Source: Podarcis bocagei (taxonomy: Eukaryota). From it: 64,000 bases of DNA. The stretch lies in assembly GCA_964188305.1 (NCBI GenBank), contig OZ076898.1; one strand, given 5' to 3'. Of this stretch, positions 1 to 64,000 are shown piece after piece; positions within the stretch are counted from its first letter, which is position 1; each line of letters begins with the position of its first letter. The translations under genes and the position numbers were made by a program. The notes below the pieces were generated by a model. That model had not been told where the DNA came from and did no database searches. It saw nothing but the letters and a program-made list of their open reading frames with translations.

Positions 1-66
1 TAATGAGCGAAATCATTAGCATGTTAATGGACTTGAAAACAACAACTTTAGAGAGACACTTTAAGG

Positions 67-204
67 CAGTGATTCCCAACTGGTGATCCGCATAACCCAC
101 CTGGGGGTCCATGTCACCACTGACATCACAAAAACTAGAAAGAGAGATATCAAAATTTTCAAAAGGTGGGGGGTCCACAGTATTTAGCTATTTGGGAACC
201 ACTG
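67..204. mobile_element. hAT (Charlie-like) MITE
   Basis: CAGTGATTCCCAA / TTGGGAACCACTG; 8-bp TSD CTTTAAGG / CTTTAAGA. Confidence 0.7.
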
Positions 205-1206
205 CTTTAAGATCAACCTATGAGGCCGTCCTGGTAGTCCCAACGAGAGACAAGATTAACATGATGGGGGCCAAAGTAGGGTTTATTCACTGGCAGTTCC
301 AAAACTCTGGAACAGTCTCGTCAATGAGATCTGTCTCTCTTCAGTGATACACACTTTCAGGAGGGAAGTGAGGATGAAGATATACCTCTGTCTCCAGGCT
401 TTTGGAAGAGAAGAGGTTTTTTTCCATAGCGTACAACAATTTAAAATATGGCATTAACAACAGTTTAATGTAAATTGCAATGTCAGACATAGGGTAGGTG
501 CTATTGAATTCAAGGGGGCTTGCTCCTAGGTTAGTTACATTAGGATTGCAGCCTTAACTGTAAAGAACTGCTGGGTGAGGGTTCGGAAAAATCAGGACCA
601 AGTTTTTTAAGAGGGAGAACCTACGTTTAGCCTAACATTCTTTTATCCCTTCCTCATCTCCTTCCTCTTTTCTTTTGCACACACTCCGATGTTTATTTAA
701 AGAGTATTGTCTACCTCTTCCTGGAAGAATATAAATATGTTAATTTTTTTAAAGCATTGTGTAAGGATTCCTTGCCAAGGATTTACTATTTTTAGTCCAC
801 AGTAATGAAAATGTTGCATTTTACACAACTTGATGGCTCTGTTCTTGCATTAAATTCCACCTTAGTTACAAGGAGCTTTGGACAGTTCCTCACAGCAGCA
901 GCAGCAGCAGCAACAACACCACCACCAACCATTTGAAGTAGGCTAGATGGAGATATAATGCCTGACCAAATAATGCCTGGCTCATCAGCCCCATGGCTGT
1001 ACAAAGATTAGAGCCCAGTTCCTATCCCCATAATGGACCCTCAAAAACATAGCTTATCAGATTCATATGTTGCCCTTCCCACAAGGAATTCAGGGCAGCA
1101 ATACAGGAAGTTCTCCCATTTTATCCTCACAACAACCCTATGGGGTATATTAGGTTGAGACACAATGATTGGGCCAGGCTTGAAAAAGGATTTAATATTA
1201 ACCATG

Positions 1207-1962
1207 TGTCAGAGCTGCTTCAAGATCCTAGCTCACAGAGGATCACGCTAACCAGTGGTCATTAAGTAAAAGTCTTTATTGAGTTACAGTTTCCATTCCC
1301 AAGCTGCTGCGTGCAACTCTACGTCTAATGGCTAGATCGGCGAAGCTCCGTCTGAGTCTCCGCCCCTTGTGCACCAACTTAATATCCTAGCCCTGCTCCA
1401 CCTTTTCCGCCTGACTGCTCTCCTCTGGGTCCCTCTGCCCCCCGGGGTCTCTTCCTTCCGGGATTCTTCTGACGCCGACCCCCCGGAACTCCCTGTCTCC
1501 TTGCGCCGGGCTTTAGGACCTGGCTCCCTTTCCTGGCTGCCTACTGCGTCACTTTCCTGTGCATTTGAACTTGGCGCGCGCGCCCAACCTTCCACTTTCC
1601 GTCTGACCGTTTCTTCGCTCCCCGATGGAGGTGTGGCCACTCCTGACTCGTGCCCTCCCCCCTGTTGCGAGCTGCCAGCGCTTGATCTCTGGCGCTCTTC
1701 CTCTTCCCTGCTCTCTGGCTGTGACGCTGGTCCCGATTTCCAACTGCTCTCCTCGGAGTCCCCTCTGGCTCTATCTTCCTGGGGTGTCCCCCTAGGCTCC
1801 CCCCTTGCCCTGACCACTGGTGCTCCTTTCTGTGAATCTTCTGATTCACTGGAAAGACTCGGAGATCTCGGGTCGTCGTCATCACTCATCTTTTCTTCTG
1901 CCTCCTCCCCCTCGCTCTCTGTTTCCTCCCTTGCCCTTGCCTCTGCTCCTGAACCCCTGACA
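1207..1962 (-). repeat. 3' LTR (756 bp)
   Basis: Direct repeat of 7011-7766 at offset 5804; poly(A) signal (- strand) at 1275-1280. Confidence 0.96.
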
Positions 1963-4900
1963 TCCATCCCCCCCTCGAAGCCCCCCGTTCCCCCCTCCCC
2001 TCCTTCCGGTGCGGGAACTGGGTGCTGCTGTGTCAGAGGGACGAACGTCGGATACAGTTCGCTTCCCGTGGCGGGCCTCCATCTGAAGTCTCCCGGTTCT
2101 GCCTCCCTGCTCTCGTCGACGACGGTCACCTCCGCTTCCATCTCTGTGCCGCCGTGCTCGAAACCAGGGTCGTCCCCGAAAACGTCCATGTCCGTCTCTC
2201 CCTCACTTCCTCCTGGCGGCGTTGCTCGTCCTGGACCTTCCTGCCACTTCCTGCGCCACTGCTCCTCTGGTCTATCGTCCCACCAATACGAGGGTTCTGA
2301 GGCAGATCCCGAGGGTGACCCCTCCGGGGAACGGGCGTCTCGTATCGGGTCCTCGTCCGAGTCGAACCCCCGGAACGTGCTGGCAAAAAGCGTTGGCGTG
2401 AAAAGCCAGTCGTCGAAAAAGTCTGCTGGCATTGGTCTATGTGGGAAGAGGGCATGAAACTCGTCTTTGAGCAGAGGTTCGTCCAAGGCGTAGCCCGGCA
2501 CCCAGCTGTTCGCACTGGCCGGGGTGCCCTCCTTGGCGAGAAGGTATTCTACCCCTTCTTCCCCCCATCTGGAGTCCAAAATCTCCGTGACTTCGTTGAT
2601 GCGTTCCTTCTGTGCCACTCCCGCGTGCCCGGTTCCTTCTCTGAGCGGACTCGGTGCCGTTCCGGGTTCCTGAAACCTGTGCGGTGCCTTGTAGGGAGTG
2701 AGCACCGATCTGTGGAACACCGGATGCATTCTGGAACCCTCCGGAAGCGCCAGCCTGAAAGCCACCGGGTTGACCTGCTCTTCGACTTGGTAGGGCCCCA
2801 GTTGCTTATGCCCCAGCTTCTTCTTGGCCAACGACCTGGCCGGCACTGCGTGGGCTGCTAACCAGACCCAGTCTCCCACATGGATCTCTTCGCCAACCCT
2901 TCTGTGTTTGTCCGCTTGCACCTTGTATGCATGTTTGGCCAGCTCCAGGTGTCGCCGCAGCTGATCGTGGACCTCCTGCAACTCCGACGCGAACGCATCT
3001 GCTGTCTGCGGCTCCCCCTCCCCCATCCTTTCCAGTCCCGGGAAGGTTCTGGGGTGCCTCCCGTTGTTAGCGAAGAACGGCGTGACCCCCGTGGACACGT
3101 GCTTCGTGTTGTTGTAGGCAAACTCGGCGAGCGGCAGGTAATCCACCCACGTCGCAGGCTGTTGATTCGCATAACATCTCAGGTACTGCTGCATGATGGC
3201 ATTGACCCGCTCCGCCTGCCCGTTGGTCTGCGGGTGTCTCGCCGACGCCAGGTTGATCTTGACGTTCACGAAGCCCATCAGCTTCTGCCAGAAATTCGAG
3301 ATGAACTGTCGCCCCCGGTCGGACAGAATAGACCGTGGCAGACCGTGAACCTTGAACACGTGGTCTATGAACAGTTTGGCGGTTTGCTCCGCCGTGGCCA
3401 CCTTGGCACACGGAATGAAATGTGCCATCTTGGAGAACAAGTCCACCACCACCAGTACGGCCGTCTTGCCCCTCGAGCTGGGCAGATCCGTGACAAAGTC
3501 CAGGGCCACTCTCTCCCATGGTTCGACCGGAGTTTGCAGCGGTTCCAACAGTCCGGCCGGCGGTTTGTGCACCGGTTTGGCCCTCTGGCAGGTGTCACAC
3601 CTCGCCACGTAGTCCGCGACCTCCCCTCTCATTCCGGGCCACCAGAAGTCCCTGGCGACTAATTCCACCGTCTTCTCCTTGCCAAAGTGCCCGGCAGTGG
3701 GCGCGTCGTGCAGCTGCTGCAGTACCTTGGCGCGAAGTTCGTCTCCCGGCACGTAGATGGCCCCTTTACGGATGAGCAATCCATCTCGCAGCTGGAACCC
3801 GTCGGTCGCTGCCGTGCCCCTGTGCACCTCTGCCATCTTTGCTTGCGCGAAGGAGTCATCCTGCAACGCTCGCCGCACCGCCTCCAGGTCCACTGTTGCC
3901 GCAGCGCACGCCCACACTGTTGGCGCGAAAATGTGCATGGCGGCCGCTGGCTTGGCGTCCTCCAGATATTGTGGCTTACGAGAGAGAGCGTCCGCCATGA
4001 TGTTGGTGTCCCCCGGGACATACTCTATTCGGAAGTTAAAGTTCGCAAAGAACTCAGCCCAACGTATCTGCCTTTGGTTCAGGAACTGTGCCGTGCGCCA
4101 GTGCTCCAGATTCTTGTGGTCCGTGCAGACCTGCACCGTGTGCTTGGCGCCGATCAGGAAGTGCCTCCATGCTTTGAATGCTGCATGAATGGCCAGCAAC
4201 TCCCTGTCCCAGATGGTGTAGTTCTGTTCGGACTTGCTGAGCTTCCTGGAGTAAAACGCTCCCGGCCGCCAAACCCCCTGCGGGTCTTTCTGCAGCAGGA
4301 CTGCTCCCACGGCTCTGTCCGAGGCGTCTGTCTCCACCCTCATCGGCCTGCTGGGGTCGACATGCAGCAGCTGCTCTTCCGACGCGAAGAGACGCTTGAG
4401 TGCCTGAAAGGACTGCTCCGCCTGCTCTGTCCAGATGAACTTCTTTTTCTTGGAGCTAAGCGTGTCCGTGATGGCCGCTGTCTGCATAGCGAAGCCTTTG
4501 ATAAACTTGCGATAGAAGTTCGCGAAGCCGACAAACCGTTGGACCTCCTTCCGGTTGCGTGGGCTCTTCCAGTCCAACACCGCTCGAACCTTGGCGCTGT
4601 CCATGGCGAGCCCCTTGTCAGACAACTTGTAGCCCAGAAAATCCACCTCCGTCACGTCGAATTGGCACTTCTCCAGCTTGGCGTAGAGCCTATGCTGCTG
4701 TAGCCTGCTTAGCACTTCTTTGACGTGTCTGTCATGCTCCTGCTGCGATTCCGAAAAGATCAGGATGTCATCTAAGAAACAGACGCACGTCTTGTAGAGG
4801 AGCCCCGCCAACACGTGATGCATGAACGCTTGAAAAACGTGGGAGCCATTTTGCAATCCAAAAGGCATAACTCTATATTCGTAGGTGCCCAGAGGCGTGA

Positions 4901-5903
4901 ACATGGCCGTCTTCCACTCATCCCCTTCCCGCATGCGAATGAGGTTGTACGCCCCTCGCAGGTCTAACTTGGTGAACACGCTGCCCTTCCGTACCTTTGC
5001 GAGGAGGTCGTCGATTCGGGGCATGGGGAAGTCCGATGGCTTGGTCACACTGTTTAAGATGCGATAGTCCACCACAAGTCTTTTTTGGGGTGTGTCCCGC
5101 TTCTTAACAAAGAATACAGGACTGCCCCCCGCTGCCTTGGACTCCCGGATGAAACCGCGCTCCAAATTATGATCTATGAACTCTTTGAGTTCCTGCAGTT
5201 CGTCCTCAGACATGGAATACAGCTTCCCTTTAGGCAGCGCCGCCCCCGGCAGCAGGTCAATTTTGCAGTCATATGGTCTGTGGGGGGGTAGCCTGTCTGC
5301 CTCCTTCTCGCAGAAAACCTCCAAAAATTCTGCGTACTTGTGGGGAATCGCTTGCAGCGTGCCTAGCAGCAGCTGTGACTCCTCTTCCTCTCCTTCCTGC
5401 CGGGGGACGATGCAGTGTTCAGCACAAAAGGCAGAGCCGAAGGTCAGCTGCCTCTGGTACCAAGCCAGCATTGGGCTGTGCTTGTCCAGCCAACTCATGC
5501 CCAATACAATGGGCGTGTCCGATAGTTGAGTGACGTTGAAGCTGATGATTTCCTTGTGATTCCCAAGGCGCATCACCATTGGTGGCGTCTGCTTCACCAC
5601 TTGCCCCCCTAGCAGCTCCCTGCCATCCACCGTGACCACCTGCAGGGGCAGCGTGGCCGGCAGCAACTGTATAGCGTGCCGGTCTACAAAGTCCTGCCCT
5701 ATAAAGTCCGCATTGCTTCCCGAGTCAATGGTGAGCGGCACGTCCATGGTGATTCCATTGGGCAGCTGGAGCGATGCGGTGAGCCTCACTACTGGTTTGG
5801 GCGGGAGGGGGTCCATGGGCTGTGAAATCTCCGGGGACTTCTTCACTGACACGTCTGGCTGGGCCCCATTGCCTCTTCCTCCAGCCAGACATCGTCGTTT
5901 CCC
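1332..5903 (-). CDS. pol: Pol (protease, RT, RNase H, integrase, GPY/F, chromodomain, long C-terminal tail), entered by -1 frameshift from gag
   Basis: PR IDSG; RT KLDLRGAY, MPFGL, FLDD; RH TDAS/RELLAI/TDH/ADALS; IN H-x6-H..CDTC, LDFV/SDRG/ERVN; GPY; chromodomain-like EILDSR..YLL..SW. The ORF-track start at 6020 is an alternative-codon artefact. Confidence 0.93.
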   Translation of the reverse strand, partial: GKRRCLAGGRGNGAQPDVSVKKSPEISQPMDPLPPKPVVRLTASLQLPNGITMDVPLTIDSGSNADFIGQDFVDRHAIQLLPATLPLQVVTVDGRELLGGQVVKQTPPMVMRLGNHKEIISFNVTQLSDTPIVLGMSWLDKHSPMLAWYQRQLTFGSAFCAEHCIVPRQEGEEEESQLLLGTLQAIPHKYAEFLEVFCEKEADRLPPHRPYDCKIDLLPGAALPKGKLYSMSEDELQELKEFIDHNLERGFIRESKAAGGSPVFFVKKRDTPQKRLVVDYRILNSVTKPSDFPMPRIDDLLAKVRKGSVFTKLDLRGAYNLIRMREGDEWKTAMFTPLGTYEYRVMPFGLQNGSHVFQAFMHHVLAGLLYKTCVCFLDDILIFSESQQEHDRHVKEVLSRLQQHRLYAKLEKCQFDVTEVDFLGYKLSDKGLAMDSAKVRAVLDWKSPRNRKEVQRFVGFANFYRKFIKGFAMQTAAITDTLSSKKKKFIWTEQAEQSFQALKRLFASEEQLLHVDPSRPMRVETDASDRAVGAVLLQKDPQGVWRPGAFYSRKLSKSEQNYTIWDRELLAIHAAFKAWRHFLIGAKHTVQVCTDHKNLEHWRTAQFLNQRQIRWAEFFANFNFRIEYVPGDTNIMADALSRKPQYLEDAKPAAAMHIFAPTVWACAAATVDLEAVRRALQDDSFAQAKMAEVHRGTAATDGFQLRDGLLIRKGAIYVPGDELRAKVLQQLHDAPTAGHFGKEKTVELVARDFWWPGMRGEVADYVARCDTCQRAKPVHKPPAGLLEPLQTPVEPWERVALDFVTDLPSSRGKTAVLVVVDLFSKMAHFIPCAKVATAEQTAKLFIDHVFKVHGLPRSILSDRGRQFISNFWQKLMGFVNVKINLASARHPQTNGQAERVNAIMQQYLRCYANQQPATWVDYLPLAEFAYNNTKHVSTGVTPFFANNGRHPRTFPGLERMGEGEPQTADAFASELQEVHDQLRRHLELAKHAYKVQADKHRRVGEEIHVGDWVWLAAHAVPARSLAKKKLGHKQLGPYQVEEQVNPVAFRLALPEGSRMHPVFHRSVLTPYKAPHRFQEPGTAPSPLREGTGHAGVAQKERINEVTEILDSRWGEEGVEYLLAKEGTPASANSWVPGYALDEPLLKDEFHALFPHRPMPADFFDDWLFTPTLFASTFRGFDSDEDPIRDARSPEGSPSGSASEPSYWWDDRPEEQWRRKWQEGPGRATPPGGSEGETDMDVFGDDPGFEHGGTEMEAEVTVVDESREAEPGDFRWRPATGSELYPTFVPLTQQHPVPAPEGGEGGTGGFEGGMDVRGSGAEARAREETESEGEEAEEKMSDDDDPRSPSLSSESEDSQKGAPVVRARGEPRGTPQEDRARGDSEESSWKSGPASQPESREEEERQRSSAGSSQQGGGHESGVATPPSGSEETVRRKVEGWARAPSSNAQESDAVGSQEREPGPKARRKETGSSGGSASEESRKEETPGGRGTQRRAVRRKRWSRARILSWCTRGGDSDGASPI
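1963..1977 (-). other. Polypurine tract
   Basis: G-rich purine tract (GAG, a G run, ATGGA) directly before the 3' LTR TGTCAG on the element sense strand. Confidence 0.85.
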
Positions 5904-6919
5904 TGCTGTGGTCCTCCTTGTTGCGTTGCTGCAGTTACCATTGCTGAGGCTGCAGTGTGCTTGTGGAGCCTCCGGGGACACTCTTTCGCCATATGCCCTG
6001 GATCCTCGCAGATGTAACACTTCCTGTTCCCTCTAGGAGGCTTCGCTTTCACTGTTGTCGGTGCTAGGGCTCTGGCTGCTGACTGAGCCCTTGCACTTCC
6101 AACTTCCATAGGTTCCACCCCTCCTCCTGGCGGAGGCGTGGATTGCGCACGCGCTGCTTCTCTGGGAAGGAAGGAGGAGCCCCTGGCTGGTTCGCGCCCG
6201 CCACGCCCTTCGTCCCTGCTCCACGGACGTTCTTCCAGCCGCACCCCCACTGCCAGCGCCCTCTGAACGATCTCCTGCGTGGTCCGGGGTCTCTCCCCCC
6301 TCGCAATTTCATCTTTAACCGAGCCGTGCAATCCCTCCCAAAACAGGTCTCTTACAGGAGCCGAATCCCTGTCCCATTCCAGAGCACTGACCAAAGCGAA
6401 AAAGCGGGCATGATACTGCCTTACGCTGGCCCTCCCTTGTTTCAGTCCATGTATCTGCTGCCGAGCAAGATCCACGTCAATGCTTGATAAGAAACACCCA
6501 TCCATCGCTTTAATAAAGGCATCCGCATTTGGGAGCGCCGGATCCTTATCCCTCCACAAATTGCGCAGCCATGCTTTTGCTTCCCCATGCAAATGGGACA
6601 TGATGAACCCCACTTTCTCTTGCTCATCTCTAAAGTCTTTTTGCAGCAGTTCCAGTGCGCACATTACATCTGCTCTAAAGTTGGGGTACTGCTGCAGGTT
6701 CCCATCGAAGTGAGAGACCAGACCGCCTGTTCGTCTCGCCAACCCAATTCCCTCCTGTTTGGGTGTCAGTTGCCCGTGCTTCGTAAGCATGTCCAACCTG
6801 ACCTGGAGATCCCAGCAGGCGGCAGCTGCCTCCTCCTCTCTCTTCCTGGATGCGAGAGCCTCGGCATTCAGTTGTGACACTGCTTTTCTGAGTTCCTCTA
6901 TCTGCTGCTCAGCCGTCAT
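5843..6919 (-). CDS. gag: Gag (358 aa): N-terminal coiled-coil, capsid-like region, CCHC zinc knuckle
   Basis: ATG about 90 nt after the 5' LTR; LKQGRASVRQY..F MHR-like motif; EPMEVG motif typical of sushi/PEG10-like gags; CYICEDPGHMAKEC knuckle. Confidence 0.93.
   Translation of the reverse strand: MTAEQQIEELRKAVSQLNAEALASRKREEEAAAACWDLQVRLDMLTKHGQLTPKQEGIGLARRTGGLVSHFDGNLQQYPNFRADVMCALELLQKDFRDEQEKVGFIMSHLHGEAKAWLRNLWRDKDPALPNADAFIKAMDGCFLSSIDVDLARQQIHGLKQGRASVRQYHARFFALVSALEWDRDSAPVRDLFWEGLHGSVKDEIARGERPRTTQEIVQRALAVGVRLEERPWSRDEGRGGREPARGSSFLPREAARAQSTPPPGGGVEPMEVGSARAQSAARALAPTTVKAKPPRGNRKCYICEDPGHMAKECPRRLHKHTAASAMVTAATQQGGPQQGNDDVWLEEEAMGPSQTCQ
5853..5903 (-). other. -1 ribosomal frameshift signal (G GGA AAC plus stem)
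   Basis: Slippery heptamer GGGAAAC at 5903-5897 in the gag/pol overlap; 10-bp stem GTCTGGCTGG/CCAGCCAGAC with arms at 5881-5890 and 5853-5862. Confidence 0.85.
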
Positions 6920-6997
6920 GTTGTCTGCCGTTCGTGAGCTAGCTAGTAGGCACCTGCTTCTCTCCTCTCCTCGAGGCTGTAGATGCCCACAATTTGG

Positions 6998-7008
6998 AGA
7001 CGGAGCTT
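6998..7008 (-). other. Self-priming primer-binding site
   Basis: Sense-strand AAGCTCCGTCT 2 nt after the 5' LTR; perfectly complementary to AGACGGAGCTT inside the LTR (7157-7147); no TGG tRNA-type PBS. Confidence 0.8.
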
Positions 7009-7010
7009 AC

Positions 7011-7766
7011 TGTCAGAGCTGCTTCAAGATCCTAGCTCACAGAGGATCACGCTAACCAGTGGTCATTAAGTAAAAGTCTTTATTGAGTTACAGTTTCCAT
7101 TCCCAAGCTGCTGCGTGCAACTCTACGTCTAATGGCTAGATCGGCGAAGCTCCGTCTGAGTCTCCGCCCCTTGTGCACCAACTTAATATCCTAGCCCTGC
7201 TCCACCTTTTCCGCCTGACTGCTCTCCTCTGGGTCCCTCTGCCCCCCGGGGTCTCTTCCTTCCGGGATTCTTCTGACGCCGACCCCCCGGAACTCCCTGT
7301 CTCCTTGCGCCGGGCTTTAGGACCTGGCTCCCTTTCCTGGCTGCCTACTGCGTCACTTTCCTGTGCATTTGAACTTGGCGCGCGCGCCCAACCTTCCACT
7401 TTCCGTCTGACCGTTTCTTCGCTCCCCGATGGAGGTGTGGCCACTCCTGACTCGTGCCCTCCCCCCTGTTGCGAGCTGCCAGCGCTTGATCTCTGGCGCT
7501 CTTCCTCTTCCCTGCTCTCTGGCTGTGACGCTGGTCCCGATTTCCAACTGCTCTCCTCGGAGTCCCCTCTGGCTCTATCTTCCTGGGGTGTCCCCCTAGG
7601 CTCCCCCCTTGCCCTGACCACTGGTGCTCCTTTCTGTGAATCTTCTGATTCACTGGAAAGACTCGGAGATCTCGGGTCGTCGTCATCACTCATCTTTTCT
7701 TCTGCCTCCTCCCCCTCGCTCTCTGTTTCCTCCCTTGCCCTTGCCTCTGCTCCTGAACCCCTGACA
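7011..7766 (-). repeat. 5' LTR (756 bp)
   Basis: TG...CA ends; ORF-track translations in four frames are identical to those of the 1207-1962 copy over the shared LTR span; AATAAA (- strand) at 7079-7084; TATA-like ATATTAA at 7183-7189. Confidence 0.96.
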
Positions 7767-8042
7767 CCATGCAATTCTGTACAAGTCTCATGTGAAGTAA
7801 TCCTATTGAGTTAAGTGGGATTTACCCCCACGTAAGTGAGTATAATATTTAGAGCCCCTTTTCTTCTTTTTTCTTCTGTTTTGGCTATTTTAGTATACGT
7901 TCTTCAGGACACTGACCTGTCTTGTGCATCTCTATACATGTCTTCTCAGAAGAGTTCAATGAGACTTGAGAGTAAGTGGGATAGGACTGAGTATAACATT
8001 TGAAGTAAAAAAAAAAAAGAAGGAAACAATGCTGTCATAGCT

Positions 8043-8457
8043 TAGTACGTTTCTGAGCACAATTCAAAATGTTCGTGCTGACCTTTAAAGCCCTAAACGG
8101 CCTCGGTCCTGTATTCCTGAAGGAGCGTCTCCACCCCCGTCATTCAGCCCGGACACTGAGGTCCAGCTCCGAGGGCCTTCTGGCAGTTCCCTCCCTGTGG
8201 GAAGTGAGGTGGCAGAGGGCCTTCTTGGTAGTAGCGCCCACCCTGTGAAACGCCCTCCCATCAGATGTCAAGGCAATAAGCAACTATTTTACTTTTTAAA
8301 GACATTTGAAGGCAGCTCTGTTTAGGGAAGTTTTTAATGTTTAATGCTGTATTGTGTTTTTAATATTCGGTTGGGAGCCGCCCAGAGTGGCTGGGGAAAC
8401 CCAGCCAGATGGGTGGGCTATAAATAATAAATTATTATGATTATGATTATGATTATA
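8043..8457 (+). mobile_element. L2 LINE 3' fragment
   Basis: Same family as 28940-29577; ATT/ATG microsatellite tail. Confidence 0.82.
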
Positions 8458-9549
8458 AAGATTGCTGTGCACCTAATTCTACTGAAACCAATCAGACTTC
8501 AAAACAGAGGTGGCTATTGTAGTTGAACTACAGCTCCGATAATTCCTGTTTATTGGCCATACTAGCTGGGGTGTAATAGCTCAGCCACCTCCTTGGCCAC
8601 ACTGCCTTACCCGGTCCAGGGGCTACCAGCCACCACAGGAAAAAGAAGTCCCACAATGGATTTGTGCCTGTTCATCCTCTCAAACTTGCAAAGGATTTGA
8701 GCACTTACAAGGAGGTCAGCAGTTAGCTAGGACTTAATCTGAGGCCTGGCTCGCTCACCAGGGCTGAGTCCCGGCACCTGTTTTCAGTGACAGCACTCGG
8801 CTCTGGATTATATGAAGTTCCTTTCCATCTTTAGTGAGTAACATCAACTAGCCCCAAACAGATGTGTCATTAGAGGAAATGTCTTCCAGGTCAGAGGGTG
8901 TGAATTCCCATCACACTTGCTCCCCAGCACTGCTCATATTTCAGAAAGGAAGCAGTGTTTCCAGCTCAATGGCTCTAAAATTCTCCAAAGTGAAAGCAGG
9001 TTGTTGGACTTCTTGTCTTGTACATTTTATGCACAAATGGAGGTGTTGGGGAAGAACTATATTTTATGTAAAATGTAGCTCTACAGTTAAAGGAGAGAGA
9101 AAAGTACTAAAAAAAGAGGAAGGAGAGGAGAGAAATCTGTTGGCAAAATCTTTTAATATTTTCCACCTTCTCACGAATATTGACACTCAGGTCTGTGGAG
9201 GGAGGACTAAATGTCTGATTTATGTCTCTGGTCATGAGACAATGCAGAGGTGAGGTCAGATGCAGGCATCCTTCATCCTCTCTTCAGTACTCTGGCTTAT
9301 CCCTTGGGCAAGGTAGAGTCAAAATATCTCAAATGGCAGAAGTCACCTGAGTGACATGACTGGAGGTTAAAGGAGCAGAGCCCCCACCTCCTATGGGCCG
9401 GATGACACCTATATATCTCCATGTTACTATTGTTTCCACTTGAAAAATGGCACATTGGTTGTGGTAGCTTTTGACTTTTCCCCTGCCCCACTTCCTCACC
9501 CTAAATTACCTTGGACTTCCACCAAAATCATCTGGAATTATTTGTATTG

Positions 9550-9876
9550 TGTAACTTAAGGATGGGGGAAAGGAAGATAAAATCAGAAAAACCAAAGACT
9601 GTGGCCAACAAGTGTTTCATGCTAGCATAACCCTAATAGGGAACAACACAGAGAATGAATCTGATTCTGAGTTTTGGGAGTTCTCTTCATTGATGAGATG
9701 CTGAACAGTTGCATAGCAGCAGGGAGAGGGTGTGATTTGTTGCAGGGAAGCATCAGTCTGGAAGTTACCTGCAACAAATCATGCATGAAACACTTGTTGG
9801 CCACAGTCTTTGGTATTCCTTATTTTATCTTCCCAAATCACACTCTTATCTTCCCTTTCCCCATCCTTAAGTTACA
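9550..9876. repeat. Foldback/MITE-like element with long inverted repeats
   Basis: Perfect 32-bp inverted repeat (9591-9622 and 9783-9814) plus an outer imperfect arm TGTAACTTAAGGATGGGG. Confidence 0.7.
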
Positions 9877-12352
9877 GTGCATAATATGTTGCACATGCAC
9901 ATGTTGTTGTTGTTGAATTCTCTGCCCAGGAAGTGTTCCAACAAATACAGTTGGGCAATTGGAAATTATCAGCACACACTTTTGCAGTTTTCCAGTTTTG
10001 TGCAAATCGGACTGTTCAGACTGTACTATATGCATTTAATTGCCATTTAACTCCAACTTATACATCTTCTATATATGCCTCTTTTAGCTGACAATTGTAC
10101 TTCATGCATCTGATGAAGTGGACTCTCGTCCAAATGTGTTAGTATTTAAGGTGCTACATAACACTTTGTTGCTTTTCATACATTATGTTTTAGCAAGTAC
10201 TTCTTGGTATAGTTCTTAATCTGAGTTTTTAAGGATATGTGTCCTCCTGTATGGCATTTCCAATTGATCATAATTTCATATTGTCTGGACTTGAATTGGA
10301 AAACAAGGATATGGTGTAAAATGGACTTTGGTAGTAAGTAACCAGCAGATTGTTTATGACAGAAGCTGAAGTATGTGTCTAGGTGTTTTTATATGGCTCT
10401 CAAACTGTGGGATGATAATAGAACATGGTGTGGACCAATCGAGCTGAGAAGTCCTTGATGGAAGTGTGAGAATGGGTCTTCTCATTCATGGACCTCCTAC
10501 AGTGACTGAGAGCTATATCCCTGGACCCCAAGGACTCCTGTGTCTTGGGCTTGCAGGTGCTGGCAGCAAATATTAGACCACAAGACACCCTGAAGTGAGC
10601 CAGTGCGCCGACTGTGTCACCACACAGCTTGCCCATATGTTATTACTTATACATCAACCCTCCCTGAGTAATGGCCTGCAGGTTGAGGCAAAGCCAGCTT
10701 TCGTCGAGCATATATTTCAGCAGTGTTTAAATAAGCCCATCGAGACGCGCGTCGCGTGAACTTTTCTCTCCCATCCGTCTGCTCAGAGCTGCCTGTGGAA
10801 CAAAATGAATGGAGAATACAGGAGGCAGGGGGGAGGTGCTTTGAGCCTTCCTCACTCCCCTGGAAAATGAGCTAGTCTGCTTTAACAATAAATGGTGACC
10901 AGTTCGAAAGCACACATGACCGGTCTAGTGAAGATTGAGCAAAGTAAGTTGAGCTTAATGAAGTCCTGCGTCTTCTGGACAGGAAAGGACGGGTGTTTTA
11001 TAACTGTTTATTGGAGTTAATGGTAATAAATTCCTCACTTATGACGCATTAACTTTAATGTTTTCATTATGGGGTGATATAGGGCTTGCCTTTTAACATA
11101 GTAAATCATGCTGTCCTGATAGCATAGTGGGTTGAGCGGCTGACATAATGTTATGTTTAGGGGGAGAAGAGAAGAAACAAGAGAATGAGGTATATAGATC
11201 ATCTAAAAATATTTTGATCCCACCTCCCCAAATGTAGTTTTAACCTTTTTGGCAGTATAAGCAGACATGCCAACAGGGCAAACAGTTTAGAGCAGGACTT
11301 TAAGCTGGAGTTGCTAAGCCTCTTGTGAAGGCCTAGTTTCCATAGCAACTTCCGAACTGTTCTTGGTGCTAAAGCTCCTCTTTCTTCTATTTTTCCCGCC
11401 TTCCTCTTTGGTAGAGTCTGCGGCCTTTAGCTAATGAGCTGTGCAAATAGATATTGAGATTTACATTTTTTTAGTTTTGCAGTTACCATCTTAGCAGCTT
11501 GGAGGAAATTTTCAGAGCCAGGGGCAACCAGCCACCTTCTCACCGAATGCCCTGTGCCCTCTGTGCCTTCCTCTCACCTCCACCCCTTGCCCTTATTTTG
11601 TGTCACAGTTATTTTACTTTCGAGCATGCAACAAAATTTCTCAAGCACAAAGAGAAAATACTGTAGTAGAATTTTAAAAAGAAAGCACATCTAGTTATAA
11701 ATCAGTAAAAGGTGTTTGTGTTCTGCTCACATGGTCTTAGGAAAACTCAATGGAAAGCTCCAAAGGCTTTTGCATAGCCGAGGTTACTCAGGTTAGAGGG
11801 CCCAAGGTCACTTGTGCCCAAAGTTGTGTGTAGTTGTGGATGGTCTAGTTGGAGACAGGTCACTCATTTGGCCAGGGAATCGCTGATGAGCACTAGCCTT
11901 CATTGAGCCTGGCCTGAATGGTCATGGATTGAAAGCTGTCCTCCACTGTGTTGTCCTTGCATGGGGCACTGGTAAAGCCAGCCAGCAAAGCCTTCACTTT
12001 TTCCATGGTTCTTAAGCTAGTTGACATGGACTTTGTGTAAACAAGATTGTGGCCTGTCAGACCTGGTTGCTAGAGTCATGGTATGGTAAGAAATGCAGAG
12101 AAGTGACATGGCAGTCTGCTATAGTTGTTGCTGATGAATTCTTGATTTCTCACCCCTTGCTTTCAAAGTAAAAATTCTTTTTTAAAACAATTAAATTATA
12201 AATAAATTCACATTGTGCCCCTCATTGGACACACCCTACCAAGACATTCTCATGGGACCTGTGTCAGAACTCAGTAATGGTCCTGCATTCATTTCAGGGA
12301 GGCTGTATCTTGTTCTGTTCTGTATCTTGTTGTGTTCTTGTTCCGCATCTAA

Positions 12353-12717
12353 GGGACGCGGGTGGCGCTGTGGGTAAAATCTCAGTGCCTAGGACTTGCT
12401 GATCGCATGGTCGGTGGTTCAAATCCCCGCGGCGGGGTGAGCTCCCGTCATTCGGTCCCAGCTCCTGCCCACCTAGCAGTTCGAAAGCACCCTTAAGTGC
12501 AAGTAGATAAATAGGTACTGCTTTCTAGCGGGAAGGTAAACGGCGTTTCCGTGTGCTGCGCTGGTGCTGGCTCGCCAGCTGCAGCTTCGTCACGCTGGCC
12601 ACGTGACCCGGAAGTGTCTTCGGACGGCGCCGGCTCACGGCCTCTTGAATGAGATGAGCACGCAACCCTAGAGTCGGACACGACTGGCTCGTACGGGCAG
12701 GGGTACCTTTACCTTTA
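12353..12717 (+). mobile_element. Sauria SINE, full length
   Basis: GGGACGCGGGTGGCGCTGTGG head with B box GGTTCAAATCC; (ACCTTT)n tail. Confidence 0.88.
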
Positions 12718-13611
12718 CTATCTTGTTCTGTGGTGGATTGCTAGTTGCATTCATTCTATATGCTAACATTATATCAGAAAATTGTTCCATAAACTAGTAG
12801 ATTTTTGCCTGTGTGCGCAAAATTTGGTAGAGAGATCCTGAAAGAAGTATGTCAAATACAGTTTTGGTGTATGAGGTTATTGTGCATATCATCAGATTTG
12901 GGGGCGGGGCACCTGTTGCTACTACTAGTTTACTTCTTCATCAGACTGAGTGACAATGATACCTTTATTATTTGCAGCCCTGTTCTATCTGACCTCACGT
13001 CTTTATAAGTCTGGGCAGTGTGTGTGTTGCTTAAGGTTATAAACTGTGCACTTTGAAATTTTTGCATGGAATCTAGATGTTTTCCCTCAGGAATAGCTCT
13101 TCTGTTGTAGAGATACATTGGCATTTGAAGTGCAGTATTTTGGGGTTTTATAATCTGATAAAGCTGCCATTGCTACTATTGTCATATGGGATGTAATTGA
13201 ACAAAACTAAAGGCTTGTGTTATGCTTTCCCTGTGACATGAATTGTGATAGGGAACACAGCTCTCCCCCGCGTCGATCATAATTTGTCACAGTGCCGAAT
13301 AATTTCCCCAACTATGGGGAAAATAACTTTATTTACTTAACTGCAAAAATTATACACTGCACCACCAGCTCAAATGGACTCTCAAAGTTTCTTACCACTT
13401 ATAAAAACATAAACACTACAATAAAACCACAATAAAAATTAGCAATGAGAAAGTAATAAAACATCAAGCCAGCTCCATAAAATACTAACAATGCAGAAGA
13501 AACTAGTATCATTCTTCCTCTAATCACTCACGAGCCTTCTTGAATAAGACATTGGATAGATCTGAACAACTCCTAATCTGCTTCAGTGAGCTGTTTGTTG
13601 CTGCCAGGCAG

Positions 13612-13846
13612 NNNNNNNNNNNNNNNNNNNNNNNNNNNNNNNNNNNNNNNNNNNNNNNNNNNNNNNNNNNNNNNNNNNNNNNNNNNNNNNNNNNNNNNNN
13701 NNNNNNNNNNNNNNNNNNNNNNNNNNNNNNNNNNNNNNNNNNNNNNNNNNNNNNNNNNNNNNNNNNNNNNNNNNNNNNNNNNNNNNNNNNNNNNNNNNNN
13801 NNNNNNNNNNNNNNNNNNNNNNNNNNNNNNNNNNNNNNNNNNNNNN
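13612..13846. other. Assembly gap
   Basis: Run of N. Confidence 1.
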
Positions 13847-14450
13847 CATATTCAAGTGTCTGCTCCACTGGAAAAAATTGGGCAAATCATTATTTCTCAA
13901 TGCAGAACTCACATGATGACAGCAGACCTTTTTCTTTGACAGCCGATCACATTTCCATTACCCTTTCCAGCAGAGAAGAGAAGGGCAGGTAGGGGTATGT
14001 GTTGAACCCACTGCTACCTACAAAGCATTTCCCCCTGTTGCCTTTCTCTGCACTGATGCTGTTAGGCAATTTTATATTTCAGTCAGTATTCTCACAAAGG
14101 AGCTTTACTTCATTTCCTTCAAAATAGGCTGTTTTGTGGGGGCTTACTTCTCATTCGGCTGTGTGGGACCCTGGACATCAGCCACTGGTGCTGACTCCTG
14201 CCTTGGTGCAACCAATATAGCCAGGCTTTGATAATAGTAATGGGCCTAGCTGGAAGAGGATGGGACATGGGAGGGGACTGCAACCTCAGGGAGAAAGTGG
14301 TGAGCACAATAAGAGATCAGCACTTCATCCCACCTACTTCTCCCCAGGAAATCATTCCATCTCTCCCATCTTGCTACTGTTTGACAGCAACAAATGAAGC
14401 CCGTGGGTCCCTCCAAACTGGTAGTTTTATTGCAAGTAAATTCTACAACA

Positions 14451-14452
<2 letters not shown>

Positions 14453-14508
<56 letters not shown>
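14453..14508. repeat. (TTA)n microsatellite
   Basis: Direct reading. Confidence 0.9.
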
Positions 14509-14511
<3 letters not shown>

Positions 14512-14603
14512 TGAATTTATATACTGCCCTTTACCTGGTGGTATAGATGCAAGAAGAATGCATTGTTGGTAGATTTATTCTGCTTTAGTATATTATTCTG
14601 CCT

Positions 14604-14864
14604 TTCGGTCCCAGCTCCTGCCCACCTAGCAGCTCGAAAGCACTCCTAAGTGCAAGTAGATAAATAGGTACCACTTTATAGCAGGAAGATAAACGGCATT
14701 TCCGTGTGCGGCGCTGGTGCTGGCTCGCCAGTTGCAGCTTCGTCACGCTGGCCACGTGACCCGGAAGTGTCTTCGGACAGCGCCGGCTCCCGGCCTCTTG
14801 AGTGAGATGAGCGCGCAACCCTAGAGTCGGTCACAACTGGCCCGTACGGGCAGGGGTACCTTTA
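14604..14864 (+). mobile_element. Sauria SINE, 5'-truncated
   Basis: High identity to the 3' part of the 12353-12717 copy. Confidence 0.85.
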
Positions 14865-17800
14865 GTATATTCTTCGGTGCTTCTCTAATTACTGCAATGC
14901 AACCGCATTATAGCTGTCTGGAGGGGCACAGCTAAACTGGAACAAAAAAACCCCAGAAGGTTGGTAGTATAAAAAGTTATGGGATTTCAGCAAAAAGTTA
15001 TGGAATATGCACTAATTGGGAATGAAAACAGTATTGAAAATGGGATTGCATGTGACCTGAACACAAATCACTATGACTGCACAATAGAACGAACAACTGG
15101 AGGGGACCTTAGTTTGTTAGCCACTATTCCAGTTTAGCTCTCCCTTTTTGGGACATTTGTGCATACAGTACTGTCACTTCTTGAGTTGTCAGTTATGTAT
15201 GCAGCTGCAAAACCAGAAGTGCAGGAAGTGATATCCTAGGAGTATATATTGTTATGGTTTGCTTATTTACATTGATTGCCTGTCCATCCTAAAGACTCAC
15301 CACAGATCTGTAGTCTTCTCCAAAGAATTACAGGTTCCAGAGTTCCCTGGAGAGAGGGAATGAATAAACCAGTTTGAGTCTATGGTGCAGAATATTGTGG
15401 ACTGAATTATCTGCCTGACCCTGCCATGTGGGTCACCAGATAACTGGTGCATGCAGATATGCAACTGATTAAACTCAGATTCATTGAATCAGTGCAGCAA
15501 AGCCCTGGAAAATAACTTTATATTTTTTAAGTTGATTGGGAAATGGTGTGAGAGACTGTCCGGCTTTGACAGTGGTATATACATTTAAAACAAAAGAGTA
15601 AATGCTCCATTTGAACAGGCCCCGAAAAATGCAAAAGACCAAATTCTGGCAATAAATCCATCACTTGAATAACTGTTTCCCATATGATTTGCTGCCATTG
15701 ATTGCCACCCCACAGCATTGACTCTGGGTTGTTATCTTCCTGTTGATGCCCACACTTTCTGAATTTCTGCTTACTAGCTTCTAACAAAAATGTCCACATA
15801 AAATATTTCTGACTGATTTCTTCTCATACACTTTTCTTATTTACTCCAGTGAGCAATGCAATAAAATTAACTTTATACAGGATCAATTTGAGGTGATCCA
15901 TTTGCTGACAATTGTATTACATTTCTCTCCTGCCTCCTGCTGTTTTTTTCTTTGAAATATTCCCTTATCTTGTCCATAATCTCTAGGTGTTGAAAGTTAC
16001 AGTAGTAAGGAGCAGTAACAACCCCTGAAACTTCCCCACCACAAGCCATACCACAATAATAATGTTAAATACAGGTGACAAGCAGGACTCTTTTTTTTAA
16101 CAGATTGACAAAGTAACAGATAATATAGATAAAATAAGAAGTTGTTAAGCTTTTGACTTAACGATCATGGGACAAGAGAATGGGGGCTCTTATTTATCAG
16201 TAACTGATTGAGACATAAAGAAACAAGAATAATAATGAATGGACAGCTTTCATAGTGAAAGAAAGCTAACAGTGGAATCCTTTAGGAATCTTTATTGGGA
16301 ATGACTTATTCCAAGGATATCTGGAATCGGGACAAGAGTGAATAGTCAATTTAATGGTGACACTAGGTTATTTGTTAAACTGGTTTTCTCCCATAGCTTT
16401 GGGACTGGAAGTAACCCCCAACATGCTGTACTTAAAAAAAACCACATACACAATGTTCTGCTTTGTACAGATTGAGATGTTGTATCATTGTCATACTCTG
16501 AAGAACTCCAAAATGATTTTTCCAAGCTGACTTGATACAAGACGTATGAGATATTTGGGAGCTTTAGGTGGTGAGTTCTTGGATCCAGAATTACTCTTAG
16601 GTATCCAGGTAGCTGTGTTGGTCAATAGTGATTCTTACCAGTGTCAGGAGGTACTCCCACTGTGCCCTTTCCTTAAAAAGGATGGTGCTAAAAATATTTA
16701 TGCTCTGGTGACATTGAGATTAAGTTAGTGCAAATATTCTATGTGGAGCTGCCTTTGAATGGCATTCAGAAACCTCATCTGGTTTCCAATTTTATAAATC
16801 CGTTAGTTGGTTTATGGGGCCAGTTTAATCTGCAAGGTCATAAACAGCCTGTACTTTTAAAGCACCTTCTGTTTATAGGGGCTTATAGCGATTTGCGCAA
16901 TTGAAGGGAGAGAGCATGACATTCCAGAACTATTGTGGCATGGCTGGGCAAGGGCTGCTTTCTTCACTTCCCAAAGGTGCTGAGGGAGGTAAACCTGCTA
17001 CCATTTGTCTGAGTTCCAGACTTAACATTAGACTTTAGGGCAACCAGACAGCAATAGGATATTCTGGTTTGTATTTGCTGCTTAATGGTTCATCTCTCCT
17101 TTGAGGTGGCACGGAGAGGCCTTAAAAACAAAGAGCTGGTTTGAAAACATGCTGAACTCCTCTCTAGATTTCATCTTAATTGTTCTGTGAGAGCTGAGAG
17201 AATGGGTAGGAGATGACAGAGGTATCTCACACCTGTCCTTTGTGTAAGTAATCTTCCTTCTCTTTTTTGAGAAAATGTTATATATACACCCACCCACACA
17301 GCATTTTTGGGAGGATGTTTGAGATTTCTTAGGGTAAAATCCCCAGTTTTTGACAAATGCAAATCATCATCTGGTTTCAGAAAAAGTTATTTAAAGGCTA
17401 TGTTAATTAAAATATTTTTTCTTCAAAGAAAAAAACATTAAAAGAAAAGCCTTCCAAACTTCCAAGTTTGGGAGACTATATGCCCTGTTTTTGAGAAATC
17501 CAGTATCTTCTTCCAAATTTGTAGTCACTTTACTGCAAATGCAGGAGATAAATCTGTGTTGTAGAAAATGCTGGTGAATACTCCTACATGTGGGATGTGC
17601 ATGTGTCTGCTTGTAGAGATTAGTTTAGTTTAAGAGAACCAACCTAATTTGCTGTTTCTGACTTATGGTTGGATCAGTATGCAGCTAACAACAGACTGCA
17701 CACTTCTTTGAATTTTGTGATGCAGTTTTGTTTCAAAAATTCATTAAATGTTATTTTATAAGAAAACCCATAGAAAAGTGTGCAAATATGTACATTTTAA

Positions 17801-18034
17801 GAGGAAAATGTGTACAAAATATGTATTTTAAGAGAAAGTGCATACCAAAACGTGTAAAATAGAAATGTACATTTTATGTCCTCACAAAAAAATGGGGAAT
17901 AGATTTATGACTGAACACCTGTGAAACTAACACTGAATAGAACTAGTTATATGCTAGAAACTCTGGCAGGCTAGGGACAAAGGTGAAAGCTACTTCCTAG
18001 TTCTACTGGATCTCTCAGCGGCATTTGATACCAT

Positions 18035-18322
18035 TGATTAATCCAGAATGCGGCAGCTAGATTGGTGACTGGGAATGGCTGCCAGGACCATATAACACTG
18101 GTCCTAAAGGATCTTCATTGTCTCCCCGTTCGTTTCCAAGCATAATGCAAAGTGTTGGTGCTGACCTTTTGAAGCTCTAAACAGCCTTGGCTCAGAATAC
18201 CTGAATGAGCTTGTCCAGCACCATAGTTCAGCCTGGACACTGACGTCCTCCAAGGGTCTTTTGCTGGTTCCCTCACTGCGAGAAGCGAAGTTACAGGGGA
18301 AAAGGCAGAAGTCCTTCTTGGT
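18035..18322 (+). mobile_element. L2 LINE 3' fragment, left part
   Basis: Homologous to the L2 at 28940-29577 (aatccagaatgcggcagctagattggtgactggg...). Confidence 0.8.
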
Positions 18323-20368
18323 AGTGGCGGCAGTGCCAGAATTATGTATAGGCTAAGTAGGCTGAAGCCTAGGGTCTCTAAATCTAGGGGGCCTCGCCAG
18401 CCTCCCCGCTCCCCAGCAGGCAACCTCCCCTCTCCCAAAATTGCAAACCCAAGACTCCATGCAAGGGCAAGGCAACTCAGGCCCAGCAATTATGGGACTC
18501 AAGGCTACCCAGTGGAGCCCAATTTCAAGCAGTGGGGCTCAACTTTAATTTTTTTATTATTATTTTTTGTAGGGCCCCAGTTCACAGCCAAACTCTGCAA
18601 AATCTTAGAGATATAAATAAAATCCATCTAGATTGCCCTGGTGCGGGGCCCCCAGTTTAGCCCAATTGCTCCAGTTGCCTTAAGGTCAGCCCTGATGAGA
18701 CTGTGCAGGGTTTGGACTGACAAGCCCTGCACCTTCTAGGTCCCTGGTGTCACTATTCAGAGTACAGACTCAAGGACTTGTTATGCAAATAAAGGGGGGG
18801 GCACTTATTGGAAATCAGTTTTGTCACCTCTCCCCCCCAAACCCCAAGACAATGAGCCCAGCCACCTTTTATTCACAGTTGCATAAGCACTGCACTACAG
18901 CATGGCCATAAACCTGTACGTTCAACCACTGAAATATACCCCCAATATGTAGCAATGGAGATTTATGTTACTGCTTTATGAATGAACATTGTGTTTTATG
19001 AATGGACTCTGTATTTTGTGAATTACCTAAGAGCCACCAATAGGGAGCTCTAGAATCGGACAGCTAACCAATCGGGTACTACCAAACAGCGACCCCTATT
19101 ACTGAAAGCAGGTAACTAGCAGGGAACGCTTCAGCTCAGCCTTTGCACTGTTGACTGAACACCCCTGCTGTGCAGATAATGGAGAAAGCTCATAAATTGT
19201 ATCCCTTCTGGCATCCTGGCCAACTCTATTACGCTGGTGTAAACCCTGGTGCACCAGAAGCACAGAATAGCAGCAAATAAAATCCGCTCATACGTCAGCA
19301 ACTGAAAAGACTTGTCAACCTGTTCTTCCAAAGTCTTCCTAAATTATAAAGCTCCAAAATATAGGCCAATAGAGAGCAAGTCTGGGAGAAGCGAGCCATA
19401 CAATGGGCACCACCAGTGAAAAGGCCCTGCTCCATGTAGCTCCTTCCATGTCATTTGATAGTGCGCCCACTTGCCCTCCTTCTTGACATGGAATGCTCTC
19501 TATTGAAGTCTCCAGGTCCAGTACAAAGACCATAAGAAGGGAGAGAAGGGACCTTGAAGTTCCCAACAGCTGTCAAGCAAGCAGGCAAGCACACAAGTCA
19601 CCTTTGTCACAGTCAGAACTGTTTTTGTACAATCTTGTTTGTTCTCGGTAACCAAAATTATATTATCAACATATACAAGCAGAAAGGTTGTTTCCCTTCA
19701 TTTGCAAGGAATCATACAAAACAAAGTGGCACTAATAAAGAAAAGTTCCAGGGTGGCAACAGAAAGCAAACTAAAAATGCTTCTGCCGTTCATCAAAACT
19801 ATCCAGCAATATCAAGTTATAGGAAAACTGGTGCTAGTAACAGTAATCCTTCTAGCTGGTTAATTGGTTCAGCAATTTCCATGCACATGATGTGTGATGC
19901 TAATTATTTCCCCAAAGAGTTAAATGATAACTAATCAGAGGCAGCTACAGTTGCAAATGGCAACAAAATATATGTGAAAGGAAGAGGAGCAGGTTTGCTC
20001 AAGTGTGTTGCAGGTAGAAATACTGTTTGTAATGAAGTGAGAGCAGTAGTTTACTGGCTCGAATTAACAAATAAGAAAGTTTTGAGAATTTAAATTCTAG
20101 ATTAAAATTGATTACTTCATTGAGAAGGGGATTGTAACAAAAATGCTGGGGCCTAATTTGAATAGTAGAGTGCCTGGTATCTGGTGGGCAATCTCATCCT
20201 TTATTTCCACACTGGCTGCAGACCAAATCACCTGTCAGGAGAGTTATGAGATTCAGGTGAGGGTCAGATGCCTTCACCTGTTATTTTTAAGAATAACATT
20301 ACAACATTAGTGTTAATTTTATGCATTTTTAAAAAATCACCATGGTATTTAACAATAATATCTTATGT

Positions 20369-22287
20369 GAAGAAGAATTTACAGGGGATGGGGCTTGGTC
20401 AAGGTTTTGGAAATGGTATAGGTGCAATTTATTCAGAACAGAAGGCTAAATTAATTGTGAACAATGTAGTGACGGAAGAATTTAAGACTGAGAAAGGAAC
20501 ACGACAAGGTTGCCCAATCTCTCCATTGCTTTTTATATCGGTCCTGGAGGTTTTGCTAAATATGATTAGAAGGGACCAATTGGTTAAAAGGTATACAAGT
20601 GGGAGCTAAACAGTACAAATTGAAAGCATTTGCTGACGACTTAGTATTGACTTTACAGGAGCCAGAATCTAGTACTAAAAAAGTACTGGAATTGATTCAA
20701 GATTTTGGTCAGGTAGCAGGCTTTAAGTTGAACAAGATGAAAACTAAGGTTTTAGAGAAAAATCTAACTGCGACGGAGAGAAATAAGTTTCAGAAGGAGA
20801 CAGGATTAACATTGGTTAAGAAAGTGAAATATTTAGGGGTTAATATGACTGCTAAGAACGTGAATTTATTTAAGGATAATTATGAAAAATGTTGGACTGA
20901 AGTGAAAAAGGACTTAGAAATATGGTCAAATTTGAAGTTATCGTTGTTAGGTAGAATTGCTGTGATAAAAATGAATGTACTGCCAAGAATGCTGTTTCTG
21001 TTTCAAACATTGCAAATTTTGGACAAAATTGATTGTTTCAAGAAGTGGCAGAGAGGTATCTCTAGATTTGTCTGGCAGGGCAAGAAGTCTCGTATAAAAT
21101 TTAAGATATTAACTGATGCTAAAGAAAGAGGTGTATTTGCCCTGCCAGACCTTAAACTTTATTATGAATCAGCCGCTTTTTGTTGGCTGAGAGAATGGAT
21201 GCTTCTTGAAAATACTGACGTATTGGATTTGGAAGGTTTTAACAATGTATTTGGTTGGCATGCATATCTGTGGTATGACAAGGTTAAAGCACATAAAGCG
21301 TTTAAAAACCATATTGTCAGGAAAGCACTGTTTAATGTTTGGATAAGATACAAAGACCTGTTAGAAAATAAAACCCCGAGATGGCTGTCACCAATGGAAG
21401 CAAAGGCTCAGAAAAAACTCAATATGGAGGCCAAATGGCCGAAGTATTGGGAAATTCTGGAGCAAGAGGGAGATAGACTAAAACTGCAGAGCTTTGAAAA
21501 ATTAAAAAACAGAGTGCAAGACTGGCTCCATTATTATCAAATAATGGAGGCATATAATTTGGACAAAAAATTAGGCTTCCAGGTGGAAAAATCAAAATTG
21601 GAAACAAAATTGTTAGACCCCAAAGTTAAGAATTTGTCAAGAATGTATAACTTGCTGTTGAAATGGAATACTCAGGATGAAACGGTGAAATCTGCTATGA
21701 TCAAATGGGCACAAGATGTTGGACATAATATTATGATGGCTGACTGGGAACAGTTATGGACCACAGGTATGAAGTTTACGGCATGTAATGCCTTAAGAGA
21801 GAATCTAATGAAAATGATCTATAGCTGGTACATAACACCAGTCAAGCTTGCAAAAATCTACCATTTGCCTGATAACAAATGTTGGAAATGTAAGGAGACT
21901 GAAGGTACATTCTTTCACCTTTGGTGGACATGCCCAAGGATTAAGAACTTCTGGGAGATGATTTATAATGAAATGAAAAAGGTATTTAAATATACCTTCC
22001 TGAAGAAACCAGAGGCCTTTCTCCTGACCATGGTCGGCCAATTGGTGCCAAGGAAAGATAGAACTTTTTTTATGTATGCCACAACAGCAGCAAGAATACT
22101 TATCGCAAAGTATTGGAAGACACAAGATCTACCCACCAAGGAAGAATGGCAGATGAAGCTGATGGACTACATAGAATTGGCGGAAATGACTGGCAGAATC
22201 CGAGACCAGGGAGAAGAGTCGGTGGAAGAAGATGGGAAAAAATTTAAAGTATATTTACAGAAATATTGCAAAATTAATGAATGTTAG
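20369..22287 (+). pseudogene. L1 ORF2 remnant (RT plus C-terminal zinc-knuckle region), one frameshift near 20590
   Basis: GTRQGCPISPLLF in one frame, then KAFADDL, YLGV, GRIAVIKMNVLP and CWKC..FFHLWWTC in the next frame. Confidence 0.9.
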
Positions 22288-22712
22288 AAGGATGCTGGAA
22301 TGAAGCTATATGGCTTTAGCAGAAATGTAATAAAGAATTAAGTAAAAACTGATTGATAATGGGCCAAAATGGAAAAATTTAAGGTTAGACCGTTAAGATA
22401 AATTATAGAACAAAAATTGAGAAAGATGGAAAGAATTTGCTGAAATAGCTAATTGAACTAGAATACAAAAAAGGGAGGTGTGAGGAGGTCAATGAAACAA
22501 GTAAATGAAAGGTAAAGATATGGAATATTGGATGTGTGTTTTAATGTTTTTGTTTCTTTTTGTTGTCTTGTTGTATTGTTCTTCTATGTTTTTCTTTTTA
22601 TGTATTGTAAGGTATGTTCTGTTAAATTTTCTATTGTTTTCTTTTTTCCTCTTTTCTGTAATCTTTAAACTTCTAATAAATATCATTTTTTTAAAAAAAA
22701 AAAAAACCACAC
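20369..22712 (+). mobile_element. 5'-truncated L1-clade LINE with poly(A) tail
   Basis: 16-bp TSD CAATAATATCTTATGT at 20353-20368 and 22713-22728; AATAAA and A-tail; RT and C-terminal Cys motif. Confidence 0.92.
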
Positions 22713-22894
22713 CAATAATATCTTATGTCCTTTAGAGGAGAAATTGTGAATTGCAGAATTTTAAATACCCGTCATCATCCTTGGCTTCACTCAATTTCGT
22801 TTATAACAGTCTTCCATTTTCTTCTAGTTGTGAGGGTGGGGGGTGGGGCGTAGCCTAGGGCCTCTCTTCATCTAAATCCGGCCCTGAGTGGCAG

Positions 22895-23102
22895 CCTTAC
22901 TATGGAATGCCCTCCCTTCAAATGTTAAGGAGATAAAGAACTACATAACTTTTAAAAGACATCTGAAGGCAGCCCTGTATCTGGAAGTTTTTTAATGTTT
23001 GATATTTTACTATGTTTTATATATGCTGTAAGCCGCCCAGAACGGCTAGGGAAACCCAGCCGGATGGGCAGGGTATAAATAATAAAATTATTATTATTAT
23101 TA
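22895..23102 (+). mobile_element. L2 LINE 3' fragment, right part with (ATT)n tail
   Basis: Continues the L2 sequence exactly after the hAT TSD. Confidence 0.8.
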
Positions 23103-24405
23103 CTAGCCTGAATTGCCATTTGTTGCACTTCAGTTTTAAAGAGCGGGTTTTCGCAGGGAAAGCTCTGGGTTATTCACGGAAAATACTGCCACCTGAATTT
23201 CAGTGATGCCACCACAGGGGGCAGCCATATATTGATTCCAGCAGTTCCATACAGAAGGGCTTTATAAAAGAGGCATCAGTTTGATGAAGTAGACTCCAGT
23301 TCACAAAAGCTTGCACCGTAATAAATCCATAAGGTGTGACTCCTTGTTAGTTTTCCTTATATTACATTCTGCCCGACTGAATTGTCATGTGCAAAGTCTT
23401 GTGCAAGCTGGGCTGGCAGCAGTAGGGGTATGAAGTGGAGGTGAAATGTACATCCAAGTGCACTTGTCTGTCAAACCTGCTGTAACTTTAGTGAGCTATG
23501 CATTCCCCAGAAACAAAGGAACATGTATCTTTACCTGAAACCATTCTATGGAACCAGGACAAGAATTAGCCCGTATATCTTTCTTCTTTTTCTACAACCT
23601 TGGATTACGTTACATGATCAGTTGCTATCGTGATTCTGGTTGGACTAGATCCTGTTGCTGGCTTCTGCAAAAGGAGCAAGCGAGTCTGCACTGTTTTCTT
23701 GCAGCCTTATTTCTTGAGGAATGGGGTTGAGGGGAAGCCCCATGCTGGCAATGTACTGATAGCAAATGAGATTAAATAAGCGCGGCAGCTCACTGTCATC
23801 TCCCCGCCTTCCCCCCGGTGTAATTCAATTCAAGCGCGAGCGGTGATGGGAACTCACACGGGCTGCCTCTGTCACCCCCGCTGAGGTTTGGAATCTTTTA
23901 ACGTCTAAATAAAAGTTTCACTCAAGCATTTTTTATGCTCCTGCCAGCGGGATCGGCGAGCTGGCGTTGGGCACATTAATGTTAATATTCATACTGGCAG
24001 ATTTCTCCCCGTGTACCAGGCCTGTGTTGGTAATTATAAATGTGCGCTGCAAGATGACATTTAGATTTGCGGGCTTTAACACAAGGGGAGAGGGGGATGG
24101 GTTTCAATAAAGAGGCACACTTTAGTATTTGTCATTTATGCAAAGCTGGCCTTACCATGAGGCAGGCCAAAGACGCAGCCTTAGGCAGGAGATAGAGGCA
24201 TAGTCTGAAAAGGGATGAACTATAGACAGCTATAAAAATCTGCTCTGCCTTAAATTTGAAATGGAGTGGTGGTGGTAGGGCGTCTCCTTCACTTTAAGAG
24301 TGGCTGGTCTTCAATAGCGCTTGTGCAGGGGACTGTTGTGACCAGTTCAGGCACCACTCTGACTGTGCTGATTACTGGAGGCAACTGTGAAATTTTCTGC
24401 AAGTA

Positions 24406-24631
24406 CCGTATTTTTTGCTCTATAAGACTCACTTTTTCCCTCCCAAAAAGTAAGGGGAAATGTGTGTGCATCTTATGGAGCGAATACAGGCTGCACAGCT
24501 ATCCCAGAAGCCAGAACAGCAAGAGGGATCGCTGGCTTCTGAGATGCAGAATATTATTTTTTCTTGTTTTCCTCCTCCAAAAACTAGGTGCGTCTTATGG
24601 TCTGGTGCGTCTCATAGAGCGAAAAATATGG
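24406..24631. mobile_element. pogo-like MITE
   Basis: TA + CCGTATTTTTTGCTCTAT ... ATAGAGCGAAAAATATGG inverted ends. Confidence 0.7.
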
Positions 24632-24814
24632 TGCTTGGTTTCCAGGAAGAGGAAGAGTCCACTTTTAGCCCCAGTGCTATTTCTGTTTCCCACACTTCCG
24701 CCAGAAGAGGGTGGCAGTTAGACTCAGGTGATAGTAGGAAAACGGAGTACACATTTCAGTACAATCTCTATGGCCCTCTTAATGATTATATAGGCCCCAG
24801 TTGTTCTAGTTTTA

Positions 24815-25046
24815 CAGTGGTACCTCGGGTTACATATGCTTCAGGTTACAGACGCTTCAGGTTACAGACTCCGCTAACCCAGAAATAGTACCTTGGGTTA
24901 AGAACTTTGCTTAAGGATGGGAACAGAAATCATGCTCCAGCTGTGTGGCGGCAGCGGGAGGCCCCATTAGCTAAAGTGGTGCTTCAAGTTAAGAACAGTT
25001 TCAGGTTAAGAATGGACCTCCAGAACAAATTAAGTTCTTAACCAGA
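24815..25046 (+). mobile_element. Tigger-like MITE with truncated 3' end
   Basis: CAGTGGTACCTCGGGTT start; same family as the copies at 32045, 42256 and 57430. Confidence 0.8.
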
Positions 25047-27033
25047 TAGTCAGCCCTGCTCCACCAAGTGCAATGCAAGCTTTCATGTTCATATCCTCTA
25101 CAGCTTACTTGGGGGGCAGGGGACTGAGCACACCTAATAATGTATTGGTTCTGTTGTAAGCTACAGGGATATCTACATGAGGTAGCCCAGGCAGAGGCTA
25201 TGTTTATCCATTGGATGCATCAGCATTCACATTGTCTAATGTTGCTGTTGCAATTTTTTGGATTCCAATGGCAAAGATAGAATTTGAATCAGGATTTCCC
25301 AGACCCAAGCACTTACTTTTTTCACTCAATCCCACTGGCTTGGGGCATTTGCTTCCATTGAATCAAAAGCAGTAATAGCAATGGTGGGGCTTAGGCCTCA
25401 CTGCTTAGGCCTCTGCCATCTTCATCTGGCTAAAATCCTTGGTTTTTAACCCACTACTACTAATCTGGGTGCTTTTCCAGTGACTTTCCTAGGATTCAGC
25501 TTCTGTGCCTGCTCATCATTCCTACCTCTTTCCCTACCTTCCTGCCAAGAGAACATAACCCTTGCTATGCCATATCCTCATGTGAGGTTTGTCCTAACCA
25601 AGCTGATATTTCCTTTTCCTTAGAAAACATGTATTAGTTGTCAGCATTCTATTTGCTGACATCCCAAAAGGTGAGAATGCTAGTGAGCATGTTTATGGGC
25701 AATATGACTTTTTTAGCCTGTTCAGTAAGGAGCAGGTAAACCACACTGAACACTGCAGAAAAATCCACAATAACAACCCTAAACAGATAGCAGTGGTCAC
25801 TAGCCAGTCTAGCCATTCCAACCCCTTGTAAGAGAGTCTTCCAAACACATTGACTATAATATGCCTAGTTTCCTGGGAGAAGAGATACAGTACTTTGCAG
25901 CCTTTTCCTTTGTACTTTGGTACCCAATCCTGAATGTGGACTGCTGCTTGCACATCTGGGGGGAACCTTGCTCCTTAAGATAGGGTTAAACACTGAATTT
26001 TTCACTTAGGGAAGAAGAAAACAATAGCTTATTCTTTCCCCTAATAAAAAAGCTTAGAACGGGACAGGGTGGGGTGGAATTCTGCACAAATGAACTCTTA
26101 TGTTTGGCTGCTGCAGTTGTGTCTCACCTCACCTCGAGACACATTTGAAAGGATTTATGTCCACCCCCAGAGTTTTGCAGAGTCATAAAACTCCAAAATG
26201 AAAATAGTTCTGTGAAGGAAGAGAGGAGTAGGGGAGGGAAAATTTGACAACATGGATGAATTGGCATGTTAAGAGAGAGCCGCTTAGCAAAACAAGAAGG
26301 AACCCCCTTCTGGTAAGGGATTCATACTTAAAAAGCTGCTGAACATGGCCACTGGGGAGATGATCAGTAGCACTTTTAGATAGGCGGGTGGGGGAGAGAT
26401 TCAATATAAATTAACTACTGCATGGAACATTGCCAAGCTTCCACGGGAGTCTGGTGCGCTCACTAGACTGGCAGCACGCTCCAGAGGGTGGAATTCTTGA
26501 CCTCCCAGGAGTTTGGGAAGAAGATGCTGATCCTTGTGGCCAAGATGGTGTGTGTTAGACAGATTTTGGAAGCATCATGTGTTTGCTTTATTAACACATC
26601 TAGGTCCAGGGTTTCTTTTCCTGCTCACCATGTGTTCATTCGTCATGAAATAAACAGAAGCAAACCTATTACAGAGACATGGCCAAATGTGAAATGTGGG
26701 GATAGCTAGACATGAAGTTATTTTGGCATCCCACTTCCCTGCATAGTGAGAAATTCCAAAACCAACCCCAAAGGGTTGTTTCCTTGTGAAGACAAAACAC
26801 CAGGTGCTTGTAGTGTTTTGCATCATGTAATGTTTGTAGTGTAGCTTTTTGTGATATTTAAGAATAAGTAAATTGAGCATGGGGTAGCAAAGAGGTACAC
26901 AGAAACCCTCACTCTATCTTGTGTCTCTTCTGCATATTTTATTTATCAGTCTTTCTGTTTCATTTGGTCTTTTTTCATTTTTTGCTCATTTGGTTTTTCT
27001 TTTTTCATTCTGTAATCATGGCTATACCACTAT

Positions 27034-27346
27034 AGAGCCAGTGTGGTGTAGTGGTTAAGAGTGGTAGACTCGTAATCTGGTGAACTGGGTTCGCGTCTCT
27101 GCTCCTCCACATGTAGCTGCTGGGTGACCTTGGGCTAGTCACACTTCTCTGAAGTCTCTCAGCCCCACTCACCTCACAGAGTGTTTGTTGTGGGGAAGGA
27201 AGGGAAAGGAGAATGTTAGCCGCTTTGAGACTCCTTAAAGGGAGTGAAAGGCGGGATATCAAATCCAAACTACTACTCCTCCTCCTCTTCTTCTTCTTCT
27301 TCTTCTTCTTCTTCTTCTTCTTCTTCTTCTTCTTCTTCTTCTTCTT
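27034..27346 (+). mobile_element. tRNA-derived CORE-type SINE with (TTC)n tail
   Basis: A box TGGTGTAGTGG, B box GGTTCGCGTC, CORE-like GGGTGACCTTGGGCTAGTCAC. Confidence 0.8.
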
Positions 27347-28939
27347 GATTTCCCTGCACTGGTTTCCTTTATTGTTTTGTATAACATTTTAAATTTATTC
27401 TTTTAAACTTTTAAATCCCCTCCTGTTCTTGTGCTTTCTTTATTCATCTGCATTGCTTTCTTTCTGTTCTCTTCTTTGATCTTTCAGGTCATCAAATACT
27501 AATACTCTGATTAAACCTCCATTCCCTTGTGCTTGTCTCTATGTCTTCTCTCTCTTGGCTCCTTGCGGATGGAACTCTCTCCCTCTCAATATTCAGCTGG
27601 CCTCTTTTGTTTCACTTGAAGATTTTATTAAAAACTTATCATTTTTCTCTTGCATTTCCCTCTTGATGTCCATTTTTTTCTTATTCTTTCCTACTTCTTG
27701 ATTATTATGCTCTTTCTTCCTTCCTTCCTTCCTTCTTTCACTCTCCATACCACGTAATATAAATGTTTTCTGTTTCTCTCCCTCTTGTTTTTATTGTGAG
27801 CTGCAAGCAAGGACTTGTGTTTTTCTTTTTCTTTTTTTACAACGCCCAGTGGTGCAGTTAGGTAATTTTAGACTCTGGCCTTAATGGTCTTATGGAGGGG
27901 TTGCTCTTTAGATGGTAATGTGTATTAGTTTACTTACTTCAAAATGTGATAAGACAGCCCTGCTGTGTTCAGGAGGCTGTCTTTCTCATGCTGCTGAGTG
28001 GGGCCCTGGACATCTGCCCCCCTGAGGGGGCCTTGTGTATATGACACACCTTTCTATATCTAAAAAAACACACACAAAAAGCATGAAGAAATGCACACCT
28101 AGATAGAAACAAGTTTCACCCTACCCGGCAGTTAGATTCCACTTTTATTTCTTGCTCTAGAACATAAACAAACCACCAATTACCACTGCAGAACATCTAT
28201 CGCCAGACTAACTTCTTAGTCTTTGGAGAATACTCTGTCTGCTAGATTGGTCAGAGTTTGAAAGAGTAGTTTGCCACACTGAGCCCCTCCCATGTGGCCA
28301 AGTTTCTCATAAAAGGTTCGTGCCATCAGTGTTGAATGTTCTGGGACTCAAGAGCCCCAACCAGCATGTTTAATGGGCAGGGATGGTGGGATTTATAATC
28401 CAACAACATTGACCACTCCTATAGCATTACATACACATGCATACATTTACTATATATTCAAAAGGAGAGATGTTGCATTTAAGTGCAAGTTATCATTTTT
28501 GTCATTCATACATGTGAAATTCTGTGGACTGTTACAGTGGCTAAAAGTGCTTTAAATGTACTTTGTGGTTTCACTCTTTCTGAATTTTAATGGAAAATAT
28601 TCGCTGGGTTTTCTCTAATTGCAGGAACATTCCTAAAACATAATCTCTCAATATTTTCATCTATATATTGTAATTGGCACTCAATATTAGATAGTAGAAT
28701 TTGATAAGTGGCATTTGTTAAATAACAGGCAGTAAGTTGACAATATGCACATTGAGTTTTTATATCTGAAGCCTTCCAAGATCAAAACAGTCAAGAGTTT
28801 AAAGCATTCCAATTTTGAGTTTTTAAAGTCACGTTCTGAATGCAAACTCAACTTTTGCTTCAAAATGCATCACTCAGAAATTTGGATAATGATGAGAGCA
28901 GCTAAGCCAATAAATGGCCAGGCAAGTACTTGAGCCAAA

Positions 28940-29525
28940 CACCTCGCCAGAGTGGTGCAATCTCTGGTTATCTCCCGCTTGGACTACTGCAATGCGCTCT
29001 ACGTGGGGCTACCTTTGAAGGTGACCCAGAAACTACAACTAATCCAGAACGCAGCAGCCAGACTGGTGACTGGGAGCGGCCGTCGAGATCATATAACACC
29101 GGTCTTGAAAGACCTACATTGGCTCCCAGTACATTTCCGAGCACAATTCAAAGTGTTGGTGCTGACCTTTAAAGCCCTAAACGGCCTCGGTCCAGTATAC
29201 CTGAAGGAGTGTCTCCACCCCCATCGTTCTACCCGGACACTGAGGTCCAGCACCGAGGGCCTTCTGGCAGTTCCCTCACTGCGAGAAGTCAAGTTACAGG
29301 GAACCAGGTAAAGGGCCTTCTCGGTAGTGGCGCCCTCCCTGTGGAACGCCCTCCCACCAGATGTCAAAGAGAACAACAACTACCAGACTTTTAGAAGACA
29401 TCTGAAGGCAGCCCTGTTTAGGGAAGCTTTTAATGTTTGATGTATCACAGTATTTTAATATTCTTTTGGAAGCCGCCCAGAGTGGCTGGGGAAGCCCAGC
29501 CAGATGGGCGGGGTATAAATAATAA

Positions 29526-29577
<52 letters not shown>
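28940..29577 (+). mobile_element. L2 LINE 3' fragment with (ATT)n tail
   Basis: Encodes LVISRLDYCNALYVGLP..LQLIQNAAARLV..HITPVLKDLHWLP, the L2 ORF2 C-terminus. Confidence 0.88.
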
Positions 29578-29578
<1 letters not shown>

Positions 29579-31223
29579 TTAGATCATGCAGTGCAGCCAC
29601 TTGCGGCAGCAAGGTGCCTTGGATAAGCTTTGCTGCTGTCACCACAGCTCTCTAGGTTGGGCCCCCTGGTTTCCTAGTTTGGACACTGAGAAATTGGAAG
29701 AATTAATTGACTCTACATTTCCAGCTTTCAGCTAATTAACAAGAAATATAAGCAGCCTAGGCAAAAGGTTATGTAAATGTCTGAGAAAGGGTGTAAATCT
29801 CTGGCTGAGGCAGACTGCAGATCGATTCACAGGTCCAGGCTTGATGTGCCAAGATGTGTATTAAATGCATTCGCAGTGTGAAGTGGGCTGTATTGTGAAG
29901 TGAGAGTGTTTTCACTTCATAATGCGTACAAAACCCAACACGGGGCTGCTGCCAGAGCCAAGATTCACTCAGATTCAATTTTTATTACCAAATCTTGGGA
30001 AATGTGAAATAATAACAACAAAGAGAACATCTCTGAAGATTTACAGAGCACATTTTCCTAAACCACTGAAAAACTGCAGGCACACACATGGGATGAGAAA
30101 GATTCTCCAGAGTAAAGGGTGCAACTGCCATGTAGGTTGCAGCTCTAGCAACTTATACATAGTTACAGCTGGACACCTCCAAGGGTAGAGGTTTTGTGGA
30201 GCCCCTCAGACATGGATTGCATTTGGAACTGGATGCACATTAAGCAATGACAAAGTTATATCAACACATATTATCCCATCACAATGAATGTCTCCATTTG
30301 GTTGTTTATGTCTGCAATCTTATACCCTCATACCTGAGAGTGAGCTCCACTAAATTCACTGGGATTTACTGCTGAGACTACATGTATGGGATTGTGCAGC
30401 TATCCCACAGTGACAACTTTTATGGGTTTGAATACTCTGTTTATTTCTGGTTTGCTTTTATATACCATCATGTGTTTTTATATTTCTGTTTACTGGTTTT
30501 AGGTTTAATGTTTTGATGATATATTGTTTAACTCTGCTTAGGTATGTTTAAAGTATCAAGTGGTATACAAATGCTTTTCAATAAATGAATAAGCTTGTCT
30601 AAATAGGCTTTCCAAGCAAGTTCAGCCTGGACTGGGATTTTACCACATACACAAACATGCACACACACACAATGTTCAAGACCAAATGGAAGTGGTAGGT
30701 CATCTCCCTATGCTGGAATCCAAATTTTGTATCTCACATAGCTGGAGGTTGTGTGCACATCACCGGCTTAAAACACAGCTAGGTCATTCCCCCCCCCCCA
30801 ATTTAATTGAAGCTGATTTGGAGAAAAGCTCAGTATTTCAAAAGGAATGACAGGATATATACAGGATAGATATAGACTAGGGCTAATGTGTGCATACTGC
30901 TTCCCAAACCAGCCATGGGACAGTGCTGGATGCAGAATAAACAAGAGTGTGTATATAGTCAGAGATGTAACATTGGCATAGTACCAACCAATATGATTAA
31001 TTTGATTGGCCCATGCCTCCCTTACTGACATGATACAGAGCCCAGCCACATGAAAGCTGTTTGGCAGTGACTGCCTTTTCCATCACATATATAATGGAAA
31101 TTGATGATAATTGTGGGTGTAGTTTGATTTAAATACTACTGATTTCCTTGATTTTGTTGTCTTGGAAGATTCCCCAAGCATAATTTTCCATGCTTACTGA
31201 GATTTTGTTTTTGTTTTTTTAAG

Positions 31224-31301
31224 CCGAGAGCAACTTGCAGAAGGCCACTCAAGAGCAAGGAGGCATTCTAAAACAAGGTTACTTGGAAAAGAGATCCAGA
31301 G
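31224..31301 (+). CDS. SKAP1: SKAP1 coding exon, start of PH domain (ESNLQKATQEQGGILKQGYLEKRSR)
   Basis: T-rich acceptor ending aag, donor gtaaaa; 78 bp, phase 1-1; KQGYLEK matches SKAP1 rather than SKAP2 (KAGYLEK). Confidence 0.92.
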
Positions 31302-32044
31302 GTAAAAATCTGCCAAACTAATCTTCACAGCACCTGCTATTGATTTATCCATTCATAATCCATCCCTATGCTGTCCATCTGTTGAAAATTTAAAGCCCTC
31401 TGGGCAGACACTGTGGGCAGCTTCTCATCCACCGATTTAGATGTTAGGAAAAGTGTCCAAGTGAAAAATGCAGATGTGTTGTATCAACTACGGAAGGTAC
31501 ATGTACTGTATGTATATATGTATTACTTGCCTGTTACTTGCCTCTGAAATACTGTTAGGAACATATATCTGATTATACTTTTGTTAAGCAGATTACTACT
31601 ATTGGCCCAGAAGGATCAATGAGATGCCTCTTAATGGATGCCAGTGATTAGGAAATAGTTTGAGATTTTTCTGGAATGGTCTTAATTAAGAAAGCCATCA
31701 GTCTGGAGAAGGTGTTGCCTTCTCCTGCTAAATGAAGGGGACATGTGAGGTAGTAATAAAAGTGATTTTGTAACAGATAAAGACAGAGGGGACAGAATTA
31801 GCCATGCTGCTCTGCCCCTAGAATATCTCTCACAAGTAGAGTGTGCCTTATTCTTCCTCAGAGGCCACCTACAAACATTTTGAAAACAAAAGTAGCATAT
31901 ATACTAGTGTGCTCTTCATAGTTGACATGTGCATTTTGAAGTTGATGGCAATTTTTTAATGTGAATTTGCTCATAGTCCTTGTCCAGAGGGCTTCCAATT
32001 TATTTTACATAGACAAAGTGGTTGTGTCTCTTATGTTGTCTATA

Positions 32045-32275
32045 CAGTGGTACCTCGGGTTACAAACACCTTGGGTTACAAACACTTCGGGTTACAGAAT
32101 TCGTTAACCCAGAAGTAGTACCTCGGGTTAAGAACTTTACCTCAGGATGAGAAGAGAAATCATGCGGCAGTAGCAGGAGGCCCCATTAGCTAAAGTGGTA
32201 CCTCAGGTTAAGAACGGTTTCAGGTTAAGAACGAACCTCCGGAACGAATTAAGTACGTAACCAGAGGTACCACTG
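32045..32275 (+). mobile_element. Tigger-like MITE
   Basis: TA-flanked CAGTGGTACCTC ... GAGGTACCACTG. Confidence 0.85.
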
Positions 32276-32442
32276 TACAGTGGTTGGCACATTGCTGGTA
32301 CAAAATACTAGTAGTATTAGTAGTAGTAATGCCCTCTGATTGATGTAGAAGGCACATCTTGGGATACCTTTTATGGATGAAGAGACACTCCTTTTCCTAT
32401 TCTTCTCCTGTTACCTAGCACCTTCTTCTTTCTTCTTCACAG

Positions 32443-32526
32443 ACTCTAAAATATTTGGCTCTGAGTGGCAGAAGCGATGGTGTGTCCTTGACAATATGGC
32501 CTTCTACTACTTTGCAAATGAAAAAA
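32443..32526 (+). CDS. SKAP1: SKAP1 coding exon ([28 protein letters not shown])
   Basis: Polypyrimidine tract plus cag; donor gtatgt; 84 bp; [11 protein letters not shown] is a SKAP1 PH signature. Confidence 0.95.
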
Positions 32527-32611
32527 GTATGTGGTACTCCTGACACATGTACACAGCCATATCCCTTCAGTATTTTCACTGCACTATCCAGATACATTGG
32601 GAGGGAGGGAG

Positions 32612-32665
32612 GGAAGGAAGGAAGGAAGGAAGGAAGGAAGGAAGGAAGGAAGGAAGGAAGGAAGG
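32612..32665. repeat. (GGAA)n microsatellite
   Basis: Direct reading; about 85 bp downstream of a SKAP1 exon. Confidence 0.9.
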
Positions 32666-34260
32666 TTCTGTTAAGCTTTCCCTCAATCCTGATTTCATGT
32701 TCGTTGGTCCCCAGAATGGAGGGACAGCAGGTGAAAGTTGCCTGAACTCTGGTGCATCTCTGAAGCTCCTTTGTTCCTCAGTATTGCTTTCTAAACTTAA
32801 TTTAGATATTGTCCTCAGTCTTCCTCCATGAAGCTCCGAGGCACATACAGAGGGTTGAGCTCATTTTATCATTGCAGCAGCATTGTTGCAACCCTGCCAA
32901 TGGGTCCTGCTTGGCATCTGCTTGGCCACAGAATAGTGGACTAGATGGGCTACTAGCTCTTCTTACATTCTTATTGTGAGGTAGGTTAGGCTAGGATAAT
33001 TGCTTACTAATGAGCTTCAACCAATCAGGGATTTAAACCTGGGTCTCTCTCATCCACATGTAACCTTCTAAGCAGTACATCACAGTGGCTCTTCCAACTG
33101 GATGATAAATTGCCCACCAGGCAGTGTGGGAATCTGCCATTTAGATGCAGCCTTACGAACGGAGAACAGAGTCTGGTTGTATTCCAACACCCTTGTCAGT
33201 AAAGAATGAGGGAAAGGAGAAATACGGACACAAGGCCCTGTGTAAATAAAGTACTGCCCATTTTCCCCCCATTAGTTGTCAGGCGGGCTTTAACCCTCCC
33301 CTAAGTGACCATATATAATCTATGTGTCAGCATGTATAAATATTTTTCAGTTATGCTCCATCAGATGCATATAAACAGGAAGCTAATACTTCCAACCAAA
33401 TTTGGCATGCCTAGATAGATGGGCTACGATTATACTGTGCCTCCCATCCAGGGAGATTGAATGCAGAGCAGGTAAAAAAAATATACAAGAAGAAATAGAC
33501 GATAGAGGGGACAGCATTAGGAGTATTCAGAGCTGGAGGAGGACTCAATAACAGGATTTTTTCCCAGCACAATTCAAGGGATAATGGACACTGGGGCTAA
33601 GTAAGCAATTATGTTTTGCAGTATTATCTATACATATACAATTCAAAGCAACCTCAATGTGGCAGTTGCAAGTTGTAGCATACATGCTGGGACTTAGGCA
33701 GAGTTCCATTTTATCTGTAAATTTTGCCAATGGTAAAGGGGATTTTCAATCACCAACATCAGCATCATACAGCAGTACTCGGATACCACATTTTGCCTGT
33801 TCAAAGCACTCCATGTCTTTCATCAGAGACATCCTTGCAACAACTGTGTAAGTTAGACCAATAATACCACTATATTACAAGTGGAAGGACTGAGGTCAAT
33901 ATATAGTGGCTTGCCACACTTGACATAATGGTGGCAGATCCCTGTGCAGAATTGAGTTTACTGCTAAACCCCAACACAGCACCAAGGGGAATATGTTCCC
34001 TTCTTCCAATGAGGCTCAATGACTAGAAGTAATATCCACTGTAGAAAATAATGCCTTTTTTAAAAAGCAGTTTTGGGACGGAAAATACAGACAGTGAAGC
34101 AGTTCAGGGCCTCTCTTCTGTCTGCCCACATGGCTCTTTCTTCCCACCCACTTTAGAGAGAATCTGGAAGACACAGGTTGGGTCTTGTATTGTGAAAGTG
34201 GTATCTGTAAGCAAGCTAGCAACTTGAAGTTTGCTGAATCATAATTACTGTATTATGCAG

Positions 34261-34385
34261 GCAAGCAACCAAGAGGCATGTTTGCCATTGTGAACTACCA
34301 TGCCCAGATGGCTTTCCACTTGCGCAAGGATTCTCGAAGAGATTGCTGCTTCGAGCTGACCTCTCCTGGTAAACGTACCTATGAG
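34261..34385 (+). CDS. SKAP1: SKAP1 coding exon (SKQPRGMFAIVNYHAQMAFHLRKDSRRDCCFELTSPGKRTYE)
   Basis: cag acceptor and gtagg donor; 125 bp, phase 1-0; in frame with the neighbouring exons. Confidence 0.93.
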
Positions 34386-34500
34386 GTAGGTGTGTCCGCC
34401 CAAATGGCCAGAGTTTCCAGCCAAGGAATTCTGCTTAGTGCTAGTTGAAAGGAGAGAGTGGAGACAATGGAACCCTAACCCCTTGGCCTCTGAAGACTCC

Positions 34501-35674
34501 TGTCATGAACCCCACAGTGCTGTCAGGATTGGGATTGGATTGGCAGGCTCTGACAGAAGAGGAGGGAGAAGCAAAGCTGTGTACAGGGACTGAGTTATGG
34601 GAACCAGGGTTGGAGGGGGTGGACTCCCCTTTCCACCCTGACTTCAGACACTTTGGAAGGGGAAGAAGGATGCCAGCTCTTCCTTCTAATATTCCTGAGG
34701 AACTTAGTGGAGGCTGGGGAGAGCTTTGATCAGCCAAGCGGATGAGTCAGCAACTGAACAGAAGGGTGTAGTCTTGTTGCCTAGAATCTGGCATTTGTAG
34801 ATGAAAGCGGTAGATGAATGCCCTGAAGGAGCATTCACTTGAAATCTCGTCATTCCTACAAGACAAGTGAGTCTAGTACGTGAACGCACCATGCCAGGCC
34901 ATCTTTAGCAGATGCGGTGCTGGGGTGCAAATACCCACCCAGCGCCCCCAAATTACCATGGATAGGGGAGGCTGCGAAGCTGCACACTGCCAGCCATCGA
35001 AGGGGGGGGGGACTCTCTCCCATGCCGCTGCAGGAGAGCAATCCCCGCATAGGCTTGGGAGGGAAGCTGCACCCCGCCAACCATATGGCTGGCAGGTATG
35101 CAGCTTCCCTCCCAAGCCTCCATGGGAGGAGAATGCAGCTTCTCCCCCAAGCCTCCTTGGGAGGAGAGTGATCCCCACAGAGCCTTGGGAGGGAAGCTGA
35201 ATGCCCACCAGCCATATAGTTGGCGGGGCGCAGCTTCCATCCTAAGCCTGCAGGGATCGCTCTCCTCCCAAGGAGGCTTGGAAGGCATGCTGCGTGGTTG
35301 GCGGGGTGCAGCTGGTGGGCGTGCAGGGAAAGGGGAGGCCGCCGGCAAAGCCACACAGCTCCCCCACTCACTGGGGCACCCCTGAGAGGCCGGCGCCCTG
35401 GCGCAACGCACCACTAAGCCCTATGGGAAAGATGGCTCTGGTGCCATGCCTTGTCTTTAAAAGCTTGGTGAGAAGGGCAGAGAAATTAGTTGGGACATTT
35501 TCATCCCTTCCAGTTAGTTCTGAACATCTTGCACTGCTCCTGAACTCCTAAATCATGACTCCAGAGCACTGCATCAGCTGCCAAGCCTGTACTGTTAACT
35601 TGCCTGAATAAATATCTCTTTCTTACTTACAAGTAAGATCTTCTGTCTGCATGTGTTGGGTGGGAGTCAGGGCA
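34501..35674 (+). mobile_element. Old solo LTR (Gypsy-type, about 620 bp once the nested MITE is removed)
   Basis: Starts TGTCA, ends CA; 5-bp TSD ACTCC at 34496-34500 and 35675-35679; TTTAAAA near 35456 and AATAAA near 35607. Confidence 0.7.
34895..35440. mobile_element. GC-rich non-autonomous DNA transposon nested in the solo LTR
   Basis: TIR CAGGCCATCTTT / AAAGATGGCTCTG; CpG-decayed TSD GCACCATGC / GTGCCATGC; internal repeats in alternating orientation. Confidence 0.7.
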
Positions 35675-37401
35675 ACTCCCAGTAGAGGATGTCAGGACTG
35701 GGTTTGGGCCTCCTCCTGCAGTACCCAAGCCATTTTCTCTTCCTTACTTGGCTACAAAATCTTATCAATCTGACCTGGAGACTACTTTTTATATATGAAA
35801 ATTTGACTGCCTTTGAGCCTCTTCCACACTATTCACTCTGATCACTGTTAAAATCTGGAAGAGAAAGGAGAGGAGAGGCCTTCCTCTCTCCTCAGGCCAG
35901 TGTACTTTTGACATTTACATAACAAATCCAATCAAAGCAAGAACCACTGTGGACTTCATTTGAAAATACCTTCACACTTTCCTCCTCCCACTCTAAGCTA
36001 GCAAGTTTGATTCATGTCCTCTCCACAATTCCTTTCCAAAACTGGAAAGGGAACCCAAGAGTTCTGGTTTTAGGGCTAACTTATATATCAGTTTATGTTT
36101 ACAGCCGATTGACATGTGGAAAGATGGCTCAGGTTGACTTCAGCCCAGGAAAAACCAGTTTTAAGTGAATCAGACGCTACCCTTTGGTACTACGAGTTTG
36201 TTGCTATTTATCTCCTCACCCTCCCTGCACAGCCTGCTACTTAGCAGCTACCCACTGCTAGAAAGACTATCTGCTTGCCACCTGGTCATCCCTTAATATC
36301 CTGATCCCTCCTTCCTTCATTGATCCTTAGCTTAGGTTGTGAACACTCAGCTATAAGTCCACACACATACACTGCAGAAGTAGCTCCCCCTTCAAAGCAC
36401 TGCCATAGATTGCCACCTAGAGGTCCCTCATGGTATGGCCAGCTTTGCCTCAGTCTCTTAACCGTTAACTCAGGCATAGGTAAACTCGGCCCTCCAGATG
36501 TTTTGGGACTATAACTCCCATCATCGCTAGCTAACAGGACCAGTGGTTAACTGGTACTGAGCACATGCCTACATTAACTGGTACTGAGCACATGTATGTT
36601 TTTGCATTGCATGTGTTTGAGGCTTCAGTGTCTACTCCTGGCCATGCCTACATGAGGACTCCCCTGCTGTAGTTGTTCGCAAGTTGATCAGGAGAGGTTT
36701 GTCTCCAGTTGTCATAAGAACATACGGCATGCTTTCAATATATTTACTGCCATTCATTCATTCAACTTTTTCCCTGACAGGGATTCAAGGTGGCTTATAG
36801 ATAAAGCAGGTCTGTAATGGATCTTAGGACTGTGTCCTGTTGTTTGATTCTGCTTTTAAAATGCAGTAATAACTATGTTGAATATGAGCAGTGACAAGTT
36901 GTGCACCCCAACTTACTGCAATGATTTGTCTGGGGTTTGCAAAACAAATGGGGCAGGAGAATTCATCATGTGTCTTTGTGGGATTCCAAAATAACCATGT
37001 ACTGTCAGTAGAACTCCACTTTATTTTATGTAGAAGAAAGAGAGATGGGACAATAGTAGAGATGAGGGGCATCACAAGACCAAAACATTACAATATATAG
37101 CTAATTTACAGGTGCATGCATATGATTTTTTTTATCACTTAGTGATTCAGCAGCCAAATGCATAAACTGCCAGATCTAAAAAGTGATGTGTTTTGAATGA
37201 TGTTAGTGGGTAATATGGAACCTCTGTCTGTGATACATGCTTTTATGTATTCATGCTTAATGAAGTACTTGACAGGGGCAAACCCTGAAATCTTCCTTAA
37301 GTGTGGCTTGCACATGGAGTACAATCACCTGTAAATTAGTAGTTGCTACAGACCTTATGGCCGAAATCTTGCAGTGACTATATTGAATTCTTCCTTTGCA
37401 G

Positions 37402-37465
37402 TTTACAGCTGTTAGCTCTGCAGAAGCCATGGACTGGGTGGATCAGATCCAATTCCTGCTTAAGG
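37402..37465 (+). CDS. SKAP1: SKAP1 coding exon, end of PH domain (FTAVSSAEAMDWVDQIQFLLK)
   Basis: ttcctttgcag acceptor and gtgagt donor; 64 bp; PH C-terminal helix with the conserved Trp. Confidence 0.94.
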
Positions 37466-40078
37466 GTGAGTAGCTTAAGAGGGAACAAATCCATATGATA
37501 TAGGTGAGTGTGATTCCCACCTATAAAACTTGAGACTTGTTGACTTGCAGCTGAGGGCATGTACTGCTGTCATTGAAAAACACTGTGTTTTGAGGGAATA
37601 TGAACTGATAGGAAGTTCTATCTGTAGTGGTTGCTGGCCCATTCACACATGCAAGACGTCAGAGGAAGACCTGCCTCCTGTGATGTTCCAGTGTAGCAAT
37701 GCAGTCTCCAAAGTTGTATATTTTTCAACTGATGAGCATATATTTATGAGCCTAACTGTTATTTAGACTATGTCAATTAATTAGACAGGAATTGACTACA
37801 AAGGGCCAAACAGTGTATAAACTCCAGACTTCCAATCACCCTCCTTCTGTATTATTTACCAGAATCTTAGCTTTTGTGCCTGTGCTTTTCTGTTGATTTC
37901 TTACCCTCACGCAGAAAATCACATAAGCATAGTGGTAAGATTGTCTAAAAAGCTCACAAAACAAAAGGCAATCTTTAATTTAAAGAAGATCCCAAAGTAA
38001 CGTTTCTGAAACCTTTAATATTGTTTTGAAAGGGAGAAGGCAACAGTTCTTCTACTCATTTAATTGCTAATATTCACATTTGTGTCCTCCTTTCCTGGCA
38101 AAAAGCAGTTTCCATCAAGGTTATCCCATTTTATCCTTGCAGCAAATCTGTCAGCTGGATTAGGAAGAGAGATGGTGATTGGCCCAACTCTACCTGACCA
38201 CTTCCGTGGTCATGTGACAATTCGAACATCTTCTAGGTTGAAGTCCAATGCTTTATAAATCCTGGGGAGTTCAGAGGCATGCACACACAGTGACACACTG
38301 AAAGAACATTTGACACAAGTTACATGGGCTTGCCCCATCTCTACTGCCTATGCATGGGGTGGCCACACTGCCACCTACTGTCCATATTTTAGGCCAGTAC
38401 ATAGGCTTGCCACGTATAACAATGTATGTAATAATAATAATAATAATAATAATAAATTTTATTTATATCCCGCCCTCCCCAGCCGAAGCCGGGCTCAGGG
38501 CGGCTAACAACAATAAAACAGTACAAAAGTACAACATAAACAACATTCTAAAATCATTCATTATAAAAATTAATTAAATAAAGCTCTTCCACAAAAGTGG
38601 GGAAACTGGCCCAGTCAGAGTTGCCCCCTTTGTGTGGAGAATCTCTACTCTACATGCACTCCATTGTTTGCTTATAGAGCCCCTTTAGACAACTAAATGT
38701 ATGGATAAAATAGGTGTGTGTGCACTTCATGCATCACCAGGAAGCAGGGCTAGCCCCTGGGACCTCACAACACCTTCACACATTATTTTCTTCTATTTCC
38801 TCCATTAAACCACACTTGAAATTTACTAACCTTCCTGACAGGATCCTAGGTCATGTACGATGCGCAACCCAGATATGATAGTTCCTGTCTAGAGGTCCTA
38901 CAATCTAGATAAAAATGGGGGAGGGCGGGGTGACTTGGTGAAGAGGTGCAAACAACATGGGGCTAGGGCCATTTCAGGTTTTGCTGAGGAAGTGTGTAGT
39001 GTGTAACACGGGACTTGAGGAAAGTTTGACAAAGAAGGGGAATATTCTCCCAGTCCTTTCCCCAGAAGCTATGAGAAATGGACTGGGAGAAGAAGCTATC
39101 TTGTTCTAAAGGCACCTACTGAAAATCACTGGCTGGTTACCCCTTAACACCCTTTAACTACAATGCCATGCTCACAATGGGAATGTTGAACAAGGAAACA
39201 TTTTCCACCTTCTCTATCCTTGTTTGTGAGCGAAATGTGGGTCTTAATCCACATCAGTGTTTATATGGATATAAAACTAGGGGCTGCTAGTTCTTTCATT
39301 TTAATTAACTCAAAATTCATGTGTGTGATCTCATAGATGTTACGTAAAACAAAGTGAAAGTGTCCTGAGACTCAAATCCAAAGGATGCCTTCTTCTCCCC
39401 ATCCCCTTTTGATGTTGTTGTCTATAAGGTGTTAGTGCTATTTGCTATTCCATATTTATTTATTTATTTATTGTTGCTTGTTTTGTGTGCCAGGATAATC
39501 TCCTAATAATGAACTGTGTGTGCATGTATGTATGTATGTATGTGTGATGGGTTAATTAAAAATTAAACTCACACTTGCTTTGCTGAAGCCACTTTCTGAG
39601 TTGCAAAGGATGTGTGCTCTCAAAGCACCCTCTTCTGGTCAGTGTGTGAAAGCAGTATTGATACTGGGGGATTTTTTTAAAGATGCTATGACTAACATTT
39701 TGTCAGCTTACATAAACTCATGAAGGTAGGAGTCACCAGAAAGCTGTCCCCTCTCAACTCCAAGGATAAATAATCTGCAAATCGTATCTGCCCACACATT
39801 CCAATTAGCCAAAATAATTCAGACAACAATAGGGGAGGAAGAAAGAGCAAATCACAGCAAGCAACCTGCTAAGCAGAGATCTCCAGAAAAGAAATGGCCC
39901 AAGAAGTATTGTCGTTTGAGGAGAGAAGCTCCAATACCACAGACTAGCTTGGTATAGTTGGAGAGGAGGGCACAAGATCCCCCCCCCCCCGAACATCTTT
40001 CTCCAATTGATTTGACCTCTGATCAATTGAAAGTGATGGTAAAGATGTTTGTTTTATTTTGTTCCAGGGTTCACTAGG

Positions 40079-40217
40079 CAATGGATGGGGAAATTGTGGC
40101 TCTCCAGATGTTGTTGGATTCCAGCTCCCATCAGCCCCAACCAAAATAGTCAGTTGTCATAGATAATGGGAGCTGGAATCCAACAACATCTGGAAAGCCA
40201 GAAGTTCCTCATCCCTG
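40079..40217. mobile_element. Short palindromic MITE
   Basis: TCCAGATGTTGTTGGATTCCAGCTCCCAT pairs with ATGGGAGCTGGAATCCAACAACATCTGGA; partial copies near 36470, 49155 and 61810. Confidence 0.7.
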
Positions 40218-41146
40218 AACTAAGCAAATTGATCCTGTTCTGGAGCATATAAAGTAGTAATCACAAAAGAAAACTAATGCCTATGGTCATATGTACAATA
40301 CTTCTCATTCACCTCTGATAAACCTCAGCCAGCTAGCACCACACCTCTGCTGACTAGTGTTAGGACTTTCAGGCTATATAGGGTGTGCTACTTTTTACAG
40401 CTTTAAACCTACCACCTCTCATTCTAGAAAAGCAGTGATGATACTCCCAGTTTCAATGTATAGGTTCACCCAACTGCTCTTATAGGGTAAAGAGGTTCCC
40501 ACCCTGTCCCCTAGTGTGTGCGCAAACAGAAACTAACTTGATACTAATAAAGCCATGTTGCTGTGAACCGCTATGGGGGAAACTGCTGGGAAACACACAT
40601 ACTTCACTTTGCTGTTGTTGTTGTTATGGCAGAGATTAAGCTAGTGGAGAAACTGGGGCTTTAATGTTCAGGGTTTTTTGTTCTGGTTTTGTTTTTAAAT
40701 TTGCCTGTTTCAATACTCTTTAAATGCTTTGTCAGCCTCCCTGAGTTTCAGACACTAGGATATTGTGGGATGGGGAGGGATACAGTCAAACCATGCTTCA
40801 CTGAGACAAGAGCTGTACTTTCCAGGTCCAGATCTAACTGTCTTCATGGAAGCTTCATGGAAGAGGATAACTCAGGCATATTCAGAGCATTCTTGTTATG
40901 GCACCTGTTAGCTCAAATTAAGGGCAGAAGTTGGTTCTTCCGTCACTCGGGACACGTGACAAATTTAATAATCAGTCTTAACAAACCTCCATCAACATTC
41001 GCTCAGACCACATCTTGCCAGCTGAAAATAATACTGTTTACCCTAAGGAACACCAGCATCTAATTGTGCTGTCCATTTCCCTTTTTCTCTTTATTTTCCT
41101 CTTCCTTTGTGTGTCATGTATTTTCCTTCGTATCTTCTTCGCCCAG

Positions 41147-41335
41147 ATATTAAGTCCTCAGTTATCCCCTGTGAGGAAGTCGAGGACGACGACAACAATA
41201 TCAAAGAAGAGGCCTATGATGACATAGACAGTTTTGATTCCCCCAATGTGACACATCATCAGGATACCTCTTTGGATATGGAGGAAGATGAGGATGACAG
41301 ACAGAGCGATGACTGCATTTATGAAGTTCTTCCAG
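41147..41335 (+). CDS. SKAP1: SKAP1 coding exon, acidic linker with YDDI and YEVL motifs
   Basis: Polypyrimidine tract plus cag; donor gttag; 189 bp, phase 1-1; EEAYDDID and IYEVLP. Confidence 0.93.
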
Positions 41336-42255
41336 GTTAGCAGGCTTTCCTTCATATAAAGCTGCTTTGTATGGCAACTCAAACCATTGGTCCATCTATC
41401 TGAGGCTGTGTGCACACCACAGTGTTAATGTGTATGTGTGCCGCACATTAGCGCCTTCGGTTGAACTCTTTCTCAATGCTCCCCATCCATAGTGGTGGGC
41501 AGTGCTTGATGTGATGTATTCCCACTATGTATTTTTGTCCCCCCCTCCCCACTTGCCAATTAGTACTTCTTCACACACCCGAGTTCCGGAAACCTAAAGG
41601 CCATTTTAGGCATATGGGCAGGTATTTGTTTACCTATGCGTGCAACCATAAAAATAAAAAAATAGACTCAAGTTTTCTGATATACCAGACTTGCACAAAA
41701 CAATTGGGTTGTGGTTTTTTTAAGCATGTGTTACACACAGCCTCACTGGCAGCCCACTTAGTAGCACCAGGGCTAATGAAAATAAAGAATCGATGGGTGA
41801 TAGGTGGCACCCAGGACAGTATCATTGCACGCTTCAAAAACAACAACAACCCACACTTTGCCCTTCAGTATATCCACAGTTGGGTAACAGGCAATTTTAC
41901 GTTGCGTTTTTTCCTTACTGCATTATCCACAGATCAGAAAAGTTTGAATTAAATTGGGGCGGGGCGGGGCTTTGGAGTGTCAGCTGCCACTTGGATGAGG
42001 ACAGTGTTGTGTGAACAACACCAGAAAACATGCACCCCTGAGATGCATTGGTTAGAGGATGAGCCTAAAGAGCTGGGCTGAGGGCCTAGGGAGGGAAGGA
42101 TTCATACACATACCCAGTATTGCCCATTCTTACAGACTTCCAGAAAACAGGCTTGGACCTGTGCTTTCTAGACACAGGACAAGGGGAAGTGGGGATGAGC
42201 CCAAAGTGCTCATGCGATCTGTAACAATCTCTTCCTGCCCTTGTATTTCAGAGTA

Positions 42256-42508
42256 CAGTGGTACCTCTGGTTAAGAACCTAATTTGTTCTGGAGGTCCGT
42301 TCTTAACCTGAAACTGTTCTTAACCTTAAGCACCACTTTAGCTAATGGGGCCTCCTGCTGCCACTGCGCTGCCACTGCGCTGCCACTGCACGATTTCTGT
42401 TCTCATCCTGAAGCAAAGTTCTTAACCCGAGGTAATATTTCTGGGTTAGCGGAGTCAGTAACCTGAAGCGTATGTAACCTGAAGCATATGTAACCTGAGG
42501 TACCACTG
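42256..42508 (-). mobile_element. Tigger-like MITE, reverse orientation
   Basis: TA-flanked TIRs; reverse complement of the 57430-57671 family. Confidence 0.85.
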
Positions 42509-42631
42509 TACAAGAGTGCCCATTTGTCTAGAGTTCTTTTGTCTAGAACATAACTTCTGCCTAGAATACATTACTATGCAGATGAATTCCCATGTCAGTT
42601 TGCAAGTGAAAGCCAGTAGAACAGGTAGAAT

Positions 42632-42877
42632 CAGGGGCGCCGACTTGTACCCCACATTGAGGGGGCCCATCGTCATGTGATATATCTCACCAGCGTGAGC
42701 GCTTGCCCGGCAGCGGCAGGGGATGCGAATCACCCTCTGCGCATCCTGCCAAGCATGCAAATGCTTGCCTGGTGGTGGCAGGTATGGCAGCCCCCTCAAT
42801 ATTGGGAGGGCTTGGCCCCCTCCCCACAAATATTGAGGGGGCTGAAGCCCCTTCCGCCACTACAGTTGGCACCCCTG
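42632..42877. mobile_element. hAT-type MITE
   Basis: CAGGGGCGCCGAC / GTTGGCACCCCTG; TSD GGTAGAAT / GTTAGAAT. Confidence 0.75.
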
Positions 42878-45150
42878 GTTAGAATAGAAAACTCAACAAT
42901 TTGCCTCAATTAACCAGAAAATATTAGTTTACCTGGGAAGAAAGAATAGCAAAATCTGGAAATTTCACATATTCTGCACTCATCACACAGTGCTTTTCTA
43001 AGTGCTGTGAAAACTGCAACTCCTGCTCCCACCAGACCACCCAAACCACCATGAGCAGGGATCAGCCACCATGGGCACATTGGTAACAAGTACCTGGTTT
43101 GGATTCTATCTGCTCAGCTCTCCAATTTCTTGAGATACATGTTCTGCTTTCTCTACCTTTTGCAGACCCTCCTACTTTTGTGTCATATGCAGCACACAAG
43201 TAGCGGGCAGCAAATTAATCAGAGCTGTAGTTGAGGAACCGGCATGGACTCTGTTCATTTTGTTTTTGTCATTTCATAAGGGGAAGGCAGGTTCCTTACC
43301 GTGCAGATTCAGTTACTTTTGAGGCCTGGCTGTGGAGATTAGATTTAAGAGCAGGAGTGTGGGATGGTAGAATTGAACTGTTGTGTTTGTTTGAAATCTG
43401 AGATTAATGGGATGATGAATTTTGTGTCACAATACCAAATACTATGCTTGCACAGAAAACCTGTGGACTCAAAAAATAAACAGCTTTGGATGTCAAACAT
43501 CCCTTTGAGTTCAATCTGGGACTTACCATTACAAAAAGGGCAATACTTATCTTTTATTTTATTTACAAATTTACAAGCAGGATTCATTGGAAATATTAGA
43601 CACCTACAAAGGGAGCAAAACTACTAATCCTGCATCACATTAGCAAACAAAGCAACATCCTAAACATCTGCAACTCCCCAGCTGATTCCAGTCCAGCTAG
43701 AGACCTGCGGGTATAGGGCAGTATACAAATTTAATAAATAATAATAATAAACAGAGAGCACTTTGTTTCTCTCTAGGTTGCAACCTTACAAATTGTTTAT
43801 TTACCCCTCCTACTAGCTCTGGATGGGCATTGTATTCTAAAGGCAGGGGAGAGAGATTACCAGGCTATTAAGAAAAACATCCCTGGTCATTAAAAAACAT
43901 TAGCCACCTTTTGTCAAGCCCCTGATTACCCATTAGTCTGTCAGGTGAAACCATAGTGATAGGGCCCATTCATGCTAATCAAGACAGCAAAACTCATAAC
44001 ACCATTTGATGTGAATAGTATATCCATTCACCCTTCTGTTCAGGTGTGGATGGCCAATCTGGGAAAACAGCCTAGCTTTTCACATTGCCTTTCCATTGTG
44101 CGTAATGTACACAGAGCAGAGCAGCAGATCTGCTCTACCAATCTGGCTTTTGCTACCTTCATGCAACAAAATCAGCATACGAGTCTCTGCAGATGGTCAC
44201 CGAGAACAGTGGATCTACTATAATTGCTTGTGTACAGCAGGATCCCATTGGAGGTTGCATATTTTCAGCAGCTCTTTACATTTGAAACATTCCTACAGCA
44301 CACAGAAGCTGACTGCTGGATCAGAATGAAATTTTGATGCTTCATTTCATTGCAGCCTTGTTTTTCTGTCAGACATGACTAAACGACTAAACAACGACGA
44401 AAGAGAGAGAGTGAACAGTGTTCAAACAGTTGAAATAGCCACATTTTTTCTATACAAATACACTAGAATGCACAATCCTTGTGTGCCCACAACTGTATTA
44501 CAGAAAGGTACCCACAGAGCAAACTGCTGCAAATGACTTAAATAAGAGGCCAAAATTAAAAACAAAAGGGCCTGACATGAAGGGAAATTTCTTCTTGACT
44601 TTAAATATATTGATCACTCAGACCCTGAGTGAGCAAAACCCATCCAGCAAGATCCCTGACAAAGACTGAGGTGGGGCATGGGGGGATCAACTCCACCCAG
44701 CATCCTGTTCCTAGTTCTAGACCATTCCTGGAATAGGAGGAAGTCCCCAAGGTTATGCAGGAGAAAAAGATTAATGTTTCTCTGCTGGCAAGAGTGTCCC
44801 TGGATGGTGCAGCGTGTCTTTTCCTTGCTACTGGGGTCATTACAGTCAGCCTCCATACACAGTGACCTTCTGGTTGGAAAGCTTGAGTTGCAGATAAGTT
44901 TGAGTCCTGGCATTTCCTCTGCATGCAAACTGATCCCTCCCCAGATTGCAGAGGAAATCCTGTCAAGAGAATTGATAATGAGTGGCAAGCTTTCACATTG
45001 ACATGGATGGAATGGGATACAAATCCAACCCAAAGATAGTTGTGCACAGCAAAGCATTATGTTCTGAATGAAGGTTGTATAGTGGCATTTGCGCTCTGAG
45101 AATTGGATGAGAAGGCAACTTCATCATCTGATCTTTTATCCTGTTCCCAC

Positions 45151-46035
45151 TAGGGCTGAGCGATAACTGGTTTTCAATATCGCGATATATCACCAGCTAA
45201 ATGTTGTGATATATTGATATATCACAATATCTGAAATAAGGAAAGAACTACACAGGCGAATAGGACAATGTCCTGGCAACTGCTACTACTACTTGCAGGC
45301 TGCCACTGCTACTGCCACCAGCTCCCGTCACCACCATGAGGCCTCACAAGTTGCCACTGCTTGTGCCGCCACTGCCAGGCCTTGCAGGCTGCTGCTGCTA
45401 CTGCTGTCCCCTCCCACTGCCTTCATAAGGACTTGCAGGCCACCATGATTGTGCCGCCACTGCCAGGCCTTGCAGGTTGTCACCACTACTACCGACATGT
45501 ACCATGGTTATGGCAAGCTGTTTCAGCCACTGCTGCTTCTGCCTCCTAGCAGGCCTGCTGATGGTCTGGCAGTCCCAGATTATTTGTATTCACTATGACT
45601 CATTGCTGTAGTTTGGATTGACCTAAATACCACCATTTGGTAGCCAAGCCCAAAAGCAAAAGTCCTGTTGGGATGCATTTTGGCTTGCCTGGTGATGAAA
45701 CTGAGTGTGTGATGATTGATAATATTGTCATTTATCTGTTTTAGACCCCTAGCAATTGCAAGGACATTGTCCTGTTCACCTCTGTATAGTTCCAGCCTTA
45801 CTTCAGACATTGTGGTAGATTGCAATGTTTAGCTGGTGATATTGTGAGGTTTAGCTGCTGATAACATTGCTGTGTTTAGCTGGTGATTTATCGCGATGTT
45901 GAAAACCAGATATTGCTTAGTCCTTACACACATTGTGATTTGTGATATATTGCCAGCTCAAATATTATGAAACATTATCACAATGTGAACTTTAAACCAG
46001 TTTTGGACAATATATTGATATATTGCCCAGCCGTA
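45151..46035. mobile_element. Non-autonomous hAT (Ac-like) element
   Basis: TAGGGCTGAGCGATA / TATTGCCCAGCCGTA; perfect 8-bp TSD GTTCCCAC; subterminal (C)GATAT repeats. Confidence 0.82.
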
Positions 46036-47860
46036 GTTCCCACCTATCTAAACACAGTCCCATCACTGTAGCTCACTGGCAAGGCTATGACTTATCAGAG
46101 GACAAGATTCATGGGCAAGACTGCTGAATCAGCTACATCACTAGAGCTTGAACAAAGGAGTAGGCAATAAAATAGATACACCAGCAATATTGTGGCTGAT
46201 ACCGTGGCACATATACCTGGTCCTTGTGGCCCCAACCTTCCTGGAGTCTTAGTTGGTGTGGGAAGTACTTCCATGCAAATATCTTCATGAGGAAGCAGGA
46301 CTAGGATGAGGCAGTTCCATGGGAGCATGAGGCCTATGGGATAAGCAGGCAGCATCAGGTCCAAGGCAAGAACAGGATGTTGAACAGCTCCAGGTGGGGG
46401 AGCCCTCCTGGTTGGCATGGATCGTGTTCACATTGTCGCCTTAGAGAACATTGAACTTGTGCTTTTTTGATGTGTTTCACAGTTCTGGTTGCAGCTGTGT
46501 GTACACACCAGGGAATATTAAAAGGGCGGAAATATTTTAATTTATGCAAAGGTGTTCATACCTTGACTAGAGAAAAATTAGGAACAGCTTAAGGTCTTCA
46601 ATCATTTTGAAGCTGGTTTTAGAATCAACATATCAACCAGTAGTATCTTAGAACAAAGGAAAGGATATTATGCATTTTGGATAATGTTGTGTGAACACAG
46701 AGTAAAAACCAAGCACTGGAAACACAAGGAGTGCACAGTAAATAGGAGTGTGAACACAGCCATAGTTGCCTCCTGAGACAGCTATAGAAATTGTTTTCTG
46801 TGCAGAGAGCTAGAACCAACTGAAACCTTATGTAGGTTGACAAGACCCAAAGTATGGAATGCTCCACCTCGCTGGAGGGACTGGCCAGCTGGTTAAAGTG
46901 CCCTCACCTTATTTTGTAGTCTTTACCTTTTGTGAGGAAGAGGAGAGAGAGATACTGCAGGGGTCTCATGAGTCAAAGAATGGTAACAGAGCTGTGTCTT
47001 CCAACTGGAAGGGCCCCAAATTACATTTGGATGGTTCTCCCTTGAGCACACAGTCTGAATGTCATTCTCATCAGAGTCCTTCATTGAGTAATGCAAGGTC
47101 TGTGGGTCATAATACCCTGTTCTGCAGTGAGAGCTCTTTGCATTATGGTGGCAGCTTCTAGCTGGATCCTTTGGGGTCCCTATTCTTTGGGTTGTGGAAA
47201 TGACTTTGGGATGTTCTGTACTAAAAGGAATAGTGTAGGCATAAATGTTTCCCTGTCTTCAACTTGTTCTGTGGATTGGCCTTCCTCAAAGCAGTTCTTG
47301 AGTTGATTTCATGATGCAAGAGGTCTGGTTATCCTTTCTGATTCCGACACTAGGCGGTGATAGTTGCACCTTTGCAGGAATACAAGGTATTGCAGCGTAT
47401 AAGGTACGGGTAGAGAAAGATTGCCAAATACAGAGCTATTAGCAGCTGCATGTGTTTTAGTAGCTTTGCGCTAATACTGATGCAAAATGGTCCACTTAGG
47501 CATGCGCTGAAGTTAGAGTGGGAGAGATCAGTCTGCTTGTATTCAATGCCCATTTTCAAGTGTTCTGTCATAAAATGTTAATTCAGTCAGTTTTGTCCTT
47601 TTTCTACGTTAAACTATTATTATAAAAAATTGCATAAGAATTTGCATTTATATACATATTTAAATATCTTCACAAAATATGCATTTCTATTTTATTTCCA
47701 AATCCATGTTTTAAGCACAGTTTTTGAGGTGAGAAAGTGTATTTGGAGAATTTTGTACTTCAAAATTTAGAGTAGTGCGAAAAGTAATTTGTTCTGATTT
47801 ACACATTAGTCCAGGAGGATGCAGATCAGGCCAGATCACACCAGAATTCCTTGCTCTCCT

Positions 47861-47861
<1 letters not shown>

Positions 47862-47891
<30 letters not shown>
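47862..47891. repeat. (CT)n microsatellite
   Basis: Direct reading. Confidence 0.9.
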
Positions 47892-47894
<3 letters not shown>

Positions 47895-48599
47895 CAACTC
47901 TCTCTTCAACTAGAGTTGAAGCTCTGCTGGAGGCTGGAGGAAGCACAGGAAAGTGGCTGCTGCTGCTGTGCTACCTCCAACATCAGCTGTTAGGTGAGGA
48001 GGCTGAGCAGCCTAAGCAAAGCCCTGCTGTGCCCTCAGGTCTCTATGGGGCTTCCTCTGCCCTCACTGACATCCTCTTCAGGCTCCAGGGAAGGTCTCCC
48101 CATGAGCCACAAGGACTCCAGCCCTCTGCTGCCATTTTTTGGTATGAGTCTGTCTGTCTGTTTATTTCCCGGAACTGCATGTAAGTAGAACATGCTTAAG
48201 TGGGGGAAGATGTGCGCCTGTACTATATCAAACAGTCTCAGCATTTGTTAGATTAGGGCAAAAGAGTGTCACCATATAATTTCTAAAATGAGAGGAAGAC
48301 AAGGCACTCTGAACCTGCCTCAAGGCAGTGACTTCCTTGTTGCCTCACATAGTTTCGAGAAGTGGCACAGATCTAGGTCTGGAAAACCCCCAATAGTGAC
48401 TTGGCAGGGGGAGATTCTCTGTTTCTTCCCCCCAGCATCCTGTCCACCTCCATCTTCAAGTTCAATGATTCTGAAAGCTTCTGAAGCCAAGTCTCTGTGT
48501 AGCTTGCAGCTAGACATTCAAGCCATTTTCCCCCAAGTCTCCCACCGATGTAGTGGAGCAGGCCTGCAATAGGGGCAGATCCTCCAAGGAGCTGTGTTT

Positions 48600-48763
48600 N
48601 NNNNNNNNNNNNNNNNNNNNNNNNNNNNNNNNNNNNNNNNNNNNNNNNNNNNNNNNNNNNNNNNNNNNNNNNNNNNNNNNNNNNNNNNNNNNNNNNNNNN
48701 NNNNNNNNNNNNNNNNNNNNNNNNNNNNNNNNNNNNNNNNNNNNNNNNNNNNNNNNNNNNNNN
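48600..48763. other. Assembly gap
   Basis: Run of N. Confidence 1.
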
Positions 48764-51700
48764 CTGTTTTTGTAGAACTTCATTAGCGACGATGACTTGC
48801 TGAGGAAATTATCTTTCTCTCTCTCTGTCTCTCTCCTTCCTCTATCCCAGTCTCACTTCCTTTCATTCTTAAAAAAAGAATGAAAGAAACACTCAACCAC
48901 AACTGAGATTTTTATTTCCATAATAAAAAAGAACAACAACAGCCCATACTTCACACAGACAGACAGAAAAAAAAGAAACAAACAAAACCTCTGCTGAATT
49001 TTCACAATTGCCACATTGGTTCAGATCAGTAGTTTATTCTGCACAATTTCCTATCCCCTGATGGTGTGGTATTTTAGTTACCCAAAGGAAATTCACAAGA
49101 AGGGCATGGTGGTAATTTCCAGGACCTTGTGTTGGTGTTCTGCACCTGGTAATTCAGGAATGGGGAACCTATGGTCCTCCAAATGCTGTTGAACTATAAT
49201 TTCCATCACCCCTGAGCATTAGTCATGCTGCTTGGGATTTGGAGATCCATAGGTTCCCTATTCCTGAATGTCATTGTGCTGTCATTGTGGCATTCTAGCC
49301 ATCACTGCGCCTTGATTGGCTGCTTTGGTACACGGAATATACAGGGATGTTGTTGGTGGCTGCCCACTTTTCAATCACCTGACAACACAGGATGCCCAGT
49401 AGGGATCCCGGCCCAGCTATAGCTGCAAACAGTGCCAAATGCAAACAGGCACACTTGCAAAGATGCAATCTACTTTCAGTAGACATTGGATTCTCTTGGG
49501 AGCTCCTGAGTAGATCCAACCTCAGCAGCATGGCTTACATTTGATGCCAAATTTAAACAGCACCAAATGCAAGCTGTATTTGGAAAGGATCAGTTGCAAG
49601 TGAAAGCTCCCCATTGTTTCTTTGTGGCTGCGGATTACCTGATCCTGACATCAGGTGATTGACAGGGGTGTGTGGCCAGTGGGAAATACCATCTCACGTC
49701 AAATTAGGAGACCTGGGAAGTATAATTTGTTCCATGGCCAGCGATCCCCAACCCATGGTTTAGACTGTTGGAGGGAAATATCAAAAAAGAGCCCTGTGGA
49801 CCTTAAGAACTTGGACATTTATTATTAAATAAATTTCTATGCCATACAGTCTTCTGGTGTTTGCTTGTAGTCTGTCTTTAGCAAATAGGGGTTTATATCT
49901 GGACTCCATTCCTCTTTGAGGAATTGTATGCACTGAGCAGGTTGCCCAGTACAATGTAGAGGTGGGTTAGGGTTAGGGTTAGATTATGGTTTTAACAGAT
50001 GCTTGGGCAATAGGCTGAACTTGTGGAATACAAGTTTAAAAAGTGGCATGATTGCCGCACCAATACGATATTTAAATGCAATGCATGCTTGTTTTGCAGT
50101 CTTAAACTGGTCTTTTTCTGATACCTTACACAGGAACAGTCCTTTGTGATACAGACACACACATATTATGGGTGGGCAAGAGTGAAGGGAGTCAGGTTGG
50201 AGGGCATATTGAGTCTGTTTTTCAGCCTTAGTGTGGAAGCCGGACCAGTGAGCAGTTTGCTGGCAGCACCTTCCTGAGTTAAAACATGAATGGATTCTTT
50301 CCTGAAAGCTTCCATCCATCAAAAGCTTTTAGGGGCACTGTGCAACTGGGAAAGCCTGGCATTTAATTATGATATTAATGTTTCAACTGCAATCCTTCAA
50401 GTTGTCGGCCTTGGATTCCACTCTTTCAGCCTGCAGCCAAAGCCCTGACTGAGGCAACTTAAAACTTGCACCCCTGCATTGTACACGACAACCTGCTCAG
50501 TGTATAGTTTAGCAAAGAAGAAGAATCTTACCTCCTTATCCTTCATTGTGGGAGGATCCTAGCACACATACTTTGTATGCAGAAGGTTCCAGGTAAAATC
50601 CCTGGAAGTCTTTGCATAAAAAGCATATCCAGGTAGAAAAGATCAGGTAGCAGATGAAAGAGTCTCTGTCTTAACTCCTGGAGGGCTGTTCTCTGCCAGA
50701 GTGGGCAGCTGCCTTCTACAGATGCTGGCAATTGAATCTGGAAACCTTCTGCATGCAAAACATGCACCCCGCCATTGAGCATTGTCTCTTCCCAGAACAG
50801 CATACAATGACTACGTTGGTGGATGCATACCCTAAGTAGGAATGGTTCACACATAGACTACACCCATGGCTTGGTGTCTGGTGGCTTGGATTGCTCATCG
50901 CTTGATGCCTTGCAGCTGATTGTAGCAATAGAAATGATTGAAAAGTACTGTATTTATGGCAACATGGAAGTTCTGGCTATAGTGTATATTATTTGTTGGT
51001 GCATTCACCTATGCAAACTGTTGCTTCTTGTGTTGCAGTCTTTGAGTGATGACTTCTCATGTGTGAACCAGCCCATTGCTCATAAATATCACTATTATCA
51101 AGTTATGCATCACTAGGGCTCATTTGAATCAGGGTTCTTCAACACTTAGCCTGGAGCTTGGCCTCTGGCTTTTCTCAAAATTGCAGTCTTTAGTCCAGAA
51201 ATTTTAGCTCTCACCTCAGGTGTTTGGTGGCCATTTGTGGTGGTTCACAGTGCTAAGGCAAAGGTACTTGGTACATGTGCTAGGCTAGGCATTTCTTACT
51301 ATGCATCACATCCAATAGCTGAGCCCTTTTGCATGAAAAAGAGTTTCTCGAGCTGGAAGTCCAGCTGAAATTAAGTCCTGCATACTTCTTCTGGGAAGAC
51401 AGGTTGGACTAGAAAACTCTTGGATAATTTTCCAAGTTCTTTTTTGTGTCACACTTCCTTTTCTTTACCTTCTTTGATTTCAAAACAATGCAGAGAATAC
51501 ATGGAGGCAGCTGAGGAGATGTTTCTGGTGAAATTTGGCTCTGTTTGGGGCCAGGGACTTAGACCCAGCAAACTGCCCTGAACCCATTAAGAAAGCTCTG
51601 CTAATGCAGTTTGCACAGCAGCCTGAGATGAAAAGAAGAGTGGAGTTTCCAGTAAAGCAGAGAGAAGGCGAGACAGAAGAATCTCCTTGGGGGAATGTCT

Positions 51701-52280
51701 GGGGTTCACTCAGCTAAACAGCTTTGCTGAGCAATTTGAGCTGTTGGCAAGGGAGGGCCAAATGCTCACTAACCTTGTTCAAGGAGACAAGGAATTTGAT
51801 GGGCAGTTTTCTAACATGTTAAGGATTCTAAAACTTAAACCTGGAACCTCATAACCTGACGTAACCTAGTGATCTCTTTGATACTATCTGTGCAACTTGG
51901 ACCCTGCTGCTGGTTGTATGAAGCCTCTGGATTCTCCAAGTTTTTCCATTATGTTTTACAATCATGGGAAATTCAAGTGCCTTTTCTTGAGACTCTCTTG
52001 TGAAAATGACCAAAGTGTAAAAAATAAAAGATGCAGTAAACACTACCTTTGAAGGTCTATGTGTGCTCAGATCTTGGACCCTCTTCAGGCAAAGAAAACA
52101 GAAGGGATGTTCACCATGGGCCCAGCAATTGGTAGTTAGTCTAAGGGCTACAGCCTTTTGCCCTTGCTTGGTTGACAGAACACTCTGCCTGCTGTTCTTC
52201 TGTGTTGGATAACTGTCCTCAGGGGCCCTGGAAGGGAGAATTCCAGTACTGAATTTGGGTCTGGCTGTTCAAGACCCCGA

Positions 52281-52890
52281 AGTCATTGACTGGCTGGATG
52301 CAGAGGAGTGGTCAGAGGCACCAGCTGGCAAATCCCCAGGAGAACCCCCCAGGAAAGAAGGCTCAGAGCCAGGGGATTGGTGGTGGGGCAATGATGAGTG
52401 GTCAGAGGGAGAAGTAGGAGCAGAGTGGGAGGAGGAGGCATTGGAAGCTGAAGAGGCAACAGGGTTTAGTGAGCAGGAAGAGGCGGTGGCAGAGAGTGGT
52501 TCAGACTCAGAGGCAAGAGAGGAGGTGGGGCCAGGAGACAAAGATGGGGCAGGCTGTGTAAGAATCCAGGCAGTTTTCCCCTCCTGCTGTGACCAGCTCT
52601 TCTCACCGTGGTCTCCCAGAACACAGAGAAAAATTAAGAGGGCGGAGCAAAGAGAGGCAAGATGGCAGAGCTTTAGGCTTCTAGAGAAGGAACCAGGGTA
52701 GGAGCCTTAGAGAGCGGTGGGAAGGCAGGGACCTTTAGTCCTCAGAACTGCCTCATTGGGGCAAAACCTACTGAGAAGAGTTGCTGTGTTCATTAGGCAT
52801 GTGCTGTTTTGGTTTCTTTGAATAAAGAGTTAACTTCACTGACACTGTTATTTTTTATTGCTGACCTGCTCGTGACTCTGGCTCCTGATA
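52281..52890 (+). mobile_element. Old solo LTR (Gypsy-type, 610 bp)
   Basis: Degenerate ends aGTCA...TGAtA; TSD CCCGA / CCCAA; purine-rich U3; AATAAA near 52821. Confidence 0.72.
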
Positions 52891-53981
52891 CCCAACCTAG
52901 CCCTGCAGGTTTCCCATAACCAGGCCTAGGACCAATAGCTGGCATCTTTGGGAGCTGCTAATGGCACACTCCCAATGCAGCCATTGGTCTAGGCCCATTT
53001 CCCATCAATCTTTCAATAAAGACTGCATCTGCCATTATATTTGCTCATAGCATTCTGAACTGACACTACATCACTCCAGAGCATTGTGGGCAATTACAGT
53101 GGCATACTTCAGGGTACATTAGAGAAGAGCCAATAAACATGGAAACAGATAGGTAGGGATGAACCAGAAGATCCACCGGGGGGGGGCACCAGAGAACCCC
53201 CTCAAACCAAGAGCCAGTTCTTGCCCACAAGAAGCTTTTAGAGGCTGCTGCTCAATTCTCAACCATGTGAATCCATCTAACATATTGTTTGTTCTCTTCC
53301 TCCCTGTTTTGCTGTTTATTGCTTTGGTCGTTTTCACAAACAACATTTGGATTTTTGTAGTGTCTGTAAATCAAATGGTAAAGCCACAAGGGTTGGTCAT
53401 ATGTGGATTCATTTTGACATGGTTCTGGCTGGGGCTGATGGGAGTTGAAGTTCAAAACATATAGAGGGCACCAGGTTGAGGAAAGCTGTGTTAAAAGAAT
53501 TGCTTAATAGTTCTGATGAAGTTCTCATCTATACTTAGTCAGTTGCCTAGATGGGAGGCCTCCCAGAAACCCCTCTATGTACTGCCAAGGGCTCCTTAGC
53601 AGATGATCATGATGCAGACCTAGCAAATACATGAACAATATTGAGAAACTCAAAAGAAGAATGCAACGGGAAGTTCTCTTGCATAAGCTCCATTGAAATG
53701 TGTGTGAGATTTGCTGAATTTTCTGCTAGATTGTAGCCCCCTTCTGGTCTCCCTTACATTGAAAGTGTACTTATTGTACATATTATCCTTCAGGTTTCAC
53801 CCTAAACACATGTGCTATTTCTAGAGACCTGCTATGCTCTAAATAGTGTCCTCATGGCTGCAAGGTGGTACTGTGGCTTGCCCATAGCACACAGTTCAAA
53901 GCTGGAGGAAGGAGTTCTTGATATATTTAGAAACTGCAGAGAAGCAGTTGGTGTTTGGTGGTGTTGTTTTAAAACAAACTA

Positions 53982-54574
53982 CAGTCATACCTCGGGACAT
54001 GGGTGGCGCTGTGGGTTAAACCACAGAGCCTAGGACTTGCCAATCAGAAGGTCGGCGGTTCAAATCCTTGTGACGGGGTGAGCTCCCGTTGCTCGGTCCC
54101 AGCTCCTGCCCACCTACCAGTTTGAAAGCATGTCAAAGTGCAAGTAGATAAATAGGTACCGCTCCGGTGGGGAGGTAAACGGCGTTTCCGTCTGCTGCTC
54201 TGGTTCACCAGAAGTGGCTTTGTCATGCTGGCCACATGACCTGAAAGCTGTCTGCAGACAAACGCCGGCTCCCTCGGCCTATAGAGTGAGATGAGCGCAC
54301 AACCCCAGAGTCGGTCACGACTGGACCTTTACTTTTACCTTTACAGTCATACCTCAGGTTGAAGTAGCTTCGGGATAAGTATTTTCGGGTTGTGTGCTGC
54401 GGCAACCCGGAGCGCATTACTTCCGGGTTTCGCCGCTCGGACATGTGCAGATGGTCAAAATAACGTCATGCGCAGAAGCGGCGAATTGCCACCCACGCAG
54501 ACGCGGGTTGCGTTCGCTTCTGGATGCGAACGTGGCTCCGGAACGGATCCTGTTCGCATCCAGAGGTACCACTG
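53982..54574. mobile_element. Tigger/pogo-like MITE
   Basis: TA + CAGTCATACCTC ... GAGGTACCACTG + TA. Confidence 0.75.
53994..54341 (+). mobile_element. Sauria SINE inserted in a MITE terminus
   Basis: 14-bp TSD TACAGTCATACCTC at 53980-53993 and 54342-54355. Confidence 0.88.
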
Positions 54575-57429
54575 TATTTTTTGTATTGTAGTCGCTCAGT
54601 GTGCTGATTGTAGATATGGGTGCTCCTGAAGAACAATCATGTGAGGTCCGAAACATTCTCTAAATGGTGTCCCTTGGCTTAGATCTCCCAGAGTGAGCTT
54701 GAATGTAATATGCATGGCCTTTGCCATTTTAGAGGTGATTCCTGCTGCCTCTGCCACAAGTAGGAAAAGGTCTGCCAGGTTCAAGAGATGGTTGAGGGCT
54801 GGCAGCAGCACTCTTTTAGTTTGGTCAGCATGAAGCCTGAAAAAACTGGCCTAACCCTTCCACTGTTCAGCGAAGGATGAGCAACCCTGTGTTTTCCATT
54901 TACTCTCTTTATCACATCATAGCATTGCCTGGAAGGATATTAATCGAGCTTTGATTGTTCAATTATTGTTAGGGTTTTTCCTCTACTTTTCTCTGTGTGT
55001 GCATTTTTTTAAAAGTCATTGTAATAAGTTAACATTTACGGTTCTCCTTCACAGATCCAGAGAGCAGGCAAGGGGTGGGGGTGGGGGTGGGTGGGAAAGG
55101 CACTCTCAATAATTTATTTTAAAATCAATGCTAATGAGGTTGTGTCTCGTCATTGGCCTGAGTTTTACAATCAAGCCTGATTTATTTAGAAAAGATCTTT
55201 GGTGCCACTTTCCCATCTAACGGTGGGGGTGGAACAGGGCAGGGAGAGCTGTTTCTGTGACCCTCCAACTTCAGATCCAATTCTAAATTCACAGAGGGAT
55301 GAACTGACCAGGTTTGCATTGATTTGAATGGAGAGTAAGAGACAGCTGTGCCCCAGACAAAGTGGTGGTAGGGAGAAGCTTGGCTTCCAGAAAGTGCAGC
55401 ATGGCAGGTTGTCCGGCACACTTTGCACTAATTCTATGATATTGGCAAAAGATCTGTTTCTGAGTCTGACCAGCTTTGCATCTGATCTTCTGTCAGCTAT
55501 CTTGTTTTGTTTACTGAGAACTAGAGCTCTGTGCCCCAGAGGCGCTAGATTTTATACTACAACCAGAATTGTCTTCCGGGTTTAAATTTCCTTATGTTAA
55601 ACAAACAAATAAACGAGAACCAGAATTCGGCCTCCCAAGTGTTTCAGTTTTCATTTTTAGAAGCAGGCTTCCAGGCCTTGAGACTTCAAACACAGGCTGG
55701 TAACATTTTGATGGGACTGAATGGAGCTGCTCTTGGTCTTAAGTGGCTCATGAAAGTGATACCTTAATGTTGGGCATCCCACAAGTGGAATAATGTTTGT
55801 GCACAGTAACATACATACCTTCAGTTACTGCTGGGGAAGAACCAGTTCTTTATGCCAACACAGCTTTTATCTTGTGAATACAGATGTCTGTTTGCTAAGT
55901 GATAAAATACCAGCTTGTCTTCCCATGTGATGGGGAATTTTTTTTGCCACACATCTGCACTTGATCAGCAATCTTGGAAAGAGGCAGCCTGATAATTCTG
56001 CTTACTGTCCTTGGTGGGATGATACAGACAACCAGCTTACCAAGTGGTTAAATTCATCCTGTGTTAAGTTATCACTTGGCAAATGATAACTATCTGTATT
56101 TGGCCTCTGTTTTCCTGTTAGTCTCTTAACCCATACTGCCTTCTGGAATGCATTCCCCCCTTGTGCTAAGTCCGTCCTTCCGCATCCACACGCATACAGC
56201 CCTCCTCCCTTTTCCTCTTCCCATGGCCTCCATCATCTCCTGACAGTGTGTTTCATTCATTGTCTTCTCTTTAGTGAGACCGGAGATACTTGTCAAAGCT
56301 AAGGAAGCTTTCCCGCTTGTGTTATGCTTATAAAGTGCCATGTAAATTTATGACGCTATAACAAGTGATTGCTATTACTGCCTTAAATAACAATTGATAG
56401 GTTTATGGGGCATATTTTAAAATACTACCTCCCTCTGCTAGCAGGTGATAACCCATTTTCCTGTTCTATATGTTAAGCTTTCGCATGTAGGTTGTTGTTC
56501 CCGAACAGCATAGGGATGAGTGCCGATTCTAACGTTGCTGTACTGACATGTTGCCACTGAAATTTTCTTCTGTATGGTCAGGGTTCCACGTGGCTGTGGA
56601 AACATCTGAAATGGCTTGCCCAAACTGCCTGATAAGTAGCCAGGTGGTCATTGATCAGGAAGTATGGCACTTAAATGGGTTCTTAACCATGCCAAGCCAA
56701 GTACAAATGCAGACAATGTCACGGTCAAATGGGGAACTCGACTATGCAGAAGTGAGTTTTGGCAGTAGTGACACCTGAATTAGACCATTGGATTGCTTCA
56801 CTCTTAACATTTGTATGTAGTGTTGGCATTAATATAATGTATGTTAATATGTGGCTTTGGTAGGAGAGAGGTAGGAGAGCTGTTTTCTCCAAAACTTGCT
56901 TTAGGGCAGAAGATACTTGTGATTTCCAATGCAGTGAAGCTACGCTCAAACTACCACCACCACACCTAAGATGTTACTTCTGTTATAGCTGTAAGCCAGC
57001 CAAGGTTAGAATCAGTTTAGTGAGATAGTTGAAAAGAGATCAGAAGAGGCTTTTCAGGGGTTTGCATTATTTCAAAACCACACATAACCTGTTTGACCAG
57101 GGATAACTGTGGGGCAAAATAAATGGGTTCACACACCATGAGAAGTGAACTTTCTTAGAGAGTATTGTCTGTCATAGTCTCTAATAAGCTCATAGCAGAA
57201 GAACGATTTGAACCAAGGACTCATCCTTTTCACAAGTCAGTCTATTAACCATTGCCCTGCTTTAACTCTATGAAGTCATCACAGATGACTTTTTAGCATG
57301 TAAATAAGCAGCCAGTGGGCTGTGGTAGTAAACAGGAAGGATGCATATCCCATGCCGGCTTTAGGGCCACTTCAAATGTTGCAAAATACTTAAAACAGGA
57401 AAACAAGCCTGCAACTGGTATATTCTGTA

Positions 57430-57671
57430 CAGTGGTACCTCGGGTTACATACGCTTCAGGTTATATACGCTTCAGGTTACAGACTCCGCTAACCCAGAAA
57501 TAGTGCTTCAGGTTAAGAACTTTGCTTCAGGATGAGAACAGAAATCGTGCTCTGGCGGCGCGGCGGCAGCAGGAGGCCCCATTAGCTAAAGTGGTGCTTC
57601 AGGTTAAGAACAGTTTCCGGTTAAGAACAGACCTCTGGAACGAATTAAGTACTTAACCCAAGGTACCACTG
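57430..57671 (+). mobile_element. Tigger-like MITE
   Basis: TA-flanked CAGTGGTACCT ... AGGTACCACTG. Confidence 0.85.
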
Positions 57672-59233
57672 TATAGTGATCTCACACTTGGGTTTATTGC
57701 TGCTTGTAGATAATGAACAAACATAGGGAGTATTGCTGACCACAGTGTCTCTTCAGTTGGAAAATACATTTATGTGTATTTGCTAGATGTTGCCATCTAC
57801 AGAGGGTGCGTGGTAATGCCTACATGAGAATTCTTCCCATATAAGAATTTTGCATTATAAAACATCTCTCAGAAGGCAGTGAGAGTTACCTAGTCATCTT
57901 TGTGAGGGCTAAACCAGACATGATGCAGGAGGTCTGTGGTGGACTGGGGGGGGGTACTAATTAGCAGCCTCACACTGTTGCTTTGAAGTTGAGGGAAGTA
58001 GAACTGCAGGAGGATTGGTTTAACCACATCCTCCCATCCCATTTCCCTGATTCAAATTCCTTTACGCTGAAACTGCTGTTAGCTCTGTAGAGCATGGAGG
58101 GAGGGAGACAGGTACCACTTTCTAAAAAGAGCAGCAAATAATTTTAGCCGCATGCCTGGAGCTGAGGCAAACCATTCAGTCTGGTAGCTGTACAAGTGTT
58201 GTTTGAATTGGGGGGGCAGGAATGGTTGAAAACTTTCGCAGCTGTTTCTAGGCTCCTCTGTGTGTACCATCATAGGCTTTCTAAGGTTGTATTTATGGGA
58301 TTGGTTATGATCTGAGCAGAATCCTCTTAGTCTCTTCAGGTTCCAGGTCTGAATATCTGTGCCTCATCACATAATGAGCATGTGGCTCTAAAGCCATAAT
58401 CAGGTTGTCTCTTGTCCCCTGAAGCTGTCCACATAAAATATCCTCTGCAGGCCCATCCCAAGACATTTTGCTGCCCAGAGGAAAGAACAGAGTTGTATCC
58501 ACTCCCATTCTGTGTACAGAAGCTGACAGACTTTGTGTCAATCGAATCTTCCCTTTACAATGGCAGTGAGAGAGCACCCTCTACTGTACCTGAGGGCAGC
58601 AGGCTAGTTTAGGGGATGTGGGGCAGGTCATGTGGCCCACACAATTCTGCCTTTCACCACTTTTCTGCCACTGCCCGCCTCATAGCATCATGTGACCTGA
58701 CTGCTTAATGGTAGGGCCAACCCTATATTCTGTTGCTGCCTTGTACCATCACTGCTATGGCAGCAGAGTTTTAAATATTTTATTTTATTTTATATTTTAT
58801 TGATAAAATGGAGTCTCTCTGCAAATGGATGGCAACATACTTAAGAAGTTCTTGAGGATAAAAAAAAGCATCAGTGATGGACGTTCTGATAGCAAATGAA
58901 AAGGTAAAGATCTAGTGCTAGGTAGAATTTTGCTATCCTAATCTTGCCCTTTTTTTGTAGAACTAGATGCCAAGGCAGAGTCATGGCACAAATTATGCAC
59001 TGGTGCTCTGGAGCACATAAGTCAGTTACCAAGTACTTTGTTCCATTGTTTTTTTAGAAACATCCCCCCCCCTCCACATGCAAATAGTGATGGGCAGTCA
59101 CAGATGTTTATATTTGTTTTGTGGTTATTTTTAAAGCTATCTTGGGTCTAAAATCCAGATTATAGTATAATTTTGCAAAATTAGTTTTCTGGCAGAAACT
59201 GCTAGATTTACTTCACTTTTTATCTCATTGTAG

Positions 59234-59296
59234 ATGATGAACTTGGTTTGTCCACTTCAGATGGCAGAGAAGATGCTGGAAGCATGGAGAAGACAG
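59234..59296 (+). CDS. SKAP1: Probable SKAP1 short exon before the SH3 domain (DDELGLSTSDGREDAGSMEKT)
   Basis: Strong T-rich tract plus tag; donor gtaaaa; 63 bp, phase 1-1; short acidic exon as expected at this position, but low sequence similarity. Confidence 0.65.
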
Positions 59297-61479
59297 GTAA
59301 AAGATAAAATATCAGTTTGGAACTGCTTTCAGATCAGCATGCATTACATCATCGTCATCATCACCACCATAATTGCAAGGTGTACACCAAAGAAACAAAA
59401 CCATATTTGGACACACATATATTACACAGGTCCACACACAAAATTTGGCTGCAGCTCCTTGTCAGTTGTATACTTGATGACAAACCTGGGTCTGCTGCCA
59501 CATTATATATAGAACAGCCCTGAGTCAGCCTTCTTTTACTTTCTTCCTTGCAGTAAGAACCACAGGCAACCCAAGCTGACAGTGCTTGACTGAAATTGCC
59601 ATAGATACAGTACAACTTTCAAACATGAATCATATTCAGTACTGATGGCCTTTGAGCTTGTTAATTTTCTAAGGGTTTGGGAGGCTACAATGTGTTACTC
59701 GGCTAGGCACTGTATCTTTTTCTCAAATCTAAAAAAAAGAGAAACATTTAGAGTGCCATTTCTTTCTAACAATTACTAGCCTTTGTTAGATTCAGGTAGG
59801 TAGCTGTGTAGGTCTGACGCAGTCGAAATAAAAAAATTAAAAAATGTCCAGTAGCACCTTAGAGACCAACTACATTTGTTAGTTAAAGTGTAAATTCTCT
59901 TCCCCTAACATCCTTAGTGTACACTTAGTATACACCCTTCCCCTAGCATCCTTAATAGTTCACCTATGTTTGGGGGCAACATATAGACATGCTGACATTT
60001 AATCAATCAATTAAAACCTGGATCATTAATTGTGTATGTGCGTGTCACACCACATGCATCAGTTGACACTCCTGTCTTGTAGCTCTGCTGGAATCCTTGC
60101 AGGAAAAGAATCTAAAGGAATCTCAGAGAAGGCAAATCCAGTGGGACACCTCCACGCCTTCCAGGGGAATGCAGTTGTGGGAATTGTACTCTTTATACTG
60201 ATCTTCATCAAGCAGTCCAAAATTTATGCTTCACCATCCCTACAAAGCAAAGCACATACCCTGATGGTGAGGAGGAAACACACCTTTCCCTGGCCATCAG
60301 TCCAAATTAAGCAAATTGAACAGATGTAGAATTTCTTAATCCCAAGATAGGAAATAGGCCTTTCATAGTGTAAAATTTAAATACAAAAGATGAAAGAGGA
60401 ATACGGCGCACCACTCCTCCATCCTTAAATCTATAGTGGGTTAAGATTGACAGATCAAGGATGTTTACTTCTATCAGGCTGCCTAATTTAGCATCCAGTT
60501 CTTGGCTGCTGTTTTCCCCCCAAGTGCAAATGCTTTGAATATTCCTACTTCCCTCACCCCTCCTTGTTCAGGAAACAGGTACCAAAAAGTCTTTGAGAAG
60601 GAGCCAGGCTCGTAAAACTTGGGCAACAGATGGGCGGAGGGGAAAGAGAATTGTCAGGAGTGAGGAAAGCAAAAGAGGAAAAGCTTATGGAAAAAACGAA
60701 GGAGGAGATGGATACAGACCCAGTAACAAAACAAAGGCAGGGTGAAAGGAGAGTCACAGTTACCAGCGCCAAGAGGAAAGGAGAGCAGGGAAGTTCTGTA
60801 GACTGGAAAGTTTGCCTTCTCAGTCATTACGCCCAGCCACCACAGGCTGCCTGCTCTTCCAGAGTGCTCAAGCACCTTCATTCCCACCCTTGCTTTTTCC
60901 TTGAGAATTGAAGCCATGCAGGATCTGCGCAGAAAACCTGTTTCCTGGATCAGTCCTGTCCCACCTACCCACCAGCCCACTTGCTTCTCTCTCTGTTGGA
61001 ATGTAAGGGCCCAGTTCAGGAAAGAAGCACTTAGGCAGAGCTGCTTTGAGCTTCCTGCAGTTCTGGGTGTTGTCTTTTTGTCTGCAGCGCAGGAAACAGC
61101 AGTGTTCTAGTAAACTGTATTTTGTCAAGGCCACTAAGATGGTATTCCCATTTCCAACATTTTAGAAGCATCTTAGAAGAAGCACTATTGCAGCACTTAT
61201 TTCCAAAGGAAATACTGGGGCTCACATCCCCCAGAAGCTATTAGAAGCTATGGCATGGGAGCAAGAAATTCTGACCCTTTAGCTGAGATGTGTGATGAAG
61301 ATTGGCTGTGGTTTCCTCCGTAAAAGAGCAGATTCACTCTTCACATGCTCAGTCGTGGATGCTCTGTATGATTGCTTTATATTTTTCATAGCTGAATGCT
61401 GGCACTGAAAACAGTTCTTGGAGCTCAGCTCTTCCTTAAAATAAAACCTGCACTATTGAATTCAGCTAAAAATGCTTGG

Positions 61480-61481
<2 letters not shown>

Positions 61482-61521
<40 letters not shown>
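61482..61521. repeat. (CA)n microsatellite
   Basis: Direct reading. Confidence 0.9.
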
Positions 61522-61524
<3 letters not shown>

Positions 61525-62748
61525 CCCCTACATCCATTTTAAAAACGATTTTAATGATTTCTAACTAATATGCTTTTATTGTTACTTTATTATATTCATG
61601 TAAATCACTATTAAGTGAAGGGAGGAGCACTATATAAGTAAATTATTATAATCATTTTATTTCTTTTTGTACCAAATGTTTCCTTAACAATGGCTTTCTT
61701 AATATACAGATCTTAGCTATTTAGCAGCTCTCTCTTTTTAACTTGTGAAGGAGTTTCTGCAGACGGCGCTTTTCAACTAGCTTGCTAATCAATGTTACCT
61801 AAAGCAGGGTTATCCAGATGCTGTTAGACTCCACATACTATCAACCGCAGCCAATATGGTGTATAGTATGGGATGGTGGGAGTTTGCTTTCATATTGCTT
61901 CCACACTAGCTGTTGTGTGTGCAATTGCAACCAGTAATTAAAGCCTCCTCCTTACGGAAACAGGAACTAATATAAAAGGCAATTTATTGTTAATGCCATG
62001 ACCACACTAAACAGAAGACAATTTAAAAAGGAGGAGGAAGCTGTTAATGAAAGTTGCAGGAGAATTTTGCTTAATGGGCTTAAGGAATATTCATGGTGTG
62101 GCAGTCGTTGGCATGGATGTGTCACACTTGGGAATGATTTAGGCAGAGATGACGCTTTAGACTGGAGACAGTGCTAGGGCATCTTGCAGAGGACGTTAGG
62201 GCAAATAATTTGGGGTAGTGTTAAATTCATTTTGGGGTGCAGAGATGTGCAGACTCCTTATTCAGGCTGCTCAGATAGCTCTGTGTTATGTAAGGAAATG
62301 GGAACCAGGAATCAACATCAGCCTCCTGGGGAAGCCTGAAATAATATGAAGCTGACTAAGACATACACAAATGTGGTGGGGGTGGGAGAAAGATTAAAAT
62401 TCAAAACAAGAGGGAGAAAAACTAGTTTGACTATTGAATCTTCCCATCTATGGTTGCCTAGTGATAAGCCCCATGCTTGCTTCTCTCTTTAGATGAGAAG
62501 CTCTGAGCCCTGAGCAATTTTTTAATTTTCTACATGATCTCCTTTACTCTCTTCCCTGTTTTGTGTCTTACCCCCTGTTCCCTTTTCAATATCTCACACA
62601 AAAGAAGTAGACCTACTTTTTTGCATGTACCGTTGCTGAGATTTGTGTTCTCCCTGCTCTGCCGTTACTCATTTCAACAAATTTAGGTAATCTAAAATTG
62701 ACCACACTAATTTGAGGGTTTCTTATCCTAATGTCCCTTACATCCAAA

Positions 62749-63111
62749 CAGGGACGCGGACTTAGAAAAAATATTGGGGGGGCCCGGGAAAGCTCATGAA
62801 TAATAAATAAGCTCATGAATATGCAAATAAAGTGGCTCCGGCCCTAAATAGGGCAAGCCACGCCCCCCAGCCAGCCGATTGGCTGGCTGGGAGGTGTGGC
62901 CAGTCGGGATTCCCCTGTTCTCGCGGGATTTCCGGCCGGGGCTCTCCGATTAGGGCGCGCGGCTGGCTGGCTGGCGAAGGAGGAGGCGGGGGACGGCGGC
63001 GGCGCTCTGCTGGAAGGGCGCCCGCCCGAGATTATTGGGGGGGCTGAGCCCCCCCAAAATTTTTTTGAGGGGGCTCGAGCCCCCTCAAGCCCCATGGAGT
63101 CGGCGCCTATG
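62749..63111. mobile_element. hAT-type MITE, CpG-rich and young; related to 42632-42877
   Basis: Perfect 8-bp TSD CATCCAAA; imperfect TIRs CAGGGACGCGGAC / GTCGGCGCCTATG. Confidence 0.78.
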
Positions 63112-64000
63112 CATCCAAATAATAATGCTTTCCTGCCCTCCTCCTCGTGTGGGCCTTCTATTCTGTATCACAGCCAGGACTCCATTGGGGGCATATGGCA
63201 CACCCTAAATTTTGAGCAAGAGAAAGCAACTGGGGAAGGGGGCTGGCATAAGCTCCTGAGCCACAAAAGCACAAGAGTTTAGCTGTGGGAATCCTGTCAC
63301 TGAAATGGAAGGTGAAACCTCCTTGAAAAACTACCAGACTATTAATGCATGCATTTAGGCAGAGACAGGCACCTTTTCTTTTCATTAGCACCCTAATGAA
63401 AAACTCTTGAAGGCTTCATTCAAATAGTGAGTGGGAGCAGACTTGCAGACAATCACGCACTTTTAATGCACACACACACACACAGCTATCATTTCCATCC
63501 ATAATGCACAGACCATACAATAAAAGGAAAATAACATAGCTTTAAAAGACAAAAATTCACTTGCATATCTTAATTAGCCCTCAAAGGCCATGATAAAAAT
63601 TAAGCTTCTAAGACACTGTTTAAAATTAACGAGGAATGAGGCATCTCTGATTTGAAATCAAATTTGTTAAGTGGGGTAGGAGTCACTGCTGAAAAGGCCC
63701 TGTAATTCTTGGTAACTGAAGTTTCATCCTCCATTTTCTCCATAGACATTTTAAAAAACATTTCTAAGTGTGTTATAAAAACACCTGCATCTCTCCCGAC
63801 TGTGCAAAAAGAGCTCAGCAATCCAAGGAGAAGAATGCAGACATGAACGCACAGCTGAACTACAAACTCTGCCTTATAGCTGTTCAAAGCCCCAAATTCC
63901 AAAATGCCATTGCATCCTGAAGATTACATGTGTGTAATCTCCAACATGCATGGATGATTTTTTGCCTATCTGTAAACTGCAGACATCATGCAACTGGAGT

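Follow-up and report, generated by a model that had tools for sequence, protein, structure and literature searches.

The pol frame of a Podarcis chromovirus-type retrotransposon extends through the U3 of its 3′ LTR, a stretch very probably maintained as protein-coding sequence

The window analyzed here, a stretch of 64,000 nucleotides from Podarcis bocagei, contains a complete Ty3/gypsy retrotransposon of the chromovirus type whose pol frame continues past the chromodomain, across the polypurine tract (PPT) and through the whole U3 of the 3′ LTR. Comparison of related copies indicates, with high confidence, that the LTR stretch is maintained as protein-coding sequence by purifying selection in every subfamily examined. 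That it is both selected as coding sequence and made as a fusion with pol is, taken jointly, likely. The original prediction gave the LTR a second role as coding sequence; dN/dS ratios, in-frame indels and the absence of stops all support this proposal.

The element occupies positions 1207 to 7766 on the minus strand (6,560 bp), with gag and pol intact. It is a young copy with identical LTRs: alignment of the two LTRs to each other delimits a 756-bp 3′ LTR (1207 to 1962, minus), and the 5′ LTR (7011 to 7766, minus) is 100% identical to it. The LTRs end in TG..CA, and a 5-bp target duplication, CATGG, is present at 7767 to 7771 and 1202 to 1206. The gag ORF (5843 to 6919, minus; 358 aa) overlaps the pol open frame (1332 to 6020, minus; 1562 aa), which lies in the −1 frame relative to gag and ends with a TAG stop at 1334 to 1332. 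Pfam domains detected in the element were gag, RVP_2, RVT_1, RNase H, Integrase_H2C2, rve and SH3_Tf2-1. Together, the gag gene, the PR-RT-RNase H-IN order, the direct TG..CA LTRs and the short target duplication identify a member of Ty3/gypsy (Metaviridae). As for chromovirus status, the element's own chromodomain (2454 to 2594, minus) is degenerate, and its match to Pfam Chromo is weak (E 0.001; 19.4 bits, under the cut-off of 25.1); PF00385 is present in its nearest relatives, and an integrase tree places the element among these. The chromodomain segment showed dN/dS values of 0.05 to 0.19. The frame remains open past this domain, as originally predicted; the domain itself is less canonical than had been assumed. 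Two runs of N are present within the window (13612 to 13846 and 48600 to 48763).

After the chromodomain, pol continues for 370 aa, comprising 161 codons ahead of the LTR and 209 codons encoded by it. The pre-LTR tail (1962 to 2444, minus) is acidic and aromatic, and alignments revealed conserved blocks within it (DFFDDWLFTPTL, FxGF and SYWWDxxPEExWRRKW). The PPT region (1963 to 2014, minus) lies within coding sequence as codons EGGEGGTGGFEGGMD and includes a run of seven G at 1968 to 1974. From GGFEGGMD at the PPT, the frame crosses the LTR edge (GA/T GTC, with the slash at the edge) and proceeds through 628 nt of the 3′ LTR. The LTR-encoded tail (1335 to 1961, minus) covers the whole U3 (approximately 1354 to 1962) plus 19 nt at the beginning of R, whose start at approximately 1353 was placed from the self-primer described below. 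The passage of pol through the PPT and all of U3 is therefore as predicted, as is the position of the stop inside R, which was expected about 50 nt before AATAAA and was measured at 52 nt (AATAAA at 1280 to 1275). The other two sense frames contain stops, 5 in one and 11 in the other, again in line with the prediction. The same 209-codon frame is present in the 5′ LTR, outside the transcript at that end; because the 5′ U3 is untranscribed, only the copy at the 3′ end of the genomic RNA would allow the LTR coding stretch to be read.

The tail has a pI of 4.65, and D and E together account for 77, S for 46 and G for 48 of its 370 residues, which bears out the acidic, Ser/Glu/Gly-rich character noted earlier. 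The motif RRAVRRKRW, previously taken as the very end of the protein, is followed by 21 further residues and forms part of a basic patch near the tail end, RRxxRRKRWSxARIL. This Ser/Gly/Glu-rich tail is probably disordered; an AlphaFold model built from a 4-row alignment was of low confidence (mean pLDDT 45.5), with one short helix and no fold.

Both a TATA-like box and an 11-nt self-primer had been predicted to lie within the coding sequence, and both do. The self-primer (AGACGGAGCTT; 1343 to 1353, minus) falls within codons S-D-G-A-S and is complementary to the primer binding site (PBS; AAGCTCCGTCT; 6998 to 7008, minus), which begins 2 nt after the 5′ LTR. The pairing involves LTR positions 610 to 620, complementary to the PBS over 11 nt, and is kept by compensatory changes in two related copies (L003a and L005). 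We infer from this that the self-primer represents the first bases of the transcript. Covariation between self-primer and PBS would set the start at LTR position 610 and thus make the whole U3 coding. The TATA-like box ATATTAA (1379 to 1385, minus; codons I-L-S) lies 27 to 33 nt upstream of this putative start and is loosely conserved, with TCTTAA in L003a.

Selection on the frame was assessed among copies 57 to 94% alike, drawn from subfamilies of Podarcis muralis and P. lilfordi and from two Logan contigs. DNA for these comparisons came from NCBI or Logan members, and P0002 and P0003 are UniRef-only proteins. Values of dN/dS were obtained by the Nei-Gojobori method, which ignores transition bias and may understate dN/dS somewhat. 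In six of six full-copy pairs, dN/dS of the LTR part was 0.18 to 0.37, while the other two sense frames gave 0.7 to 2.8; the same comparison yielded 0.17 to 0.33 for gag and 0.06 to 0.08 for the pol core. In a set of 13 LTRs, pol-frame dN/dS was 0.14 to 0.34 (Fisher P down to 1.5e-17), and substitutions were about twice as frequent at third codon positions (e.g., 34/45/81 changes by position). The low ratios extended along the entire LTR part (0.13 to 0.34). Across both comparisons, dN/dS was below 1, as anticipated, at 0.14 to 0.37 and in the pol frame only.

The same 13 LTRs contained no stop in the pol frame, while the two remaining sense frames had 3 to 10 apiece, and LTRs at just 76% identity retained the literal 209-codon frame; the test for copies ending pol right after the chromodomain likewise favored a coding LTR. 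Lineage-level indels of the LTR coding part were all multiples of 3, the pattern proposed at the outset for a coding U3, and the coding part had no net 1-nt change, whereas the noncoding R/U5 had fixed 1-nt indels at LTR positions 647, 696, 718 and 749. The frame also persisted in distant relatives. In Logan contig L004 (57% protein identity; pS 0.73, pN 0.32, dN/dS 0.16), the LTR part contained five in-frame indels and ended in a homologous C-terminus despite saturated synonymous sites. In L005, the LTR part had a dN/dS of 0.22, and the protein P0003 remained in frame for approximately 160 LTR codons at 55% identity. Among the common variants listed, 13 sites fell in the LTR coding part and were distributed 4/4/5 over the codon positions, a sample too small and heterogeneous to weigh.

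An open frame of this length could in principle arise without selection on U3, simply because the LTR is rich in purines and poor in T and because this copy is young. T indeed makes up only 9.9% of the LTR-encoded part, alternative frames remained open for long stretches after frameshifts in L003, and the antisense strand is open too. Stops are nonetheless depleted relative to dinucleotide-preserving shuffles, as the original prediction required: the probability of no stop was 0.022 for the LTR part (2.2% of shuffles open) and 0.051 for the pre-LTR tail, and it fell to 0.00125 over the entire tail. The T-poor composition thus contributes to the openness but does not suffice. When the same substitutions were placed at random in the 76%-identical LTRs, the frame stayed open in 1 to 2% of trials. 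Constraint confined to the pol frame (P down to 1e-17), the third-position excess, the lack of stops, the in-frame indels and a C-terminus kept even at synonymous saturation all argue against a compositional by-product, which we consider highly improbable.

The antisense frame (1369 to 2457, plus; 362 aa) is open over the whole tail and has a low dN/dS of 0.26 to 0.44. It could therefore be proposed as the selected gene, comparable to HBZ or ASP in retroviruses, with the sense frame as its mirror. However, the corresponding mirror frame appears equally "constrained" over the pol core (0.09 to 0.16), which indicates that the antisense signal is an artifact of the shared wobble position. In addition, the antisense frame is interrupted by stops in two lineages, L001a and L001c, each time in both LTRs, and its dN/dS exceeded that of the sense frame in nine of nine LTR pairs. 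We read it as a by-product mirroring the sense frame; the chance that it is the selected gene appears minimal.

As to how the product of the sense frame is made, the tail would be translated within Gag-Pol and stay attached to integrase, and we consider a pol fusion, and not a separate product, the probable outcome. The frame might instead be a real gene expressed alone, either from an RNA that is spliced, subgenomic or initiated internally, or through protease cleavage, giving an accessory protein like nef or sag. Constraint along the tail is compatible with such a product: dN/dS of the pre-LTR tail was 0.26 to 0.40 proximally and rose to 0.5 to 0.8 distally, just upstream of the PPT, so that the LTR part is more constrained than the linker that precedes it. 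Given this weak constraint, the fusion may not be required. At the PPT/LTR edge, dS and dN were both very low (dS 0.10). Many genomic copies carry 1-nt frameshifts, and one of these, a 1-nt deletion at 1968 in the G run of the PPT, was present in approximately 11% of the depth in run X1; in such copies the LTR frame is unlinked from pol. Gene callers likewise report the tail of P. lilfordi copies as a separate product. However, pol reads through the PPT into the LTR frame without a break in the sister families and in every subfamily whose 3′ end is intact, and where copies are frameshifted, intact members of their subfamilies keep the frame (P0004 versus P0044). Copies from P. lilfordi contain many homopolymer 1-nt indels even where their LTRs are identical; these were treated as possible assembly errors and counted neither way. 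On balance, separate expression seems unlikely.

The extension of pol into the LTR is shared with related lizard families, one of them in Anolis, which read approximately 95 to 120 codons into their LTRs. In P. muralis P0052, P0053 and P0059 and in Anolis carolinensis P0068 and P0084, the tail reads through a Gly/Glu run resembling a PPT and on past the LTR start; LTR crossing in sister families was confirmed on DNA in L006 and L008. All LTR-crossing lizard families fall in one clade (SH-aLRT 96) of the integrase tree, which was built without Tf1 or sushi reference sequences. Like the window element, these families end in a basic patch (RRxSRR or RRSAR[I/L]). Unlike it, they have a canonical Pfam chromodomain and shorter tails (121 to 198 aa after the chromodomain, approximately 95 to 120 aa of it LTR-encoded), the sequences of which cannot be aligned with that of the element except at the ends. 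Other relatives end about 13 aa after the chromodomain, which is also the median over 84 relatives, in agreement with the earlier statement that chromovirus pol usually terminates near this domain.

Pfam searches with the tail at E values up to 10 gave no match, and a feature search of the ESM Atlas yielded nothing usable. A profile search with the tail alignment against 1.84 billion representative proteins returned 5 matches, all from Podarcis or unlabeled Logan contigs, and no host or distant homologue of the tail.

The pattern of constraint and the layout suggest that the 3′ LTR has a double role, in which the U3 promoter region (approximately 609 nt) and 19 nt of R would also supply the last 209 codons of pol. 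Together with the 161 codons ahead of the LTR, these would form a 370-aa acidic integrase extension with conserved short motifs. The extension would most likely act as a flexible docking or nuclear-import module involved in choosing or reaching integration sites, and it may take over from the weakened chromodomain; we put such a targeting or import role at somewhat less than an even chance. More speculatively, overprinting of the U3 promoter may have given a squamate chromovirus clade a new stretch of protein, which in this family has grown to about 200 aa under purifying selection and now serves as a targeting or nuclear-entry module in place of a chromodomain that has lost its canonical features. 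This broader scenario is doubtful as a whole; if true, it would represent the vertebrate equivalent of the CR motif in plants, with promoter and protein evolving on the same 600 nt.

A selected, LTR-encoded pol frame is known for some plant elements, and we could find no report of a vertebrate case, or of a pol-into-LTR layout in vertebrate elements, in the literature. The lizard family offers a natural, very-high-copy system in which about 600 nt would serve as both retrotransposon promoter and protein-coding sequence; 18,620 contigs of run X1 align to this stretch, and half or more of its words occur in at least 9 organisms. The layout suggests that a lineage-specific integrase tail can be placed in the LTR by vertebrate chromoviruses as it is by the centromeric ones of plants, which bears on integration-site choice. 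There are also consequences for annotation and dating. The pol of this element is cut short or broken up by LTR finders and gene callers, as seen in P. lilfordi, where the tail is listed under "hypothetical proteins" of its own. Age estimates from LTR divergence presume neutral LTRs, a presumption that fails between lineages here.

Among known systems, HIV/SIV nef and MMTV sag provide the precedent for a 3′ LTR whose U3 is both promoter and protein-coding. Both are accessory genes in their own right, each with its own start codon and a spliced mRNA. The likeness lies in the dual use of U3; the lizard frame instead continues pol directly, both in the window and in intact relatives.

The Tf1/sushi group (fission yeast Tf1 and vertebrate sushi) has an integrase with a C-terminal chromodomain, to which the degenerate, weakly matching domain of the element would correspond. 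Tf1 pol ends before the PPT, and no long LTR-encoded tail was found reported for the group in the literature. Self-priming has been described for these elements (PMC6317226; bioRxiv 10.1101/2022.12.06.519325). It is shared by the lizard element, in which the first 11 nt of the putative transcript, in place of a tRNA, are complementary to the PBS.

The closest resemblance in layout is to plant CRM elements, which had been cited as a precedent for extension into the LTR. This precedent is upheld by two reports, in which the gag-pol frame of CRM group A, Beetle7, Bingo1-4 and Bingo7 of Beta vulgaris passes the PPT and enters the 3′ LTR, so that the C-terminal part of integrase, with a putative targeting role, is encoded by the LTR (PMC3059260, PMC3605345). 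The polyprotein frame of the lizard element likewise extends into the 3′ LTR, by 628 nt. However, the CRM LTR encodes the CR motif; the lizard LTR encodes 209 aa spanning all of U3, in a tail for which no relatives were found outside lizards. The lizard element, unlike CRM, has a degenerate chromodomain upstream of the PPT, and the plant hosts and the tRNA-Met primer site of CRM elements, the latter described in PMC3059260, differ from the lizard host and Tf1-type self-priming found here. As the PBS is of the self-priming type, the relatives of the tail are from lizards or unlabeled and the nearest relatives are lizard elements, the resemblance to CRM is one of layout and not of membership.

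The window contains a complete LTR retrotransposon of 6,560 bp on the minus strand (1207-7766), with no second copy found within the window. Its two LTRs (1207-1962 and 7011-7766; 756 bp each) are 100% identical, start with TG, end with CA and have a 5-bp duplication (CATGG) on either side. The gag gene (5843-6919) matches Retrotrans_gag, Ty3_capsid and zf-CCHC, while pol (1332-6020; 1562 aa) matches RVP_2, RVT_1, RNase H, Integrase_H2C2, rve and SH3_Tf2-1. The two overlap by ~180 nt (5843-6020), and with respect to gag the open pol frame is -1, an arrangement that, judged from the sequence, fits a -1 frameshift making Gag-Pol. Elsewhere in the window, a 562-aa open frame on the plus strand (20599-22287) matches RVT_1 only in part and at borderline strength (E 1e-6, 29.0 bits; cut-off, 29.6); it is probably the remnant of another retroelement.

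The chromodomain that the original prediction placed upstream of the pol tail is matched weakly (2454-2594); it is degenerate and scores below the Pfam cut-off (E 0.001, 19.4 bits; cut-off, 25.1). After it, the pol frame passes the polypurine tract (PPT; codons GGFEGGMD) and the LTR edge at 1962 without a stop and reads 628 nt (209 codons) into the LTR, ending at a TAG (1334-1332) 52 nt ahead of AATAAA. All of the predicted coordinates (open frame, PPT crossing, LTR edge, stop position) proved correct on rechecking. The other two sense frames are indeed interrupted across the 370 codons of the tail (5 and 11 stops), and the expected acidic composition was confirmed (pI 4.65; Ser, Gly and Glu abundant). 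The basic RRAVRRKRW patch is also present, but the tail does not end there, as had been proposed: 21 more residues follow.

The T content of the LTR-encoded part is 9.9%. In dinucleotide-preserving shuffles, the pol frame remained open over the LTR part in 2.2% of cases, over the pre-LTR tail in 5.1% and over the entire tail in 0.125%; composition therefore makes an open frame cheap without explaining it. The case from the window copy by itself would be weak.

A word search with the tail returned four Podarcis muralis protein clusters (50 to 84% identity over the tail), and cluster members with DNA led to three loci, L001 (P. muralis), L002 and L003 (both P. lilfordi). Jointly, these hold three full copies 82 to 95% identical to the window copy and many more LTRs down to 68%. 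At L001, 7587-12284 and 1-6311 form a nest of the element's family with older subfamily copies alongside, and an inverted solo LTR (10203-10958) lies exactly at the junction of another copy's internal region and 3' LTR.

dN/dS was calculated by the Nei-Gojobori method, codon by codon in the window copy's frame, for six pairs of full copies. In the LTR-encoded part, it was 0.18 to 0.37 in the pol frame in all six pairs and 0.7 to 2.8 in the other two sense frames. Values for gag, the pol core and the pre-LTR tail were 0.17 to 0.33, 0.06 to 0.08 and 0.33 to 0.44, respectively. Likewise, a set of 13 LTRs gave 0.14 to 0.34 (Fisher P as low as 1.5e-17), with changes per codon position of, e.g., 34/45/81. 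Within this set, the pol frame was free of stops in all 13 LTRs, compared with 3 to 10 stops in each of the other two sense frames, and the literal 209-codon frame was intact in L001c_3 and L001d_5, LTRs only 76% identical. When the same substitutions were placed at random, the frame was still open in just 1 to 2% of trials. The dN/dS below 1 anticipated for the pol frame of U3 was observed (0.14 to 0.37), and among the copies examined we saw no stop right after the chromodomain, no frame-breaking U3 indels that distinguish lineages and no neutral dN/dS. These selection tests, based on sequence comparison, support the proposal of an LTR that also serves as coding sequence.

A profile search with the tail alignment against 1.84 billion representative proteins gave five matches, all from Podarcis or unlabelled Logan contigs, and no tail relatives outside lizards. 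One of these matches, the Logan contig L004, represents a much more diverged subfamily (57% protein identity). The synonymous sites of its LTR part have reached saturation (pS, 0.73; pN, 0.32; dN/dS, 0.16), and its frame stops at homologous residues (...KRKERKRWSSTSLLNWCRGGTDSEGTSNI versus ...RRAVRRKRWSRARILSWCTRGGDSDGASPI). A second Logan contig, L005, gave a dN/dS of 0.22, and protein cluster P0003 holds the pol frame for ~160 LTR codons at 55% identity.

Lineage-distinguishing indels in U3 were all in frame, in agreement with the original prediction (6 nt in L002a; +1, +1, -1, +2 and +6 codons in L004). Fixed 1-nt indels lie in non-coding R/U5 (LTR 647, 696, 718 and 749), and the coding part is net zero. 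Private 1-nt frameshifts, which affected a single LTR of a copy's pair (L001a_3) or came from the P. lilfordi assembly, were left uncounted because this assembly shows homopolymer indels even where a copy's LTRs are identical. The LTRs of the P. lilfordi copy at L002:6227-12792 are 100% identical, yet its internal homopolymer runs carry many 1-nt indels, which suggests assembly errors and not decay. The G7 run inside the PPT (1968-1974) is a frameshift hotspot. In one sequencing run kept as contigs (X1; 18,620 contigs on the stretch), a 1-nt deletion at 1968 reached ~11% of depth and was the sole tail indel at a tenth of depth or more. It moves pol into a frame that stops shortly past the LTR start, as in the P0004 protein cluster, which shares EFEHTYTEL and a long deletion, both subfamily markers, with the in-frame L004. 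At least nine coded organisms have runs that contain no less than half of the 31-mers in the stretch.

An antisense open frame (1369-2457, plus strand) was considered as a selected gene and is read as a by-product. It has its wobble position in common with the pol frame, and the mirror frame over the pol core looks equally "constrained" (0.09 to 0.16). Stops interrupt it in both LTRs of each of two lineages, and antisense dN/dS exceeded sense dN/dS in all nine pairs.

An 11-nt sequence, AGACGGAGCTT, at LTR 610-620 (window 1353-1343) is the complement of the primer binding site, which lies 2 nt past the 5' LTR (window 7008-6998). Two other subfamilies preserve the pairing through compensatory changes (one for L003a, two for L005). 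Elements that self-prime in the Tf1 manner use the transcript start as primer (PMC6317226; bioRxiv 10.1101/2022.12.06.519325); R would therefore begin at ~LTR 610, ~30 nt past an ATATTAA box, and the whole of U3 (609 nt), together with 19 nt of R, would be coding. The TATA-like box is loosely conserved (TCTTAA in L003a). dN/dS is 0.13 to 0.34 throughout the LTR part and 0.5 to 0.8 in the weakly constrained stretch immediately upstream of the PPT. At the PPT and LTR edge, dN is very low and so is dS (0.10), the pattern expected if the PPT and the integrase recognition end are constrained at the nucleotide level. The dS of the LTR part is ~30% below that of the pol core in the same pairs, which leaves room for some added promoter constraint.

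The tail matched no Pfam family, and no Atlas look-alikes of it were found. An AlphaFold model, built on a shallow four-row alignment, has a mean pLDDT of 45.5 and one short helix (PEEQWRRKWQE), consistent with a disordered tail. Among the blocks conserved across subfamilies are DFFDDWLFTPTL, FxGF, SYWWDxxPEExWRRKW, SSESEDSQKGAP, RKVxxxxRAPSSN and a basic RRKRWSxARIL patch.

In a search with the integrase-chromodomain region, the next relatives fell to 55% identity. Among 84 relatives, the stretch following the chromodomain had a median length of 13 residues, and tails of 121 to 198 aa occurred in lizard proteins only: P0052, P0087, P0053 and P0059 of P. muralis, and P0068 and P0084 of Anolis carolinensis (clusters of 366 and 94 members). 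Their Gly/Glu run, followed by VDVRE, GDGVMA or GDSVM, can be read as a translated PPT and LTR start (TGTCAG or TGTGATG). Indeed, DNA of the Anolis locus L006 has an LTR start exactly at the predicted place, crossed by pol, with 28 codons inside the LTR in a decayed copy and an estimated ~93 in P0068 by homology. At L008, the 5' LTR matches residues 84-198 of the P0059 tail (96.5% identity), and at L007, from a sister family, pol continues ~100 codons past the inferred LTR start. A quick maximum-likelihood tree built from the integrase region placed the long-tail proteins in one clade (SH-aLRT, 96), the sole exception being a chimeric frog gene model. The LTR-reading layout thus seems to be common to a clade of squamate chromoviruses, with the longest version in the window element's family.

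L006:6224-16922 is a tandem LTR-internal-LTR-internal array with two 1209-aa pol frames (7995-11624 and 13293-16922) and a middle LTR common to both; the NCBI model of this element is named as a pterin-4-alpha-carbinolamine dehydratase 2 isoform. The chromodomain of the window element's family is under the Pfam cut-off and sister lizard families have precomputed PF00385 matches; long tail and weakened chromodomain occur together.

The layout is known from plant elements, and no description of it in vertebrate Ty3/gypsy elements was found in the literature searched, which is not proof of absence. In plant CRM group A, the polyprotein frame enters the 3' LTR, where the CR motif is encoded, and the frame likewise enters the 3' LTR in Beetle7, Bingo1-4 and Bingo7 of Beta vulgaris (PMC3059260; PMC3605345). 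Membership in these clades is ruled out by the self-priming, the placement among lizard elements and the tail without non-lizard relatives. Like these plant elements, the window element has a pol that runs into its 3' LTR. Retroviral nef and sag overlap U3 too, as separate genes; unlike them, the LTR frame of the window element continues pol.
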